From contig JBBQUR010000016.1 of assembly GCA_038212275.1 (NCBI GenBank), forward strand, positions 51,403-115,402: DNA of 64,000 nucleotides, written 5' to 3'. The position numbers and the translations under genes are program-made. This DNA is from Planctomycetota bacterium. Its GTDB lineage: Bacteria; Planctomycetota; B15-G4. This document shows positions 1 to 64,000 of the stretch, in pieces. Positions within the stretch are counted from its first letter, which is position 1; the number at the start of each line of letters is the position of its first letter. Under the pieces are notes generated by a model. The model was not told the origin of the DNA. It saw only the letters and a program-made list of their open reading frames with translations, and ran no database searches.

Positions 1-171
1 CCCGGAGACGTGGCGTACTTTGCCGTCGGCTGCCTGGTGGCCTACGTGTGCAGCGGCCACACGGGCATCTACGCGTCGCAGCGCATCGCCCGCTCGAAGT
101 TCGGCAGCGCGGCCGTGCCACCCGGCACCTCGTTGCGCGATGCGGGCACGCGCCCGGGCGGCCGCGCATGA
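1..171 (+). CDS. 3' end of a CLC-family chloride/fluoride channel or antiporter (partial)
   Basis: Frame 1 reads PGDVAYFAVGCLVAYVCSGHTGIYASQRI, ending in TGA at 169-171. SGHxGIYxSQ is the typical C-terminal motif of bacterial EriC/CLC-F-type proteins. Confidence 0.7.
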   Translation, partial: PGDVAYFAVGCLVAYVCSGHTGIYASQRIARSKFGSAAVPPGTSLRDAGTRPGGRA

Positions 172-290
172 GCACACGACACACGACGCGCATGACATGA
201 CGCTGCCCCGCACGGGCGCCTGGTGCGCCGCGTGCGGGGCAGGTGTCGGGTCCGCGGGGCCGCCGGAGCGGCTGCCGCACCGATCGGCAG

Positions 291-3281
291 TTACTGGATC
301 GTGATGAGCAGGCCGTTGGTGGCGGCCTTGCCCTTGGCGCCTGCCGGGTCCAGCAGCCAGTGCTGCAGGGTGATCTGCATCCCGATGATGCCCGGCGTGT
401 TCGGCAGCGCGCCCATGACCACCGTCGTGCCGCCGGGACTCGTGATGAGGCCCGCGGTCGCAAGGACATTGCCCACCAGGAAGGTGCCGCCCAGCGCGGG
501 AATCGCCACCTGATCCGTGCCGATGAACAGCGTGCCCGGCGCGGCGGGCTTCGCGCCGCTCGTCATGAGTGTCACGGAGCCGCCCGGCGTGGCCGAGCCG
601 CTGCCCGCAAGCGCGGGAGCGATGCCGCCCTGCCCCGGCGTGCCCGCGCCGTACGGGATGAACTGCCCGCCGCTGACCGGCCCGAGCGACAGAACCTGGA
701 AGTCGTCGATGTTCCAGCCGCCGTACTCGACACCGCCGTCCGAGATGAGCTCGAACTTCACGGACACCGACGGGTTGTTGTCGGCGATGGCGGAGATGTC
801 GAAGTCCTGCGCGATCCAGCTCGTGTCGAGCAGGTCCGTGGCCGACGGGTTGGTGAAGACGATGGTGTTGTTCACGTACACCCGCGCCAGATCGAAGATG
901 CCCTTCTCCACGTTGAGCCAGCGCCGGAAGCGCAGGCGCGTGCCGGTCTTGCCGCTCAGGTTGAACGTCGGCGAGGTGAGGTTGTTGTTCACGTTGGGCT
1001 GGTAGATGCCATTGAAGCCCGCGAGGCCGAGGTCATTGCCCCACACGCTCGATCCGGAGTACGCCGTCGCCGGGTCGGTGGAGGCTCCGTTCGGGCTGCC
1101 GTGATTCCAGTCGTCCTGCGTCGCGATCTGCTGGTGGACCCAGCTTTCGTCGCTCACCGGCTCGAAGTCGTAGAACTGGTGCACGGTGACCGTGCCGACG
1201 TCGTAGCTGAGGAAGTCCGTCGGCGCCTTCGCCGGGAAGCTGTTCCCGTTGCTGGCGAGGTCCGTGGCGCGCACGTAGTAGCCCACGACCGCCGGCGAGA
1301 CCTGGCCGGGAATCTGGCCGCTCCACGTGTTGCCCGAGACGAAACTCATCGGCACGGACGAGAAGTTCGCGCCGCCGTTGGTGGTGTAGAAGAGCTTCAC
1401 CGCATTCAGCGCGGCGTTCGCTTCGACGACGGTCGCGTTCACCGTCACCGCGCCCTCGCTGTTCACCGGGCTGTTCACCGGCGTGACGCTCACCGTGAAC
1501 AGCGGCAGCGTGAAGCCCGGGAAGCCCTGTTCCTTGAAGGCGGCGTCGATGGTGGTGTAGTTCGGCGTGCCGTTGTTCAGGTTGCCGTCGTTGTCGTCGA
1601 GCATCAGCCAGTGATCCTCGATGATCGACTTGATCTGCGAGTCGTTGAAGGTCTGGAACCACGCCAGCAGATACTGGTTGGCAAGCGCGCTGCCGGCCGG
1701 CGCGCCGAGCGAGGTCTTCAGGTTGCGACGCACCTTCCAGATGGCGCCCATGAGCGGTTCGCCGTCCGCGTGCACCTCGCCGTAGCAGCCGGGATTGCTG
1801 TCGCCGCAGAAGGCGCTGGTGTTGTCGCCCGTGCGGATGTTCGTGCCGAGGCCGAAGAAGTCCTGCGCGACGACGGGATTGTCGGCGATGTACATCGACC
1901 AGCAGTCCGCGCCGCCTTCGCCGAAGCCGTCGCCGCCGTTGCCCGAGCCGTACAGATCGTTGGCCCAGTGGCCCTCTTCATGCCACACCACCGTCGAGTA
2001 CGAAGTGTTGGGGCAGCCGCCGCCCGCGAGGAAGAAGTTGAGCGAGCCTCCATCGTAGAAGGCGTTGCAGGTGTCGGCCTCGTTCACGTTGGAGAGCAGC
2101 TGGAAGTCGAAGGACGTGTCACCCGGATCGAGGCTGCGGACCCAGTCGCGGAAATGTTCGACGCTGATGTGCGCGTTCACCTCGGCCGTCGTCTGCTCGG
2201 ACAGGCTCTGGTTCAGCATGAAGTTCTGACTCACGCCCGGGGCCAGGGTCAGCGCCACCGAGGACTCGCCGCCCGCGATGTTGTCGACGCGCGAGTACAT
2301 GCCGTTGAAGCTCGCCGTCACGAGCTTGGACGTGTTCGTGCCGGCAAAGGTGAAGTTGCCGTTCGCATCGCTCAGCTGGTTGGGCTCGCCGGCTGCGACG
2401 AGCCGCACGTCCTTGAGATTCTGGAGCACCTCGGGGGCGCCGCCGTCGGGCAGCAGGCCGGCCTGGGCATTGCCCTGCACCTTGCCGACCAGGTCGCCGT
2501 GCACCAGTGACCAGCTGTCGAGCACCGCGGGCGTGCCGCGCGCCGAGACCACGTACTGGCGGATCACCGGCAGTTCGCCGGTCCTCGGGTTGTAGCTGGC
2601 GGCCAGCTTGAACTCGTACGCCGGCATCGCGCGCACCGCGTTCTTGCGGGCGTCGGGCTTGCCGGGGAAGAGCACGTAGCCCGCGGGCTCCACGCTGATG
2701 GCCGCGACACCCGTGTCGGCGGCGAAGGCGGCCTGCGCGGCCTGCGCCGCCGCGCCCAGGGTCACCGTCGGATCGAGCTTGACCTGCGCGACGTGCGGCA
2801 GGCCCTGGTTGTCCAGGCCGAGCAACCGGCCGTCTGCGGAGAAGAGCAGGTTCACGTAGCCGTGGTGCGTGGGCACGCCGTCAACGACCTGGTGAAACTT
2901 GACGACGATCTTGTCCGTCCCGCCCGCGCGCGCGAGCGGAAGCTGCTTCACGCGATCGAGCACCAGCGTGTCGGCGTCGTAGCCGAGGGCTGCTGCCATC
3001 TCGTTCACGAAGCTGCGGCTGGCGACAACGAGCGCCTCGGGCGAGAGCGCGTTGGCCGGCACCAGCGGCAGGTTGCCGCCGAAGATCAGTCGCGGCGCAT
3101 TGGTCTCGTGGGTCCAGCGCACCTGCCACTCGGGACCGTTGTCCGCCTGGAAGCGGCGCATCGTGCTGCCCGGATCGAAACCGGGAAACGTGCTGGCGTC
3201 GGCGGGATCAGCCACCTGCGCGAGCGTTGCGGCGCCCAGGAAGGCAGAGGCGAAGAGTGCGGACAGAATGTGTCTGATCAC
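291..3281 (-). CDS. Secreted thermolysin/fungalysin-like (M4/M36) zinc metallopeptidase with propeptide and C-terminal beta domains
   Basis: GTG start after GGAG. Signal peptide, FTP-like propeptide (VKFHQVVDGVP), CNAFYDG, HEEGH (HExxH), GEGGAD third ligand, EVHADG, a jelly-roll-like domain and a terminal ~120-aa domain. Confidence 0.8.
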   Translation of the reverse strand: MIRHILSALFASAFLGAATLAQVADPADASTFPGFDPGSTMRRFQADNGPEWQVRWTHETNAPRLIFGGNLPLVPANALSPEALVVASRSFVNEMAAALGYDADTLVLDRVKQLPLARAGGTDKIVVKFHQVVDGVPTHHGYVNLLFSADGRLLGLDNQGLPHVAQVKLDPTVTLGAAAQAAQAAFAADTGVAAISVEPAGYVLFPGKPDARKNAVRAMPAYEFKLAASYNPRTGELPVIRQYVVSARGTPAVLDSWSLVHGDLVGKVQGNAQAGLLPDGGAPEVLQNLKDVRLVAAGEPNQLSDANGNFTFAGTNTSKLVTASFNGMYSRVDNIAGGESSVALTLAPGVSQNFMLNQSLSEQTTAEVNAHISVEHFRDWVRSLDPGDTSFDFQLLSNVNEADTCNAFYDGGSLNFFLAGGGCPNTSYSTVVWHEEGHWANDLYGSGNGGDGFGEGGADCWSMYIADNPVVAQDFFGLGTNIRTGDNTSAFCGDSNPGCYGEVHADGEPLMGAIWKVRRNLKTSLGAPAGSALANQYLLAWFQTFNDSQIKSIIEDHWLMLDDNDGNLNNGTPNYTTIDAAFKEQGFPGFTLPLFTVSVTPVNSPVNSEGAVTVNATVVEANAALNAVKLFYTTNGGANFSSVPMSFVSGNTWSGQIPGQVSPAVVGYYVRATDLASNGNSFPAKAPTDFLSYDVGTVTVHQFYDFEPVSDESWVHQQIATQDDWNHGSPNGASTDPATAYSGSSVWGNDLGLAGFNGIYQPNVNNNLTSPTFNLSGKTGTRLRFRRWLNVEKGIFDLARVYVNNTIVFTNPSATDLLDTSWIAQDFDISAIADNNPSVSVKFELISDGGVEYGGWNIDDFQVLSLGPVSGGQFIPYGAGTPGQGGIAPALAGSGSATPGGSVTLMTSGAKPAAPGTLFIGTDQVAIPALGGTFLVGNVLATAGLITSPGGTTVVMGALPNTPGIIGMQITLQHWLLDPAGAKGKAATNGLLITIQ

Positions 3282-3493
3282 GAACGGGCTCCAGAGTGGG
3301 AGAGACGGCGGAGTGGGGACACCGGGATGGGTCTGGGGCGGTCGCTGGTGGCCAGGCGGCAGCCGCATCGGCGTTCGGGCCGAGGTCGCGGCACTCTAAT
3401 CGCGCGTCGTGGATCCGGCTACCCTCGGTGTCACCGTTGCCTCAGCTTTTTTGAGAAGCCGGGGTCGGCAGCGGGCGCCTTCGCGTCGCGCGC

Positions 3494-3913
3494 TCAGGGC
3501 CGCGAGGCGAGCATGGTCATGGCGGTTCCGAGCGCCGACGTGATGAGCACGAGTCCCACGAAGATCTCCGAGGCGCGGTGGTGGGCGCGACGCGCGTCCT
3601 GGCCGGTGCCGACGTCGCTGGGCCGTGTTCCGCGGGCCAGCCGGATGCCGGTCCACACCACGAAGGGCAGCGCGAGGAAGGTGGCCGCCACGGCGCCCAT
3701 GTGAATCGTGTGCACGACAGACGAGGTGCCGTCGAAGACGAGGCCGCGCCCGAAGGTCTCCGCACGCCAGATGGCAATGGCGAGGCAGCCCAGAAACAGC
3801 GCGACGAAGCGGTAATGCACCGTGCGCCGGTGCGTGACTCCCGACCAGATCACGCCGCCCAGCGCCGCGACGGTGCCCAGCAGCGACAGCACGAGTTGCC
3901 AGGCGAGGCTCAC
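3494..3913 (-). CDS. Small four-helix membrane protein (DUF420-like)
   Basis: Four hydrophobic segments with interspersed His, directly downstream of topA. GTG start inferred. Confidence 0.6.
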   Translation of the reverse strand: MSLAWQLVLSLLGTVAALGGVIWSGVTHRRTVHYRFVALFLGCLAIAIWRAETFGRGLVFDGTSSVVHTIHMGAVAATFLALPFVVWTGIRLARGTRPSDVGTGQDARRAHHRASEIFVGLVLITSALGTAMTMLASRP

Positions 3914-3935
3914 GCGGTCACGAGCCGTCTGCGTG

Positions 3936-6845
3936 TCACGTCGGCTTCGCCGGCTTGACCGCGGCGGGCGCGCCGACTGGCTTGACCTTCTTGCCGGCCG
4001 GCTTCGAGGCCGCCTTGCGGGTCGTCTTGCGGGCCGTCTTGCCACGCGCGGCCTTCTTGCCTGCGGCCGCGGACGCGCCCTTCGCGCGGCCGGCTTCGGC
4101 CTCATCACCGGCCCCGGCCTCGGCCCCGGGCTCGGCGTCATCGCCGGGCTCATCGTCGTCCGCGCCCCGGGCGCCGACCTTGCCGGCGCGCGCCTTGGGA
4201 ACCGGAGGAGCGAGAGCCTGGTCGGGGTGCTCCCTGCAGAGCATCGTGCCGTCGGGCCCGGGCTCGGTCATCGCGGCGCCGCAGAGCTTGCCGGTGCGCG
4301 ACTCGTGGAGGCAGGTCGGCAGGTTCAGCGTGCCGCGGCACTTGGGGAAGCCCGGGCAGGCGAGGAACTTGCCGCGCCGGCTGCGCTTCACATTCATGAT
4401 CCGGTTGCAGAGCGGGCAGTGCACGGTGCTTTCCACCGGCCACAGCGGCTCACCGGTCGTGGACACCGAGACGGCGCCCTTGCAGTCCTTGGTCTTGAAG
4501 CCGGTGCAGGCCAGGAAAGGCCGGCCCCAGCGGTTCACCTTGCGCTCCATCGGGCGCCCGCACACCACGCCCGCCTCGTTCTTGGCGCGGCATGTGTGTT
4601 CGGACAGCTCTGCCGCCGCGGCGCGCATGCCGGACAAGGGCACGTTGTTGCTGCAGTCCGGGTAGCGGCTGCAGCCGAGGTAGGCGCCGCCGCGGTTGAA
4701 AAGCACGACCATCGGCGCGCCGCACACCACGCCGGTCTTCTCGTCCGGCTTGCTGCACTTCATGTCCGGCACGACGAGCGGCCGGGCGCGGTAGTGCGCC
4801 ATGCCGTCGCGCGCCGCTTCGAGATCCTTCTCGAAGGGCTCGTAGAAGTCGCGCACGACGGTCTGCCAGTCCTGCTTGCCCTCGGCGATCTCGTCGAGGT
4901 CGTTCTCGAACTTGGCGGTGAACTTCGTGTTGACGATGTCGCCGAACTGCGGCTCGAGCAGGTCGGTCGTGACTTCGCCGAGGTGCGTGGCGAAGAAGGC
5001 GTTGCGGCGGCGCTGACGCGGGCCGGCGAAGGCTTCCTCGTCGTCCGTCGCGGCGGTGGGCTCGGCGCCGGCCTCGCCGTCGCTGTCGGCGCGGGCTTCG
5101 CTGGTCGCGCCGTCCGCGCCCGAGTCTTCGCTGCCATCCTCGAGCTTCGTCCTGCCGGGCGAGTCGTCGGCCCCTTCATCGGGCGGCGCGATCACCGCGC
5201 GTTCCGGATGGAGCATCAGCTCGCGCAGCTTCTCCTGGTCGGCTTCTTCGCCGTGGTCCGCGTACTTGCGGTCCACGATCGTGCTGAGAATGGAGGCATA
5301 CGTCGAGGGGCGGCCGATGCCGTGCTCCTCGAGCGACTTCACCAGCGAGGCCTCGGTGAAGCGCCGCGGCGGCGTGGTGAAGTGCTGGCTGGGCACCACG
5401 CTCTTCGGCGTGAGGACCTGGCCTTCCTTCAGCGCGGGCAGACGTTGTTCCTCCTCGCTGTCGGCGCCGTAGACCTGCGTGAAGCCGGCAAACGTGGTGA
5501 CACGGCCGCTGGCCGCGAAGAGCGCGCCGTTGCGCACGAGTTCGAGCGTGGTCACGAGGTACTCCGCCGGCGCCATCTGGCAGGCGATGAAGCGGCGCCA
5601 GATGAGGTCGTAGAGCTTCCACTGCTCCTCGTTGAGCGCGTGGCGGACGGCGTCCGGCGTGCGGAAGGGGTCCGTGGGGCGGATGGCCTCGTGCGCCTCC
5701 TGCGCGCCCTGCTTGCTGCGGAAGCTGTTGGGCTTCTCGGGCAGGAAGCGCTCGCCGAAGCGGCCCCGCACCAGCTCGCGCGCCGCGTCGCGGGCGGTCT
5801 GCGCGATGTTGAAGCTGTCCGTGCGCATGTAGGTGATGAGACCGACGGCGCCTTCACCCGGCAGTTCGATGCCTTCGTACAGCGTCTGCGCGACGCGCAT
5901 CGTGCGCTTGGCCGTGAAGCCGTAGCGCCCGGCCGCGGCCTGCTGCAGCGTGCTGGTCTTGAAGGGCGGCTTTGCCGACACCTTGCGTGGTGTCTGCTTC
6001 AGGCTGCTCAGCGTGAATGGACCGGCCGGCACGCCCGCCGCGGCGACGAGCGCCGCGCCCTGCGGCACCCCGTCGAGCGGCCAGTTCGTCCGCGCTGCGT
6101 CGACGGTCACCGAGCGGTCCGGCAGCACCCTGGCGAGCACTTCGCGGGCGTCGGCCTCGGATTTCAGCTCGCGACCTTTGCCATCCAGTTTGCGGAACTC
6201 TGCGGTGAAATTGTCCGCCTCATCCGCGCCCGTATTCTCGACGTGGAATTGCGCTGCAAGCCGCCAGTACTCCTCGGGCACGAAGGCGCGGATCTCGCGC
6301 TCGCGGTCCACCACGAGCTTCACGGCGACCGACTGCACGCGGCCGGCGGAGAGCCCGCGGGTCAGCTTCTTCCAGAGCAGCTCGGAGAGCTGGTAGCCCA
6401 CGAGACGGTCCAGGATGCGGCGCGCCTTGTAGGCATCCACGAGACTGGCGTTGACCTTGCCGGCGTGGTCGAAGGCCTCCTGGATCGCGCCCTTGGTGAT
6501 CTCGTGGAAGACCACGCGGCGGATGTCCAGGTTCTTCGTCTTGTTGCCGACCAGCAGCTCGACGAGGTGCCAGGCGATGGCCTCTCCTTCGCGGTCCGGG
6601 TCGGTCGCCAGATACAAGGTGTCGGCGCCGACGAGCGCCTTGCGCAGCTCGGTCACGACCTTGGCGCGATCGGCGATCGGCTCCCAGTCCATCTCGAAGC
6701 CCTTTTCGGGGTTCACGTGGAGGCCTGACCGAGGCAGGTCGCGGACGTGCCCCATGCTGGCCTTGACCGTGAAACCGGGCCCGAGAAAGCGCCCGATGGT
6801 CTTCGCCTTGGCTGGCGATTCGACGATAACCAGCGGTTTGGACAA
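3936..6845 (-). CDS. topA: DNA topoisomerase I (type IA)
   Basis: LVIVESPAKAKTI, ATDPDREGEAI, SAGRVQS, catalytic LITYMRTDS, EAHEAIRPT, GIGRPSTY, C-terminal zinc ribbons and a Lys/Ala tail. Confidence 0.97.
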   Translation of the reverse strand: MSKPLVIVESPAKAKTIGRFLGPGFTVKASMGHVRDLPRSGLHVNPEKGFEMDWEPIADRAKVVTELRKALVGADTLYLATDPDREGEAIAWHLVELLVGNKTKNLDIRRVVFHEITKGAIQEAFDHAGKVNASLVDAYKARRILDRLVGYQLSELLWKKLTRGLSAGRVQSVAVKLVVDREREIRAFVPEEYWRLAAQFHVENTGADEADNFTAEFRKLDGKGRELKSEADAREVLARVLPDRSVTVDAARTNWPLDGVPQGAALVAAAGVPAGPFTLSSLKQTPRKVSAKPPFKTSTLQQAAAGRYGFTAKRTMRVAQTLYEGIELPGEGAVGLITYMRTDSFNIAQTARDAARELVRGRFGERFLPEKPNSFRSKQGAQEAHEAIRPTDPFRTPDAVRHALNEEQWKLYDLIWRRFIACQMAPAEYLVTTLELVRNGALFAASGRVTTFAGFTQVYGADSEEEQRLPALKEGQVLTPKSVVPSQHFTTPPRRFTEASLVKSLEEHGIGRPSTYASILSTIVDRKYADHGEEADQEKLRELMLHPERAVIAPPDEGADDSPGRTKLEDGSEDSGADGATSEARADSDGEAGAEPTAATDDEEAFAGPRQRRRNAFFATHLGEVTTDLLEPQFGDIVNTKFTAKFENDLDEIAEGKQDWQTVVRDFYEPFEKDLEAARDGMAHYRARPLVVPDMKCSKPDEKTGVVCGAPMVVLFNRGGAYLGCSRYPDCSNNVPLSGMRAAAAELSEHTCRAKNEAGVVCGRPMERKVNRWGRPFLACTGFKTKDCKGAVSVSTTGEPLWPVESTVHCPLCNRIMNVKRSRRGKFLACPGFPKCRGTLNLPTCLHESRTGKLCGAAMTEPGPDGTMLCREHPDQALAPPVPKARAGKVGARGADDDEPGDDAEPGAEAGAGDEAEAGRAKGASAAAGKKAARGKTARKTTRKAASKPAGKKVKPVGAPAAVKPAKPT

Positions 6846-6893
6846 GGGTTATGTCATCCGGGCGAGGGCAATGAGCACGACGGGCAGGTCGCT

Positions 6894-6923
6894 GACATAG
6901 CGGGGCCTCCCGGGCATAGTCAA
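6894..6923 (-). promoter_or_regulatory. Putative sigma70 promoter of topA
   Basis: Minus strand reads TTGACT-N18-TATGTC, about 50 nt upstream of the TTG start. Confidence 0.4.
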
Positions 6924-6958
6924 GCGAAAGGCGAATTGCACCCCCCTGGGCCACCTCC

Positions 6959-6983
6959 TCGCGGCCTCCTTCGGAGGCCGCGA
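6959..6983. other. Perfect GC-rich hairpin (possible terminator or cruciform)
   Basis: TCGCGGCCTCC-TTC-GGAGGCCGCGA forms an 11-bp stem. There is no 3' U-tract on either strand. Confidence 0.45.
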
Positions 6984-7147
6984 AAATCCTTGAGGACGGC
7001 CGCCGATCGGCGGGCCGACCGGCCGACCGGCCGGCAAGCGAAGCGGCCAGACAGGCGGCCAGCGGGTGGAGGCGGGACGATCCGCCCGGAGCACGAAGCC
7101 GCGGTCTCCTCGCCCGGGGCAGCACGCGCGCATCCCGCTCCGCGCCG

Positions 7148-8353
7148 TCAGTGCGCGGGCAGCAGCGGCTCCAGCGCCGCCGCGAGCGCCGCGCCGGCGA
7201 TGCGATTGGCGGCCGCATTCAGGTGGTGGTCACGCGGGTTGGAGACCCAGTACTGCGCGAGAAAGTGTTGCCGCTGCTCCTCGGTGACCGGAGCGCCGCC
7301 GCGCCCCTCGTAGTCGGCGATCTGGCGCTCACGCTCTTCGAGAAAGGCCGGGAGCAGGTCCACGTACGGGATGTCGAGCCGCTTGCAGGTCTGCGCGAGT
7401 GCAGCCACGGGCTGCTCGAACAGGTAGGGATCGAGCTGCTCCATCGCCGGCAGGTGCGCGACGAGGAGCGTCTTGCCGTCGGCGCGCACGAGTTCCGCGA
7501 AGCGCTCCACGTCGGCCAGCGCGCGCGCCTGGTTGTCCGGATGGGCGGCATCAAAGGCGCTGCGCACCGCGTCGCTCGACCCGAGGCGCGACACGACGGC
7601 GCGGTACAGCGCCGAGCGCCACAACCAGCCCTTGAGCGCGAAGGGCAGCGGCAGCGGATCGACGTACATGACCGCGAGCGACGCATCCCAGAGAAAGGTG
7701 CCGCGCGCAAAGTCATTGGGAAAGAAGACCAGCACGATGACGTCGACGTCGGCGAGCGCCGCTCGCTGCGTCGCGTAGAACGCCGCCTCCTGCGCGGTGC
7801 CGTAACCGCAGGTGCCGAGGTTCAGCGGAAGGATCGCGCCACCGAGCGCCGTACTCACCTGCGCCGGCAGCGACTCCTCCGCGCGCAGTCCGAGCCCGTA
7901 CGTGGTGCTGTCCCCGAGAAACGCGACGGGCGTGCGCGCCGCACGGTCCGCGCCGTCCGCACGGTCTGCGCCGTCCGCGCTGCCCGTCGTCTGCATCACG
8001 CGCCAGCCGCGCTCGTCGTGGCGATACTCGATGCCGTCGATCACGGTGGCGGCGAGCGGGCGGTTGGTGAACGAGAGCGCGGCGTCCGACACGGAGACGA
8101 AGAGGTTGGCTGCATTGAACGCCGCCTGATGTTCCGTCGCGGCGCCGCGCGAGAGATCCACGAGGCCTCCGACGCGCACGACGATCTCGAGCGCGACGAG
8201 CAGCAGCGCAAGCAGCAGCAGCGCGAGGCCGATCCGCGAGCGGCGTCGGTTCGTGCGCGGCGTTGGCTCGTGCGGCTCGTGCGGCCCGTGAGGCCCGTGC
8301 GGCGCGTGCGGCGCGGAGGCCGCACCGCCGTCGGGTCGCAGCGCAGCGGACAT
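7148..8353 (-). CDS. Membrane-anchored SGNH/GDSL hydrolase family protein
   Basis: N-terminal TM, FLGDSTTYG (block I), NLGTCGYGT, FFPND, DHHLN (DxH). Confidence 0.85.
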   Translation of the reverse strand: MSAALRPDGGAASAPHAPHGPHGPHEPHEPTPRTNRRRSRIGLALLLLALLLVALEIVVRVGGLVDLSRGAATEHQAAFNAANLFVSVSDAALSFTNRPLAATVIDGIEYRHDERGWRVMQTTGSADGADRADGADRAARTPVAFLGDSTTYGLGLRAEESLPAQVSTALGGAILPLNLGTCGYGTAQEAAFYATQRAALADVDVIVLVFFPNDFARGTFLWDASLAVMYVDPLPLPFALKGWLWRSALYRAVVSRLGSSDAVRSAFDAAHPDNQARALADVERFAELVRADGKTLLVAHLPAMEQLDPYLFEQPVAALAQTCKRLDIPYVDLLPAFLEERERQIADYEGRGGAPVTEEQRQHFLAQYWVSNPRDHHLNAAANRIAGAALAAALEPLLPAH

Positions 8354-9834
8354 CAGCGCACGCGCCGCACGATGACCGGCGACACGAAGCGCTCGCTCGC
8401 GAGCAACGTGTCCACGCTGCCCTTGTCCGGATCCACGACGAGCAGCGCGCCCCGGCCGGTGCCGTAGACGCCCTTCTTCGTGCCGTCCTCGCCGAGCGCG
8501 AGCGGGTCGGCGTTTGCGTCGGCCAGCACGAGGCGGCCGTCGGCCAGCACGTCGCCGCCGGCGGGATCGACCATGGCGCGAGGGCGGCCCACCGTCAGGC
8601 TGTCGAGCAGCTTGTGCAGCGAGGCGCCGTGCGCGGTGAAATCCACGCGAAAGAGCGCCCCATCGCCGACGACGCCGCTCTCCGTGCCCTCGTTGGCGTC
8701 GAGCAGGAAAAGCGTGAGCTTCGGGTCGGGCACGTCATCGATCGCGCCGTCGGGCGCCGCCGGAGCGCTGTCGTCCGCGGCATCCACGTCGGCAGCGGCC
8801 TTGTCGCCGGCCTCTGCGCCCTCGTCGCCGCTCTGCGGTTCGTCCTGTTCGCCTGCCTCGCGCGACTCGCTGGATTCGCGTGGCGCGTCCGGTTCGCGCG
8901 GCGCGTCCGGCTCGCGTGGCGCGTCCGGTTCGATCGGGCCGCGCCCGATGCGGATCACGTGTCGCTCGCGGTTGCGGCTGCGTTCGCGATCCCGTTCGCG
9001 CTGCAGCTCGCGCGGATCGCGCCCGTCGCGCTCGATGAGCGCGACGGGCGAGACCGTGACGTCGGGCACGAGCAGCTCGACGAGCGCGCCGTCGCGCACT
9101 TCGAAGAGCACGCCGGGCGTGGCGGCGCGGCCGTCGGCGAGGTGCATCTGATGCGGGTTGGAGTCGGCGTCCATGACCAGCACGCGGTTGTCGTTCAGCA
9201 CGACGAGCGCGCCCGGCGTCACCAGCTCCGGCCCGGCCGCGGCGATGGTCGCCTCGCCCGCCGTGTCGTCGGACGCGATCGGGATCGCGAAGACGCAGCC
9301 GGTGTTCTGCCCGAGGTCCAGCGGGTCGGCGTCGCGGTCCGAGACGTAGAGCATGCGGTCGCGTCGCGAGAAGGCCATCGCCACGAGCTTGCGCGCGCGC
9401 GGGTCGCTCCAGAGCAGCGTGACCGGGCCGCCGGCCCAGTAGGTGCGGAAGATCGCGCCGCGCGCCGGGCCGTCGTCCGGCTGCCACTGCTGATCGAGGA
9501 TGAGCACGCACTTGTCGGGCAGCACGAGGACGTCCACCGGCTCGCGCCAGCGGCTGTCCTCCGCGAAGGTGCTCAGCTCGAAGCGGTTGGCGGCGTCGCC
9601 CTCGTCACCCTCCGGGCGGGCGCGGAAGATCACGCCGAGGCGCTCGCCGTCCGGCTGCGCGGGGCCGGCGTCCATGTCCACGATGAGCAGGTCGCCGGCC
9701 CTGGGGTCCGCGGACCCGCCGAGGTCGCCGCACGCCGACGTCAGCCCCGCGAGTGCGACGGCCAGCACCCCGCAGGCCGCGGCGAAGGCACGGCTGCGCG
9801 AGGCCCCGGCGCGTGTGGTCACTTGATGCGGCAT
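8353..9834 (-). CDS. Hypothetical lipoprotein, beta-propeller-like repeats with an acidic insert
   Basis: Lipobox-like LTSAC, repeated LxVxDxDADP and GAxFxV motifs, EPDAPR tandem repeat. Confidence 0.7.
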   Translation of the reverse strand: MPHQVTTRAGASRSRAFAAACGVLAVALAGLTSACGDLGGSADPRAGDLLIVDMDAGPAQPDGERLGVIFRARPEGDEGDAANRFELSTFAEDSRWREPVDVLVLPDKCVLILDQQWQPDDGPARGAIFRTYWAGGPVTLLWSDPRARKLVAMAFSRRDRMLYVSDRDADPLDLGQNTGCVFAIPIASDDTAGEATIAAAGPELVTPGALVVLNDNRVLVMDADSNPHQMHLADGRAATPGVLFEVRDGALVELLVPDVTVSPVALIERDGRDPRELQRERDRERSRNRERHVIRIGRGPIEPDAPREPDAPREPDAPRESSESREAGEQDEPQSGDEGAEAGDKAAADVDAADDSAPAAPDGAIDDVPDPKLTLFLLDANEGTESGVVGDGALFRVDFTAHGASLHKLLDSLTVGRPRAMVDPAGGDVLADGRLVLADANADPLALGEDGTKKGVYGTGRGALLVVDPDKGSVDTLLASERFVSPVIVRRVR

Positions 9835-9919
9835 GGGAGGTCAATGATATGCTCCGCCGCCCGCGCCCGGCGTGCTCAAACAGGCGTGCGCGGACCTCCC
9901 CCTCGCGACGGACACGACC

Positions 9920-11002
9920 ATGAAAATCACCACCATCGAGCAGGCCGGTTACGAGCGCGTCGCGAAGTGCGAAGACCCTGCCGCGGGCCTCACCGCCTAC
10001 ATCGCCGTGCACAACACCACGCTGGGCCCGGCCCTCGGCGGCCTGCGCATGTGGAGTTACGAAAGCGAGAAGGCCGCCATCACGGACGTGCTGCGCCTCT
10101 CGCGCGGCATGACCTTCAAGTCCAGCGTCGCGAAGACGGGCCTGGGCGGCGGCAAGTCGGTGATCGTCGGCAATCCGCGCACCGACAAGACGGCCAAGCT
10201 CTTCGAGGCCATGGGTCGCTTCGTGGACAGCTTCGGCGGCCAGTACATCACGGCCGAGGATGTCGGCGTCGGCATCGAGGACCTGATGCACGTGCGCAAG
10301 ACCACCAAGTGGGTGACGGGCCTTTCGCGCGCCGACGGCGGCAGCGGCAACCCGAGCCCCTACACGGCGCTCGGCTGCTTCGAGGGCGTCAAGGCCGCGG
10401 CCATCGAGGCCTGGGGCAGCGACGATCTCAAGGGCAAGGTCGTGGCGATGCAGGGTCCGGGCAACGTGGGCTTCCCGCTCGGCGAGCAGCTCGTGAAGGC
10501 CGGCGCGCGCCTCGTCGTGTGCGACGTGAACCAGGAGAACGTGGACCGCGCGGTCAAGCAGCTCGGCGCGCAGGCCGTCATGCCCAATGACATCTACGAC
10601 GTGCCGTGCGACATCTTCTCGCCCTGCGCGCTCGGCGGCATTCTCAATGACGACACGATCCCGCGCCTGAAGTGCAAGGTCATCGCGGGCGCCGCGAACA
10701 ACCAGCTGCTGGACGAGGTCAAGCACGCGGCGGCCGTCACCGCGCGCGGCCTGGTCTACGCGCCGGACTACGTGATCAACGCCGGCGGCATCATCAACGT
10801 GTCGCTGGAGCTGGAGCCGGGTGGCTACAACGAGGCCGCCGCGGTGAAGAAGATCCAGAACATCTTCGAGGCGCTGCGCTCCATCTTCGAGACCGCCCGC
10901 AAGCAGAAGATCACGACGCACGCCGCCGCCCAGGCCGTGGCCGAGGCCAACCTCGCCGCCGGCCCCGCGAAGAAGAAGGCTGCAGCTCCCGCGGCGCGCT
11001 GA
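9920..11002 (+). CDS. Glu/Leu/Phe/Val dehydrogenase (leucine dehydrogenase-like)
   Basis: HNTTLGPALGGLRM, GLGGGKSVI, YITAEDVG, GNPSPYTA, AGAANNQL, APDYVINAGG. Confidence 0.93.
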   Translation: MKITTIEQAGYERVAKCEDPAAGLTAYIAVHNTTLGPALGGLRMWSYESEKAAITDVLRLSRGMTFKSSVAKTGLGGGKSVIVGNPRTDKTAKLFEAMGRFVDSFGGQYITAEDVGVGIEDLMHVRKTTKWVTGLSRADGGSGNPSPYTALGCFEGVKAAAIEAWGSDDLKGKVVAMQGPGNVGFPLGEQLVKAGARLVVCDVNQENVDRAVKQLGAQAVMPNDIYDVPCDIFSPCALGGILNDDTIPRLKCKVIAGAANNQLLDEVKHAAAVTARGLVYAPDYVINAGGIINVSLELEPGGYNEAAAVKKIQNIFEALRSIFETARKQKITTHAAAQAVAEANLAAGPAKKKAAAPAAR

Positions 11003-11059
11003 GGCTGATCCTCCTGCGGCGCGCTTGAAGCGAGGCCTCCGCGGCGCGAGTCTCTGGCG

Positions 11060-12829
11060 ATGTCCGTCGTCCCGCCCGCCGCTTCCGCAGAACACCCGGC
11101 GTCCGGCGGATCCGATGAGCCCTCGAGTGGATCAGGCGCCTCCGGTGCTGCGGGCGCTGCCGAGGCCGCTGGCGCCGCCGGGGCGCCCGTGAAGCACGCG
11201 CCCGCCGACGAGAAACACTTCCTTCACTCCGCGTGGACGGTGTCCGCGCTCACGATGCTGTCGCGCGTGCTGGGGCTCGTGCGCGACCAGATCACGGGCG
11301 CTCTGCTCGGCGCCGGAGCAGTCAACGACGCGCTGATCTGGGCGTGGTCCATCCCGAACATGTTCCGGCGGCTCTTCGGCGAGGGCGCGCTGTCGTCGGC
11401 CTTCGTGCCGATCTACTCGCGCGTGCTCGAGAAAGAGGGCGTGGCGCGCGCGCGCCAGGTCAGCAACCAGGTCATCTCGTCGCTTGCGATCTTCCTCACC
11501 GTGCTCGCGGCGGCCATGGCGCTGATCACGCTGCTGATGCCGCCGCAATGGCTGGCGGACTGGACCGGCAAGGATCTCGCCAAGGCCGAGCTCATGCTGC
11601 GCTACACGGCGCTGCTCACGCCGTATCTCGCCTTCATCTGCGTCATCGCGCAATTCATGGGCGTGATGAATGCGATGGGCGAGTTCGCCATCCCCGCGAT
11701 CGCATCCGTGATCCTCAACCTGATGTGGGTCGCCGGCGTCATTGCCGCCGCGTGGCTGATGGGCACGACGGCGAGCACGCCCGAAGCGCTCGAGGCGCTC
11801 AACGCGCGACAGGGTTACGTCATCGCCAGCGCGATCCTGATCTCCGGCCTGCTGCAGTTCCTGTGGCACCTGCCGGGACTGAAGCGGCTCGGCGTGGGCT
11901 TCGCCTTCACGCTGCCGCGTCGCACTGCGGAGCTCAAGGCCGTGCTCGCGTCCACGGGACCGATGCTCATCGGCATGGGCGCCGTGCAGCTCAACATCCT
12001 GATCGATCGCGCCGTCGCCGAAGGCTTCCTCTCGGACGGAGCCGTCACGCACCTCTACTACGGCCAGCGGATCATGCAGTTCCCGCAGGGTCTGGTGTCG
12101 GCTGCGCTGGTGTCCGCGGTGTTCCCGGCGCTGGCGCGCATGTCCTTGCGCGGCGACGGGAAGAGCGTCGTGGCCACCACCAGCCTGGCCATCCGCGTGA
12201 ACTCGCTTCTCACGCTGCCGGCGGCCATCGGCTTCATCGTGCTGGCCGCGCCGATCGTGGCCCTGCTCTTCGAGCACGGCCACTTCGATGCCTCGGCCTC
12301 CGCGCTGACGGGGCGAGCCCTCATCGGCTTCTCGCTGGGCATCCCGTTCGCCGGCATGAACATGCTGCTGGCCCGCGCCTTCTACGCCCACGGCGACGTG
12401 CGCACGCCGATGCGCATCGGGTTGTTGGCCGTCGCGGTCAACGTCTTGCTCGATTTCGCGCTTGTCGGGCCGTTCGCGGAGCTGGGCCTCGCGCTGGCAA
12501 CCTCGGTGGCGACGGCCGTCAATTCGTGGATGCTGCTCACGGCCTTCCGCGCGCGGATGAGGCTGCCGCGCGAGGAGCGCCTGCTCTCGGGCCTGGCTCC
12601 CGCACTCGGTCTCACGGCGCTCATGGGCGTCGTCGTGTGGGGCGTCGACTTCGGTGTCGAGCGCGCGGTGGCTGCGGCGGACTGGCCGGCCGGCGGCCTG
12701 CTCACGCTGGGCGTGCGCTGCGGCGTCGGCATCGGCGCAGGCCTGGCCGTCTACCTCGGCCTCGCCAGCCGCCTCTGCCCGCAGGAATGGAACGAGCTCT
12801 CCCGCCTCTGGCGGCGCCGCCCCGCCTGA
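11060..12829 (+). CDS. murJ: Lipid II flippase MurJ/MviN
   Basis: TMLSRVLGLVRD, IPNMFRRLFGEGALSSAFVP, LYYGQRIMQFP, RAFYAHGDVRTP and many TM helices. Confidence 0.93.
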   Translation: MSVVPPAASAEHPASGGSDEPSSGSGASGAAGAAEAAGAAGAPVKHAPADEKHFLHSAWTVSALTMLSRVLGLVRDQITGALLGAGAVNDALIWAWSIPNMFRRLFGEGALSSAFVPIYSRVLEKEGVARARQVSNQVISSLAIFLTVLAAAMALITLLMPPQWLADWTGKDLAKAELMLRYTALLTPYLAFICVIAQFMGVMNAMGEFAIPAIASVILNLMWVAGVIAAAWLMGTTASTPEALEALNARQGYVIASAILISGLLQFLWHLPGLKRLGVGFAFTLPRRTAELKAVLASTGPMLIGMGAVQLNILIDRAVAEGFLSDGAVTHLYYGQRIMQFPQGLVSAALVSAVFPALARMSLRGDGKSVVATTSLAIRVNSLLTLPAAIGFIVLAAPIVALLFEHGHFDASASALTGRALIGFSLGIPFAGMNMLLARAFYAHGDVRTPMRIGLLAVAVNVLLDFALVGPFAELGLALATSVATAVNSWMLLTAFRARMRLPREERLLSGLAPALGLTALMGVVVWGVDFGVERAVAAADWPAGGLLTLGVRCGVGIGAGLAVYLGLASRLCPQEWNELSRLWRRRPA

Positions 12830-13037
12830 ACACCGCGCGCCGCGCCGCGCGCCTGTCTGCCCACCCGTGTGCCCGCCTGCCTGCGCACTTGTGTGATGTA
12901 GAGGCACTGCCTCAACATCACACAGGTCGCGAGAGAGGGGGGCGCACGAGCTCTTCGGCTCGCGGTCGGGCGGTGATCGCGACGGATCGGCCTGCTGCGG
13001 CGACCGCCAGCCGACTGGCGCGGCTAAGATGTCGCGC

Positions 13038-13409
13038 ATGACTGCCGAGCCGACCGCCTCCGCCGCTGCTTCCGTCTGCAGGCCGCTGCCGGCCGGCACG
13101 CGCGCGCGGGTCGTCGCGCTGGTGCGGCCGGTGCGCCTGGACGCCGTGATGGAGGCGCTTGCCGTCCTGGGCGCCGACGCGCCGCGCGACGTGCTCATCG
13201 AGCAGGTGCGCGGCTACGGCCGCCAGAAGACGCACCTCGACTTCTACGAGGAAGGGCCCTGCGAGGGCGGCTTCGTGCCGAAGGTCCGCCTGCAATTCAC
13301 GGTGGACGCGGCGGGCCTCGACGCGGCGGTGACCGCGCTGCGCACCGGCGCGCGCACCGGCCGCATCGGCGACGGCAAGGTCTTCATCCACGCGGTGGAG
13401 CGCGCATGA
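13038..13409 (+). CDS. P-II family signal transduction protein (divergent T-loop)
   Basis: VRGYGRQK...FVPKVRL and ARTGRIGDGKVF. Confidence 0.88.
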   Translation: MTAEPTASAAASVCRPLPAGTRARVVALVRPVRLDAVMEALAVLGADAPRDVLIEQVRGYGRQKTHLDFYEEGPCEGGFVPKVRLQFTVDAAGLDAAVTALRTGARTGRIGDGKVFIHAVERA

Positions 13410-14302
13410 CCGCACCCGACGCGACGCCCGACTCCGCGCGCGACGCGACGCGCGATGCGACGCCCGACGCCACTCCCGACATCTGGGAAGAAATCGTCGC
13501 GTGCCGGCGCCGGGGCGAGGCCGCCGCGCTGGCGACCATCGTCTCGACCATCGGCAGCACGCCGGGCAAGGACCCGATGAAGATGCTCGTGCGCGGCGAC
13601 GGCACCTTCGTCGGCAGCGTCGGCGGCGGCTGCCTCGAGGCCGAGGTGTGGGAGCACGCGCGCGCCGTCATGCAGAGCCTGCAGCCGATGACGGTCACGT
13701 TCACGCTTACGGAGAAGGACTACCCGGACAGCGGTCTCATCTGCGGCGGCTCGCTCAGCATCTTCATCGAGCCGGTGACGCAGCCGTCCGTGCACGTCTT
13801 CGGCGCGGGGCACGTCGGCCTCGCGACGGCGCGCCTCGCGCATGAGGCCGGCTTCCGCGTCACGCTCTACGACGACCGCCCCGACATGCTCGCGCCGGCG
13901 CGCGTCGGCCCGGGCATCGCGTGCGTCGCCGGGGAGTTCGAGGAGACCGCCGCGCATGCACCGCTGGGCGACATGGCGCACGTCCTCGTGGTGACGCGCG
14001 GCCACCACGACGATGAGCGCGTGCTGCGCTGCCTCGCGCGCGGCCGCCGCAACCCGCGCTTCCTCGGCATGATCGGCAGCCGTTCCAAGCGCACGCTCCT
14101 GCTGCGGCGCCTCGGCAGCGAGGGCATCGAGCAGGCCTGGCTCGACCGCATCATCTCGCCCGTCGGCCTGCCGATCGGCGCGCGCACGGCGCCGGAAATC
14201 GCGGTCTCCATCGTGGCCCAGCTCATCGAGCGCTGCCGCGGCGGCGGGATGGGCAACGAAGCCGCACGCTCCGCCGCACGCGCCCGGCAGGCGTCGCCTT
14301 GA
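13406..14302 (+). CDS. XdhC/CoxI family molybdoenzyme accessory protein
   Basis: GSTPG, GSVGGGCLE, GLICGG, FGAGHVG, TRGHHDD, GMIGSRSK, PVGLPIGARTAPEIAVSI. ATGA overlap with the P-II gene. Confidence 0.92.
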   Translation: MTAPDATPDSARDATRDATPDATPDIWEEIVACRRRGEAAALATIVSTIGSTPGKDPMKMLVRGDGTFVGSVGGGCLEAEVWEHARAVMQSLQPMTVTFTLTEKDYPDSGLICGGSLSIFIEPVTQPSVHVFGAGHVGLATARLAHEAGFRVTLYDDRPDMLAPARVGPGIACVAGEFEETAAHAPLGDMAHVLVVTRGHHDDERVLRCLARGRRNPRFLGMIGSRSKRTLLLRRLGSEGIEQAWLDRIISPVGLPIGARTAPEIAVSIVAQLIERCRGGGMGNEAARSAARARQASP

Positions 14303-14321
14303 CCGCTCTCTCGGCGGCCCC

Positions 14322-14348
14322 GTAACCTTTCCCGTTTCGTCCTCGTAC
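14322..14348 (+). promoter_or_regulatory. Putative ECF-sigma promoter upstream of the TPR gene
   Basis: GTAACC...CGTAC with AAC-N17-CGT spacing. Confidence 0.45.
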
Positions 14349-14432
14349 AGAGGAGGGCGGCCTGGAGGCGGTCAACCGCCGCAGGTCTGGCCTGCCAGTC
14401 CGCAACGCTGCGCCCCGACGCCGGAGTGTCCC

Positions 14433-15599
14433 GTGATCCTGAACACCGTGAAGACCGCGATGCTGCCGCTGCGCCCGCTGCTGTTCGTCCTCGCGCTCAC
14501 AATGCTTGCGGGCAGCCTGCGTGCCGACACCATCACGATGTTCGACGGCACGGTGATCGACGGCGTGCGCGTCAAGACCGAGTCCTGGGAGAAGGTCGAG
14601 TACCTCAAGCCCAAGGTGACGACGCTTCAGAGCGCCCAGTCGGCGGACGTGAAGGACGTCGTGTACGGCCAGACGAGCAAGGACTACATCGCGGCCCTCG
14701 CGCTGATCGACGAGGGCAACGTCGTCGACGCCACGCGTTACTTCGAAGCGGTCTTCAGCGACGAGTCGCTGCCGGAGCCGCTGCGCGCGGCGGCCGGTGC
14801 GGAGCGCGCCGATCGCCTCCTGTCGATCGGGCAGCTCGACCTGGCCCTCGATGCCTACGGCCAGCTCCTGACCGCCTTCCCCAACACTCGCCAGCTGCCG
14901 CGCGCGCTGCTGGGCAAGGGCCGCGCGCTGTTCTTCAAGAAGCTCAACGACGAGGCCCGCACGGCCTTCGAGAAGCTGAAGTCGGAAGTGGACGCCAAGA
15001 AGCTCGGCGAGCTGTGGCTCATGCAGGCCGACTACAACCTCCTGCTCCTCGACGAAGTGTCGGGCGGCAAGCCCGAGGAGACCGCGAAGGGCTACGAGGC
15101 CCTGCGCAGCGCGGCGGGCACGCGCTTCCCGCTCATCGCGAGTCAGGCGGAGCTCGGTCTTGCCCGCGCCAACTTCGCCGCCCAGAAGTACGACGCGGCG
15201 CTGCCGCTCTACGAGGACATCATCGACAAGCGGCTGGATTCATCGAAGGACATCGTGGCCGCCGCCTTCAACGGCCGCGGGCAGATCAACTTCGCGGTGG
15301 CCGGAGCGGCGATCGAGCGCTCACAGAAAGCCGGCGCCAAAGGAGACAAGGCCAAGGCCGATTCGGAACACGAGAACGCGATGGAGGCCTACGCCGCCGC
15401 GCGGCTCGACTTCCTGCGAGTCGTCACCAGCTATCCGGACGTGGTCGCGCAGCAGCCCGACGCGATGTATTACGCCGCGCAGTGCTTCATCAACATCGGC
15501 GGACCGGACTCGGACGCCCGCGCCCGGTCGCTGCTCGCCCGCTGCGCGCAGCGGTATCCCGAGACCGCGTCGGGCAAGAAGGCAGCCGCCGCGAAGTGA
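14433..15599 (+). CDS. Exported tetratricopeptide-repeat protein
   Basis: Signal peptide (LRA-DT) and helical TPR-like repeats (AFPNT, SYPD...AMYYAAQ). The start could be 14460. Confidence 0.8.
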   Translation: MILNTVKTAMLPLRPLLFVLALTMLAGSLRADTITMFDGTVIDGVRVKTESWEKVEYLKPKVTTLQSAQSADVKDVVYGQTSKDYIAALALIDEGNVVDATRYFEAVFSDESLPEPLRAAAGAERADRLLSIGQLDLALDAYGQLLTAFPNTRQLPRALLGKGRALFFKKLNDEARTAFEKLKSEVDAKKLGELWLMQADYNLLLLDEVSGGKPEETAKGYEALRSAAGTRFPLIASQAELGLARANFAAQKYDAALPLYEDIIDKRLDSSKDIVAAAFNGRGQINFAVAGAAIERSQKAGAKGDKAKADSEHENAMEAYAAARLDFLRVVTSYPDVVAQQPDAMYYAAQCFINIGGPDSDARARSLLARCAQRYPETASGKKAAAAK

Positions 15600-15624
15600 C
15601 GGCGCGGCCTCCCGCACTGCACCC

Positions 15625-16308
15625 GTGAAGAGCTTCCGCGTCTCGCCGCTGCTGCCGCGCTCGTCGCTCGAGGCCTTCGGCTTCGACTTCTTTCACGGCC
15701 TGTTCCGGCTGGTGCTGCGCACGCTGTACCGCATGAGCCTGGCGGACACGCGCGCGCTGCCGGACGGCGCCGTGATTCTGGCCGCCAATCACCGCTCCTT
15801 CATCGACCCGCTCGTGCTGGGCCAGGCCACCGAGCGCCGCACCACCTTCATGATGAAGGGCAAGTACTACGACCTGCCGGCGCTCAACTGGTTCTTCCGG
15901 ATGTCGCGCTGCATCATCGTGGATTCCGAGCGCGATAATCGCTCGACGCTGCGCGCGGCGAAGGAGGTGCTGGAGGCGGGAGGCGTGCTGGGCATCTTCC
16001 CCGAGGGGCACATCTCGGACGACGGCAACCTGCAGGCGGGGCAGGCAGGCGTCGCGTGGCTGGCGCGCCGCACCGGAGCGCCGGTCTATCCCGTGCACCT
16101 CGGCGGCACGCGCGAGGCGCTGAAGAAGCGCGACAAGCGGATGCACCTGTCGCATGTGACGATGCGAGTGGGTGAGCCGCTCTCCATCGCGGACTACCCC
16201 GACACGCGCGAAGGCGCCGAGGCCTTCACCGTCGCGCTCATGCAGGCGATCCGCGAGCTGGGAGCGCCCCGCGCAAGCCGCGCCGGCTCGCCGCGCAACG
16301 CCGCCTGA
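15625..16308 (+). CDS. 1-acyl-sn-glycerol-3-phosphate acyltransferase (PlsC family)
   Basis: ANHRSFID (HX4D) and IFPEG motifs. GTG start inferred. Confidence 0.88.
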   Translation: MKSFRVSPLLPRSSLEAFGFDFFHGLFRLVLRTLYRMSLADTRALPDGAVILAANHRSFIDPLVLGQATERRTTFMMKGKYYDLPALNWFFRMSRCIIVDSERDNRSTLRAAKEVLEAGGVLGIFPEGHISDDGNLQAGQAGVAWLARRTGAPVYPVHLGGTREALKKRDKRMHLSHVTMRVGEPLSIADYPDTREGAEAFTVALMQAIRELGAPRASRAGSPRNAA

Positions 16309-16808
16309 ATCGGCCGTGCCGTAGCGTGCCGTAGCGCGTGCCGTGCCTTGGTGTGCCGCGGTGCGGTCTGCAGCGGCGACGGCAGCGACGGTTATTTCCT
16401 CGTGTCGGCGCCATCAGGTCTCCACTCCGTGCGGGGTCGGTTCGAGGACGCGGAGCAGGCGATGGCGCAGGGGGCGGCGCGCGTGGACACACGAGTGATC
16501 GGAGGCGCGTGATGATTTCGCGGGAGGGGGCTGAGGCTGTCGGCGTGACGCCGAGAACAGGCAGCCAGGAAGCTGGTGTATCGCCCAGCGAACTGTCGGC
16601 AGAACGGTGCGGCGCCGCGACCTGCGATCTGCGCGGTGAGCACCCCGGCCATGCCCCCTGCGGCGCGCCCGGCAGTGAGCCCGGCCCTGCGCCTAGCCTT
16701 GCGCCCCGCCCTGCGCCCGGCCTTGCGTCCGGCGATCCGGCCGGCGACGCGCCCGGCGATGCGCCCCGCAGCGCGCCGACCGACGTCACCGGCGATGGCG
16801 TGGGGGGG

Positions 16809-17369
16809 ATGGATGAGCCGGCGTCGCCTTCGGTGCCGCAGGTGCCGGAACGGGAGCTGCAGCGCAGGCTGCTGTGTTTCGCGCGGCGCTTCCTCCGCGA
16901 TCGGACGGAGGCCGAGGACGTCATGCAGGAGACGCTCCTGCGGGCCCGGCAAAGCGAAACCCGGCTTCGGACTCCGGAGCGGGCCGAGGCCTGGTTGTTC
17001 CGTATCTGTCGACACGCCGCCATCGACCATCGGCGGGCTCGCAGAGTGCGGGAGCGGGTCTGGCATCCACTGACCGAGGAGCGTGCCGAATGCGCGGCTG
17101 CGGTGCCGGCAGCGCCCGCGGGCCATCCGTCGGCCCGGGTCGTGCGCGTCCTGCGAAGCCTTCCGGCGCATCACCGGGTGCTCATGAGCCTGCATTACGA
17201 GCGCGGCCTGCCGCAGGGGGCGATCTGCCAGTTGACCGGCCTGTCCACCTCCGCGCTGCGAGTCCGGTTGTTTCGCGCGCGCGGCGCGCTGTCGACGCGA
17301 GGCGGCACGGGCGGCACGGGCGGCTCGAGCGGCCATGGCGTCAAGCGCGAACGACTCGCGGGCCGATAG
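16809..17369 (+). CDS. ECF RNA polymerase sigma factor
   Basis: AEDVMQETLLRA, WLFRICRHAAIDHRR, and region 4 LP...LRVRLFRAR. Start uncertain because the ORF is open from 16338. Confidence 0.85.
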   Translation: MDEPASPSVPQVPERELQRRLLCFARRFLRDRTEAEDVMQETLLRARQSETRLRTPERAEAWLFRICRHAAIDHRRARRVRERVWHPLTEERAECAAAVPAAPAGHPSARVVRVLRSLPAHHRVLMSLHYERGLPQGAICQLTGLSTSALRVRLFRARGALSTRGGTGGTGGSSGHGVKRERLAGR

Positions 17370-17441
17370 AGAGCCGTCCATGTCAGCGGCCTGTGGGGCG
17401 TGCCGTCCGGGCGGCCCCACGTTTCCGGGCACCACCACGCC

Positions 17442-18935
17442 ATGCTCTCCGCCTCCCACGGGGCCAAGCGCGCTCTCGAACTCGTCGCAGCGACGCTTGC
17501 GCTCGTCCTTCAGCTGCCGCTCGTTCCGATCGTGGCGCTGGCCATCGTGGTCGAGTCGCGCGGGCCGGTCTTCGTGCTCCGCCCCGCGGTGGGCGTGCAG
17601 CTTCGGCGGCCGCGCGCGGGCAGGGACGTCTCGGACCACCCGCGTCGCGTGCACGACGTCGGCGGCGCGCTGCTGCGGCTGCCCGAGTACCGGCTCACCA
17701 CGGTGCCGCGCGACGGGCAGCCCGCCCGGCTCACCCGGGTGGGCCGGCTGTTGCGCAGGACGCGACTCGCACAAGGTCCCCGCTTCCTCAGCGTGCTCCT
17801 CGGAGACCTCGCGCTGGTCGGCACGCGACCGCTTTCGCCGCAGTGCGTCGCGGAGCTGCGGGCGCGCGTGCCGGGCTGGGACGCACTGCTCGTCGGCCTG
17901 AAGCCCGGCCTTTTCGGGCCGGCGCAGGCGCAGGGTCGGCTCGGTGGCGGATGGGTCGCCGCGCTGCGTGACCGCGTGCTCTTCGAGGTCGATTACGCCG
18001 AGCGACTGTCGCATGCCACTCGTGTGCGCGACGTGCTGGCGCTCGACCTGTCGGTGGTGCGCGCGTGCTGCGCGCGCGCGCTGAGATCGCGCGTGCCGCT
18101 CGGGCACGAAGTCATCCGGATCGACGCGCCGTCGCAACTGCAGCAGGCGTCCGTGGACGTGCGGGCGCTTCTCCGGCCTGCCGGCAGCGGGCTCGCCGAT
18201 TCCGGCGTGCCGCGCCGCGGGCCGTCGGTGGAGCTGCACCAGCACGGCGCGCGGCTCACGGCCTTCTGGTATCCACCGCGACACCTCTCGCTGCACCGGT
18301 CGCTGCACCGGCCGACTGTCCGCCAGCCGGTGGCGCTGGGTCGGGCGGCTGCCATCGACCTGCTGCACACTGCCGACGAGCCGTTCGAAGCGCGCTGGGT
18401 CGTGCCCGAGGAGCGTCGCGATTGCCAGCTTCTCGTCGTGCACGCGCTGCGTGCAGACGGCGCGACGGCGACGCTGCCCCCCGACGAACTCCACGTGGAC
18501 CTGCCCGGCGGCTTGCACGAAGTGGCGCGCCTCTGCGAGCAATTCCTGCCGCTGTGGGAATCGTTGGGCCGCCGGCGCGGCGATGACGCGCTGCCGAACC
18601 GCGTGACGCGCCTGATGCTCGCCGGATTCTCGCGCCTCGCGGCGGGCCGGGAGGACGGGCGCATCACGCTCGACGTGCACGTCGCCGGGGACCGCATCGT
18701 GCTGCAGTTCACGGCACAGCTTCCGCTGCCCGGCCTGACCGAGCGGAGTGAGCAGCCGCTGCCGCGCATGGTGCTCGCGCCGTCGCTCGGTGCGGTGCCC
18801 GTGATGGCCGGCATGCCCGCGGCACTGGCCACGCCGGCGCCTCACCGGTCGCAGCCGCAGGCTCACGTGCCGGTCCCGTCACCCGCGCAGACGCAGGCGC
18901 TGAACCCTTCGCGACCGCCCTTCAGGCCGCACTGA
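17442..18935 (+). CDS. Divergent bacterial sugar transferase (monotopic PGT) domain fused to an unknown C-terminal region
   Basis: KRALE, ESRGPVF, RLTRVGRLLRRTRL, GDLALVGTRP and KPGLFGPAQ match the WcaJ/PglC family, but the catalytic DE reads AQ. About 280 extra C-terminal residues follow. Confidence 0.75.
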   Translation: MLSASHGAKRALELVAATLALVLQLPLVPIVALAIVVESRGPVFVLRPAVGVQLRRPRAGRDVSDHPRRVHDVGGALLRLPEYRLTTVPRDGQPARLTRVGRLLRRTRLAQGPRFLSVLLGDLALVGTRPLSPQCVAELRARVPGWDALLVGLKPGLFGPAQAQGRLGGGWVAALRDRVLFEVDYAERLSHATRVRDVLALDLSVVRACCARALRSRVPLGHEVIRIDAPSQLQQASVDVRALLRPAGSGLADSGVPRRGPSVELHQHGARLTAFWYPPRHLSLHRSLHRPTVRQPVALGRAAAIDLLHTADEPFEARWVVPEERRDCQLLVVHALRADGATATLPPDELHVDLPGGLHEVARLCEQFLPLWESLGRRRGDDALPNRVTRLMLAGFSRLAAGREDGRITLDVHVAGDRIVLQFTAQLPLPGLTERSEQPLPRMVLAPSLGAVPVMAGMPAALATPAPHRSQPQAHVPVPSPAQTQALNPSRPPFRPH

Positions 18936-19051
18936 AGCGTCGCGTCGCGTCACGCGCGTGGCGTGGCGCCGTGCGCCTCTCGGTGCGGCCTCGCCGTGCA
19001 CCTTGCGGGGGCTTCCCTTCGGCGCGGGCTGGCAGACACAATGCCCGGCCC

Positions 19052-20707
19052 ATGACCCGCCTGCACAGCACCTACGTCCGCGATGAGACCTCGGCCCGCG
19101 CCGCCCGCAAGACCTGGGCGCGCATGCTGGAGAGTTACGACCAGCAGGAAGCGAAGCTGCGCGAGGGCGGCGGCGCCAAGGCCATCGAGCGCCAGCACAA
19201 GAAGGGGCGGCTCACCGCGCGCGAGCGGATCGCGCTGCTGCTCGACAAGGACACGGAGCTGTTCGAGCTGGGTCTCTTTGCGGCGCACGGCATGTACGCG
19301 GAGTGGGGCGACGTGCCCGCCGCGGGTGTCGTCGCCGGCATCGGCACGGTGGCCGGCCGCCGCTTCATGATCATCGCGAACGACGCCACCGTGAAGGCGG
19401 GCGCGTTCTTCCCGATGACCGCCAAGAAGGTCATCCGCAACCAGCGCATCGCGCTCGACAACCACCTCCCGGTGCTCTACCTCGTGGACAGCGCGGGCGT
19501 CTTCCTCCCGCTTCAGGATGAGGTCTTCCCGGACGAGGACGACTTCGGGCGCGTCTTCCGCCACAACGCCGTGCTCTCCGCGCAGGGCATCAGCCAGACG
19601 GCCGCCATCATGGGCAGCTGCGTCGCCGGCGGCGCCTATCTGCCCGTCATGTGCGACACGCTGCTCATGACCGAGGGCAGCGGCCTGTATCTCGCGGGCC
19701 CCGCGCTGGTGAAGGCCGCCATCGGGCAGGAAGTGGACAGCGAGACGCTCGGCGGCGTCGGCATGCACAGCGCCGTGTCGGGCACGGTGGACTTCCGCGA
19801 GAAGGACGACGAGGCCGCTATTGCGCGGCTGCGCGCCATCGCGGGGCGCCTCGGGCCTGCAGGCCCCGCGCCGTTCAACCGCATCAAGGCCCGGCCGCCG
19901 CGCCTCGACGCCGAGGAGCTGGCCGGCATCGTCCCGCTGGAGGGCGGCAAGGGCTACGACATGCGCGAGGTCATCGCGCGCCTCGTGGACGACAGCGATT
20001 TCGACGAATACCGCGCCGAGTACGGCCGCACGCTGGTGACCGGCTTCGCGCGGCTGGGCGGCTGGGCCGTCGGCATCGTCGCCAACCAGCGCATCAACTC
20101 CATGAGCGCCGAGCACGGCATGGAGTTCGGCAGCGTGATCTACACCGAGAGCGCCGAGAAAGCCGCGCGCTTCATCATGGACTGCAACCAGAACCGGCTG
20201 CCGCTCGTGTTCCTGCACGACGTGTCGGGCTTCATGGTCGGGCGCGACGCGGAGCACAGCGGCATCATCAGGGCGGGCGCCAAGATGGTGAACGCCGTGG
20301 CCAACAGCGTGGTGCCGAAGATCTCCGTGATCGTCGGCGGCAGTTTCGGCGCCGGCCATTACGCGATGTGCGGCCGGGCCTACGACCCGCGCTTCCTCTT
20401 CGCGTGGCCGTCGGCGCGCTACGCCGTGATGAGCGGCGACGCCGCGGCCAAGACGCTGGTGGACATCCGCGTGGCGCAGCTCGAGCGCGACGGTCACCCC
20501 GTCGATCCGGACGGCCGCGAGAAACTGCTGCGCGAGACCAAGGCCCGCTACACCGAGGCGCAGGACCCGCGCTACGGCGCCGCGCGCCTCTGGGTGGACG
20601 CCATCATCCGCCCGGCCGACACGCGCGCCGCGCTCATCACCGCACTGGACGTCGCCGCGCTGAACCCCGACGTCCCGCCCTTCCGCACCGGCGTGCTGCA
20701 GTGCTGA
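19052..20707 (+). CDS. Acyl-CoA carboxylase carboxyltransferase (beta) subunit, methylcrotonyl-CoA carboxylase-like
   Basis: GRLTARERI, ANDATVKAG, LVDSAGVFLP, GSCVAGGAY, GGSFGAGHYAMCG. Confidence 0.93.
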   Translation: MTRLHSTYVRDETSARAARKTWARMLESYDQQEAKLREGGGAKAIERQHKKGRLTARERIALLLDKDTELFELGLFAAHGMYAEWGDVPAAGVVAGIGTVAGRRFMIIANDATVKAGAFFPMTAKKVIRNQRIALDNHLPVLYLVDSAGVFLPLQDEVFPDEDDFGRVFRHNAVLSAQGISQTAAIMGSCVAGGAYLPVMCDTLLMTEGSGLYLAGPALVKAAIGQEVDSETLGGVGMHSAVSGTVDFREKDDEAAIARLRAIAGRLGPAGPAPFNRIKARPPRLDAEELAGIVPLEGGKGYDMREVIARLVDDSDFDEYRAEYGRTLVTGFARLGGWAVGIVANQRINSMSAEHGMEFGSVIYTESAEKAARFIMDCNQNRLPLVFLHDVSGFMVGRDAEHSGIIRAGAKMVNAVANSVVPKISVIVGGSFGAGHYAMCGRAYDPRFLFAWPSARYAVMSGDAAAKTLVDIRVAQLERDGHPVDPDGREKLLRETKARYTEAQDPRYGAARLWVDAIIRPADTRAALITALDVAALNPDVPPFRTGVLQC

Positions 20708-20712
20708 GCCCC

Positions 20713-21195
20713 GTGGCCACCGGCCGCGTCCTGCAGATCAACCTCAGCGACGGCGGCGTGCCCAAGCGCCCGGTGCTCGCAGGCCTCGCCGTGCATGTCA
20801 CGCGCGACGGCATCCGCGGCGATCGCCAGCACGACCTGCGCCACCACGGCGGCCCGGACCGCGCCGTGTGCGTGTTCAGCGTGGACGTGATGGCGCGCCT
20901 CGCCGAGGAAGGCCACCCGATTGCGCCCGGCACCTCCGGAGAAAACCTCACGCTGGCGGGCCTCGACTGGGCCCACGTGCGGCCCGGCTGCCGGCTCGTC
21001 TTCGAGCGCGGCGTGGTGCTGGAGGCCACGGCCTTCGCGCCGCCCTGTCGGACCATCGCGGAAAGCTTCCGCGACGGCCAGTTCGAGCGCATCAGCGACA
21101 AGCGCCACCCGGCCGAGAGCCGCGTCTACTGCCGCGTGCTCACCGAGGGCGAACTGCGCGCGGGCGAGAGCGTCGTGGTGCTGGCCGGCGGCTGA
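20713..21195 (+). CDS. MOSC domain protein
   Basis: GGVPK, HHGGPDRAV, GENLT, PC motif, YCRVLTEG. Confidence 0.88.
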   Translation: MATGRVLQINLSDGGVPKRPVLAGLAVHVTRDGIRGDRQHDLRHHGGPDRAVCVFSVDVMARLAEEGHPIAPGTSGENLTLAGLDWAHVRPGCRLVFERGVVLEATAFAPPCRTIAESFRDGQFERISDKRHPAESRVYCRVLTEGELRAGESVVVLAGG

Positions 21196-21259
21196 GCCAT
21201 CCGCAGGGGGCGAGTCACTTGATCCGGTAAACTCCGCGGCGCACTCGCGGGGGAATGTC

Positions 21260-21487
21260 ATGCCGGATCGGGGTGGCTGCAGGGCGCACGCGGCGTTGCT
21301 GCTCGTGTTGTCGTGGGTGGCGTGGACGGCATGGACGGCATGGCCGGTGTGCGCGCAGCAGGCCGCGCCGCCGGCACAGGTCGACTCGTGGGACCCGCAG
21401 CTGGATCCGTGGGGTACGGAGGGCGGCCGGATCTACGCCACGTGCATGCTCGCGATGGCTGCCATGGAGGCCGCCCGGCACGACTGA
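21260..21487 (+). CDS. Small exported protein or internally deleted remnant of a prenyltransferase-repeat protein
   Basis: Signal peptide followed directly by SWDP..DPWGTEGGRIYATCM. Confidence 0.45.
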   Translation: MPDRGGCRAHAALLLVLSWVAWTAWTAWPVCAQQAAPPAQVDSWDPQLDPWGTEGGRIYATCMLAMAAMEAARHD

Positions 21488-21515
21488 TCGCGCCGCACGC
21501 TAGACTCGTCGCAGC

Positions 21516-22502
21516 ATGAGCCAGTTGAACGACGCGTCCGCCACCGTTGCCGTCTGCGAGACGCTGCGCGACGCGTGGCAGGGGCTGCCACACGTGGTGC
21601 CGACCGCGCAGAAGATCGCGTTCGCGCAGCGGCTGCTCGACCTCGGCTTCACGCGGCTGGACGTCGGCTCCTTCGTCTCGCCGCGGCGCGTGCCGACGAT
21701 GGCGGACACCGAGGCACTGCTCGCCGGACTGCGCGTGCCGGCCGGCGCGCGGCTCACGGCGCTCGTCGCCAGCGAGTCCGGGCTGCAGCGGCTGCTCGCC
21801 GCGCGCTGCGCAAGTGGCTGCGCGACCGCGGGCACCAACGCGGGCACCAACGCGGGCACCGCCGGCGGCGCGACCGTTGGCACGACCAGCGGCGCGACCG
21901 CAGGCGGCCCCGGCGTGAGCGAGGTCCTGTATCCGTTCTCATTGTCCGAGACCTTCCAGCGCCGCAACACCGAGCGCGGACGCGCCGAGGCCTTCGCGCT
22001 GCTGGAGTCCGTCGTGTCCGGCGCGCACGGCGCGGGCCGCACGGTCTACGCCACCATCTCCATGGCCTTCGGCAACAATGAGGGCGACGCCTTCGATCCG
22101 GTCGAGCTGCGCGAGTGGGTGGCGCGCATGCACGCCGCCGGGGTCGATCGCGTGGGGCTCGCGGACACGACGGCGATGGCCACGCCGCAGAGCATCGCCG
22201 CGATCTACGCGGCGGTCATGCGCGATGCGCGCTGGCCCGTGCCGGGCGCCCACCTGCACGTCTCGGCGCAGAACCAGCGCGTCCTCGTGGACGCGGTGCT
22301 CGACGCCGGCTGCCGCGATCTTGACGCGGCGCTCGGCGGTCTCGGCGGCTGCCAGTTCGCGAAGGGCGCGCTGAGCAACGTGTCCACGCTGCCGCTTGCA
22401 CGACATCTCGCGGAGCGCGGGCTGCGGCTCGACCTGCCGGCCGCCGCGCTTGCCGCGCTGCCCGAGCTGGACGCCGCCGCGCAGGCGCTCGCGGCGGGAT
22501 GA
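21516..22502 (+). CDS. Hydroxymethylglutaryl-CoA lyase
   Basis: RDAWQG, GSFVSPRRVP, LADT, HLH, GGLGGCQFA, NVST. Confidence 0.88.
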   Translation: MSQLNDASATVAVCETLRDAWQGLPHVVPTAQKIAFAQRLLDLGFTRLDVGSFVSPRRVPTMADTEALLAGLRVPAGARLTALVASESGLQRLLAARCASGCATAGTNAGTNAGTAGGATVGTTSGATAGGPGVSEVLYPFSLSETFQRRNTERGRAEAFALLESVVSGAHGAGRTVYATISMAFGNNEGDAFDPVELREWVARMHAAGVDRVGLADTTAMATPQSIAAIYAAVMRDARWPVPGAHLHVSAQNQRVLVDAVLDAGCRDLDAALGGLGGCQFAKGALSNVSTLPLARHLAERGLRLDLPAAALAALPELDAAAQALAAG

Positions 22503-23926
22503 GCAGTTCGTCTGGCGACGCTCGCGCGCCGTCGAGTGATCGCGGCAGCGACGGCGGCGGCGACGACGGCGGCGACAGCGGCCGCGCGCGCGTCGGTCGC
22601 TCCGCGTGGGGTGCGTGGGCGCTCCTGGTGGCCGTGGGCATCGCGATCGTTCTCGTGGTGCCTCGCTCGGAGTGGTTCCAGATCAGTTTCCTGCCGGCGG
22701 CGTATGCGGACTCGGACTACGAGCTGCACTGGGCCGCGTCGCAGGCGCTGATCCGCGGACAGGATCCGTACGACCAGGAGACCGTGGCCCCGTTCGGCGC
22801 CGCAACGGGCCGGACGTACACGCCCTTCTGCGCCGCGTTTCCGCTCATGGTGCGCCTGTTCGCGCTGACGGGCGGCAAGGACGTCGAGCACTTCGAGGAG
22901 GGTTATCGCGCGACGCGGGCGATCAACCTCGGGCTGCTGCTGGTGTCGGTGCTTCTGCTCGCGGGAGTTCTCCGGAACGCGACGTGCGGACGCGCCTCCG
23001 TGCACGCTGCCGCGGCGCTTGCGGCTGCGGCGGGCCTGCTCGCGTTCAACGACGGCACGTGGATGGCGCTGCACTACAACCAGCTCAACTTCCTCGCACT
23101 CGCGGCGGTGTGCGGCGCGCTCTGCGCGGCGCAGCGCGGGCGGCCGGGCGCCGAGGGCGCGTTGCTCGCGGTCGCCGCGCTGGCCAAGACCTCGCCGGCG
23201 CTGCTCATCGTCGTCGCGGCGATGGCGGGGCGCTGGCGCACGGTGCGCGCGGCGGCGCTCACGGCCGTCGCTCTCGGGGCGTTGTCCGTGGCGTGGAACG
23301 GATGGGCCGCGCACGTCTCGTGGCTGGCCATGGTCGACCGCGAACTCGGATACGTCGCGACGTTGCGCCCGGGCTTCTTCAACAACAGTCTTCACGCGTG
23401 GAATCTGTCGCCCAACGGCGCGTTGTCGCGGGCCGGCAACGTGGCTGGCTGGTCTTCGGCCATCGTGCGCGCCGCCGTGTGGGCCGTCACGGTCACGGTG
23501 CTCGCGACGCTCTGGATCGCCGTGCGCCGCTCCGTGACCGCCGGCCGCAGCCGCGCCGACAGCGGTGATGCCGAGGCCCGTGCGCTCGCGGCGCGCATCC
23601 TGTTCGCGCAGTACGCGCTGGGCGTGTGCGCGTCGGTGCTCGTGTCGAGCGTGACGTGGAGTCCGCATCTCTCGCTTGCCGTGGTGCCGGCCCTGTGGTT
23701 CGTGCAGATCTCGTGGTCGGGGCCCGCGCCTCACGTGAAGGCCTGGTTGCTGGCCGGCGGGCTGGCCTACGCGATGCTCTGTCTGCCGCTTGGCACCTTC
23801 GGCACGCCATGGGATGTGCGCCGCGACGTCGACCTCAAGCTCGCCGCGTGCGCGCTGCTTTTCCTGGCGACGTGGTTCCTGGCGGCCGACGAGCCGCTCA
23901 ACTCTCCGCGCCACGGCGGCCGATGA
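22499..23926 (+). CDS. GT-C fold glycosyltransferase (GT87/DUF2029-like)
   Basis: SDYELHWAAS...GQDPY, NQLN, LAKTSP, TWSPH and multiple TM helices. Confidence 0.75.
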   Translation: MSSSSGDARAPSSDRGSDGGGDDGGDSGRARVGRSAWGAWALLVAVGIAIVLVVPRSEWFQISFLPAAYADSDYELHWAASQALIRGQDPYDQETVAPFGAATGRTYTPFCAAFPLMVRLFALTGGKDVEHFEEGYRATRAINLGLLLVSVLLLAGVLRNATCGRASVHAAAALAAAAGLLAFNDGTWMALHYNQLNFLALAAVCGALCAAQRGRPGAEGALLAVAALAKTSPALLIVVAAMAGRWRTVRAAALTAVALGALSVAWNGWAAHVSWLAMVDRELGYVATLRPGFFNNSLHAWNLSPNGALSRAGNVAGWSSAIVRAAVWAVTVTVLATLWIAVRRSVTAGRSRADSGDAEARALAARILFAQYALGVCASVLVSSVTWSPHLSLAVVPALWFVQISWSGPAPHVKAWLLAGGLAYAMLCLPLGTFGTPWDVRRDVDLKLAACALLFLATWFLAADEPLNSPRHGGR

Positions 23927-24251
23927 CGCGGCATCCGCTCCGCCCGACCCGGAGACCCGCATGATCAGGCGACTCGGCATCGCGCTCACGACGCTGGGCG
24001 GCGTTCGTCGCCTGTGGCCTGCCGCTCCGGCCTGTCCCGTACAGCGACGTGAGCCTGCCTGGCAATCCATCCGGCGTCACGTGGTTGCTGCTGGCGGCGT
24101 TCGTCGCCGGCGTGGCGGATCGCATGCTGCGGAACTCCGCGCGCACGTCGATCCTCGCGGTCGCCGCAGGCTTCGGGCGTGAAGACGCTCGGTCAGCCCT
24201 CGGTGATGCTGCTTCTCGACAGCTCGTTCTGACCCGCAGCGCCGGCGCGCG

Positions 24252-25478
24252 TCACCTGCCCTGCCGCTCCGGCGCGGCGGCGTCCAGCTTCGCGAGGCTT
24301 CGGGCGTAGCTCTCGATGCCGGAGCGCGCGCTCAGGCCGTGGAGCAGGATGCTGAGCAGCACGGTCACGACGACGGTGAGGCGGATGACTGGCTCGCCGG
24401 GCTCGGGCGGGCCCTGCTCCAGGAAGACGAGGCCGAGCACGATGGACGCGAGGCCGCGTGGTCCGAACCAGCCCATGAAGAGCACGGTCGCACGCGAGAG
24501 TTTCGTGCCGGCGAGCGCGAGCGCCACGGGCAGCATGCGCACGAGGGTGAGGCTGAGCAGCGCGTAGAGCAGGTGCGGCGCGGCGAAGAGGCGCCAGTCC
24601 CGCGCGACGACCATGCCGAAGCAGAAGAAGACGGCGAGGTTGAGGACCTGGCCCCACTCGTCGGCGAACTCGACGCTGTGCTTGCCGGCCTCCTTGTAGC
24701 GGACCTGCACGACGAGGCCGGCGACGAAGGACGCGATGAACATGCTCGCGCCCACAGGCTTGCACGCGAGCACGCAGGCCAGCGGCAGGGCGACGACGGC
24801 GAGCTGCCGCGCGGAGTCCGCCATCCACCCCCGCCGCGCGGCCGCGGCGAGCAGCCATCCGCCGCAGAGGCCGATGGCGATGCCGATGAGCGCGCCCAGG
24901 CCGAGCTGCTCCCCGACGAAGCGCGCGAGATTGGCCTCGTGCGTGGCGATGCCGCCCGTCGTTGCCAGCGCCATGAAGAAAAGGAGGAAGGGCACGGAGA
25001 GCCCGTCGTTGAGGCCGGCCTCGACGTTGAGCGCACGGCGGATGCGCTCCGGGACACGCGGGCTGTTCACGATGACCTGCCCAAGGCCCGCGTCCGTCGG
25101 CGCGAGGATGGCTGCGAGGATGCCCGCTTCCCAGAACGAGAACTGCGGGAAGACGAGCAGCGCGGCAAGTGCGCCGAGCAGGATCGTCAGCAGCATGCCC
25201 GTGCCGAGCAGGCGCATCGGCAGGCTGTGCCGGATCCGCAGCGCACCGAGGTCCGTACGGCTCGCGTCGGTGAAGAGCAGCAGCACGAGGCCGATCTCGG
25301 CGACGTGAAGGAACACGCCGGCCTGGCCCTCCGCCCATTTCATGTCACCTGTCACGAGGAGCAGCGCGAAGCCCGCCACGGTGAACACGATGGGCGGCGT
25401 GAGCACGCTTCGCTCCAGCCGCCCGGAGACGAGGCTGTGGACGAAGACGAGCGCGAGAAACGCGGCGACGAGACTCAC
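24252..25478 (-). CDS. CPA1 (NhaP-type) cation:proton antiporter
   Basis: LAPTDAGLG, NVEAGLNDG, GWFGPRGLAS. Confidence 0.92.
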   Translation of the reverse strand: MSLVAAFLALVFVHSLVSGRLERSVLTPPIVFTVAGFALLLVTGDMKWAEGQAGVFLHVAEIGLVLLLFTDASRTDLGALRIRHSLPMRLLGTGMLLTILLGALAALLVFPQFSFWEAGILAAILAPTDAGLGQVIVNSPRVPERIRRALNVEAGLNDGLSVPFLLFFMALATTGGIATHEANLARFVGEQLGLGALIGIAIGLCGGWLLAAAARRGWMADSARQLAVVALPLACVLACKPVGASMFIASFVAGLVVQVRYKEAGKHSVEFADEWGQVLNLAVFFCFGMVVARDWRLFAAPHLLYALLSLTLVRMLPVALALAGTKLSRATVLFMGWFGPRGLASIVLGLVFLEQGPPEPGEPVIRLTVVVTVLLSILLHGLSARSGIESYARSLAKLDAAAPERQGR

Positions 25479-26356
25479 TGGCTCTCGATGCCCAGCCTCA
25501 TGCTCACAAGCATGCTGAAGGGCTGCGTGTCTTCCTTGTCTGCAGCCTCCGCCTTCATGCTCGTCTTGACGGCCAGGCTTCCGTTGACGAATCCGACCTT
25601 GTCGAGTGCCAGCTGGAGGTTGCCTGATCCGGTGTTTTCAAAGGAGATCAATCGGATCCGCTCGGTCGGCGTGCCGGGCGGGACGAAGACCTGTGCAGGT
25701 GCCTTCAGGGACACCGCAAACGAGACGGAGACCATGTTCCCCTCGATGCCGGTGAGCGTGCAGGTCGAGCGCTGCCGGACGTCCATGCCGTCGAGAACAA
25801 GGTTTTCCTCGACCTGCCATCGAGCTCCGATGCCGACAGGCTCCTCCGGCAGCGTCCAGGCCGAGGCGACGAGCGACTGGTTCATCCCCCCGAGCGCCTG
25901 CTGCTCAGGCGTCAGCGACTCCTGGTTGATGATCCCCTGCTCCTTGATGACGCCTCGGTGGCTCTCCACGACGAACCAGCCGAGCCCCTCCAACGCCTTG
26001 AGAAAGGCTTGCGCTCCCTCGGAATCCGCCGAGACCTTGCGGACGAAGCTCTCGAAGCGGATGTCGTTCCCGGGCGTGACGTCGACGACCTCGGTGTCGA
26101 ACCAGATGCGCGCGGCGTGAGTGGTCGAGTCCGCGGGCGTCGCCTCATCGGAGGACGCGGGCGTCTCGATCTCGAAGGTGAACAAGGTGGATGACTTGTC
26201 GCCGGGCCGGGCTTGCAGCCGGAGCTCGGTGAGCGGGGCTCGGCCCGGGCCGAGGAGAGTGACACTCACGGTGCCCACGCCTGGCGCGGTCGCGGCGGGG
26301 CCGGCGCACCCGAGGCCGACGAGAATCGCGGAGCAGAGCAATGACCTGGGAGACAT
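25475..26356 (-). CDS. Hypothetical lipoprotein (DUF6263-like beta-sheet protein)
   Basis: GGAGG RBS, lipobox LGC, LPEEPVGIGARW motif. Confidence 0.7.
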   Translation of the reverse strand: MSPRSLLCSAILVGLGCAGPAATAPGVGTVSVTLLGPGRAPLTELRLQARPGDKSSTLFTFEIETPASSDEATPADSTTHAARIWFDTEVVDVTPGNDIRFESFVRKVSADSEGAQAFLKALEGLGWFVVESHRGVIKEQGIINQESLTPEQQALGGMNQSLVASAWTLPEEPVGIGARWQVEENLVLDGMDVRQRSTCTLTGIEGNMVSVSFAVSLKAPAQVFVPPGTPTERIRLISFENTGSGNLQLALDKVGFVNGSLAVKTSMKAEAADKEDTQPFSMLVSMRLGIESQ

Positions 26357-26646
26357 GCATTCCTCCTGAAGCCCGATGGCGTGGGGGCAGCCCGAAGCGC
26401 GTGCCATCGTAGCGCCGCGGCCCCTCGCGAGAGCCGGCGACGGCGGAAGGCGCGATGACCGCGGCCTCTTCCACGCGCTCCCGCACCGGCACCGCCCGCA
26501 TTCGCCCGCAGTCACCAGCACCGCCGGCACTGCCCGAAGTCACCGGCAGTCACCAGCACCGCCCTCAGTTGCTGCGCAGCAATCGGAGTGTCATCAGACG
26601 GCTCGCCCCGGACGGGATACGCTGCCCGCCCCCTAGGAGAGTCCCC

Positions 26647-27585
26647 ATGAGAGCAGCGATCGTCTTCGTGCTGATGGCCGCCAGCGCGGCTGCCCAATCG
26701 GGCCTGATCCAGAACGCTGCCCAGCTGGAGGCGACGCTCGGTGACAAGCTGCAGCTCGAGGACTTCGAGGGCCTCAGCCTCGCGGGCGGCACCTCGACGC
26801 CCGCGCCCAATCCGCTGAATGCCGGAACCAAGCCGTCATGGCATCTGCTCTCCGGCGTGAGCTACGACTCGACTCACAACCTCGGCATGTACACCGGCCA
26901 GCTTCTGGGTGACGACAGCAACATCCTCGCCGGCGTCGGCAGCAGCACGAACGACGTCACGATCACGTTCGACGCGCCGCAGCTCGCCGTCGGCTTCTAC
27001 CTCGTGGACATCACGGGCAATCTTGCCTACCACGAGACGATCACCTTCCTGCGCGGCGCGACGGTGGTCGGCACGACCAGCCTCGTGCTGCCCAGCGCGA
27101 GCGAGCACTTCATCGGCTGGCAGGACGCGTCCGGCATCACCTCCGCACGCGTGACCTCCGATGCCTTCGCGATGGTCGACAACGTGATGTGGGGTGTCGC
27201 CGTGGCTCCTGTGGGTGTCTGGTCGAGCCTCGGCTCGGGCCTCGCCGGAGTCAGCGGCGTGCCGGGCCTGACCGGCTCGGGGACGCTCGCCGCGGGGTCC
27301 TCGGGCAGCCTCTCGCTGATAGCAGCGAAGCCGTCGGCGCCGGTGTTGCTGTTCGTGTCGGCATCGAGCAGCCCCGTGCCGTTCAAGGGCGGAACGCTGG
27401 TGGCCTTCCCGTACCTCGTGACGGTGCCGCTGAGCACCAGCGGCAGCGGGGCGCTGCTGCTGCCGTTCACGTGGCCGTCCGGGCTGCCCGCCGCGACGAC
27501 GGTCGTCTTCCAGTACGCCGTCCAGGACGCGGCGGCCGTGAAGGGCGTGGCGCTGAGCAATGCGCTGCAGGCCCTCACGCCGTAG
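26647..27585 (+). CDS. Secreted beta-sandwich protein with the shared ~120-aa C-terminal domain
   Basis: AGGAG RBS, signal peptide, EDFEG/ITFD..AVGF/FIGW/VDNV domain, then a GxGxxG..P.L.GSG...LSNAL tail. Confidence 0.8.
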   Translation: MRAAIVFVLMAASAAAQSGLIQNAAQLEATLGDKLQLEDFEGLSLAGGTSTPAPNPLNAGTKPSWHLLSGVSYDSTHNLGMYTGQLLGDDSNILAGVGSSTNDVTITFDAPQLAVGFYLVDITGNLAYHETITFLRGATVVGTTSLVLPSASEHFIGWQDASGITSARVTSDAFAMVDNVMWGVAVAPVGVWSSLGSGLAGVSGVPGLTGSGTLAAGSSGSLSLIAAKPSAPVLLFVSASSSPVPFKGGTLVAFPYLVTVPLSTSGSGALLLPFTWPSGLPAATTVVFQYAVQDAAAVKGVALSNALQALTP

Positions 27586-27635
27586 TCCGCGCGGCGATCG
27601 TATAACCTGCGCGACCGATCCGGTGCAGCAGCAGC

Positions 27636-27729
27636 AGGAGGGGGCGCGCGCGAGGCGCCCCGTGCCGACCGGACGCAGCATGAGGAGGGGGCGCGCGCGA
27701 GGCGCCCCGTGCCGACCGGACGCAGCATG
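27636..27729. repeat. Two identical 47-bp tandem units, each with a REP-like hairpin
   Basis: AGGAGGGGGCGCGCGCGAGGCGCCCCGTGCCGACCGGACGCAGCATG x2, with a GGGGCGC/GCGCCCC stem. Confidence 0.85.
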
Positions 27730-27752
27730 CCGGACACGTCGGGAGGTCGCGC

Positions 27753-28661
27753 GTGAAGACAATTCAGCATCACTTGTTCCGCGGCGCCGGGAGCATGGCC
27801 CTGGCGTTGCTCGCCGGTTGCGCGAGCAGCAAGGGGCCAGACCTCCTGACGTCCTACCGGCCGCCGGCCGCGGGCGAGTCCCTGCCGCCGCAGTTCTGGA
27901 ACGAGGCGGCCTCCGCCGCCGGCGAGTCCGGCTACGAGGCCAGCTACTGGTTCCTTCCCACGTGGATCAGGGGACAGAGCACCGAGGTCGCGCCGAGCGG
28001 TGACAGCGTCTCGTCCAGGGGCGCAACGGTCGTCAACCCGGGCCTGCTCGTCCTGCCGTGGCTGCCGCTCTGGATCTCCGTGGACGAACAGCGCGACGGG
28101 AAGTCCGGCAAGCGCGAGACGAACAGCATGAGCTGGTCACCGCTGCACACGTCCAACGACGACGCGGGCTGGCCTGCCGACGAGCCCGCCATCCGCGCAT
28201 CGGGCTGGCCGCTGCTCTACGGGCGCTTCACTTACGGCACTGCCGCCGACGCGCCGCAGCTCGAGATGAACAACACGCTGTGGACGCTCGGCCCGTCGTG
28301 GGGAACCGCCGACCTGAAGACTGAGGACGGAGCCGTGAAGGGATGGTTCTGCGTGCCGATCTTCGCCGCGGGGCTCGGTTCGCTCGCGTGGTTTTCGGCG
28401 TCGTTCACCACGCCGACCGAGGAAGTCACCGCTCACGGCCCGCTGCAGGGCTGGCTCGGCTACCACTCGGTCGTCGATCACGAGGAGGACGACTTCAGCC
28501 GCGCCGTGGTGGGCGGCGTGCTCTGGTGCGACTGGGCCAACGCCGCCGACCCCGAGCAGGCGACGGACTCGCACCACGGCCCGCTGTGGGGCATGTTCGG
28601 CTGGGGTCGCTCGGACGGCGAGCCCGCGCTCTACCTGCTCTGGATACCGATCAAGGTCTGA
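27753..28661 (+). CDS. Hypothetical Trp/Pro-rich lipoprotein
   Basis: Lipobox LAGC and repeated W-P-L/GPLW short motifs. Confidence 0.7.
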   Translation: MKTIQHHLFRGAGSMALALLAGCASSKGPDLLTSYRPPAAGESLPPQFWNEAASAAGESGYEASYWFLPTWIRGQSTEVAPSGDSVSSRGATVVNPGLLVLPWLPLWISVDEQRDGKSGKRETNSMSWSPLHTSNDDAGWPADEPAIRASGWPLLYGRFTYGTAADAPQLEMNNTLWTLGPSWGTADLKTEDGAVKGWFCVPIFAAGLGSLAWFSASFTTPTEEVTAHGPLQGWLGYHSVVDHEEDDFSRAVVGGVLWCDWANAADPEQATDSHHGPLWGMFGWGRSDGEPALYLLWIPIKV

Positions 28662-28716
28662 GCGACGTCGGGAGCGTTCGCAGGGCACGCTGCGGAGCGG
28701 CGCCCGGCGTCCGGCC

Positions 28717-30174
28717 TCAGCGCCTTGCCTTGCGCCTGCTCGCGCCGCCGGTCGCGGCCACGCCTTCCACCGGGCGCACGTAGGCCTCGTTGGCGACGGT
28801 GCCTTCGCGCAGGTAGCAGTTCACGCAGATGTTGTGGCACTGCGGCGAATAGACCGAGGCGCGCATCGCGTCGTAGGCCTCGCCGGTCCAGATGGACCAG
28901 AAGTCCGGCGACTTGTCGAGGTGCCCCAGCGCGATGCCGCCGCTGTTGCAGCACGGAAAGATGGAGCCGTCGGCTTCGAAGAAGGCCTGATCCCAGAGGT
29001 AAGGGCAGCGACCGAGGTATGCGGTCGGCGGCAGCTCGGCGGGGCGGGGCGCGGCGCGCTCGACGGTGCCGGTGCCGGCCCAGGCCTCGCCGCTGATCTC
29101 GGCAATGGTGGTGGGCACGCTGCCTGCCTTGCCGACGCCGGCCGGATGCGCGGCGCCCGAAGCTGCACCGGTGTCGACAGGCACGCTGCCGGAGGCCGCG
29201 ATGGCCGCCGCGGTGCCGGCCGAGCGCGCCGCGGCCTCGGCGGCCTGCGCGGACTCCATCGTCTCGTGCCCGTCGGGGATGGCGAGGTCGAAGTCCGCGG
29301 GCAGCACGACGACCTGGTTGCGCGAGGCGGCCCGCGCCCGCGCCTCGGCGAAGGCCCGGTTGGCGCGCGCCTTGTGCTGCACCAGCGACTGGTCCTTCAG
29401 CTCGGCCATGAAGACCTGCAGGTGATTCGTGTAGAGGTGGTCCACGCCGAGGTCCTTCGCGAGATCCACCATGGCGGGCAACTCGTCGATGGTGTCGCGC
29501 ATGAGGATGTAGCGGATGTTGTATTCGGGCGTCCGCTGGCCGCGCGCGGCGCGCCCCGCGGTGAGCATGCGCACGTTCTCGCAGACCTTGTCGAACTTGG
29601 CCCCGCCGCGCAGGCGCTCGAAGGTGTCCTTGGTGGCGCCATCCATGGAGATGTTCACGCGGCCGACGCCCTGCAGGATGCGGTCCAGCATGCCGGGCTT
29701 GCTGACCAGCATGGCGTTGGTGGTGAACTCGACGAAGACGCCGTGCTCGCGTGCCGCGTCGAGCAGCTCCTGGAAATGCGGGTCGTAGAGCGGCTCGCCG
29801 CTGACCGAGAGGGCAAGCTGGCGCAGGTAGGGGAAGACCTCGGCGACGATGGCCTTCACGTGCTCGGCCTTCATGTGCGGGCGGTTGCTGCCGTCGGGCT
29901 TGGCGTCCCACTGGTTGATGCAGAACTCGCAGCGGATGTTGCAGCGCGAGGTGCCGGCCACGGTGATGAAGCCCGGATACGCGCGAAAGCTGCTGTCGCC
30001 ACGGGCCTCGGCGCGCTGAAGCTGCTCGCCGTTCACCTTCTTCAGGCTGGCGAGGAAGGCGGCCCTGCGCTCGGGGCCCATGCGCCGCGCCATCCGTCCG
30101 GGCAAGAGACGCCCTTGTCGGGTGGCCATGAGTGCTGGCCAGGTCGCGCGAAGCAAGGTCTCGGTGAGGCTCAT
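28717..30174 (-). CDS. Radical SAM protein with a SPASM/Twitch domain
   Basis: CNIRCEFC, GEP, TNA, ISMDG, and C-terminal CPYLW...DGSIFPCC...CHNICVNC. Confidence 0.9.
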   Translation of the reverse strand: MSLTETLLRATWPALMATRQGRLLPGRMARRMGPERRAAFLASLKKVNGEQLQRAEARGDSSFRAYPGFITVAGTSRCNIRCEFCINQWDAKPDGSNRPHMKAEHVKAIVAEVFPYLRQLALSVSGEPLYDPHFQELLDAAREHGVFVEFTTNAMLVSKPGMLDRILQGVGRVNISMDGATKDTFERLRGGAKFDKVCENVRMLTAGRAARGQRTPEYNIRYILMRDTIDELPAMVDLAKDLGVDHLYTNHLQVFMAELKDQSLVQHKARANRAFAEARARAASRNQVVVLPADFDLAIPDGHETMESAQAAEAAARSAGTAAAIAASGSVPVDTGAASGAAHPAGVGKAGSVPTTIAEISGEAWAGTGTVERAAPRPAELPPTAYLGRCPYLWDQAFFEADGSIFPCCNSGGIALGHLDKSPDFWSIWTGEAYDAMRASVYSPQCHNICVNCYLREGTVANEAYVRPVEGVAATGGASRRKARR

Positions 30175-30182
30175 GAAGGGCC

Positions 30183-30192
30183 GCTATACTAT
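30183..30192. promoter_or_regulatory. Overlapping divergent -10 elements between the two radical SAM genes
   Basis: GCTATACT on the plus strand and TAGTAT on the minus strand, in an otherwise GC-rich context. Confidence 0.5.
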
Positions 30193-30441
30193 CCGATCCA
30201 TTTTTGAGCCCGGCTTTGCCGACAGCAGAACAGCGGACTTGTCGGCGGTTGAAGGCCCCGAGCTTTTGTCCCGCACCTCGACCGCACCTCGACCGGACCT
30301 GAAGATCAGCACCTCGATCAGCACCGGGTTCAGCACCCGGCCTGCACTTCCGACCGCGATCCCGCACGACTTCCCGATCCCGACCACGCCGCGTCTGCCC
30401 CTGACCGCTTTCCACCCGACCCGCGCCGAGCGCCCGCACCG

Positions 30442-32565
30442 ATGAAAATCCTCCTCGTCTACCCGCCCGACCGGACGCTGCCGACCATTCCCTTCAGCAG
30501 CCTCGCGGTGCTCCAGGGCTGCCTGCGGGCCAAGGGTCACGAGACGGTGGTGCGCGACATGAACGTCGAGGTCTTCGCGCACCTCGTGAAGCGCGACAAG
30601 CTCGCCCACTATGCCGACATCGTGGGCGGCTGGTTCTCGGAGCTGGACGGCAAGCCCGAGCTGACCGAGGCCGAGTACGACCGCTACCGCTTCCTGGCGC
30701 CCCTGGCCGCCGTGCCGCGCGAGGTGCTGCTGCGCGCCGAGGAAAGCCTCCACGTGATGAAGGACCGGAAGCGCTTCTACGAGCACGCCACCTTCAATCG
30801 CGCCTTCGACGACCTCGCGGCGATGATCCGCTTCCTGTACGCGGCCAGCCCGATGTACGACGTCGAGTCCGCGGACTTCGTCACGAAGAACGTGGACGCG
30901 CTGCTGGCCTTCGGCGGCGACCCGGTGCAGGAGGCCTACGACGCGCTGCTCGACACCGTGGTGGCCGAGAAGCCCGACGTGGTCGCGATCACGATGCCGT
31001 TCAGCTTCCAGTTCTTCGAGGGGCTGCGCTTCGCGCACCTCTTCCGCAAGCGCCTGCCGAACGTGCCCATCGTCATCGGCGGCTGCACGGTCAACGACTA
31101 CAAGACCTCGCTCTTCAACGAGCCGCGCCTCTTCGACGTCATCGACTACGCCATGCCGGGCGAGGGCGAGGACGCGATCTGCGAGCTCATGGAGATGATC
31201 GAGGGCAAGCGGCCCATCGAGCAGGTGAGCAACCTCGTCTGGCGCGACGCTGCGGGCGCGATCCGCTTCTCCACGATGCCGCCGAGCTACCCCGACCTCG
31301 ACAAGGTGGCGCCGCCGGACTTCACCGGCGTACCCTTCGAGGGCTACCTCGTGCCGGATGGCATCGCCAACCTGCAGACCTCGCGCGGCTGCTACTACGG
31401 CAAGTGCACCTTCTGCGGCGACTCCTTCCGCCGCAACTTCCGCATGCGCAAGCCCGAGCTCGTCTACCAGGACATCAAGGGCATCCACGAGCAGAGCGGC
31501 GTGAAATACTTCCTCTTCTGGGACAGCCTCGCGCCGCCCAAGACGCTGCGCACCGTCGCGGAAGGCATCATCCGCGACAAGCTGCCCGTCATGTGGTTCG
31601 CCGAGACCAAGTTCGAGAAGCCCTACGTGAATGCGGATCTCGTCGCGACGCTGAAGCGCGGCGGCGGCTCCTTCCTGCAGTTCGGCTTCGAGTCGGGCAG
31701 CCAGCGCGTGCTGGACCTCATCGACAAGGGCAACGACCTCAACCGCGTGGACCAGATCCTGCAGAACATGCACGACGTGGGCCTCAAGGCAGGCGTGAGC
31801 TGGTTCATCGGCTTCCCGGGCGAGACGCCGGAGGAGGCGCGCACCACCTTCGACTTCGTGAACTCGCGCCGCGACCGCATCGCGATCTCGGTGTATGCCG
31901 GCACCTTCATGCTGGGCGCGGACACGCTCGTCTTCGCCAACCCCGAGCGCTACGGCATCGACATCGTGCGCAGCGAGTCCGGCGGCTGGGACTACAAGCA
32001 CACCGACGGCAGCCCGCGCTACGACCGGCAGCCGCTGGACGATGCCTTCCGCGCGCGCAGCGACCTGCCGCTGCTCTGCCACGGCGCCTACCTGATGTAC
32101 GCCTGCAACAAGGTGGAGGACCTGGAGAAGGTCACCGGCCTCGGCCGCTTCGGGCCGATCGCGCGCGAGATGATCGACGACCACTCGGCGGTGCTGCGCG
32201 GCAACGACGCGCTGCTCGTGCGCCGCTTCGGCTACGACGGCACGAAGCCGTGGACGCCGGGCGCAGCGTCGGTGAAGCGCGCCGAGGTGGACGTCGCCTA
32301 CCTGCTCAAGAACGGGCAGACCTATCCGCTCGACGAAGACGACAAGCGCCTCATCGCGCTGGTCGACGGCCGCCGCACGCTGGGCGACATCCTCGGCGAG
32401 GCGTGCAAGGCCGGCGCCGCCGGTCCCGCGCTCGACGCCGCCCACGCGAAGCAGCGCGTCGCACGGCTCATCGACCGCGGCATCGTGCTGGCCCCGCGCG
32501 ACTCCGCCGAGGCCCCGCCCGCCGCCACCAAGCCGGCCGGTACGCCGAGCACCGCCGCGGCCTGA
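30442..32565 (+). CDS. Cobalamin-binding (class B) radical SAM enzyme with a C-terminal PqqD/RRE-like winged helix
   Basis: MKILLVYPP, B12-binding domain (IVIGG, GEGE), SRGCYYGKCTFC, GFESG, and LIALVDGRRTLGDI...LIDRGIV. Confidence 0.9.
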   Translation: MKILLVYPPDRTLPTIPFSSLAVLQGCLRAKGHETVVRDMNVEVFAHLVKRDKLAHYADIVGGWFSELDGKPELTEAEYDRYRFLAPLAAVPREVLLRAEESLHVMKDRKRFYEHATFNRAFDDLAAMIRFLYAASPMYDVESADFVTKNVDALLAFGGDPVQEAYDALLDTVVAEKPDVVAITMPFSFQFFEGLRFAHLFRKRLPNVPIVIGGCTVNDYKTSLFNEPRLFDVIDYAMPGEGEDAICELMEMIEGKRPIEQVSNLVWRDAAGAIRFSTMPPSYPDLDKVAPPDFTGVPFEGYLVPDGIANLQTSRGCYYGKCTFCGDSFRRNFRMRKPELVYQDIKGIHEQSGVKYFLFWDSLAPPKTLRTVAEGIIRDKLPVMWFAETKFEKPYVNADLVATLKRGGGSFLQFGFESGSQRVLDLIDKGNDLNRVDQILQNMHDVGLKAGVSWFIGFPGETPEEARTTFDFVNSRRDRIAISVYAGTFMLGADTLVFANPERYGIDIVRSESGGWDYKHTDGSPRYDRQPLDDAFRARSDLPLLCHGAYLMYACNKVEDLEKVTGLGRFGPIAREMIDDHSAVLRGNDALLVRRFGYDGTKPWTPGAASVKRAEVDVAYLLKNGQTYPLDEDDKRLIALVDGRRTLGDILGEACKAGAAGPALDAAHAKQRVARLIDRGIVLAPRDSAEAPPAATKPAGTPSTAAA

Positions 32566-32628
32566 GTGCCGCCGGCCGCCGCGCCGCCGACCGCCGAATT
32601 GCCGCGCCCGCGCCGCCGCGCCGGAAGC

Positions 32629-33243
32629 TCAGTCGCTCACGCCCTCGGCGACCTTGCGCGCCCACTCGGGCACCTCGTCGAGGTAACGGTTCACGGCGGC
32701 GCGCTTGCTCAGGAAGTAGCGCACGACGAGGCCCTGCACGACCAGCGAGGTCACGAGAAGCGTGGGGTAGATGATGCGCTGGAAGGCCTCGGCATCGCGC
32801 CGCGCGCTGTCGCCGAGGGAACCGAGGCCCGACAGCTGGCTCGAGAACTCCTCGCTGAGCGCCGGCATCACGAGCCATGCGTACAAGAAGTACGAACACA
32901 TCACGGCCAGCCCCGCCAGCTCCGACTTCGCGACACGCAGCGGCGCCTGCGGGTGCGCGACGCGCAACTGACGCGCCGCGCCGCGCTCGAAGAGGCCGAC
33001 GGCCAGCAGCGCGACACCCAGGGTCAGGTTGACCACGTCCATGCCCAGGCCGCCTGCGAGCAGGCTCAACGCCCCGCCGATCGTGTAGAGCGTGCCATCG
33101 AAATTCGCGACGCGGGCGGCGCGGGCCAGCGGCTTCAGCAGCCGCGCGGCGTCGACGAGCGCCTGCTGCTCCTGCGGCGTGAGCCCGGCGGATGCCGCGC
33201 TGCGCGGGGGCTGCTGGAACGGCGCGGACTGCGGCTCGGTCAC
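32629..33243 (-). CDS. Hypothetical membrane protein
   Basis: 204-aa ORF with about four TM segments and a TAGTGT box 6 nt upstream of GTG. Confidence 0.7.
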   Translation of the reverse strand: MTEPQSAPFQQPPRSAASAGLTPQEQQALVDAARLLKPLARAARVANFDGTLYTIGGALSLLAGGLGMDVVNLTLGVALLAVGLFERGAARQLRVAHPQAPLRVAKSELAGLAVMCSYFLYAWLVMPALSEEFSSQLSGLGSLGDSARRDAEAFQRIIYPTLLVTSLVVQGLVVRYFLSKRAAVNRYLDEVPEWARKVAEGVSD

Positions 33244-33285
33244 GCGCGCACACTACCACGCAGGGCCGCGGCTACGATGGCAGCG

Positions 33286-34482
33286 ATGCCTGCCGCGCAT
33301 GATTCCCCGCACGAGCACCCGAGCCGCGAGCCCTCTGCATCGCGCGGAGCGTTGTACGCCGCGCCCGACCTCGACGCGGACTTTCTGCTCGCCGTCACGC
33401 GCACGCTGCACGAGGACATCCGCGCGCGCGTCTCCGAGTTGCTGCACCGCGCGCGCCGTGAGGGGCGGCCCGAGCTGGCCAGCGGCGTCGGCGCCCAGGG
33501 CGCAGGCGACATCGGCTACGCCATCGACGACGCGGCCGAGCGGGCGCTGCACGCCTTCGGCGAGCGAGTCGGCGCGCGCCACCCGCTGACGCTCATCGCC
33601 GAGGGCCCCGGCGTGCGCCAGCACGGCATCGCGCCCGCCGCGCCGCCCGCCACGATGCATGGCGCGGCGCACGCCACGATGCCCGCCACGACGCACGGCG
33701 CGATGCACGGCGGCCCGTCCGCCGCGCCGCCGCTCCGCGCACTCATCGACCCGGTGGACGGCACGCGTTCGCTCATGCACGACATGCGTTCGGCATGGGC
33801 GCTCACCGGGATCGCGCCGGATCGCGGTCCGGCCACGCGCCTCTCGGACATCGAGCTCGCCGTGCAGACCGAGCTGCCCACGACGTCTGCCGGCGCCTAC
33901 CACGTACTGTGGGCGCGGCGCGGTCAGGGCGCATGGATCGCGCGGCACGACGTCGCCACCGGACGCGAGCTGGAACGCGCACCGCTGCGCGCGCGACCCG
34001 AAGACGCCATCGAGAACGGCTACCTCTGCTTCACGCGCTTCCTCGCCGTGGAGCGCCCGCTCGTCGCGGCGCTCGAGCAGCGCTTCCTGGAGCGCATCAT
34101 CGCGGCCCACGCGCTCTCGCCGCGCCTGCTCTACGACGATCAGTATCTGTGCAGCGCGGGCCAGCTCTTCCTCACCGTGACGGGCCGCTACCGCATGCTC
34201 GCGGACCTGCGCGGCTGGCTGCACCGCACGCGCGGCATCCCCAATTTCACGGCCAAGCCCTACGACCTCGCCGCGCTGCTGATCTGCCGCGAGGCCGGCG
34301 TGCCCGTGCTCGACGAGCACTTCGCGCCCCTCGACGCGCCGCTGGACACCGAGACGAAGCTCTCGGTGATCGCCTTCGCGAATGAGGCCCTGCGCGCCCG
34401 GCTGGAGCCCCACCTGCGGGCGGCGATGGCGGCGATGGGGGCGTCGCACCCGCCGGGCCGGGAGCCGGAAGAAAAGCCTTAA
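33286..34482 (+). CDS. Inositol-monophosphatase/FBPase (FIG) superfamily protein
   Basis: GAGDIGYAID, IAEG, IDPVDGT, KPYDLAA. Confidence 0.8.
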   Translation: MPAAHDSPHEHPSREPSASRGALYAAPDLDADFLLAVTRTLHEDIRARVSELLHRARREGRPELASGVGAQGAGDIGYAIDDAAERALHAFGERVGARHPLTLIAEGPGVRQHGIAPAAPPATMHGAAHATMPATTHGAMHGGPSAAPPLRALIDPVDGTRSLMHDMRSAWALTGIAPDRGPATRLSDIELAVQTELPTTSAGAYHVLWARRGQGAWIARHDVATGRELERAPLRARPEDAIENGYLCFTRFLAVERPLVAALEQRFLERIIAAHALSPRLLYDDQYLCSAGQLFLTVTGRYRMLADLRGWLHRTRGIPNFTAKPYDLAALLICREAGVPVLDEHFAPLDAPLDTETKLSVIAFANEALRARLEPHLRAAMAAMGASHPPGREPEEKP

Positions 34483-34504
34483 CAAGCTCCCGCCCCCGGC
34501 GTTG
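34479..34504 (+). promoter_or_regulatory. Putative autoregulatory ECF promoter
   Basis: TTAACA...CGTTG with AAC-N16-CGT spacing, about 35 nt before the ECF start. Confidence 0.55.
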
Positions 34505-34536
34505 AGAGGCCCGAGTTCCTTCCACGGGGTTCGCCC

Positions 34537-35172
34537 ATGACAGCGATGTCCGACGTGCCCGACCCGGCTGACAGGCTGCCAGCAGACGTGCTGCGCGCCG
34601 CCGTCGCGCAGTTCGAGGCGCCGCTGCTGCGCTACGCCACGCGCCTGACCGGCCAGGCCGAGGTCGCACGCGACGTGGTGCAGGACTGCTTCCTGCGCCT
34701 GTGCGCGCAGCCGCGCGCCGCGGTCGAGACGCACCTCGCGGAATGGCTCTTCACCGTCTGCCGCAACCGCGCGACGGACCACCACCGCAAGGAGGGCCGC
34801 ATGCAACAGCCAGCCATCAGCGCGTCGAGTCCCGGCGCGGACGTCCTGTCCGAGTCGGGGACGCACGCCTTCACCGGCGCGTCCGCGAGTTCCGGCACCG
34901 ACGCGGACCCGCACGCGGTCATCGAGCGCAGGGAATCAGTCGCGCGCGCACTGGCGCTGCTCGGCACGCTGCCGCGCAACCAGCAGGAGGTCATCCGCCT
35001 GAAGTTCCAGGAGGGCCTCTCCTACAAGGAAATCTCGGGCATCACGCAGCTCACGGTCAGCCACGTGGGCGTCCTGATTCACTTCGGGCTGAAGTCGTTG
35101 CGCGCACGGATGGATCTCGTGCCGCGCCTGGTGCCGGCGCCCATCGCTGCCGGCCACAAGGAGCACCCATGA
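34537..35172 (+). CDS. ECF RNA polymerase sigma factor
   Basis: ARDVVQDCFLRL, WLFTVCRNRATD, LPRNQQEVIRLKFQEGLSYKEI. Confidence 0.92.
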   Translation: MTAMSDVPDPADRLPADVLRAAVAQFEAPLLRYATRLTGQAEVARDVVQDCFLRLCAQPRAAVETHLAEWLFTVCRNRATDHHRKEGRMQQPAISASSPGADVLSESGTHAFTGASASSGTDADPHAVIERRESVARALALLGTLPRNQQEVIRLKFQEGLSYKEISGITQLTVSHVGVLIHFGLKSLRARMDLVPRLVPAPIAAGHKEHP

Positions 35173-37781
35173 ACAACCAGCACAAGCCTTCGAAGCCGCA
35201 GGCCGAGGCGCAGCCGCTCGAAGCGCGTGACCTCGCCGAGGCGCGCCTCACCGCATACGCCCTGGGAGAACTGGAAGGAGCGGAGCACGCTGCCGACCGC
35301 GCGGTCGTCGTGGCGCTGCTGGAGAGCGATCCGGCCGCCGCGCGCTCGGTGGCGGAGATCCGCGAGCTGGCCGTCGTGCTCACGACGGACCTCGTGGCGG
35401 AAGCGGCCCAGGCCGCGCCCGCTGCCGGCCTCACCGCCGAGCAACGCCGTGCGATCGAGGCCGCGCTGCCGCGCGAAACCTCAGCCGGCGCGACGCCCAC
35501 TGCTTTCGCCGCGCCCGCCGGCGCCACGCGCGGCTTTCCTCGCTGGCTGCGCTTCGTGCCCGCGCTGGCAGCCGCCGCACTCATCGCAGTGCTCGTGTGG
35601 CGGCATCCCCTGGCACCTGGTGAGGCCAGCTCCGGAGCGAACAAGGACCTCGGTCCCGTGGCCGCCAACGAGAGGAAGCGGCCAGCCGACACGGCTGAGA
35701 CGGCTCGCGATGCTCTGAGCGCTCTCGGCTACCTCGGCTCGCCACGGGCGAGCGGAAGCAGCAGGACCGACGGCGCCGCGTCACCCGTCAGTTCGGCCCC
35801 GGCAGGCGCCCTGCTCGCACGCGAAGGTGCGACGGCGAAGCGCGCGGGAAGCGACTCGGAGACCATCATTGAGGAGCCGTCGAGTGATGATGACCTCGGC
35901 GGCTTGACGAGTGCGGACATCCAGTTGCTCAGTGCTCTCGGCTACGACGGCGGCCTCTCGGGAGGCGGATCCTCTGCAGGTCAGCAGGTCGCGGTGGTGG
36001 ATGCCTCGACCAGCGCGCTGGCGTTCGGCGCGGCGGGCGCGGCGGCGGCTGCCGCTCCGGCGCCCCCGTCTTCGGCTTCGCCATTCACTTACGACCTCTT
36101 CGGGTCTCCGCGTGGCAATGCCGACTCCGACTCCATGGACACGGACGAGGTCGACGAAGGCGAGGCGCCGCTGAACGCGTTGCGCCACGGTCTCGACGAC
36201 CGCAACCGCGATCACGGCTACCGCTACTTCCGCACGGCGCCGGGCGGCGAGGGGTATCAGCCCATCGTCGAGAGCGGCTTCCAGTCGCCGCTCGTCGCGC
36301 CGCGCTCCACCTTCTCCGTGGACGTGGACACGGCGAGCTACGCGAACGTGCGCCGCTTCCTCAACGCGGGGCAGCTCCCGCCTGCGGATGCCGTGCGCCT
36401 CGAGGAGCTGATCAACTACTTCCACTACGAGTACCCGCAGCCGGACGGCGAACACCCGTTCTCGGTGAGCGCGGAGGTCACGAGCTGCCCGTGGGCGGAG
36501 AGTCACCGCCTCGTGCGCCTCGGGCTGCAGGGCCGCACCGTGCCGCAGGCCGAGCGCGCGCCAAGCAACCTCGTCTTCCTGGTGGACGTGTCGGGCTCGA
36601 TGGACAGCCCCGACAAGCTGCCTCTCGTGCAGGCCTCGCTGCGGCTGCTGGTCGGCAAGCTGGATGCGCGCGATCGCATCGCGCTGGTCACCTACGCCGG
36701 CAATGCGGGCCTCGTGCTCGACTCCACGAGCTGCGAGCAGAAGCAGGTCGTGCTCGATGCGCTGGACCGCTTGAAGGCCGGCGGCTCCACCGCGGGCGGC
36801 GCGGGCATCGCGCTGGCCTACCAGGTCGCGTCGCAGCACTTCATCAAGGGCGGCACGAACCGCGTCATCCTCGCGACGGACGGCGACTTCAACGTCGGCG
36901 CGACCTCGCGCGAGGCGCTGCAGTCGCTCATCGAGACGGCCGCGAAGAGCGGCGTGTTCCTCACGGTGCTCGGCTACGGCACCGGCAATCTGCAGGACGG
37001 CACGGCCGAACTGCTCGCGGACAAGGGCAACGGCAACTACGCCTACATCGATTCGCTGGGCGAGGCGCAGAAGGTGCTCGTGCAACAGATGGGCGGCACC
37101 CTCATCACCATCGCCAAGGACGTGAAGCTGCAGGTCGAGTTCAACCCGGGGCGCGTCGCCGCCTACCGGCTGCTCGGCTACGAGAATCGCGCGCTGGCGA
37201 CACGCGACTTCAACGATGACGGGAAGGACGCTGGCGAGATCGGCTCCGGCCACAGCGTGACCGCGCTGTACGAGGTCATCCCGGTGGGGGCCGCCGACGC
37301 GCCGGCGCCGGACGCGCTGCGCTACCAGAGCGAAGCCGAGGTGCCCGCCGCCGCCGCGCCTGTGCTCAACGACAGCCCGGAACTGCTCTACGTCGCGCTG
37401 CGCTACAAGCAGCCCGCCGCAGACTCCAGCGTGCTGCTTGGCCAGCCGGTGATCGACGGCGGCGAGCGACTCGGCGACACCGACCGCCGCGCCGCCGCGG
37501 ACGCTGGCGACACCGGCACCGGCGCGGCCGGCGCAGAAGGTGCGACCGGCGCGGATCATGGTCCGCGCTCCGCCCAGGCCGTCGCCGACCTGCACTTCGT
37601 CGCCGCCGTCGCGGAGTTCGGCATGCTTCTGCGCCACAGCGGCAACGCCGGTAGCGCGACGTGGGAGAGCGTGCGCGCGCTGGCGGAAGCCGGCCGCGGC
37701 GCGGACCGCGACGGCTACCGCGCGGAATTCCTCCGCCTCGTCGGCATCGCGCAGAGCCTGCAGTCTCCGTCTCCCCGCTGA
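35169..37781 (+). CDS. Anti-sigma-like N-terminus and TM fused to a YfbK-type vWA domain
   Basis: LTAYALGEL N-terminal domain, TM, STFSVDVDTASY, EELINYF, MIDAS DVSGS, ILATDGDFNVG, YRLLGYENR, GYRAEF. ATGA overlap with the sigma gene. Confidence 0.9.
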   Translation: MNNQHKPSKPQAEAQPLEARDLAEARLTAYALGELEGAEHAADRAVVVALLESDPAAARSVAEIRELAVVLTTDLVAEAAQAAPAAGLTAEQRRAIEAALPRETSAGATPTAFAAPAGATRGFPRWLRFVPALAAAALIAVLVWRHPLAPGEASSGANKDLGPVAANERKRPADTAETARDALSALGYLGSPRASGSSRTDGAASPVSSAPAGALLAREGATAKRAGSDSETIIEEPSSDDDLGGLTSADIQLLSALGYDGGLSGGGSSAGQQVAVVDASTSALAFGAAGAAAAAAPAPPSSASPFTYDLFGSPRGNADSDSMDTDEVDEGEAPLNALRHGLDDRNRDHGYRYFRTAPGGEGYQPIVESGFQSPLVAPRSTFSVDVDTASYANVRRFLNAGQLPPADAVRLEELINYFHYEYPQPDGEHPFSVSAEVTSCPWAESHRLVRLGLQGRTVPQAERAPSNLVFLVDVSGSMDSPDKLPLVQASLRLLVGKLDARDRIALVTYAGNAGLVLDSTSCEQKQVVLDALDRLKAGGSTAGGAGIALAYQVASQHFIKGGTNRVILATDGDFNVGATSREALQSLIETAAKSGVFLTVLGYGTGNLQDGTAELLADKGNGNYAYIDSLGEAQKVLVQQMGGTLITIAKDVKLQVEFNPGRVAAYRLLGYENRALATRDFNDDGKDAGEIGSGHSVTALYEVIPVGAADAPAPDALRYQSEAEVPAAAAPVLNDSPELLYVALRYKQPAADSSVLLGQPVIDGGERLGDTDRRAAADAGDTGTGAAGAEGATGADHGPRSAQAVADLHFVAAVAEFGMLLRHSGNAGSATWESVRALAEAGRGADRDGYRAEFLRLVGIAQSLQSPSPR

Positions 37782-37811
37782 CCGGCTTCGGCACGCCCGA
37801 CGGCCGCGCCG

Positions 37812-37934
37812 TCGACCCGGCAAGCGAGGCGCGCTAAGGTGGCGCCCGCGAACGGGCGACTCGGAGGCTGCGGGCGATGGAAGCGGCGGGCAGGCGACTC
37901 GGGCTGCTGCTTGGCGCGGGGGCGCTGATCGTCG
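37812..37934 (+). repeat. 123-bp direct repeat, copy 1 (promoter, RBS and first codons)
   Basis: Identical to 40912-41034. Contains GCTAAGGT, GGAGG and MEAAGRRLGLLLGAGALIV. Confidence 0.92.
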
Positions 37935-40888
37935 GTTTGCTCCTCTGGTTGCTGATGCGCGGTGATGCGGTGCAGCGCGACGATGCGCCGATTGCGGTGC
38001 TGAAGGGCGACCGTGCGGACGTTGCCGCCACGTCGCCGGCAGTGCCGGCTCCCCGCGCACCAAGCGGCACACCGGAGTCGCTCGTTGTGGCTGCGCCGCA
38101 CGCACCCTCGGATGAGCCTGCCGACGCCGCGGCCGACGCCTTGCCCGGCGCGGCAGCGCTGTTCACCGGCCGCGTCGTGGACGAGCGCGGCGCGCCGATC
38201 GCGGACGCGATCGTGTGGCACGTGCCGACGCGCACGCTGCGTCGCCCGCTCGGCTTCGTGACGGGACGCTCGGGCATCGACCTCGCGTGGGAGCTGCTGC
38301 CGCAGACCTCCACCGACGCCGAGGGCCGGTTCTCGTTCACGTCGCGCGAACTCGCGCGCGACCCGGAGGCATCGCCGGATCCCGCACGCGAGGGATATCT
38401 GCATGGCGTCTACGGCGGTGACCTCCCCGGGCTCGTGGTGCGCCATCCCGCCTTCGCGATCGTCGTGCATCCCTGCGCGTCGTTTCGTTCTGCCGCCTAC
38501 GACGCGGGTGACATCGTGCTGTCGCCGGGCGGCGAGCTGACCGGGCGCCTGCTGTCCACGGAAGGTGGTGTCGTGGTCGAGGCGAGCGTCGGCCCCTCCC
38601 GCACGGGCTTCGCGGACACGCTGCCCCGATACGGAGACTTCTACGTCGCGCGCCACTTCCTGCAGGTGCTCTCCGGCGCGGACGGCCGGTTTCTCGTCGG
38701 GAGTTTGTGGCCTGGACAAGTGGAGCTTGAAGTTCAGCACGGCGACTTCGTGCCGCTGACGGACCGCGCCACGAGCACGGCCGGCGAGGTCTTTGATCTC
38801 GGCGATCTCGAACTCGAGCCGGCACGCCACATCCGCGGCATCGTTCTCGACGTGGAGGGACAGCCCCTGCGCGGCGCCCTGCTGCTGGCGCGCGGCTCCG
38901 CGCAGCGCATGGAGGCGATATTCGGCGGGGCCGACCCGCTGCAGCAGGAGATCGGCAGCAGTTCGAACAACCCCGGCAAGCACGAAGTCCGCCTGACGGC
39001 CGACGCGGACGGCGCCTTCGATCTCGGCACGCTCAACCAGACCTACTACGACGTCTTCGCGGATCTGCCCGGGCACGAGGCGACCTGCGCGCGCGACGTG
39101 CAGGCGGGCACGGACGACGTCGTGCTGCGCCTCGCTCGCGAGGCGACACTGCTGCTCAGCGTCGTCGCTGCCTCCGATCGCGCACCGCTCGCCGGCGCGA
39201 CCGCGCGCGCTTGGCGCCTCAGCGACGTCAAGAGCATCTTCGGCGGGAGCTTGGGCAGCGAGATCCAGGTGGTTGCGGGTCGCGAGGCCGCGGCGGCGGC
39301 CGGATTGCCCGGCGACGGCGTCGGCCTGCTCCTCGTGCAGCGCGCCGGTGACGATGGCACGGATGTCGTGGTGTCCGCACCTGGCCACGCGACGACGGGC
39401 TTCGCGCTGCCAGGCGTGCGCCCGGGCCAGCGGCTCGAGCGCACGCTGGACCTCGCGCGCGAAGCGGTGCTTGAAGGTCGCGTGCAGAACGCCGCGCACG
39501 AGCCCATCGCCGGCGCGAGCGTCACGCTGTCACGGCCCGCGGACGCGGGCCTCGAACTTCCCGCGCGCACCGCCACCTCGGATGCGGAGGGCCGCTTCCG
39601 CCTGGATGCGTTGCTGCCCGGCACGTGGTCGCTTTGGGCGGGCGCAAAGGACTACCTGGAAGCGCGTCCGACTCCGCTGACGGTGACCGACGCCGCGGAG
39701 CAGCCGGAGGCCGTCATCACGCTGCTGCGCGGCGCTGCGCTGAAGGGGCTGCTGCTCGATGCCGACGGCGCGCCCGCGGCGGACGTGACCCTCGAGCTCA
39801 CGATCACGAGCGGCGACTGGGCAGGCAGGCAGGTTCAGGCGACCAGCAGCAGCAGCGGCCGCTTCTCGTGGGAGGGACTCCCGCCGGGCCCCGTGATCGT
39901 TCGCGCATGGCCGGGGGTTGAGGCTGACCTCACGCTCGTCGCCGGCGAGACGGCGGAGGTCACGCTCGCGCTGCGCCACCAGCCCGCGATCCGCGGTCGC
40001 GTGACACGCGGCGGGCAGCCCGTCGGCATGGCAAAGGTCGTGGCGGTGCTTGTGAAGGCAGCGCCGTCGCCGCCCACGGCGCCCTCGTTCTTCCACAGCG
40101 GCGACGGGAGCAGGCATGCCGGCACGACGGCCACCGGCGAGTACGAGCTGTCGACCACGACGCACGGCAGCTTTTTCGTGCAGGCGCAGGCCGGCAGGAC
40201 ACGGAGCCGGGCGGTCATGGTGACTGCAGATTGGGATCGCGAGGCGTTCGCGGATCTCGACTTCGGAAGCGCGCGGATCGCGGGCCTCGTCACGGACGCG
40301 CGCACGGCGCAGCCCATCGCCGGCGCCGAACTCGGCTTGCACGATCGGGCGATCGACGCGGAGGGCGCACTCGCGGGTTTCAAGCGCGGCGCAGAGCTTG
40401 ATCAGACCGCCACGACGGACGCGGAGGGCCGCTTCGCCTTCGAGCAACTGCAGCCCGGCGCCTTCGTCGTGAAAGTGCGCGCCACGGGTTACGCGGACGC
40501 GTCGCACGAGGTGCAGCTCGCCGCGGACGACACGCTGACTCTCGATGGCGCTGCGTCCGCGGGCCTCGTCTTCGCGCTGGAGCCAGGAGTCCGCCTCAAG
40601 GGCACGCTGCGCATGGCCAGCGGCAAGCTGCTGTACCCGGACCTCTGCATCGGCCTGGAAACGGCCGGCCACCCCGCGCAGAAGAATTACATGCAGCTCA
40701 GCGCCGCAGCGCCTTCAGTGAAGTGGACCTGGTCGATGCCCCTCGCTCCCGGCCCCTGCACCTTGAAGGTCTGGCGTGCCATCTCGACATCCGTCGGTGA
40801 TCTCGCCGAGAAGGACGTGCTCGTCACCGCGTCCGCGTCGCTCGTCGCCGGCGAGACGCGTGTGGTGGACCTCGTCATCTTCGACTGA
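37877..40888 (+). CDS. Membrane-anchored protein with tandem carboxypeptidase-regulatory-like (prealbumin-like) domains
   Basis: N-terminal TM and many GRVxD..G.P..GA / TDAEGRF / L.PG repeats. Confidence 0.85.
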   Translation: MEAAGRRLGLLLGAGALIVGLLLWLLMRGDAVQRDDAPIAVLKGDRADVAATSPAVPAPRAPSGTPESLVVAAPHAPSDEPADAAADALPGAAALFTGRVVDERGAPIADAIVWHVPTRTLRRPLGFVTGRSGIDLAWELLPQTSTDAEGRFSFTSRELARDPEASPDPAREGYLHGVYGGDLPGLVVRHPAFAIVVHPCASFRSAAYDAGDIVLSPGGELTGRLLSTEGGVVVEASVGPSRTGFADTLPRYGDFYVARHFLQVLSGADGRFLVGSLWPGQVELEVQHGDFVPLTDRATSTAGEVFDLGDLELEPARHIRGIVLDVEGQPLRGALLLARGSAQRMEAIFGGADPLQQEIGSSSNNPGKHEVRLTADADGAFDLGTLNQTYYDVFADLPGHEATCARDVQAGTDDVVLRLAREATLLLSVVAASDRAPLAGATARAWRLSDVKSIFGGSLGSEIQVVAGREAAAAAGLPGDGVGLLLVQRAGDDGTDVVVSAPGHATTGFALPGVRPGQRLERTLDLAREAVLEGRVQNAAHEPIAGASVTLSRPADAGLELPARTATSDAEGRFRLDALLPGTWSLWAGAKDYLEARPTPLTVTDAAEQPEAVITLLRGAALKGLLLDADGAPAADVTLELTITSGDWAGRQVQATSSSSGRFSWEGLPPGPVIVRAWPGVEADLTLVAGETAEVTLALRHQPAIRGRVTRGGQPVGMAKVVAVLVKAAPSPPTAPSFFHSGDGSRHAGTTATGEYELSTTTHGSFFVQAQAGRTRSRAVMVTADWDREAFADLDFGSARIAGLVTDARTAQPIAGAELGLHDRAIDAEGALAGFKRGAELDQTATTDAEGRFAFEQLQPGAFVVKVRATGYADASHEVQLAADDTLTLDGAASAGLVFALEPGVRLKGTLRMASGKLLYPDLCIGLETAGHPAQKNYMQLSAAAPSVKWTWSMPLAPGPCTLKVWRAISTSVGDLAEKDVLVTASASLVAGETRVVDLVIFD

Positions 40889-40911
40889 GCCACGCCGATG
40901 TGCGCCGACCA

Positions 40912-41034
40912 TCGACCCGGCAAGCGAGGCGCGCTAAGGTGGCGCCCGCGAACGGGCGACTCGGAGGCTGCGGGCGATGGAAGCGGCGGGCAGGCGACTC
41001 GGGCTGCTGCTTGGCGCGGGGGCGCTGATCGTCG
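40912..41034 (+). repeat. 123-bp direct repeat, copy 2
   Basis: Identical to 37812-37934, offset by 3100 bp. Confidence 0.92.
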
Positions 41035-41531
41035 CCGCCGCCGCGCAGGCCGCGCTGCCCGGCGTCGAGGCGCTGTTCACCGGGCGCGTCGTGGACGAGC
41101 GCGGCGCGCCGGTCGCCGGCGCCGTCATCACCCACGTGCCGGCCTGCAAGCTGCGCAAGGAACTGGGCCTCATCACCGAGCTGTTCAAGGGCACGCTGGC
41201 CTGGGACAAGCTGCTGCAGGTCCTGCACGGGGATTTCGTGCCGGCTTGCTTCAAGACCAGCACGCGCGTCGGCGAGACGACCGACGCGGGCGATGTGACT
41301 CTGGCACGCGGCGACGGTATTCGCGGCGTCGTGCTGGACAGCGGGGGCCGGCCGGTCGCGGGCACCGATATCCTGGTGCGCGCTTCGGGCCTCGGCGTCG
41401 GCAGCGGCGTCGATGGCTCCGTCCTCATGGAGCTGAAGATGAGCGTCCGTCCGCGCGGCCTCCGCGAGGTGCGCACGCGCACCGGAGCTGCCGGCGAGAA
41501 GAAGGTCTTGGAGCTTGTCATCGATGCCTAG
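40977..41531 (+). pseudogene. Internally deleted, in-frame mini-paralog of the flanking repeat proteins
   Basis: 184 aa containing colinear fragments of the N-terminus, middle and C-terminus of the ~1000-aa neighbours. Confidence 0.65.
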
Positions 41532-44500
41532 GCGCAGGGCACACGCCGCACACGTGCGCTGGCCCGTGGTCCTCGCGACGGTCGCGGCGGGAGCCGTGCT
41601 GCTCGCGCTCGTGCTCGTGCTGATGCAGGCAGAGCGTGAAGCCGAGGCGCCGGCGACCGCGGTGCTCGCGGCGCCGCGCGCGGCATTGGTCGACCGCGGT
41701 CTCGTCGCGAGCGGCGGGGCTGCGAACGGCGCGGCCGCGACGCAACCGCTCCCGGCAACGCCTGAGCTGAACGCGGACGGCACGCCCGTCGCGGAGGGCG
41801 CCCCGGTCGCTGCCGCCGTCGCGTCGGACGGCACCGTCGAGGCCGCGTTCACCGGGCGCGTCGTCAACGATGCCGGCCAGCCTGTCGCCGGCGCGTTCGT
41901 GCGGCACGTGCCGGTCAGCCAGCTGCGCGACACGCTGGAGCTTGTCGCCGACAAGCGCACGGGTGAGCTGCGCTGGGAGCAGTTCGCGAGCACGACCACG
42001 GATGCCGAGGGGCGCTTCACGCTGCCGACGCGCGAGCTGCCGCGCGAGTTGCCGGAAGCCGTCGAGGGCGAGGCCGGCGAGGCCGGCGAGGACGGCGCCG
42101 CCGCGGGCGAGTCCGAAGAGGCGCAGGTCATGCGGATGCTCCGCGGCACCGTGTTCACCTCGCACGGGTCGATCCGGCAGGCGTCCGGCCTCGGCTACTT
42201 CGGCAGCCAGAATTCGTGGAACTTCGGCGGGAGCTCCGACGAGGGGGACGGCGCGCTCCCCGAAGCGCCCGTGCTCGTGGTGTCGCACGCGGGCTACGCG
42301 CTGGCCGCGCTGACGTGCAAGGACTTCCGTCGCGGCGAGTGCGCGGTGGGGGACGTCACGCTGCGGCCCGGCGCGGTGCTGGTCGGTCGCGTCACGGATC
42401 CCGACGGGCGCGTCGTGCCGGGCGCGCGCGTCGGCCCGCCGCACGACGGCTGGGTGAGCACCGACACCGGGCATTGGGAACTGCTGCGCCAGTTGCTTCG
42501 CGCCGAGTCCGGCACGGACGGGCGCTTCCACCTGGAAGGCCTGTGGGCCGCGCAGTACGGCATCGAGGTCAGCCATCCCGACTTCGTGCCGACGCAGGAA
42601 AATCCGGAGTTGCCCGAAGGCGGCACGGCCGATCTCGGCGACGTGCGTCTGCAGCCGGGCCGCACGATCCGCGGTCGCGTGCTCGACGTGGACGGCAAGC
42701 CGCGCGGCGGCGCGGAGGTCATGGCGCGCCCGGCCTTCCTCAGCCCGGAAAACCCGGGCCTCGACACGCTGCTGCACGAGGCGAAGAGCGATTTGTCCAA
42801 CCGCGGCTCGCATGAGGTGCACACGACGTCCGCCGCCGACGGCACGTTCCTGCTGAGCACGTTGAACCACGACTCCTACTCCGTGTTCGCGGACGCACCG
42901 GATCGAGACCCGGCCTGCGAGCGCGACGTGCGCGCGGGCACGCAGGGCCTGCAGCTCCGGCTCTCCACGGCGGCCTCGCTGCTGCTCACCGTGGTGGACG
43001 GCGCGACCGGCGCGCCGCTGCGCGACGTGGAGGCCAGTGCGATCCGTCGTTCGCGCCACGATGGCGGCGGCCCGACGCAACTCGACCCGATGCTCGATGT
43101 GCTCGTCGGCGCCGACGCGCTGGAAGAAGTGCGCGCGCGCCGCGAGGCCTCCGGCATCGCAGCGGATCCGCCCACGGTGCCAGAGCCCGGTGCCGCGCCT
43201 GTCGCCGATGCCGCCCATGCCGCCGATGCCGCCGATGCCGCCGATGCGGGCGCCGGCCTGATCCTGGTGAAGCGCGCCGGCGCGTTGCGCACCGACGTCA
43301 TCGTCTCCGCGCCGGGGCACGCGACGCGCGGCTTCGTGCAGCCCGGCGTGCCGGCCGGCGAACAGCTCGAGCGCACGCTGAAGCTGTGGACCGAGTCGGT
43401 CATCGCCGGCCGCGTGCTCGATGCGGTCGGCCAGCCCATCGTCGGCGCGCAGGTCTCCGCCAGGCCGCCGGAGGACCTGCGCGTGCCGCTGGAGGGGCGC
43501 TTGGAAACCACGGGCGCGGACGGCAGCTTCCGCATCGGCTCGCTGGTCAACGGCGAGTGGCGTGTCTCCGCATTCAAGCGGGGCTTTCTCGCTGCCGATG
43601 AGCGTCCGGTCTTCGTGCGCCGCGAGCAGGTGCGCGAGGGTGTGGACATCGTGCTTCAGGCGAGCGCGGTGCTCACCGGCCTCGTGCTCGACCCGGACGG
43701 CGCGCCGGCCGTCGAGGTCTACGTGAACGTGAGCCAGGGCGAGGGCGATGACCAGATCGCGCAGGGCTGCCAGACCAATGCGCAGGGCCGCTTCCGCATC
43801 GACACGCTGCTCCCCGGCGCCGCGAAAGTGCAGTGCTGGCCGGCGCTGCCGGTGACGCTTGCGCTCTCGTGCGCGCAACCGATCGACATCGTGCTGCGCC
43901 TGCGCGCGCGACCGAGCATCACCGGACGCGTCCTGGCCTCGGGCCAGCCCGTGCCCGGGGCGTCGGTCTGGGCGCGCGGCCAGAGCCGGGGCAGCACCCG
44001 CATCGAAGCGTCGGAGACCGGCACGTTCGAGCTGGATCTCTGGGATGCGGGCGAGTGGGTCGTGTTCGCGATGCCCGCCCCGCCCGCGCGTTCGGCAGCC
44101 ACGCAGCCGGTGCTCGTCACCGTGGACTGGAACGGGCGCACGCAGGTGGACCTCGTGTTCAGCGGCGTCACCGTGTCCGGGCGGATCGTCGATGCGATCA
44201 GCGGCCAGCCCGTGCCGGGAGCCTCCGCGGTGCTCACGGATCGCGTCGTTCCGAAGGGCAGCGCAGCTCCGTCCGTGCCGCAGTGGAAGCGGCGGCCGTC
44301 CGCTACGGCGATTGCCGACGCGGAAGGCCGCTTCCGCATCGAGTGGGCGCAACCCGGCGAGTGTTCGCTGACGGCGCGCGGTCCGCACAGCCGGATGGTC
44401 GAGCCGCTCGCGTTGACCGTCGGAACCGAGCCGCTGGCGGACCTCGAATTGGCGCTGCCGCAGGGTCAGGTGTTGCGCGGCACGCTGCACACCGCGAGCG

Positions 44501-44751
44501 GCGAACCGCTTCCGCCGGAGCTGCAGCTCTGTCTGGTGGCGGACGGAAGCGATAAGGCCTGGTACCTCGACTTCGATGAGGACGGAAACTGGGAGTGCGG
44601 CTTCGAGCTGGCGGCGGGCAGCTACCGAGTGCGGGTCGTGCAGCAGGTCGGCAATTGGTTCGGCGAAGATTCGGAGCGCGAACTGACCTCGGCCAGCGTG
44701 AGTCTGGCCCCAGGCGAGATCCGCATCCTGCAGCTCACGATCGACGGTTGA
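41524..44751 (+). CDS. Membrane-anchored carboxypeptidase-regulatory-like repeat protein (paralog of 37877-40888)
   Basis: Same domain order: FTGRVV, TDAEGRF, H.DFVP, VSAPGHAT, LERTL, L..GE.R.L at the C-terminus. Confidence 0.85.
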   Translation: MPRRRAHAAHVRWPVVLATVAAGAVLLALVLVLMQAEREAEAPATAVLAAPRAALVDRGLVASGGAANGAAATQPLPATPELNADGTPVAEGAPVAAAVASDGTVEAAFTGRVVNDAGQPVAGAFVRHVPVSQLRDTLELVADKRTGELRWEQFASTTTDAEGRFTLPTRELPRELPEAVEGEAGEAGEDGAAAGESEEAQVMRMLRGTVFTSHGSIRQASGLGYFGSQNSWNFGGSSDEGDGALPEAPVLVVSHAGYALAALTCKDFRRGECAVGDVTLRPGAVLVGRVTDPDGRVVPGARVGPPHDGWVSTDTGHWELLRQLLRAESGTDGRFHLEGLWAAQYGIEVSHPDFVPTQENPELPEGGTADLGDVRLQPGRTIRGRVLDVDGKPRGGAEVMARPAFLSPENPGLDTLLHEAKSDLSNRGSHEVHTTSAADGTFLLSTLNHDSYSVFADAPDRDPACERDVRAGTQGLQLRLSTAASLLLTVVDGATGAPLRDVEASAIRRSRHDGGGPTQLDPMLDVLVGADALEEVRARREASGIAADPPTVPEPGAAPVADAAHAADAADAADAGAGLILVKRAGALRTDVIVSAPGHATRGFVQPGVPAGEQLERTLKLWTESVIAGRVLDAVGQPIVGAQVSARPPEDLRVPLEGRLETTGADGSFRIGSLVNGEWRVSAFKRGFLAADERPVFVRREQVREGVDIVLQASAVLTGLVLDPDGAPAVEVYVNVSQGEGDDQIAQGCQTNAQGRFRIDTLLPGAAKVQCWPALPVTLALSCAQPIDIVLRLRARPSITGRVLASGQPVPGASVWARGQSRGSTRIEASETGTFELDLWDAGEWVVFAMPAPPARSAATQPVLVTVDWNGRTQVDLVFSGVTVSGRIVDAISGQPVPGASAVLTDRVVPKGSAAPSVPQWKRRPSATAIADAEGRFRIEWAQPGECSLTARGPHSRMVEPLALTVGTEPLADLELALPQGQVLRGTLHTASGEPLPPELQLCLVADGSDKAWYLDFDEDGNWECGFELAAGSYRVRVVQQVGNWFGEDSERELTSASVSLAPGEIRILQLTIDG

Positions 44752-44794
44752 ACCGTTGCCGGCTGCCGTGCGGTGCGTGCGGACGTCGCGCCCC

Positions 44795-44852
44795 GCGCGG
44801 CCGAAAAGCCCGGCGCGGCCGAAAAGTCCCGCGCAGCCGAAAAGCCCCGCGC
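44795..44852. repeat. Three 18-bp direct repeats (GCGCRGCCGAAAAG core) upstream of the ECF gene
   Basis: CCGAAAAG occurs at 44801, 44819 and 44837. Confidence 0.8.
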
Positions 44853-44909
44853 GCCAGCGTGTCACCTTCCGCGACACCCGCGCTGGCCCTCGCGCTACAC
44901 TCCGCGCCC

Positions 44910-45494
44910 ATGTTGCCCGGACCACACGCGCCGACCCCAACAGAGCCGCACGGCGCCCCGACGGACGAGGCGCTCATGCTGGCCGCGAGCCGCGGCGAGC
45001 GCGCGGCCTTTGCCGCCCTGGTCGAGCGCCATCAGGCCGAGCTCTACGCGCTGTTCCGGCGGCTCGGCGCGGATGGACACAGCGCGGAAGACTGCGTGCA
45101 GGACACCTTCCTGCGCCTGCTGCGCGCGCACGCCGCATGGACGCCGCGTGCGCCCTTCCGCGCCTTCCTGCTGGTGCTGGCGCGCAATGCCTTCATCGAC
45201 CAGTGCCGTCGCCGTCGCGCGCGGCCCGCCGAGGCGTTGCCGACGGGCGAGGACGCGGGCGGTGCGGCGGATGCGCTGCGGCTTCCTGGCGGCCACGCGC
45301 CGCAGGACGTGCGCGATGCGCTCGCCGCGCTGCCCGAGAAGCAGCGGCTCGTCGTGCAGCTCAACCTGTGGCAGGGGCTGCGCTACCAGGAGATCGCGGC
45401 GACTCTCGACGTGCCCGAAGGCACGGTGAAGTCGCGCATGTTCCACGCGCTGGCGCGGCTGCGAAAGGTGCTGCAACGTGACCACCTCGCCTGA
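44910..45494 (+). CDS. ECF RNA polymerase sigma factor
   Basis: AFAALVERH, AEDCVQDTFLRL, LRYQEIA...EGTVKSRM. Confidence 0.92.
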   Translation: MLPGPHAPTPTEPHGAPTDEALMLAASRGERAAFAALVERHQAELYALFRRLGADGHSAEDCVQDTFLRLLRAHAAWTPRAPFRAFLLVLARNAFIDQCRRRRARPAEALPTGEDAGGAADALRLPGGHAPQDVRDALAALPEKQRLVVQLNLWQGLRYQEIAATLDVPEGTVKSRMFHALARLRKVLQRDHLA

Positions 45495-46572
45495 GCACGA
45501 CGACGGCGTCGGCGACATGTCGCGGCACCTGTGCCCGTGTGACGCGTGCCGGCAGTTCGTGCGCGAGCACCAGCCGCCGGCCGGGCTGCAGGAGCGCGTG
45601 CTGCTCGTCTGCGAGAGCGAGCTGGCGTCGCTGCGCCGCCGTGCAGCGCTGCGCCCGCCCCTTGCGCTGGCGGGTCTTGCCGCGCTGGCGCTGTTCACGC
45701 TGACGCTGCACGTCTCGCTGCTGCCGCCGACGGTCGTCGCGCCCGGTGCAGCCGACACGGCCTCGCTGGCCGCCGCCGCGTGGACGCCCGCTCCCGCCGC
45801 CGCCGCGTGGACGCCCGCTCCCGCCGACGCCGCGTGGACGCCCGCTCCCGCCGCGGGCGCGCACTGGCTCGCCAACACGCTGCGCCCCGACGGACGCTTC
45901 GACACGGGCAGGCTTGAGGTCCCGCACGCCGACGAAGTGGGCCTGCACGCCCTCGCGCTGCTGGCGCTGGCCAGTGCCGACGAAGGCTCCGAGCGCACGC
46001 CCGAGACCACGGACGCCGCGCTGCGCGCCGCTCGCTGGCTGCTCGACCAGCAGGACGACGACGGCTCCATCGGTGCACCGGTCGGTGCGGGTTTCGATCA
46101 CGCGCTGGGAACCGTCGCGCTGCTCGAGGCCGGCGTGCTCACCGGCGACGCCGAGGTGCGCGCCGGCGCCCGGCGCGCCGTTGCGCTCATCGCGGAATGT
46201 CAGGAGCCGGACGGCGGCTGGCAGCCGCGTGCGCCGGGCCAGGCGGGCGCCTCGCTGGCGCAGACCGCGTGGACGCTCGCGGCGCTGCTGCGCGCGCAGC
46301 AGCTCGGCGTCACGGAGCTGCAGCCTGCCATCGCACGCGGCCAGTCGCGGCTCGCCACGGATCTCGGGCCGCGCGAGCTGGCCGACCTCGGCCCCGGCGT
46401 GGGCCGCGTCCTCTCAGCCGATCTCGCGCGCAGCGTGACGCCGTCCGAGCTCGATCTGCCGGCGGTGCGTGCGGTGGCGCTCGGCGCCAGCCGCCCGCGT
46501 GCGCCGACGCCGGCAGGCGGACTCTACGCGGCCTCGTTCGCGGTGCTCGCGCTCCCCGCCTTCCCGCATTGA
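45478..46572 (+). CDS. Putative zinc-finger anti-sigma factor with an extracytoplasmic prenyltransferase/squalene-cyclase-repeat domain
   Basis: HLCPCDAC (HxxxCxxC), TM, WLLDQQDDDGS and QEPDGGW repeats. Overlaps the sigma gene. Confidence 0.75.
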   Translation: MTTSPEHDDGVGDMSRHLCPCDACRQFVREHQPPAGLQERVLLVCESELASLRRRAALRPPLALAGLAALALFTLTLHVSLLPPTVVAPGAADTASLAAAAWTPAPAAAAWTPAPADAAWTPAPAAGAHWLANTLRPDGRFDTGRLEVPHADEVGLHALALLALASADEGSERTPETTDAALRAARWLLDQQDDDGSIGAPVGAGFDHALGTVALLEAGVLTGDAEVRAGARRAVALIAECQEPDGGWQPRAPGQAGASLAQTAWTLAALLRAQQLGVTELQPAIARGQSRLATDLGPRELADLGPGVGRVLSADLARSVTPSELDLPAVRAVALGASRPRAPTPAGGLYAASFAVLALPAFPH

Positions 46573-47230
46573 GCTTCGTTTCCGCTCCGGCCAGAAACTC
46601 CGGACCCATGCACCACGGACCGCCGCGCAGGTGGCCCTCGTCGGTCCACTCCCAGATGTTGCCAGCAAGGTCGAGCACGCCCTCGGGCGTGGCGCCCTCA
46701 GGGAACGAGCCCACGGGCGCCGACTCTTCGAAACCGTCGACCGCACCGAAACCGTCGACCGCACCGAAGCGGTCGGCGCCGAGCGAGTCGCCCCAGTTGC
46801 AGCGGTGCGGATCCCAGACGTCGCCCCACGGGTAGACGCGATCCTCCGCACCGCGCGCGGCGAGCTCCCACTCCGCGTCGGTGGGGAGGCGCACGGTCTG
46901 TCCCGACACGGCCGAAGCCCAGGCGCAATAGGCGCGAGCGTGGTGCACGTTCACCGAGCAGACGGGATGGAGGGCGCGCTGCGGAGGCGGCGCGCCGTCG
47001 ACCCAGTCGCGGAGGAACGGCTCGGTCGGTTTCGAGCCGGGATGCTCGGCGCCGTCGTAGCCGGTGGCGCGCACGAAGCGCGCGTACTGCTCGTTCGTCA
47101 CTTCGCAGCGCGAGATCAGGAACGACGGTTGGCTGCCGTGTGCGGGAATGGAGACGAGGTCGAAGCGGACGTCCGGGGTCGAGCAGCTCGCGAGCAGGAG
47201 AACGAGAGCGCTGCGCGCCGTCCAGATCAC
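46310..47230 (-). CDS. FGE-sulfatase (SUMF1-like) domain lipoprotein, apparently truncated at the C-terminus
   Basis: LLASC, EVTNEQY, RLPTDAEWELAARG, YPWG, DLAGNIWEW, RGGPW. The terminal GFR motif is absent. GTGA-coupled to hemS. Confidence 0.75.
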   Translation of the reverse strand: MIWTARSALVLLLASCSTPDVRFDLVSIPAHGSQPSFLISRCEVTNEQYARFVRATGYDGAEHPGSKPTEPFLRDWVDGAPPPQRALHPVCSVNVHHARAYCAWASAVSGQTVRLPTDAEWELAARGAEDRVYPWGDVWDPHRCNWGDSLGADRFGAVDGFGAVDGFEESAPVGSFPEGATPEGVLDLAGNIWEWTDEGHLRGGPWCMGPEFLAGAETKLNAGRRGARAPRTRPRRVRLPASAHAGGWRRAPPHAPPADRARTASRCARDRLRGRGPRRGRGRPARAARDPWRAATGRVRWQAAAP

Positions 47231-48267
47231 CTCATGCTCTCGGCAAGCGCGGTCCATGCGGGCAACTCGGGCGAGCCGGGCTTGCGCTGGCCGAAGAACT
47301 GCACGACGGCCTCGCCGTCCGAGGCGTAGCACTCCAGCGCGGTGACCGTGCCGTCCGTCGTCGGCTTGCGCACGATGAACGCGGAGGCGATGCCGGACTC
47401 GCGCAGGTGCAGGTTGAAGTCGGGGTCCAGCACGTTGAACCAGCCATTGCTCTCGAGCACCCGGTGCACGGGGCCGGTGTGGATCTCGATGCAACCCGCG
47501 CTGCCGACGAAGACCATGATGGGCAGTCCGCTCTTCGCGGCGCTGTTCAGCACCGCGCGATGGCTGTCCGTCGCGACGGCCGTCACCATCTCGGGCGCCG
47601 CGAGGCGCAGCGCCTGCGTGCGCGTCACGCCGAACTGTCCGAGCAGGCGGAAGAAGTCGTGCGTGTCCTTGAGCGAGGCCCATGCGGCGCGCAGGCCGGC
47701 CACGTCGATGGATGCGTCGGGCTTCTCCGCGGACGGCGCGGGTCGCGGCGTCACGGCGAGCGCCGGGCCCTGGTCGTCGGCGCGGAAGCTGGTGACGAGC
47801 GCGTCGTATGCCGGCACGTTGCTGTCGTGCACGAGGAAGAGCTTGTGCACGGCCGTGCCGTCGGCGCCGAAGACCTGCAGGCTGCGCCGCGGGCCGGCCT
47901 TGCCTTCCTCGACGACGGCGAAGGCGTGCTGCCAGTGGCTCATGAAGAGGCGCAGGTCGATCGCGCCGCCGAGCACGAGGCCCATCGGTCCGCGCACGGA
48001 GATGCCGTCGTACACGCCATGCTTCTCGATGACGGCGTGCTCGTTGCGCGTGAGCGCCATGACGCGGCCGAGCGCCGGCAGCGCGGCGAGCAGCGCGGGG
48101 AAGTCGGGGCGCAGGCGCGTGACGCCCTCGCCGCACTGGCTGGCGAGCAGCTCGCCCTCGCTGCAGCCCAGCGTCACGGCGGCATCGCGGATGCGCACCT
48201 CGGGATGCTCGCGGCGGAAGTCCTGCCAGGTCTGGGTCAGCGGGTGCATGGGCGCTTGTGCGGACAT
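47227..48267 (-). CDS. hemS: Heme degradation/trafficking protein HemS/HmuS
   Basis: RIRDAA, MALTRNEHAVIEK, IDLRLF, AVHK, EIHTG, LDPDFNLHL, FFGQRKPG. Confidence 0.93.
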   Translation of the reverse strand: MSAQAPMHPLTQTWQDFRREHPEVRIRDAAVTLGCSEGELLASQCGEGVTRLRPDFPALLAALPALGRVMALTRNEHAVIEKHGVYDGISVRGPMGLVLGGAIDLRLFMSHWQHAFAVVEEGKAGPRRSLQVFGADGTAVHKLFLVHDSNVPAYDALVTSFRADDQGPALAVTPRPAPSAEKPDASIDVAGLRAAWASLKDTHDFFRLLGQFGVTRTQALRLAAPEMVTAVATDSHRAVLNSAAKSGLPIMVFVGSAGCIEIHTGPVHRVLESNGWFNVLDPDFNLHLRESGIASAFIVRKPTTDGTVTALECYASDGEAVVQFFGQRKPGSPELPAWTALAESMR

Positions 48268-48282
48268 CGGTGTTCTCCGGGA

Positions 48283-49185
48283 TCAGGACGGGACGGCGGC
48301 GGGCCGTGACAGTGTGAACGATGAGGTGGCTTCCGTGCACGGGACTTCGTCGGGAAGCGCGGCAATGACGGGATGCGGCAGCGATGCGTGGTGCAGCGCC
48401 AGCGTCCGCGTCGCGAAGACACGCTCGATGAGCGCGGGCGTGAGGACGGCGTGGGGCGGCCCGTCGGCCTGCAGCCGACCTGCCTGCAGCACGAGCACGC
48501 GGTGCGCGTGCTGAGCGGCCTGGTTCAGGTCGTGAAGCGAGACGAGCACCGCGCCGCCGGCCGCCGCGAAGCTCCGCGCGAGCCGCAGCGAAGCCTGCTG
48601 GTGGCAGAGGTCGAGTCCCGAGAGCGGCTCGTCGAGCAGGAGCACGCGCGGTTGCGTGCGCGCCTCCGGCTGCGGGCGCTCGTCGAGCTGGCACAGCACG
48701 CGCGCGAGTTGCACGCGCTGCTGCTCGCCGCCGGAGAGCGTGGGAAAGAGCTGGTCCGCGAAATGCTCGCCGTCCACCGAGGCCAGTGCCTCGCGGGCGA
48801 TGCGGTGGTCGTGAGCCGAGGGGCGTCGCGCGCCGCAGTGCGGCGTGCGGCCGAGCAGCACGACCTCCAGCGCCGTGAAAGGGAAGTTGATCGTCGAGTG
48901 CTGCGAGAGCACGCCGACGCGACGCGCGCGTTCGCACGACGCCCACTGCGCGAGCGGCCTGCCGGCGAGCAGCACGCTGCCGGTGCTCGGCGCCAGTGCG
49001 CCGGAGAGACAGCGCAGCAGCGTGGACTTTCCGGCGCCGTTGGGCCCGAGCAAGGCGGTGACCTCGCCGGCGCGCTGCGTGAACGAGACGTCGTCGAGCA
49101 GCAGGCGCGCGCGGCCGTCGCCGGAAGCGCCGCGGCCCGGCGCGCGCACGCTGAGTTGCTCGGCCCGAAGCATCAGGCGCTCCAT
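48283..49185 (-). CDS. hmuV: Heme ABC transporter ATP-binding protein
   Basis: GPNGAGKST, LSGGEQQRVQLARVL, LLLDEP, LHDLN. Confidence 0.92.
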   Translation of the reverse strand: MERLMLRAEQLSVRAPGRGASGDGRARLLLDDVSFTQRAGEVTALLGPNGAGKSTLLRCLSGALAPSTGSVLLAGRPLAQWASCERARRVGVLSQHSTINFPFTALEVVLLGRTPHCGARRPSAHDHRIAREALASVDGEHFADQLFPTLSGGEQQRVQLARVLCQLDERPQPEARTQPRVLLLDEPLSGLDLCHQQASLRLARSFAAAGGAVLVSLHDLNQAAQHAHRVLVLQAGRLQADGPPHAVLTPALIERVFATRTLALHHASLPHPVIAALPDEVPCTEATSSFTLSRPAAVPS

Positions 49186-50267
49186 GTCGCTCGGCCGCGG
49201 ACGAGCAGCACGAGGAAGACCGGCGCGCCGAGGAGCGCGGTGATGATGCCGAGCGGCAGTTCGGCAGGCGCGACGATCGTGCGGGCGAGCAGGTCGGCAA
49301 GCAGCAGCAGGCTTGCGCCGAGCAGTGCCGATCCCGGCAGCAGGGCGCGATGGTCCGGGCCGAGGACCAGCCGGAGCAGGTGCGGCGCGAGCAGCCCGAC
49401 GAAACCGATCGTGCCCGCCGCGGCGACGCCGGCGCCGGCCGCGAGCGCCGTGCACACGACCACGCGTCGCGTGAGCCGTCGCACGTCGAGACCCAGGTGC
49501 CCGGCTTCCGCTTCGCCGAGCAGCAGCGCGTTGAGCGCGCCGGCCGAGCGCAGCAGCACCACCAGCGCCACGACGAGAAAGGGCGCGACGCCGGCCACGA
49601 TCTCGCGGTTCGCGCCACCGAGGCTGCCGAGGTTCCAGAAGGTGAGGCTGCGGAGCTGCGCGTCGTTGGCCGCGAAGGTGAGCAGGCCGGTGCCCGCGCC
49701 GGTCAGCGCATTGAGCGCGAGGCCCGCGAGCAGCAGGACGCCCGTCACGGTGCGGCCGCGCGCCTGGGCACAGCGCCACACGACGAGCGTGGCGAGCAGC
49801 CCGCCGACGAAGGCGCACGCCGGCAGCACGAGCGGCGATGGCGTGGCGCCGAAGAGCGCGCCGCCCGCGACGATGGCGCCCGCAGCGAACAGCGCCGCGC
49901 CGCCGGACACGCCGAGCAGGGCCGGGTCCGCGAGCGGATTGCGGAACAGCGCCTGCAGCGCCGCGCCCGAGACCGCGAGGCCGGCGCCGGTGAGCACGGC
50001 GAGCAGCGCGCGCGGAAGGCGCAGGTCCAGCACGACGCTGACATGCTGCGGGTCGACGGCCCAGGGCAGCGTGAGGCCGAGCGGCCGGGCCAGGCTGGCC
50101 AGCACCTGCCCCGGCCCGACGGAGACCACGCCCACCGCGAGCGAGAGGCCGAAGGCGAAGAGCGTCAGCGCGGCGAGCGCGCACAACACGAGGCGCGGAC
50201 GCATTCGTCCAGGCGTCGCGCTGCCGCGCAGCGTCGTGCGGACGGCGATGAGCGGAGAGCCGATCAT
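49173..50267 (-). CDS. hmuU: Heme ABC transporter permease (FecCD family)
   Basis: LRLPR, QALFRNPLADP, IGFVGL.APH, ELPLGI. Confidence 0.92.
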   Translation of the reverse strand: MIGSPLIAVRTTLRGSATPGRMRPRLVLCALAALTLFAFGLSLAVGVVSVGPGQVLASLARPLGLTLPWAVDPQHVSVVLDLRLPRALLAVLTGAGLAVSGAALQALFRNPLADPALLGVSGGAALFAAGAIVAGGALFGATPSPLVLPACAFVGGLLATLVVWRCAQARGRTVTGVLLLAGLALNALTGAGTGLLTFAANDAQLRSLTFWNLGSLGGANREIVAGVAPFLVVALVVLLRSAGALNALLLGEAEAGHLGLDVRRLTRRVVVCTALAAGAGVAAAGTIGFVGLLAPHLLRLVLGPDHRALLPGSALLGASLLLLADLLARTIVAPAELPLGIITALLGAPVFLVLLVRGRATWSA

Positions 50268-51262
50268 CGTCCGGAGGTGTCCGTCCGGCCGCTCGCCGCG
50301 GGCTCGGCGTGAAGCGCCCGCACGAGCTCGGCCAGCGCCTGCCCGGTGCGAGGACCGAAGCCCACGAGCAGCTGGTCGTCCATGAGCACGACGCGGCCGG
50401 CGCGGCCGGCAGGCGTCAGTGCCAGACCCGCTTCCTGCAGCAGAGAGGTCTCGCCCCCCGAGACCTCTGCGCTGCCGCGGGGCAGGAGGATGACGTCGGG
50501 CGCGGCGGCGACGGCCGCTTCACCGCCGAGCGGCGCGCTGCCCGACAGCGACGCCAGCGCATTGACGCCACCCGCCAGCGACACCATCGCGTCCATCGCG
50601 GTGTGCGCGCCGCAGGCGTGCAGCGTGCCGCGTCCTCGCGCGTAGATGCAAAGCACGCGCGGCGGCGTAGCGTCCTGCAAGCCCTTCAGGAGCTGCTGCG
50701 CGTGTGCGACGTCGGCGCGCAGCGCGGCGAGCAGAGCCTCGCCCTGCGCCGGCCGGTGCAGAGCCTGAGCGACTGCCGCGATCATGGTCTCCGCGCCTGC
50801 CAGCGAGAAGTCCGTCGGGATGACGTTCACGGCGACGCCGGCAGCGCGCAGCTGCGCGAGCACGGTGGGCGGCCCGGCTTCGGGCGACGCGAGCAGCATG
50901 TCGGGCCCCCGCGCGAGCAGGCCCTCGGCGGAAAGCGCGCGCTGGTAGCCGAGCTTCGGGAGCGCGCCGGTTTCGAGCGGATACCCGCTGCCGTCGTCCA
51001 CGGCGAGGACGTGGTCGCCGGCGCCCAGGGCGAAGACGATCTCGGTGAGCGCGCCGCCGACGCAGATCAGGCGCATCGGTTCGGTGGTTGTGGCCACGGG
51101 CGCTGAGGCTGGTGTCGGCGTGAGTGGCGCGGCGACGGACTCGGCGATCTCGCCGGCCATTGCCTCAGCCGGTGCAGCGCGCCAGGCCATCAGCGCCAGC
51201 GCCAGGGCCAGCGCGATCGCGAGCGCGGCGAGCGAGCCGAACAGGAAGACGCGTGCGAGCAT
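50264..51262 (-). CDS. hmuT: Heme ABC transporter substrate-binding protein
   Basis: GGALTEIVFALG, LGYQRALSAEG (heme-ligand Tyr), GFGPRT. Confidence 0.9.
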   Translation of the reverse strand: MLARVFLFGSLAALAIALALALALMAWRAAPAEAMAGEIAESVAAPLTPTPASAPVATTTEPMRLICVGGALTEIVFALGAGDHVLAVDDGSGYPLETGALPKLGYQRALSAEGLLARGPDMLLASPEAGPPTVLAQLRAAGVAVNVIPTDFSLAGAETMIAAVAQALHRPAQGEALLAALRADVAHAQQLLKGLQDATPPRVLCIYARGRGTLHACGAHTAMDAMVSLAGGVNALASLSGSAPLGGEAAVAAAPDVILLPRGSAEVSGGETSLLQEAGLALTPAGRAGRVVLMDDQLLVGFGPRTGQALAELVRALHAEPAASGRTDTSGR

Positions 51263-51416
51263 CACGATCACCTCGTGCGGAAAAAGTGGGGCCCGGATGG
51301 GCTTCGAGGCCATCCGGGCCCCGGGTGCCGGCCGCTGCCCCGTGAGGAGCACCGGCGCGACACCCATGCCATCGGCCGGCGTCCGCGAGGTCATGCGCGG
51401 GGCCGGCGCGAGTCGG

Positions 51417-53105
51417 TCAGAGTTGCTTGTTCTCGAACAGCCGTGTCTGGAACTGCTGCGCCGGGTCGCCCACGATGACGCCGTTGGCGGTCTGCAGCAC
51501 GTCGAGATCGCCGTCGTGGTCCATGTCGAAGAGCGTGGCGCCGTAGCTGATGAAGTCGCCCGGATCGAACCAGAACTGGCGCAGCATGCTGCCGGTGACA
51601 CCGGCCTGTGCGCCGCCCTGGTTGAGGTAGAGCGCCTGGTCCGCGCCCGCGAACAGGTCGTGCACCGTGACGAGGACGTCGAGGTCTCCGTCCGCGTCGA
51701 TGTCCGCGGCGGAGATGCTGAGGCGGATTCCGTCGGCCACGGTGCTGTCCTCGAGGAAACTGTTCGGGTCATCGAGGAAGACGCCTTCGGTGCCGCCCTG
51801 CGCGCCACCCTGGTTGATGGACACGTCGCCCGACTCGTCGGTGCCGGTGCCGAGCACGCTGTTGGCGACGAGGATGTCGAGGTCGCCGTCGCTGTCGATG
51901 TCGGCGAAGACCGCGTCCTGGCTGTTGTCGATGAAGCCCGGGAGCGGGAGCAGCTGCGTCCCCGAGACGTCGGTGAACTCGCCGGCGCCGTTGTTCAGCA
52001 GCAGCACGTTGGCCTGCGCCGGCGTGCCGCGCACGATGAACAGGTCGAGGTCGCCATCGCTGTCCACGTCGCCGGCGCGGATCCTCTGCGTGCTCGCGGT
52101 GGGGTTGTTCCACGGAAGGTCGTCGAAGCTCTGGCTCTCGACGAAGCTGCCGTTGCCCTGATTGAAGAGCAGCCGGTCGTAGCCGCCGGGCACCGCGAGG
52201 TGCGACTCCTGGCCGGCGGCGATGATCAGGTCGAGGTCGCCGTCGGAGTCGACGTCCGCGAGCTCGAGGCCGTGCGAGAGGCCCGTGCCTGCGGGCAGCA
52301 ACGCGGACTGCGTGAAGCTGCCGCTGCCATCGTTGAGCCAGAGGCGGTCGGGGACGCTCGCGAAGTCGTCGTAGCCGCCAGCCGTGATCAGGTCGATGTC
52401 GCCGTCGTTGTCGACGTCACCCGCGACGATCGCGGAGACCTCGTCGCTCGGGAAGACGATGCTGCTGGCCGTCACGTCGCTGAAGTGGCCCTGCCCGTCG
52501 TTGCGCCAGAACGCGACGCTGTTGCCGCGGGCGATGATCAGGTCCTGGAAGCCGTCGCGGTTCAGATCCGCGTGCTCGATCGTAGCGCCGTCGAGATCGT
52601 CGTAGCCGGCGGGCAGGTGGCTGGACGCGACGTCCACGAGGAAGCCGGGCGCAGCGGGGAGCGGCTCCAGCTCGGTGGCCTTCACGTTGGACACCAGGCG
52701 CGTCCCGTCCGGGCCGATGAACAGCGCCTGGAAGAAGACCGCGAAGCCGCTGCTCACCGGGCCGAACTGGCCGGACGTGCTGGGGACCTGCGCTTCGAAG
52801 CGGCCTGTGGCGTCGGTGCTCCCGAAGAACAGGAAGGCGCTGCCGACATTCAGGCCGAAGACCGGAAGCGCCGGCGTGAGGGGGACGGTCGGCCTGCCAT
52901 CGAGGCCGTACATCAGCAGCAGCGGGGCGGCCGGCGCGGTGGTGCGCAGGTCGAGGCGCACGGGCTGCCCGCCGATGGCCGCCCCGAAGAAAAGCTCGGC
53001 GCGATGACCGAGGCCATCGCCGGCATGGGCGGACGCCGCGGCGCCAAGCACCAGGAGGGCCGGGGTGAGTACGGACAGCACGCGGGACAGAACGATCGAC
53101 AGCAT
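51417..53105 (-). CDS. Secreted FG-GAP/VCBS-repeat beta-propeller protein
   Basis: Signal peptide and seven DxDxDGDxDL-type repeats with NxGxGxF turns. Confidence 0.88.
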   Translation of the reverse strand: MLSIVLSRVLSVLTPALLVLGAAASAHAGDGLGHRAELFFGAAIGGQPVRLDLRTTAPAAPLLLMYGLDGRPTVPLTPALPVFGLNVGSAFLFFGSTDATGRFEAQVPSTSGQFGPVSSGFAVFFQALFIGPDGTRLVSNVKATELEPLPAAPGFLVDVASSHLPAGYDDLDGATIEHADLNRDGFQDLIIARGNSVAFWRNDGQGHFSDVTASSIVFPSDEVSAIVAGDVDNDGDIDLITAGGYDDFASVPDRLWLNDGSGSFTQSALLPAGTGLSHGLELADVDSDGDLDLIIAAGQESHLAVPGGYDRLLFNQGNGSFVESQSFDDLPWNNPTASTQRIRAGDVDSDGDLDLFIVRGTPAQANVLLLNNGAGEFTDVSGTQLLPLPGFIDNSQDAVFADIDSDGDLDILVANSVLGTGTDESGDVSINQGGAQGGTEGVFLDDPNSFLEDSTVADGIRLSISAADIDADGDLDVLVTVHDLFAGADQALYLNQGGAQAGVTGSMLRQFWFDPGDFISYGATLFDMDHDGDLDVLQTANGVIVGDPAQQFQTRLFENKQL

Positions 53106-53189
53106 GGACGGAGGGCTCCGAAGTCAGGGGGATGGGACCAGGCCTGCCTCGAAGCTGTCTCCCTCCCCGCACCGGCTTCCCGCCGTTGT

Positions 53190-53204
53190 TGAGACTGAGA
53201 CGCA
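53190..53204. promoter_or_regulatory. Putative Fur-like iron box
   Basis: TGAGACT-G-AGACGCA is an imperfect 7-1-7 inverted repeat about 85 nt upstream of the FG-GAP/hmu gene run. Confidence 0.45.
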
Positions 53205-53371
53205 GAACTAGGCCCAAGTGATAACGAGCCATTCGCCGGCTGTCAAGGCCACCATTCCGGGATCGGCAGCAACCAGGGCGCGGCGGGCGCCACCTCCGAA
53301 AGGCGGCGGCGATCGGGCTGCACCAATCACGCCGCCCTCGGGCCGGGCGCTGCGCGGAGTACGCTCCGTCC

Positions 53372-54133
53372 ATGCCCGAAGCACCCTTTCCCCAGTCGCT
53401 CCCGGCGCGCCAGGAGATCAGTGCGGCGCATGTCGCCAGCCTCAGCGCCGCGGACATGAGCGGATACTGGTGGTACGCCGTGAGGCAGGCGCACGTGGAC
53501 GCATGCCTCGCGGAGTCGCGCGAGGCCGGGATGCACTACCTCGACTTCGGCTGCGGCGCCGGCGGCGTGATGTCCGCGGTGATCGCCCGCCGGAAGCCGC
53601 GCGCGGCGCTCGGCCTCGACGGCACGCAAGCGGTGGTGGACATCGCGGTCGCACGCGGATTGAACGCCCGGTATGCGGATTTCCGCAAGCCGCTGAGCCT
53701 GCCCTTCGAGCCCGATGCGATCACGTGCCTCGACGTGCTCGAACACCTGGAGGACCCGGTGCTCGCGCTACGACACCTCGCGGGCGTCACGACGACGGAC
53801 GCGCTGCTCGTCGTCACGGTGCCGGCGATGCCGTCGCTGCACAGCCGCTGGGACGACGTCTGCGGGCACCATCGGCGCTACACGCGCTCGCTCCTGGCGG
53901 AGCATCTGCGTGCCGGCGGTTGGAAACCGCGCCGCATGCGGCACCTGTTCAGCTACTGCGTGCCGCCGGCCTGGCTGCAGCGGCGCGTGCTCAAGCGCGT
54001 GCAGGAGATGGAGTTTCCGCCGGTGTCGCCGCTGGCCAACCGGGCGCTCACGTGGGCCGGCGCCGTGGAGCGCTCGATCGGGAGCCCCTTCCCGTTCGGC
54101 ACCTCGCTCATCGCGACGGCGACGCGCGGCTGA
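53372..54133 (+). CDS. Class I SAM-dependent methyltransferase
   Basis: LDFGCGAG, DVLEHL, TVPA...WD...GHHRRY. Confidence 0.88.
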   Translation: MPEAPFPQSLPARQEISAAHVASLSAADMSGYWWYAVRQAHVDACLAESREAGMHYLDFGCGAGGVMSAVIARRKPRAALGLDGTQAVVDIAVARGLNARYADFRKPLSLPFEPDAITCLDVLEHLEDPVLALRHLAGVTTTDALLVVTVPAMPSLHSRWDDVCGHHRRYTRSLLAEHLRAGGWKPRRMRHLFSYCVPPAWLQRRVLKRVQEMEFPPVSPLANRALTWAGAVERSIGSPFPFGTSLIATATRG

Positions 54134-54145
54134 GCGGAGCGCCGC

Positions 54146-54556
54146 TCAGAGCGGCTGACGATGGGCGTAACCCGTGTCCACGTGATGCCACGCGACGAAT
54201 TCGGCCTCGCCACGTTTCCAGCACAGGTGGACGAGCACGCCGTCCCGCACGTGATAGAGGTCGAGCAGGCCCGTGTCGACGTCCTTCACCGTGGCGCCGC
54301 GCGCCGCGAGCGAGGCGAGCACCGTGTTGAAGGACTCCTCGAGGCTCTTGAGCTGTTCGAGCAGCGCGAGGCCTTCCTCGTGGTCGGGGCACGAGTCGGA
54401 GTTGACCGTGCTGCCCCAGATCATCTCCAGCGCCGTGAGCTTGATCTTGGCGGCGCGCAACTGCGTGCGCAGCGTGTCGAGGTCGGCGAAGGCCGCCTCG
54501 AGCGCCGGCACCAGCACATTGGCTTCGGTCAAGGTGTAGACGCGCGGCCCGACCAT
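54146..54556 (-). CDS. DUF2203 family protein
   Basis: YTLTEAN, VKDVDTGLLD, LCWKRGE, WH...GYAHRQPL. Confidence 0.85.
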   Translation of the reverse strand: MVGPRVYTLTEANVLVPALEAAFADLDTLRTQLRAAKIKLTALEMIWGSTVNSDSCPDHEEGLALLEQLKSLEESFNTVLASLAARGATVKDVDTGLLDLYHVRDGVLVHLCWKRGEAEFVAWHHVDTGYAHRQPL

Positions 54557-54852
54557 CAGCGTGGCGTGCCGTGCGCGAGGTTGCCTGGCCGGCGGTCGTG
54601 GTTCACGGCTGTCTCCGGAGAGCGGCGCGGATCGCGCAGCACGCACGGGCTTTCATAACACTCAGCCGGGCGAACTGTCGAGGCGGCGCGATGGCCGCGT
54701 GTCGACGGCGAGCCAGCGCGCGACACCAGCGGCGCGATGGCGGGCATGCGCTCCGACAGCTTGCGTGCTGCCACGTCTGTTATCCCGCTGCGTGGGCGGT
54801 TCCATCGCACCATGGCCGCATGGGGCGGCCGTTCTCAGTGGGGGAATTCATC

Positions 54853-55236
54853 ATGAAGTGTTCACATCAGGATTCTTCGTCATCGAGCTCTGTCTCGACT
54901 CCGGTTTCGAGCCGGCTCCGAGGTCGCAGCCGTCTGGCGGCGGCGGCCTGCGCTCTTGCGCTCTGTGCGCTGATCCTGCCTGGCCCCGTGGCACGAGCAG
55001 GCATCGGCGGCAGCGGGTATGCCAAGCCACTTCCTCCGACCACGCCGCTGACGCAGTGTCTGCAGCAGTGCTTCGAGCAGTACCTGAAGAATCACGAGCG
55101 CTGCAAGTCGCTCTTCTGCGACACCTTCCTCTTCATCACGCTCAGCTGCGACGACGCTGACTATGCGATGTGCAAGGCGCATGCCGAGGATCTGATCGAC
55201 AGTTGCATCGCCGGATGCGTGGTCGCGAATCCATGA
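54853..55236 (+). CDS. Small secreted 8-cysteine protein
   Basis: GGGGA RBS, signal peptide ending ARA, mature part C-x3-C-x10-C-x4-C-x9-C-x7-C-x10-C-x3-C. Confidence 0.7.
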   Translation: MKCSHQDSSSSSSVSTPVSSRLRGRSRLAAAACALALCALILPGPVARAGIGGSGYAKPLPPTTPLTQCLQQCFEQYLKNHERCKSLFCDTFLFITLSCDDADYAMCKAHAEDLIDSCIAGCVVANP

Positions 55237-56663
55237 CCCGCCGAGGAACAGCGCTCGCGCTGCTCCTGCTGGTCACCGCGGTCGCGGTGTGGGGCTTTCT
55301 GCGCCTCGCACCGCGGCCTCCGGTGTCCGGCGAAGCGCCGGAGATCATGAAGGCACCTCCGGCCGAAGCAGCATCGACCTCGCCCTTCAGCGCGGAGTCG
55401 GGTGCGCGCAGCGCGCATCCCTTGACGGCCGTCGAGGTCTCGCCCGCGATCCGCGTGACGGCGGAAGGACGCGCGGCACGGGACGCGGGGGCGGGAGCCG
55501 TCGATGCGGTGGCCGCGCTCGTCGCCGAGCTGGAACGACTGGACGCCGAACGACCGATCACGTTTCACGAAGAGGCCGCGCGATTGCTCGAGGCCTTCGT
55601 GACGGCGGAGATCGTGACACGCGCCGGCAGCGAGGCCACGACGGCAGCGCTCGAAGCCGAACTCGATGCCCGCGTGCACTCGGCGCGTGTCGGCGGGGCG
55701 CTGCTTGCGGTGCTCGGTGGATGGGGAGGCGCAGGCACGGTGTTCGCGCGGCTGTCCATGAATGATGCGGAAGAGCTGCGTTCCGGCATCGCAGGGCTGG
55801 CCTGGGACGCCGGGAAAGGAGACGCGGAGGAGGCGCTGCTGCTCCGACCGATGGACTTCCTGTCGCTGCAGCCTCGCGCCGGGCTCAACGTGCTGGACCT
55901 GGCGTGGAGCCGACCGCCCGGGGAGGTCGAGAAAGGCTGGCTGCTCGCGCAGGCACGCGTTCCTGCCGGAGATCTCGCGTCCCTGCTTCAGCGGGAGCTG
56001 GCCGTGATGGCGCTTGGCGTCGAGGTCGATCAGAGCGCCGACGCGCTCGAGCAGTTCAGAATCTGGCTGATGGATCGCGATGCGAACGTGCAGCAACTCC
56101 GGCCCGTGATCGCCTACGTGCTGGCTCACGCCCACGGTGCCGCGGCGCGGGAGGTGCTCCAGCGTTTCCTCGAGGATGGGCAGGTCGGTGACTACGGCAA
56201 GTTGCTCGCGCGCTGGTGGTTGTCGAAGCAGCCTGCGATGGAGGGAGACCTGAAGTCCCTGGCCGCGCCGCTCATGGACGAGAACAGCACGGAGGGCGCC
56301 CGGATCCTGGCCGCCGGTGCGCTGCTCTCCCGCATCTCCGATGCGAGCGAAGCAGACCTGGCGCAACTGGAGGAACTCCTCTCCATGCGCGTGCTCCAGG
56401 AGCAGAACGATTCGGCTCGGATGGCGGCCATCGCCGTGCTGGCCAGCGTCCCGGGCGGGTTTGCACGGCTGGGAGCACTGGAGCAGACGCTTCGGGCGGA
56501 AGCAGACCCGAGGCACCGGAAGGTGGCCGCCCGGGGACTGGCCGGGACGCAAGGCGCACTGCGGCAGGAGGCGCTGTCGATGCTGCGCGCGGCTCTCGGC
56601 TTCGAGAAGGATCCGGACGTTTCGCAGTACATCGGGGAGTTGCTGGCGACCTCGGGGCAGTAG
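55233..56663 (+). CDS. Membrane-anchored HEAT-repeat-like helical protein
   Basis: N-terminal TM and C-terminal E.D...R..A..L repeats. ATGA overlap with the upstream gene. Confidence 0.72.
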   Translation: MTRRGTALALLLLVTAVAVWGFLRLAPRPPVSGEAPEIMKAPPAEAASTSPFSAESGARSAHPLTAVEVSPAIRVTAEGRAARDAGAGAVDAVAALVAELERLDAERPITFHEEAARLLEAFVTAEIVTRAGSEATTAALEAELDARVHSARVGGALLAVLGGWGGAGTVFARLSMNDAEELRSGIAGLAWDAGKGDAEEALLLRPMDFLSLQPRAGLNVLDLAWSRPPGEVEKGWLLAQARVPAGDLASLLQRELAVMALGVEVDQSADALEQFRIWLMDRDANVQQLRPVIAYVLAHAHGAAAREVLQRFLEDGQVGDYGKLLARWWLSKQPAMEGDLKSLAAPLMDENSTEGARILAAGALLSRISDASEADLAQLEELLSMRVLQEQNDSARMAAIAVLASVPGGFARLGALEQTLRAEADPRHRKVAARGLAGTQGALRQEALSMLRAALGFEKDPDVSQYIGELLATSGQ

Positions 56664-56706
56664 GTCCTGCCGTGAATCCGGGTGCGCGGCGCTTCATACT
56701 GGCTTC

Positions 56707-57717
56707 GTGAACCCTTACCTCGACTTGCCAGCCGCCGCAGCGGCACTTCACCGCCGGGCGCTCGTGTTCGATGCGCATGCGGACACACTGACCGAGATGA
56801 CCGATCGCGGTTACGACCTGGATGCCGCGCCGGAAGACAGGCACCTCGACTTCGCCCGCTGTGCCGGCGGGGTGCTGGATGCACAGGTCTTCACGTGCTT
56901 CGTGCATCCGCGCTACGTCGGAGCAGGCGCCGCCGATCGCGTGCGCGCCATGCTGGACACCATGGACCGGCAGCTTGCGCGATTCCCGGACCGGCTGGCG
57001 CTGTGCACGGGCCGCGGGCAGATCGGGGCGGCCCGCGCTTCGGGTCGGCTGGCGGCGGTTCTTGCCATCGAGGGCGGCCACGCCATCGAAGACGACCTTG
57101 ACGTGCTTCACGAGTTCTTCGGGCGCGGCGTGCGGAGCATGACGCTCACGTGGAACAACACCAACGAATGGGCCGACGGCTGCGGCGATGAGGGCCGGCA
57201 CGGCGGACTGGCTCCCCGCGGCCGCGAGGTGGTGGCTGCCATGGAGGAGCTGGGCATGGTCGTGGACATCAGCCACGTGGCTCCCTCGACCTTCGGCGAC
57301 GTGCTTGCGATGGCGCGCCATCCGCTCATTGCGAGCCACTCTTGCGCGCGTGCGCTGCGCGACCACCAGCGCAACCTTCACGATGATCAGCTGCGCGCGC
57401 TGGCGGCTGCCGGCGGTGTCGCCTGCGTCAACTTCTATCCGGTGTTCCTGGTGAGTGAAGGCGAGGCCGGGTTGAAGCACGTGCTCGACCACGTCGAGCG
57501 CTTCCTCGCGGTGGCGGGCGAGGATCACGTGGGGCTGGGCACCGACTACGACGGCATCGGCATCACGCCCACGGACCTCCCGGACGTGGCCAGCCTGCCC
57601 CGGGTCACGGCGGGACTGCTGGCCCGCGGCCACTCCGAGCGCACCATCGAGAAGCTGCTCGGCGCCAACCTGCTGCGCGTCTTCGAGGCGGTGCTGCCGG
57701 CGGAGAGGCAGGCATGA
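56707..57717 (+). CDS. Membrane dipeptidase (peptidase M19)
   Basis: DAHAD, IEGG, TLTWN, VDISH, ASHS, HVGLGTDYDG. Confidence 0.92.
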   Translation: MNPYLDLPAAAAALHRRALVFDAHADTLTEMTDRGYDLDAAPEDRHLDFARCAGGVLDAQVFTCFVHPRYVGAGAADRVRAMLDTMDRQLARFPDRLALCTGRGQIGAARASGRLAAVLAIEGGHAIEDDLDVLHEFFGRGVRSMTLTWNNTNEWADGCGDEGRHGGLAPRGREVVAAMEELGMVVDISHVAPSTFGDVLAMARHPLIASHSCARALRDHQRNLHDDQLRALAAAGGVACVNFYPVFLVSEGEAGLKHVLDHVERFLAVAGEDHVGLGTDYDGIGITPTDLPDVASLPRVTAGLLARGHSERTIEKLLGANLLRVFEAVLPAERQA

Positions 57718-58943
57718 GCGCACCCGTGGTCCTGCTCTCGCGCAGCGGTGTGCTTCGACTGCGCGACGGTCATCCGTGGATCTTTCCGGATCACATCGAG
57801 AGCACCGACTGCACGGAGGCGGGTCTCGTGCAATTGCAGGGGCCTGCCGGTCGCGTGCGGGGCTGGGCGGTGTTCAATCCGCGTTCACGCATCCCCTTGC
57901 GCCTCGTGGTGCGCGGCGGCGCCGCCGCCACCGAACCAGGCGAGCGCTGGTGGCAGGATCGGCTCGATGCCGCGATCGCGGCGCGTGCTGCCGAGCTGGC
58001 GCCCGGCGAAACCGCCTGCCGCTGGGTGCACGCGGAGGCCGACGGCCTGCCGGGGCTCGTCGTGGATCGGTACGCCGACATCGCGGTGCTGCAGGCGGGC
58101 TGCGAGTGGGCGGATCGGCTTGCGCCCGCAGTCGCCGAGCACCTGCTCGCGGCGCACGGCATGCGCGGCGTCCTCGCCCGGCACGACGGCGGCTTCCGCA
58201 GACCGGAGGGCCTGCCCGAGGGTGTCGCGCTGCTGGCAGGCGACGTGCCTCATGCGGTGGCCTGGACCTCCGGCGGCGTGCAGCGCAGCATCGATCCTTG
58301 GACCGGCCAGAAGACGGGCGCGTATCTCGACCAGCGCGAGAACCAGCGGCTCTCGCCCGAGCTGCTCCCCGGACAGCGCTGTCTCGACGCCTTCTGCAAC
58401 GACGGCGGCTTCGCGCTGCACCTCGCGCGTGCGGGGCGTGACGTCGTCGCGCTGGACGGCAGCGAGGCGGCGCTGGCGCAGCTGTCAGCCAATGCCGAGG
58501 CCAACGGCGTGTCGGCGCGCATCGAAGCCTTCAAGGTGAACGTCTTCGATCACCTGCACCAGCTTGCCGTCCAGGCTTCGGCCGGGAAGGCCGGGAGCGA
58601 CGCCGTTCCCGGAGAGGGGCTGTTCGACGGCATCGTGCTGGATCCGCCCGCGCTCGTGCGGCGCAAGGCCGACCTCAACCAGGCGCTGCGCGGCTACAAG
58701 GAGCTGAACCTGCGCGCGCTGTCGCTGCTGCGCGTGGGCGGCCGGCTGCTCACGTGCAGCTGTTCCTTCCATGTCGGGCCGGAGGAGTTCCTGCACATGC
58801 TGCGCGGCGCTGCGGCCGATGCGGGCCGTGATGTGCGCATCGTGTCGGTGCGTGGCGGCGCTCCCTGCCACCCGCGACGGCTTGCCTTCCCCGAGTCGTC
58901 CTATCTGAAGGTGGTGCTGCTGCAGGTCACGGGCGCGTGGTGA
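57714..58943 (+). CDS. RlmI-like rRNA m5C methyltransferase
   Basis: GHPWIF, EADGLPGLVVDRY, GQKTGAYLDQREN, LDPP, TCSCS, YLK. Confidence 0.9.
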   Translation: MSAPVVLLSRSGVLRLRDGHPWIFPDHIESTDCTEAGLVQLQGPAGRVRGWAVFNPRSRIPLRLVVRGGAAATEPGERWWQDRLDAAIAARAAELAPGETACRWVHAEADGLPGLVVDRYADIAVLQAGCEWADRLAPAVAEHLLAAHGMRGVLARHDGGFRRPEGLPEGVALLAGDVPHAVAWTSGGVQRSIDPWTGQKTGAYLDQRENQRLSPELLPGQRCLDAFCNDGGFALHLARAGRDVVALDGSEAALAQLSANAEANGVSARIEAFKVNVFDHLHQLAVQASAGKAGSDAVPGEGLFDGIVLDPPALVRRKADLNQALRGYKELNLRALSLLRVGGRLLTCSCSFHVGPEEFLHMLRGAAADAGRDVRIVSVRGGAPCHPRRLAFPESSYLKVVLLQVTGAW

Positions 58944-59626
58944 TGGCCGGGCCGGAGGCGCAGCGGCGCGGCGAGGGTTCGCCGGGAGCGCGCGCCGTGC
59001 CGCCATCGCGGCTTCAGTGGGCAGAGCTGCTGTTCATCGCGGCGTTGTTCGTGTGGTCCGGCATCGGTCCGCAGCTGCGCGAGGTGTGGGCGATGGAGAC
59101 GCTGCCGGTGGTGGTGGGTCTGGTGGTCGTGGTCTGGCGCTGGCGCGCCTTCCCGTGGACCGACCTCGCCACCGCGCTGATGACCGTTTTCGCCGTCGTG
59201 CTCCTCGTCGGCGGGCACTACACTTACGCGCTGGCGCCGCTCGGCGAATGGTTGCGCACGAACCTCGACCTGCAGCGCAATCCCTACGACCGCATCGGGC
59301 ACTTCCTGCAGGGCGTCGTGCCCGGGCTGCTGGCACGCGAACTGCTGCTGCGCTGCACGCCGCTGCGGCCGGGCAAGGCGCTGTTCTGGGTCGTGGCCTC
59401 CGTCGCATTGGCCTGCAGCGCCTTCTACGAGCTGACCGAGTGGTGGACGGCCGTGCTGGTCGCGCCCGAGGCCGGCATCGCCTACCTCGGAGCCCAGGGC
59501 GACATCTGGGACGCGCAATGGGACATGGCCTGCGCCCTGATGGGAGTGCTCGTGGTGCAACTCCTCTGCTCGCGTCTGCACGACCGGCAGCTCGCGGCGC
59601 TGGCCCGGCAGCGCTCCGCACGCTGA
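58943..59626 (+). CDS. DUF2238 (YjdF-like) inner membrane protein
   Basis: GGHYTY, RNPYDRIGH, YELTEW, GAQGDIWDAQWDM. Confidence 0.9.
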   Translation: MAGPEAQRRGEGSPGARAVPPSRLQWAELLFIAALFVWSGIGPQLREVWAMETLPVVVGLVVVVWRWRAFPWTDLATALMTVFAVVLLVGGHYTYALAPLGEWLRTNLDLQRNPYDRIGHFLQGVVPGLLARELLLRCTPLRPGKALFWVVASVALACSAFYELTEWWTAVLVAPEAGIAYLGAQGDIWDAQWDMACALMGVLVVQLLCSRLHDRQLAALARQRSAR

Positions 59627-59673
59627 CCGAAGCCGGCTCGCCGCGCCCTGCGCCCCGAGCCCGACCTCCCCGA

Positions 59674-59790
59674 GCACCGCACCAACGCACCGCCTTGCCA
59701 ACGCACCGCCGCACCACCTCGCCACCTCGCCACCTCGCCACCTCGCCAACGCACCAACGCACCAACGCACCAACGCACCGCCGCACGCTG
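59674..59790. repeat. Intergenic 8-bp microsatellite tract
   Basis: Runs of GCACCAAC and CACCTCGC. Confidence 0.8.
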
Positions 59791-59855
59791 CCATGCGCAG
59801 TCGGGCCGGCTGCGATATCGTGTCCGGCTCGAATCACTTCTCAGGAGGCTCGTTC

Positions 59856-60554
59856 ATGTTGCAGTTCGTGACGGATCGCGGTGGGCGTTGCACGCCTGGT
59901 GTGTTGGTGCTGCCGGTGGCCGTTGCGCTGCTGCTCCTGGGTGCGACAGGCACGGCCGCGTCGCAGACGGCGCCCGCGTCGCCGACACCTGCTCCGACCC
60001 CGACTGCACAGGCGGCGCTGGCGCAGAACGCGCAGACCGCACCGACGCCCCCGCAGACTGCACCGACCGCACCGCAAACCGCACCGCAGAACCCTCCGCA
60101 GACCGAACCGACCCCACCGGAGACCGCGCCGAAGGTGCCAGGCGATCGGCAAGGGCGTGGGCCCAGGGGGCCGCGCGGCGCGCCGCCGGCGCCCGGCCAG
60201 GAGCCCGCGGATCTCGAGGGAGTCATGGACGGCATCAAGGGACAGCTGAAGTCCCTGGCCGGCGCGATCGGCACCTCGAACACCGAGGCGGCGCTGGTCG
60301 CCGTCAACGACATGGAGCGCCTCGTGCTGCTTGCCAAGAAGTACGGGCCGAACAACATGAACACGGTCGCGGCGGCCGATCGGCCCGCGCACCAGGTCGC
60401 GTATCGCAAGGCCTTGCTCGGCGTGCTCAAGGAACTCGCGGACGTCGAGCTCAACGTGCTCGACGGCAAGTTCGACGCAGCGATGGAGCAGCTCAAGGGC
60501 CCGCTGGCCGAAATGCGCGACGACGCGCACGACAAGTTCCAGGCCGCGCACTGA
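59856..60554 (+). CDS. Cytochrome b562-like four-helix protein behind a Pro/Thr/Gln linker
   Basis: Signal peptide. ADLEGVM and MRDDAHDKF match the Met and His heme-ligand positions of cytochrome b562. Confidence 0.75.
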   Translation: MLQFVTDRGGRCTPGVLVLPVAVALLLLGATGTAASQTAPASPTPAPTPTAQAALAQNAQTAPTPPQTAPTAPQTAPQNPPQTEPTPPETAPKVPGDRQGRGPRGPRGAPPAPGQEPADLEGVMDGIKGQLKSLAGAIGTSNTEAALVAVNDMERLVLLAKKYGPNNMNTVAAADRPAHQVAYRKALLGVLKELADVELNVLDGKFDAAMEQLKGPLAEMRDDAHDKFQAAH

Positions 60555-60664
60555 CGTTGCGCACCGAAACGGCGCACTGACGCTGCTTGCCGGGACCGCG
60601 CGCTGACGCTGCGCGGCAGGACTGCGCACTGACGCTGCTTGTTGGGACTGCGCGCTGACGTTGC
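60546..60664. repeat. Five 15-bp cores (GCGCRCTGACGYTGC) at exact 26-bp period
   Basis: Cores start at 60546, 60572, 60598, 60624 and 60650. Confidence 0.85.
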
Positions 60665-60683
60665 GCGCCGTCGCGTTGCGGAC

Positions 60684-63623
60684 TCAGCCGCGGCGCAGGC
60701 GCTCGCCGAGTTCGCGCAGCAGCAGGAGCGCGTCCAGCGGCGTCATGTCGTCGGTGTCCACCGCGAGGAGGGCGTCCAGCACCGTGCGTTCCGGACTGCC
60801 TGCGCGCGGATCCGCGGCGCCGGGCGGGACGAGCAATTCCTGGCGCGGCGTCGGCGCGGCCGCACCGGCGGGCAGCTCGCCGGCGCCGGGGCGCAGGTCC
60901 GGCGCGCGCGCCTGAAGATCCGCGAGGATCTTCCGCGCGCGCTCGATGACGGGCCGCGGCACGCCGGCGAGTCGCGCGACGTGCAGGCCGTAGCTGCGGT
61001 CCGTGCCGCCAGGCTCGATGCGGTGCAGGAAGACCACGTCTTCGCCCTGCTCATGCACGGCGACGTGCAGGTTGCGCACGGCGGGCAGCTCGTCGGCGAG
61101 ATCCATGAGCTCGTGGTAGTGCGTCGCGAAGAGAGTGCGCGCGCTGGCGGAGGTCACGAGGTATTCGCAGATGGCCCACGCCAGCGAGAGGCCGTCCCAC
61201 GTGGAGGTGCCGCGCCCGACCTCGTCGAGCAGCACGAGGCTCGAGCGCGTGGCGTTGTTGAGGATGGCCGCGGTCTCGGTCATCTCCACCATGAAGGTGG
61301 AGGCGCCGGACGACAGGTCGTCCGCGCTGCCGATGCGCGTGAAAATGCGATCCACCACGCCGACGTGCGCGGAGGCCGCCGGCACGAAGCTGCCGATCTG
61401 CGCGAGCAGCACGAGCAGCGCGACCTGCCGGATGTACGTGCTCTTGCCGGCCATGTTCGGGCCGGTGACGAGCAGCAGCCGCGCGCCGGTCTGGTCGAGG
61501 CGCACGTCGTTGGGCACGAAGACGCCGGGCGGCAGCAGCGCCTCGAGCACAGGGTGGCGGCCGTCGCGGATGTCGATGACGTCGCCGTCGTCGACCTCGG
61601 GGCGCACCCAGCCGCGCTCGGCGGCCAGCGTGCAGAAGCTGCACAGCACGTCGACGCGCGCGACGGCGCGGGCCAGCGCGCGCAGCGCCTCGCCGTCCTG
61701 GCCGGCGCGCTCGCGCAGCGCCAGGAAGAGCTGGTGCTCCAGCTCGCGCGCCTGGTCGTCGGCCGTGAGCAGCGAGGACTCCAGGCTTTTCAGCTCGGGC
61801 GTCACGTAGCGCTCCGCGCCGGCCAGCGTCTGCTTGCGCACGTAGTTGTCGGGCACCTTCGCCGCGTGCGCGTGGCCGATCTCGATCGAGTAGCCGAAGA
61901 CGCGGTTGTACTGCACCTTGAGCGACGCGATGCCCGTGGCCGCGATCTCGTCGGCCTGGAAGCGCGCGATGGCGGCCGCGCCGTTCTCGCGCAGCGCGAC
62001 GAGTTCGTCGAGGCGCGCGTCCCAGCCGCGCGCGATGAGGCCGCCCTCGTGCAGCACCGGCGCGGGCTGTTCGAGCAGGCCGCGCTCCAGCACGTCGAGC
62101 AGTTCGGGCAGCGGGACGATCTCCGACCCCGCCGCGGCGAGCGGTGCGCTCTGGCAGCCGGCGAGCGCGGCGCGCAGCGCGGGCGCAAGGCGCAGTCCGT
62201 TGCGCAGCGAGGCGAGATCGCGCGGCGAGGCGCGACCGGCGAGCAGGCGCGTCGCGAGGCGCTCGAGGTCCGGCATGCTGCCCAGCGCCTCCCGCAGCGC
62301 GACGTGCACGTCGCGGCGCGCGAGCAGTTCTTCGACGGCGAGTTGCCGCGCACGGATCGGCGCGGGCGCGGCGAGCGGCGCGATGAGCCATTCGCGCAGC
62401 AGGCGTGCGCCCATCGCGGTGGCGGTGCGGTCGAGCACGGAGAGCAGGCTGCCTTCGCGGCGGCCGTCACGCTGCGTGCCGAGCAGCTCCAGGCAATGGC
62501 GTGTCGCGCGGTCGAGGCCGGCGCTGGCGCCCGGGTCGTGCCGGCGCAGCGCGGAGACGGCGGGCAGCGCGCCGCGCTGCGTCTCGCGCACGTAGGCCAG
62601 CACCGCGCCCGCCGCGCGCACGCAGGGCGCGGTGTCCTCGAAACCGAAGCCCGCAAGCGTCGCGACGGCCAGCTGTTCGCGCACGAGGTTCAGCGCGTTG
62701 CCGGCCTGGAAGGTCCACTCGGCGCCGCGCACGAGCGGCGCACGCGAGACGCCGGCGAGGCGTCGCGCCATCGGACCGTCCGGCTCCGCGAGCAGCGACT
62801 CCGGCAGCAGGATTTCCGCCGGGTCTAGCCGCGCGACCTCGTCGGCGAGGCGCGAGAGCGGCACGTCCACCGCGCGGAAGTCGCCGGTGGAGACGTCGAT
62901 CCACGCGAGGCCGCAGGTCGCGTCCTCGCCGGCAGCGCTGCTCGCACCCGCGTGTGCACCCGCGTGCGCGCCGGCGTGTGCACCGGCGTGCGCCGAAGTG
63001 CGCGAGCCGCGCGAGGCGTTCGGCGCGACGCCCGGCGCGATGGCCAGCAGCCAGTTGCTCGTGCGGCGGTCGAGCAGGTCGTCCTCGTAGAGCGTGCCGG
63101 CGGTGACGATGCGCGTGACGGCGCGCTCGACGATGCCCTTGGCCAGCTTCGGGTCCGACATCTGGTCGCAGATCGCGACGCGGAATCCCTGGCGGATGAG
63201 TTGCGCGAGGTAGCCCTCGTAGGCGCGGGCGGGCACGCCGGCCATGGGCAGCGCGCCCTCGCCCTTGGCGCGCGAGGTGAGCGTGATGCCCAGCGCGCGC
63301 GACGCGATCTTCGCGTCCTCGCCGAAGAGCTCGTAGAAGTCGCCCATGCGGAAGAAGAGCAGCGCGTCGGGCGCCTCGGCCTTGGCGCGCAGATACTGCT
63401 CCATCATCGGCGAGGTCTTGCCGCTGTCGGTGGCAGCCGGCGCGCGCGCGGGTTTGCCGTCGGGCCGCGCGGGGAGCGCGGTGCGGGCGGGGGGCACCGA
63501 GCGAGCGGGCGGCGACGAGCGAGCGGGGCGCGAGGTTCCGGGTCCGCCGTCGGCGCCCGCCTGAGCGGTGTCCGGCTCGGGCTCGGCGCCGAAGAGTGAT
63601 GCCTGCCCGGGTGCTGCGCTCAT
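60684..63623 (-). CDS. mutS: DNA mismatch repair protein MutS
   Basis: SPMMEQY, FFRMGDFYELF, GPNMAGKST, STFMVEM, DEVGRGTST, ATHYHEL, SYGLHVA. Confidence 0.97.
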   Translation of the reverse strand: MSAAPGQASLFGAEPEPDTAQAGADGGPGTSRPARSSPPARSVPPARTALPARPDGKPARAPAATDSGKTSPMMEQYLRAKAEAPDALLFFRMGDFYELFGEDAKIASRALGITLTSRAKGEGALPMAGVPARAYEGYLAQLIRQGFRVAICDQMSDPKLAKGIVERAVTRIVTAGTLYEDDLLDRRTSNWLLAIAPGVAPNASRGSRTSAHAGAHAGAHAGAHAGASSAAGEDATCGLAWIDVSTGDFRAVDVPLSRLADEVARLDPAEILLPESLLAEPDGPMARRLAGVSRAPLVRGAEWTFQAGNALNLVREQLAVATLAGFGFEDTAPCVRAAGAVLAYVRETQRGALPAVSALRRHDPGASAGLDRATRHCLELLGTQRDGRREGSLLSVLDRTATAMGARLLREWLIAPLAAPAPIRARQLAVEELLARRDVHVALREALGSMPDLERLATRLLAGRASPRDLASLRNGLRLAPALRAALAGCQSAPLAAAGSEIVPLPELLDVLERGLLEQPAPVLHEGGLIARGWDARLDELVALRENGAAAIARFQADEIAATGIASLKVQYNRVFGYSIEIGHAHAAKVPDNYVRKQTLAGAERYVTPELKSLESSLLTADDQARELEHQLFLALRERAGQDGEALRALARAVARVDVLCSFCTLAAERGWVRPEVDDGDVIDIRDGRHPVLEALLPPGVFVPNDVRLDQTGARLLLVTGPNMAGKSTYIRQVALLVLLAQIGSFVPAASAHVGVVDRIFTRIGSADDLSSGASTFMVEMTETAAILNNATRSSLVLLDEVGRGTSTWDGLSLAWAICEYLVTSASARTLFATHYHELMDLADELPAVRNLHVAVHEQGEDVVFLHRIEPGGTDRSYGLHVARLAGVPRPVIERARKILADLQARAPDLRPGAGELPAGAAAPTPRQELLVPPGAADPRAGSPERTVLDALLAVDTDDMTPLDALLLLRELGERLRRG

Positions 63624-63765
63624 GGGGCGCGGATTCTAGCGCGCAGGGCTCGGCGTGTCGCAGCACGCCGGCCCGGACGCGAGGAGGCATCCCGGGACGG
63701 GTCGGGGGCAGGTCGTGTGCCGCTGAGGTGACGGGCGTCGCCGCGCGCCGTCCTGCGGTCTCGGG

Positions 63766-64000
63766 ATGTCCGCACGCGCCACCGACGCCGTCCGCTCAGC
63801 GGCCGCTGCTCCGGCCAGCTCGTCGACGCCGGACGCCGTGTCGCGCCACGGATCCGCCGCCGACGGCTACCGCCGTCGTGAGCCGGAGACGTCCGTGCTG
63901 TATCAGGTGGTCGCGCGGCACCTCGCGACATTCCTGCAGCGCGTGGAGCAAGGCGAGAGCCGCGCCGGGCTGCCGGCCTTCGTGCGGCGCGAGCTCTCGG
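63766..64000 (+). mobile_element. 5' part of an IS91-family (rolling-circle) transposase, zinc-binding-domain region
   Basis: The ORF from ATG 63766 reads ...YRRREPETSVLYQVVARHLATFL...LPAFVRREL and runs off the window. This is the usual N-terminus preceding the zinc-binding domain of IS91-like transposases. Confidence 0.7.

Follow-up and report, generated by a model that had tools for sequence, protein, structure and literature searches.

The gene directly downstream of an ECF sigma factor gene in the analysed window, a 64,000-nucleotide stretch of a Planctomycetota contig (JBBQUR010000016.1), probably encodes a lineage-specific regulator derived from a monotopic phosphoglycosyltransferase (PGT), which would act as a dispensable modulator of the ECF pathway. 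Research on monotopic PGTs has treated them as the enzymes of the committed first step in bacterial glycoconjugate synthesis. In the 497-residue protein (P0001; plus strand, positions 17442..18935, within the ORF 17400-18935), the loss of key residues predicts a PGT domain unable to perform covalent, Asp-dependent phosphosugar transfer. The fusion of such a domain to half of an HATPase_c_2 domain is a new domain architecture, for which a mechanism is proposed. The source organism is an uncultured sediment bacterium.

The upstream gene (16809..17369, plus strand) encodes 186 residues from ATG 16809, a start selected in the first-pass annotation that agrees with the ortholog alignment. Its identity as an ECF sigma factor was supported by Pfam matches to Sigma70_r2 (49.9 bits) and Sigma70_r4_2 (30.7 bits) and by TIGR02937 (64.6 bits, above the cut-off of 42.9). 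Orthologs are 48-56% identical; the sigma-2 and sigma-4 regions are conserved, with EAWLFRICRHAAID nearly invariant, and the linker is variable. A search for a shared ECF-type promoter revealed no 5-mer/4-mer dyad common to at least 6 of the 10 upstream regions of ECF orthologs. The ECF stop codon and the pseudo-PGT start are separated by a spacer of 72 bp (17370..17441, plus strand) free of terminator-like sites, the only such site between 16200 and 19100 mapping inside the ECF gene (16859-16872). Co-transcription is therefore plausible, and from the gene layout the pseudo-PGT would most likely be expressed together with the ECF.

In 9 of 10 pseudo-PGT orthologs, the start codon lies 8 codons 5' of a [KR]R.LD motif. 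Judged by these ortholog start positions, ATG 17442 is the likely start, and GTG 17400 is a less likely one. GC3 values of 0.82-0.97 and GC2 values of 0.45-0.60 along the whole frame identify the plus strand as coding; an antisense ORF of 824 residues (16392-18866) was ruled out on the same grounds as a high-GC artefact. Nine neighbouring ORFs have Pfam matches (XdhC, TPR, acyltransferase, carboxyltransferase, MOSC, HMGL-like, GT87). No polysaccharide cluster was found among the ORFs scanned, in line with the first-pass annotation, although one GT87 membrane glycosyltransferase gene is located 3.6 kb downstream.

Residues 1-214 (17442..18083, plus strand) form a PglC-like monotopic PGT domain. 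Pfam Bac_transf (PF02397) matches residues 23-207 of the 511-residue ORF with 75.2 bits against a cut-off of 27, and Foldseek matches include 8e37_A (E 2.6e-7, TM(target) 0.74), 8g1n and WbaP 8t53. The predicted re-entrant membrane helix spans approximately residues 9-39 (17466..17558, plus strand) in the PglC alignment and corresponds to a helix at residues 2-39 of the full-length model, with a pLDDT of about 90. Within this helix P26 is kept, and E13 occupies the place of PglC D11. In PglC, passages of PMC12802240 describe D93-E94 as the catalytic dyad and K59, R88 and R111 as substrate-orienting residues. A phmmer alignment to PglC (8g1n) places Ala110-Gln111 (17769..17774, plus strand) under the Asp-Glu dyad, LAQGPR being read for LDELPQ. 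The lysine of the PglC KFRTM motif is aligned with E82 in PEYRLT, so that the K59 equivalent is lost from the substrate-orienting trio, while R105 and R129 match R88 and R111. NCBIfam PGT models (TIGR03025, TIGR03023 and others) score 84.4 bits at best, far below the cut-off of 295.55.

Loss of the dyad is not confined to the window copy, as 23 of 24 family proteins lack it and only one carries it. The first dyad position is Glu in 16 and Asp in 4 of the 24 proteins, and the second varies freely among G, R, D, S, H, P, A and Q. Despite dyad loss, VGPR, PG and P26 are kept across the family. The original observation of a retained PGT scaffold with degenerate LDELPQ and KFRTM signatures stands, and scaffold retention with dyad loss extends to the whole family.

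The PGT domain is followed by 283 residues (215-497), close to the extension of about 280 originally noted, of which the last 69 or so are predicted to be disordered. The middle sub-domain (residues 215-347; 18084..18482, plus strand) is family-specific and is defined in ortholog alignments by the motifs GN[DE]VIR..P and WWYPxR; fold searches with it gave nothing clear. Residues 348-426 (18483..18719, plus strand) appear to be a degenerate N-terminal half of an HATPase_c_2 domain of the RsbW/SpoIIAB type. The protein ends in a Pro-rich tail, residues 427-497 plus the stop codon (18720..18935, plus strand), predicted to be disordered from a pLDDT below 50 at residues 429-497. Orthologs, with 394-423 residues, are 74-103 residues shorter than the window protein.

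Homology of the half-domain to HATPase_c_2 is transitive. A sub-profile built from the final 80 columns of an alignment of 10 orthologs matches residues 349-428 of P0038 (54.1 bits, E 3.7e-10, Z = 1.84e9), a related protein described below, and residues 376-445 of P0038 match Pfam HATPase_c_2 (PF13581) with 41.8 bits, above the cut-off of 27.4. Through P0038, the homologous stretch corresponds to HATPase_c_2 profile positions 24-89. On these profile matches, the final 80 residues of the folded part share ancestry with the N-terminal half of RsbW/SpoIIAB-type HATPase_c_2 domains, which supports the earlier proposal of an RsbW-type remnant devoid of the N-box. In the C-terminal model (pLDDT 83.7), a strand is followed by three helices (H147-153, H155-165, H170-187) and two strands. 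The N-box site of the window copy reads LMLAGFSRLAA and the G1 box (DxGxG) is absent, as are the G2 box and the ATP lid; the N-box helix is followed by a pair of strands, with which the folded part ends.

PF13581 matches neither the window protein nor any of 10 C-terminal modules directly, and a six-frame genome search with this profile gave no match here. The half-domain can be superposed on 6m36_A (RsbW; Z 5.0, rmsd 1.8 Å, 73 residues), 8ih8_C (UsfX; Z 4.9, 1.9 Å, 78 residues), 1l0o_A (SpoIIAB; Z 4.2, 2.0 Å, 78 residues) and 3ke6_B (Rv1364c; Z 4.1, 2.5 Å, 79 residues), scores that tie with those of unrelated alpha/beta folds. HATPase_c_2 clusters are the top named ones in the ESM Atlas, a comparison of language-model features that lends weak support (0.86-0.87). 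Foldseek searches with the C-terminal model yielded nothing at E <= 1e-3, only weak matches to FliM/CheX and to the Hsp90 N-terminal domain, and a further structure search of the PDB yielded nothing above Z 4.7. The hhalign comparison of the C-terminal profile with the RsbW-like protein of the same genome was not significant (E 0.18), with the register as expected, and the pseudo-PGT profile matched PGT chains and no HATPase chain among PDB sequences.

A PP2C/SpoIIE remnant, also proposed for the extension, was not supported. There is no Pfam match, and in a six-frame genome search PF07228 matches two other loci but not this one. RRDCQLLVVH, taken as a PP2C motif, is partly located in an insertion specific to the window copy, and that stretch has no conserved Asp. 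Any such domain would have to fit into about 130 residues, and the only PP2C-type fold match is SpoIIE 3t9q_B (Foldseek E 0.16, TM 0.13).

We identified a small sister clade of four fusions of a PGT to HATPase_c_2 with intact motifs, P0038 (from a Ca. Eiseniibacteriota MAG, OZ244990.1), P0055, P0056 and P0057. All keep KFRTM, IDELPQL, PGITG, the E..N..KHA N-box and the DYG.GF G1 box. They share with the window protein the three-part architecture, the WWY.PR and LW..L..RS.D motifs and a truncation shortly after G1, and differ from it in retaining the catalytic and ATP-binding motifs. Because these four proteins already end about 25-35 residues after G1, the half-domain appears to be an old, conserved module that probably serves for binding only. 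For P0038, the only intact relative with a readable context, the neighbours are a tRNA synthetase and a large FlgD_ig/CBM protein and include no ECF. The automatic JGI name of P0056 joins a glycosyltransferase with an anti-sigma regulatory factor; no published study of these fusions was found.

A word-index search returned only the window protein itself and ordinary PGTs, suggesting an orphan, a reading overturned by a six-frame search of related genomes and an exhaustive profile search. The C-terminal module is nonetheless rare, being present in just 30 of 1.84 billion library representatives. It lies in the C-terminal part of all 27 matches of at least 306 residues, and Bac_transf precedes it in 24 of 24 aligned proteins. 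Related genes occur at the same locus in 12 cases, all from one family-level clade. In support of the first-pass annotation, the ECF neighbour is conserved, and 11 of the 12 genes directly follow the orthologous ECF gene on the same strand; the pseudo-PGT of genome G011 has no ECF within 1.68 kb upstream. At two loci (L016 and L024), 1.8-5.8 kb of extra DNA separate the pseudo-PGT from the carboxyltransferase (CarbT) gene, and none separates it from the ECF. However, adjacency to the ECF is by itself weak evidence of a functional link, because the whole XdhC-TPR-AcylT-ECF-(PGTL)-CarbT block is syntenic.

The gene is probably also dispensable. Five of 16 family genomes (86-92% complete) lack the pseudo-PGT, and their intact orthologous ECF gene directly adjoins the carboxyltransferase gene. 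On a tree of CarbT and XdhC, presence and absence of the pseudo-PGT require at least 3 independent changes (parsimony 4), and the three nearest relatives of the window all lack it. Together with the lack of an ECF neighbour in P0038, the five genomes weaken a strict anti-sigma role and the proposal, in the first-pass annotation, of an undecaprenyl-phosphate sensor that controls the ECF.

All 9 retrieved pseudo-PGT orthologs, as well as L118 and L124 (the latter as a single HSP), have uninterrupted ORFs, and the family-specific motifs WWYPxR and LW..LA.R..D are conserved among orthologs. The closest ortholog pair (L018/L019) is under purifying selection, with pN of 0.14-0.21, pS of 0.56-0.68 and dN/dS of about 0.15 in both domains. 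The pseudo-PGT evolves about five times faster than CarbT and XdhC, the median length of end branches being 0.84 versus 0.17. The terminal branch of the window copy equals this family median (0.84), which argues against its acceleration. Of 54 family-conserved columns the copy matches 41, which ranks it 22nd of 24 and places it among the more degenerate ones, and it features insertions of its own, the 71-residue tail and GTRP for GPRP. On these sequence comparisons, the pseudo-PGT is not a one-off decay product, given the same-locus relatives, the family-wide dyad loss and the dN/dS of about 0.15.

The explanation that we favour, although tentatively, is that of a membrane-anchored pseudoenzyme that works by binding and forms a dispensable control layer on the ECF pathway. 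The protein keeps the PglC-type fold and the re-entrant helix but would be incapable of phosphosugar transfer, and the last part of its family-specific cytoplasmic module of 210 residues is half of an anti-sigma fold of the RsbW/SpoIIAB type, the N-terminal one. The dead PGT pocket may anchor the protein at the membrane, with polyprenyl phosphate or a nucleotide sugar as a conceivable ligand, and the RsbW-derived half-domain may contact another protein, which could be the ECF itself or one of the STAS type. Both parts together would add the control layer. The fold, the lost residues, the relation of the protein's end to HATPase_c_2, the conserved ECF linkage and the purifying selection in one close pair are observed here, and we infer from them co-transcription, the binding of a ligand, the protein that is contacted and which way control runs. 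Genome profile searches identified possible partners elsewhere in the genome, namely STAS (5), SpoIIE-type (2) and RsbW-like proteins. Co-folding of the ECF with residues 1-430 of the pseudo-PGT scored 0.00 against a mark of 0.32, a value obtained without controls that speaks neither for nor against binding. A stronger version of the proposal, which we consider doubtful, is a new class of ECF regulator in which an inner-leaflet pseudo-PGT reads polyprenyl phosphate or nucleotide sugar and holds or releases the ECF through its RsbW-derived domain. If true, lipid-carrier status would be coupled directly to transcription.

Among the alternatives, the pseudo-PGT might be a target of the ECF regulon, or a co-transcribed member of it, that acts on the initiation of envelope glycoconjugates with no feedback on the sigma factor. 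It could do so by keeping polyprenyl phosphate sequestered, for example, or by binding to the two active PGTs of the genome and modulating them. This is somewhat unlikely, yet a regulon member would account more readily than a cognate anti-sigma factor for repeated loss of the gene from genomes that keep the ECF intact. The two canonical PGTs encoded in the genome (222 and 218 bits) and the nearby GT87 gene fit such a role, as does the report, in passages of PMC12802240, that large monoPGTs act as dimers and are regulated by protein partners. The retention of an anti-sigma-type half-domain would be left without explanation, however, and no polysaccharide cluster was found in the ORFs scanned.

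It is less likely still that the gene is a relic, descended from an active PGT-HATPase fusion whose function disappeared in the clade's ancestor, and is now on its way to being lost, with its place beside the ECF a mere consequence of inherited synteny. Loss of both catalytic and ATP-binding motifs, the roughly fivefold rate relative to the neighbours, at least three independent losses, the absence of the gene from the closest relatives of the window, the peculiarities and low conservation rank of the window copy and the synteny of the whole block would all be expected of a relic. Decay is difficult to reconcile with ORFs that are intact in all loci examined, where CarbT is just about 70-80% identical, with a dN/dS of about 0.15 in both domains of the closest pair, with conserved family-specific motifs, with a terminal branch of median length and with coding-like GC3 along the whole frame. 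Very improbable is a protein that is still an enzyme and, relying on non-canonical residues, performs phosphosugar transfer or some related chemistry. Although the first dyad residue is acidic in many orthologs and both R105 and R129 are kept, the window copy has an acid at neither position, the KFRTM lysine is replaced, NCBIfam PGT models reach 84.4 of the 295.55 bits needed, and the second dyad position is free to vary.

In full-text literature searches, we found no description of a catalytically dead PGT, no PGT/anti-sigma-type fusion and nothing linking Bac_transf to an ECF; the study of PGT fusions by O'Toole et al. 2021 (PNAS) may bear on novelty. In its main text, the paper that re-classified the ECFs contains none of the terms 'sugar transferase', 'HATPase' and 'RsbW'. 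Were the pseudo-PGT to control the ECF, it would represent a new way of wiring envelope-precursor status to a sigma factor and would clearly exemplify the conversion of an enzyme into a regulator, one that could be compared with an intact sister clade. As dispensable cargo or a relic, it would be a minor lineage-specific peculiarity, confined to one uncultured family.

Compared with PglC of Campylobacter concisus and the catalytic domain of WbaP, the pseudo-PGT has the same fold and N-terminal re-entrant helix (Foldseek TM(target) 0.70-0.74) and keeps the R88/R111 equivalents, the helix-breaking Pro and the VG.R and PG motifs. It differs in having Ala-Gln for Asp93-Glu94, a replaced K59, an 18-residue Arg-rich disordered insertion and the 283-residue C-terminal extension, and its gene adjoins an ECF gene rather than being part of a glycan cluster. 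Its last 80 folded residues are related, via P0038, to RsbW, SpoIIAB and UsfX (6m36, 1l0o, 8ih8, 3ke6), with an rmsd of 1.8-2.5 Å on the N-terminal halves. In contrast to these proteins, the pseudo-PGT, known here from sequence and model, has only half of the domain and lacks the N-box, both G boxes (G1 and G2) and the ATP lid. This half is fused to a membrane protein, and the neighbouring sigma factor is an ECF and not a group-3 one. RsbW-type domains are known to be partners of group-3 sigma factors and are not known to pair with ECFs.

Like class I/II ECF anti-sigma factors, the pseudo-PGT is a membrane-associated protein encoded directly downstream of the ECF gene in the same direction. 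Unlike them, it is missing from 5 of 16 relatives that have the ECF, and it carries no ASD, zf-HC2, RskA or similar anti-sigma domain, Bac_transf being the only Pfam match. Its monotopic topology also implies that there is no extracytoplasmic sensor. The EpsW-EpsZ pair of Myxococcus xanthus, in which a signalling protein regulates a monoPGT, as outlined in passages of PMC12802240, provides a precedent for monoPGTs as nodes of protein-protein regulation. In that pair, as far as those passages go, an active PGT is the target of regulation, whereas here a dead PGT would be the regulator.

The ECF sigma factor gene (16809 to 17369, + strand) matches Pfam Sigma70_r2 (49.9 bits) and Sigma70_r4_2 (30.7 bits), and passes the general ECF model TIGR02937 (64.6 bits, cut-off 42.9). 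Its start at 16809, proposed by the first-pass annotation, agrees with the alignment of orthologs. The open frame runs a further 157 codons upstream (16338 to 16808, +) as a low-complexity stretch rich in Pro, Ala and Gly, which is probably leader sequence that is not translated, or else a frame kept open by the high GC, since ECF orthologs begin near an RRRL motif. The co-directional pseudo-PGT ORF (17400 to 18935, +) also has a family match, to Pfam Bac_transf (residues 23–207, 75.2 bits, cut-off 27); all NCBIfam models of monotopic phosphoglycosyltransferases (PGTs) score far below their cut-offs. Because a start codon lies exactly 8 codons upstream of a [KR]R.LD motif in 9 of 10 orthologs, translation probably starts at ATG 17442, yielding 497 residues, the same form as the library protein P0001. 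No terminator-like site was found in the 72-bp spacer between the two genes. The G+C content of the window is about 72%, and long ORFs consequently occur in every frame. An antisense ORF spanning both genes (16392 to 18866, − strand, 824 residues) is typical of such G+C content and is unsupported. GC3 (0.82–0.97) and GC2 (0.45–0.60) support the strand and frame of the pseudo-PGT along its full length. A 475-residue membrane protein of the GT87 family (22499 to 23926, +; Pfam GT87, 58.3 bits) is encoded 3.6 kb downstream of the pseudo-PGT, beyond carboxyltransferase, MOSC and HMGL-like genes. GT87 enzymes use polyprenyl-phosphate sugars as substrates.

A word-index search with the pseudo-PGT retrieved only itself as a full-length match, and a six-frame search of related genomes revealed matches over residues 2–450 (29–39% identity). 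A profile covering the 210 C-terminal residues (A2) detects the C-terminal module in 11 of the 16 genomes of the taxonomic family, one copy each, and in 7 genomes of a 401-genome sample of the phylum, all from this family. When 1.84 billion representatives were searched exhaustively with A2 (HMMER), only 30 matches reached E <= 0.001. The module is C-terminal in the 27 matches of at least 306 residues, and all 24 aligned module-bearing proteins feature Bac_transf. Within contig limits, the nine fetched loci share a block encoding XdhC, a TPR protein, an acyltransferase, the ECF, the pseudo-PGT and a carboxyltransferase (CarbT). The most divergent match, P0045 (E 3e-8), comes from a metagenome contig that has these six genes in the same arrangement, with a 74% identical CarbT; in essence, the family thus amounts to a single fast-evolving gene, found at one locus in one clade. 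The first-pass annotation had pointed to homologs with the same fusion, loss of the catalytic Asp-Glu dyad and an ECF neighbour as a check. Such homologs exist, and the pseudo-PGT belongs to a family instead of being an isolated broken gene.

The full-length AlphaFold model (10-sequence alignment, pLDDT 68.5, pTM 0.68) features an N-terminal helix of 38 residues and a core resembling PglC, and Foldseek matched it to PglC 8e37_A (E 2.6e-7, TM(target) 0.74), PglC 8g1n and WbaP 8t53. In a phmmer search of PDB sequences, the pseudo-PGT aligns to 8g1n (E 7e-6), with A110-Q111 under the Asp-Glu of LDELPQ. According to PMC12802240, PglC relies on the D93-E94 dyad together with K59, R88 and R111, and its re-entrant helix is supported by D11, P24 and D168. 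The pseudo-PGT keeps P26, R105 and R129, the latter two equivalent to R88 and R111. The KFRTM lysine is replaced by E82, and both helix-supporting Asp positions, which are Asp in at least 90% of 10 orthologs, are Glu. A retained scaffold with lost catalysis, as initially proposed, is thus borne out by the PglC fold, the Ala-Gln at the dyad and the replaced lysine. Among the 24 family proteins, Asp-Glu is found only in P0038; 16 of them have Glu at the first position, 4 have Asp, 3 Ala and 1 Val, and the second varies freely. An Arg-rich, family-specific insertion (RVG.QRR......RR.HD..G; 17595 to 17663, residues 52–74) lies inside the PGT domain; it is not found in WbaP or PglC and is predicted to be disordered (pLDDT <50).

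No Pfam match was obtained with the C-terminal modules of 10 orthologs. P0038, which matches A2 with an E-value of 1.5e-22, stands apart from the other matches in having an intact PGT domain (Bac_transf, 188 bits; KFRTM, IDELPQL and PGITG conserved) and a HATPase_c_2 domain (residues 376–445, 41.8 bits, cut-off 27.4) with the N-box EAITNVVKHA and the G1 box DYGPGFD. A sub-profile of the last 80 alignment columns of 10 clade orthologs matches residues 349–428 of P0038 (54.1 bits; E 3.7e-10 at the scale of the full library), so the homology of pseudo-PGT residues 348–426 to the HATPase_c_2 region stands on its own. P0055, P0056 and P0057 feature both Pfam domains and are 44–46% identical to P0038 over the C-terminal query region and 57–61% in full-length alignments; one is automatically named by JGI as a glycosyltransferase and anti-sigma regulatory factor. 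All four intact proteins stop about 25–35 residues past the G1 box, and HATPase_c_2 is thus already a half-domain lacking the G2 box and the ATP lid in catalytically intact relatives.

Foldseek revealed no significant match for the domain-only C-terminal model (31-sequence alignment, pLDDT 83.7, pTM 0.82). The best Z of a representative-wide VIA search was only about 5, with four RsbW-type proteins among the tied top rows. Model residues 131–212 superpose on their N-terminal halves with notably low rmsd: RsbW 6m36_A (Z 5.0, 1.8 Å, 73 residues), UsfX 8ih8_C (Z 4.9, 1.9 Å, 78 residues), SpoIIAB 1l0o_A (Z 4.2, 2.0 Å, 78 residues) and Rv1364c 3ke6_B (Z 4.1, 2.5 Å, 79 residues). In an ESM Atlas feature search, HATPase_c_2 clusters rank first at 0.86–0.87, a lead only, as this is under the 0.9 level. 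The RsbW-like end suggested by the first-pass annotation is accepted because of the sequence bridge through P0038, with which the weak structural and language-model results are consistent. No fold could be assigned by Foldseek or VIA to the middle 130 residues (GN[DE]VIR..P, WWYPxR). Two insertions are private to the window copy (~18185–18215, ~residues 250–260; ~18375–18425, ~residues 312–328), and the second includes RRDC, part of a formerly suggested degenerate SpoIIE/PP2C end. That suggestion is not supported, since Pfam matches are lacking, PF07228 matches genome-wide at two other loci only and the RRDC insertion is absent from the other orthologs.

In 11 of 12 loci the pseudo-PGT lies downstream of the orthologous ECF and shares its strand. 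The gap ranges from an overlap to ~490 bp in ten loci and is 1.66 kb in L023. Extra DNA of 1.7–5.8 kb surrounds the pair in three relatives (L016, 8270–10074; L023, 5141–6802 and 8030–11628; L024, 7958–13764), mostly on the carboxyltransferase side; in L016 and L024 it separates the pseudo-PGT from the carboxyltransferase gene and leaves the ECF side uninterrupted. The exception is G011, a 58% complete genome, in which a minus-strand FAD-type oxidoreductase gene lies upstream of the pseudo-PGT (L022, contig C59, 9.9 kb, 57% G+C) and the ECF ortholog, with an in-frame TGA, is on another contig (L125, C81). This separation may reflect misassembly or a genuine uncoupling. No ECF neighbours P0038 in its Ca. 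Eiseniibacteriota MAG, the only intact relative with a readable context. The TPR gene (14433 to 15599, +), located two genes before the ECF, evolves nearly as fast as the pseudo-PGT (32–50% identity across loci) and is missing at L122 (G006); its product could be another lineage-specific partner of the locus.

The main counter-evidence to the linkage comes from five family genomes, 86–92% complete, that lack the C-terminal module; their orthologous ECF is intact (49–60% identity, tblastn) and lies ~20–110 bp from the carboxyltransferase gene. Because these genomes have the ECF only, it is unlikely that the two form an obligatory sigma/anti-sigma pair in the strict sense. On the CarbT+XdhC tree, for which only midpoint rooting was used and kin are not independent, presence and absence require 4 changes by parsimony, at least 3 of them forced by well-supported branches. 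One loss divides G003 from its sister G014, and the window groups, at SH-aLRT 100, with just three further members, none of which has the pseudo-PGT. As the gene occurs in every major branch, ancestral presence with repeated loss is the simplest reading.

A decaying relic, the explanation ranked third, is improbable. Terminal branches are long in the pseudo-PGT family (median 0.84 substitutions per site versus 0.17 for CarbT+XdhC), and pairwise identity is mostly 25–38%, against 65–80% for neighbours. The window copy is among the more degenerate, matching 41 of the 54 columns conserved in the family (22nd of 24), and has GTRP in place of the family GPRP; its terminal branch (0.84) equals the family median and so shows no acceleration. 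Its predicted disordered, Pro-rich tail (18720 to 18932, 71 residues) may result from a lost stop codon; orthologs are 74–103 residues shorter. The reading frame is unbroken in all nine fetched orthologs (394–423 residues), L118 encodes the 395-residue P0045 and the L124 pseudo-PGT aligns as a single HSP. The dN/dS check proposed at first pass gave ~0.15 in both domains of the closest, same-genus pair (pN 0.14–0.21, pS 0.56–0.68), with dS near saturation; the remaining pairs are saturated and uninformative.

The pseudo-PGT has kept a fold that embeds in the membrane, its substrate pocket inactivated, and what is left of an anti-sigma kinase, a putative protein-binding module; it has lost the nucleophile and the ATP site. 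This pattern argues for a binding-only protein. A non-canonical enzyme, ranked fourth, is very improbable. The reading ranked first, which we put forward tentatively, is that of a dispensable modulator of the ECF pathway, which would use its RsbW-derived half-domain to act on the sigma factor or a STAS-type partner; five STAS genes, two SpoIIE-type genes and one clear RsbW-like gene are found elsewhere in the genome. Ranked second, and rather doubtful, is cargo of the ECF operon that acts on glycoconjugate initiation without feedback on the sigma factor.

A full-text literature search retrieved no paper joining PGTs with pseudoenzymes, anti-sigma factors or ECFs, and the ECF re-classification paper does not mention such a neighbour in its main text. 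The architecture, with its dead enzyme domain, is judged to be new, and the family is limited to a single uncultured clade. The pseudo-PGT shares the position of ECF anti-sigma factors, but lacks any known anti-sigma domain, and its inheritance is not tied to that of the sigma factor. It is homologous to HATPase_c_2, yet comprises only half a domain and is negative for every ATP-site feature. With PGTs it shares the fold and the Pfam domain, but not the catalytic dyad or the KFRTM lysine.
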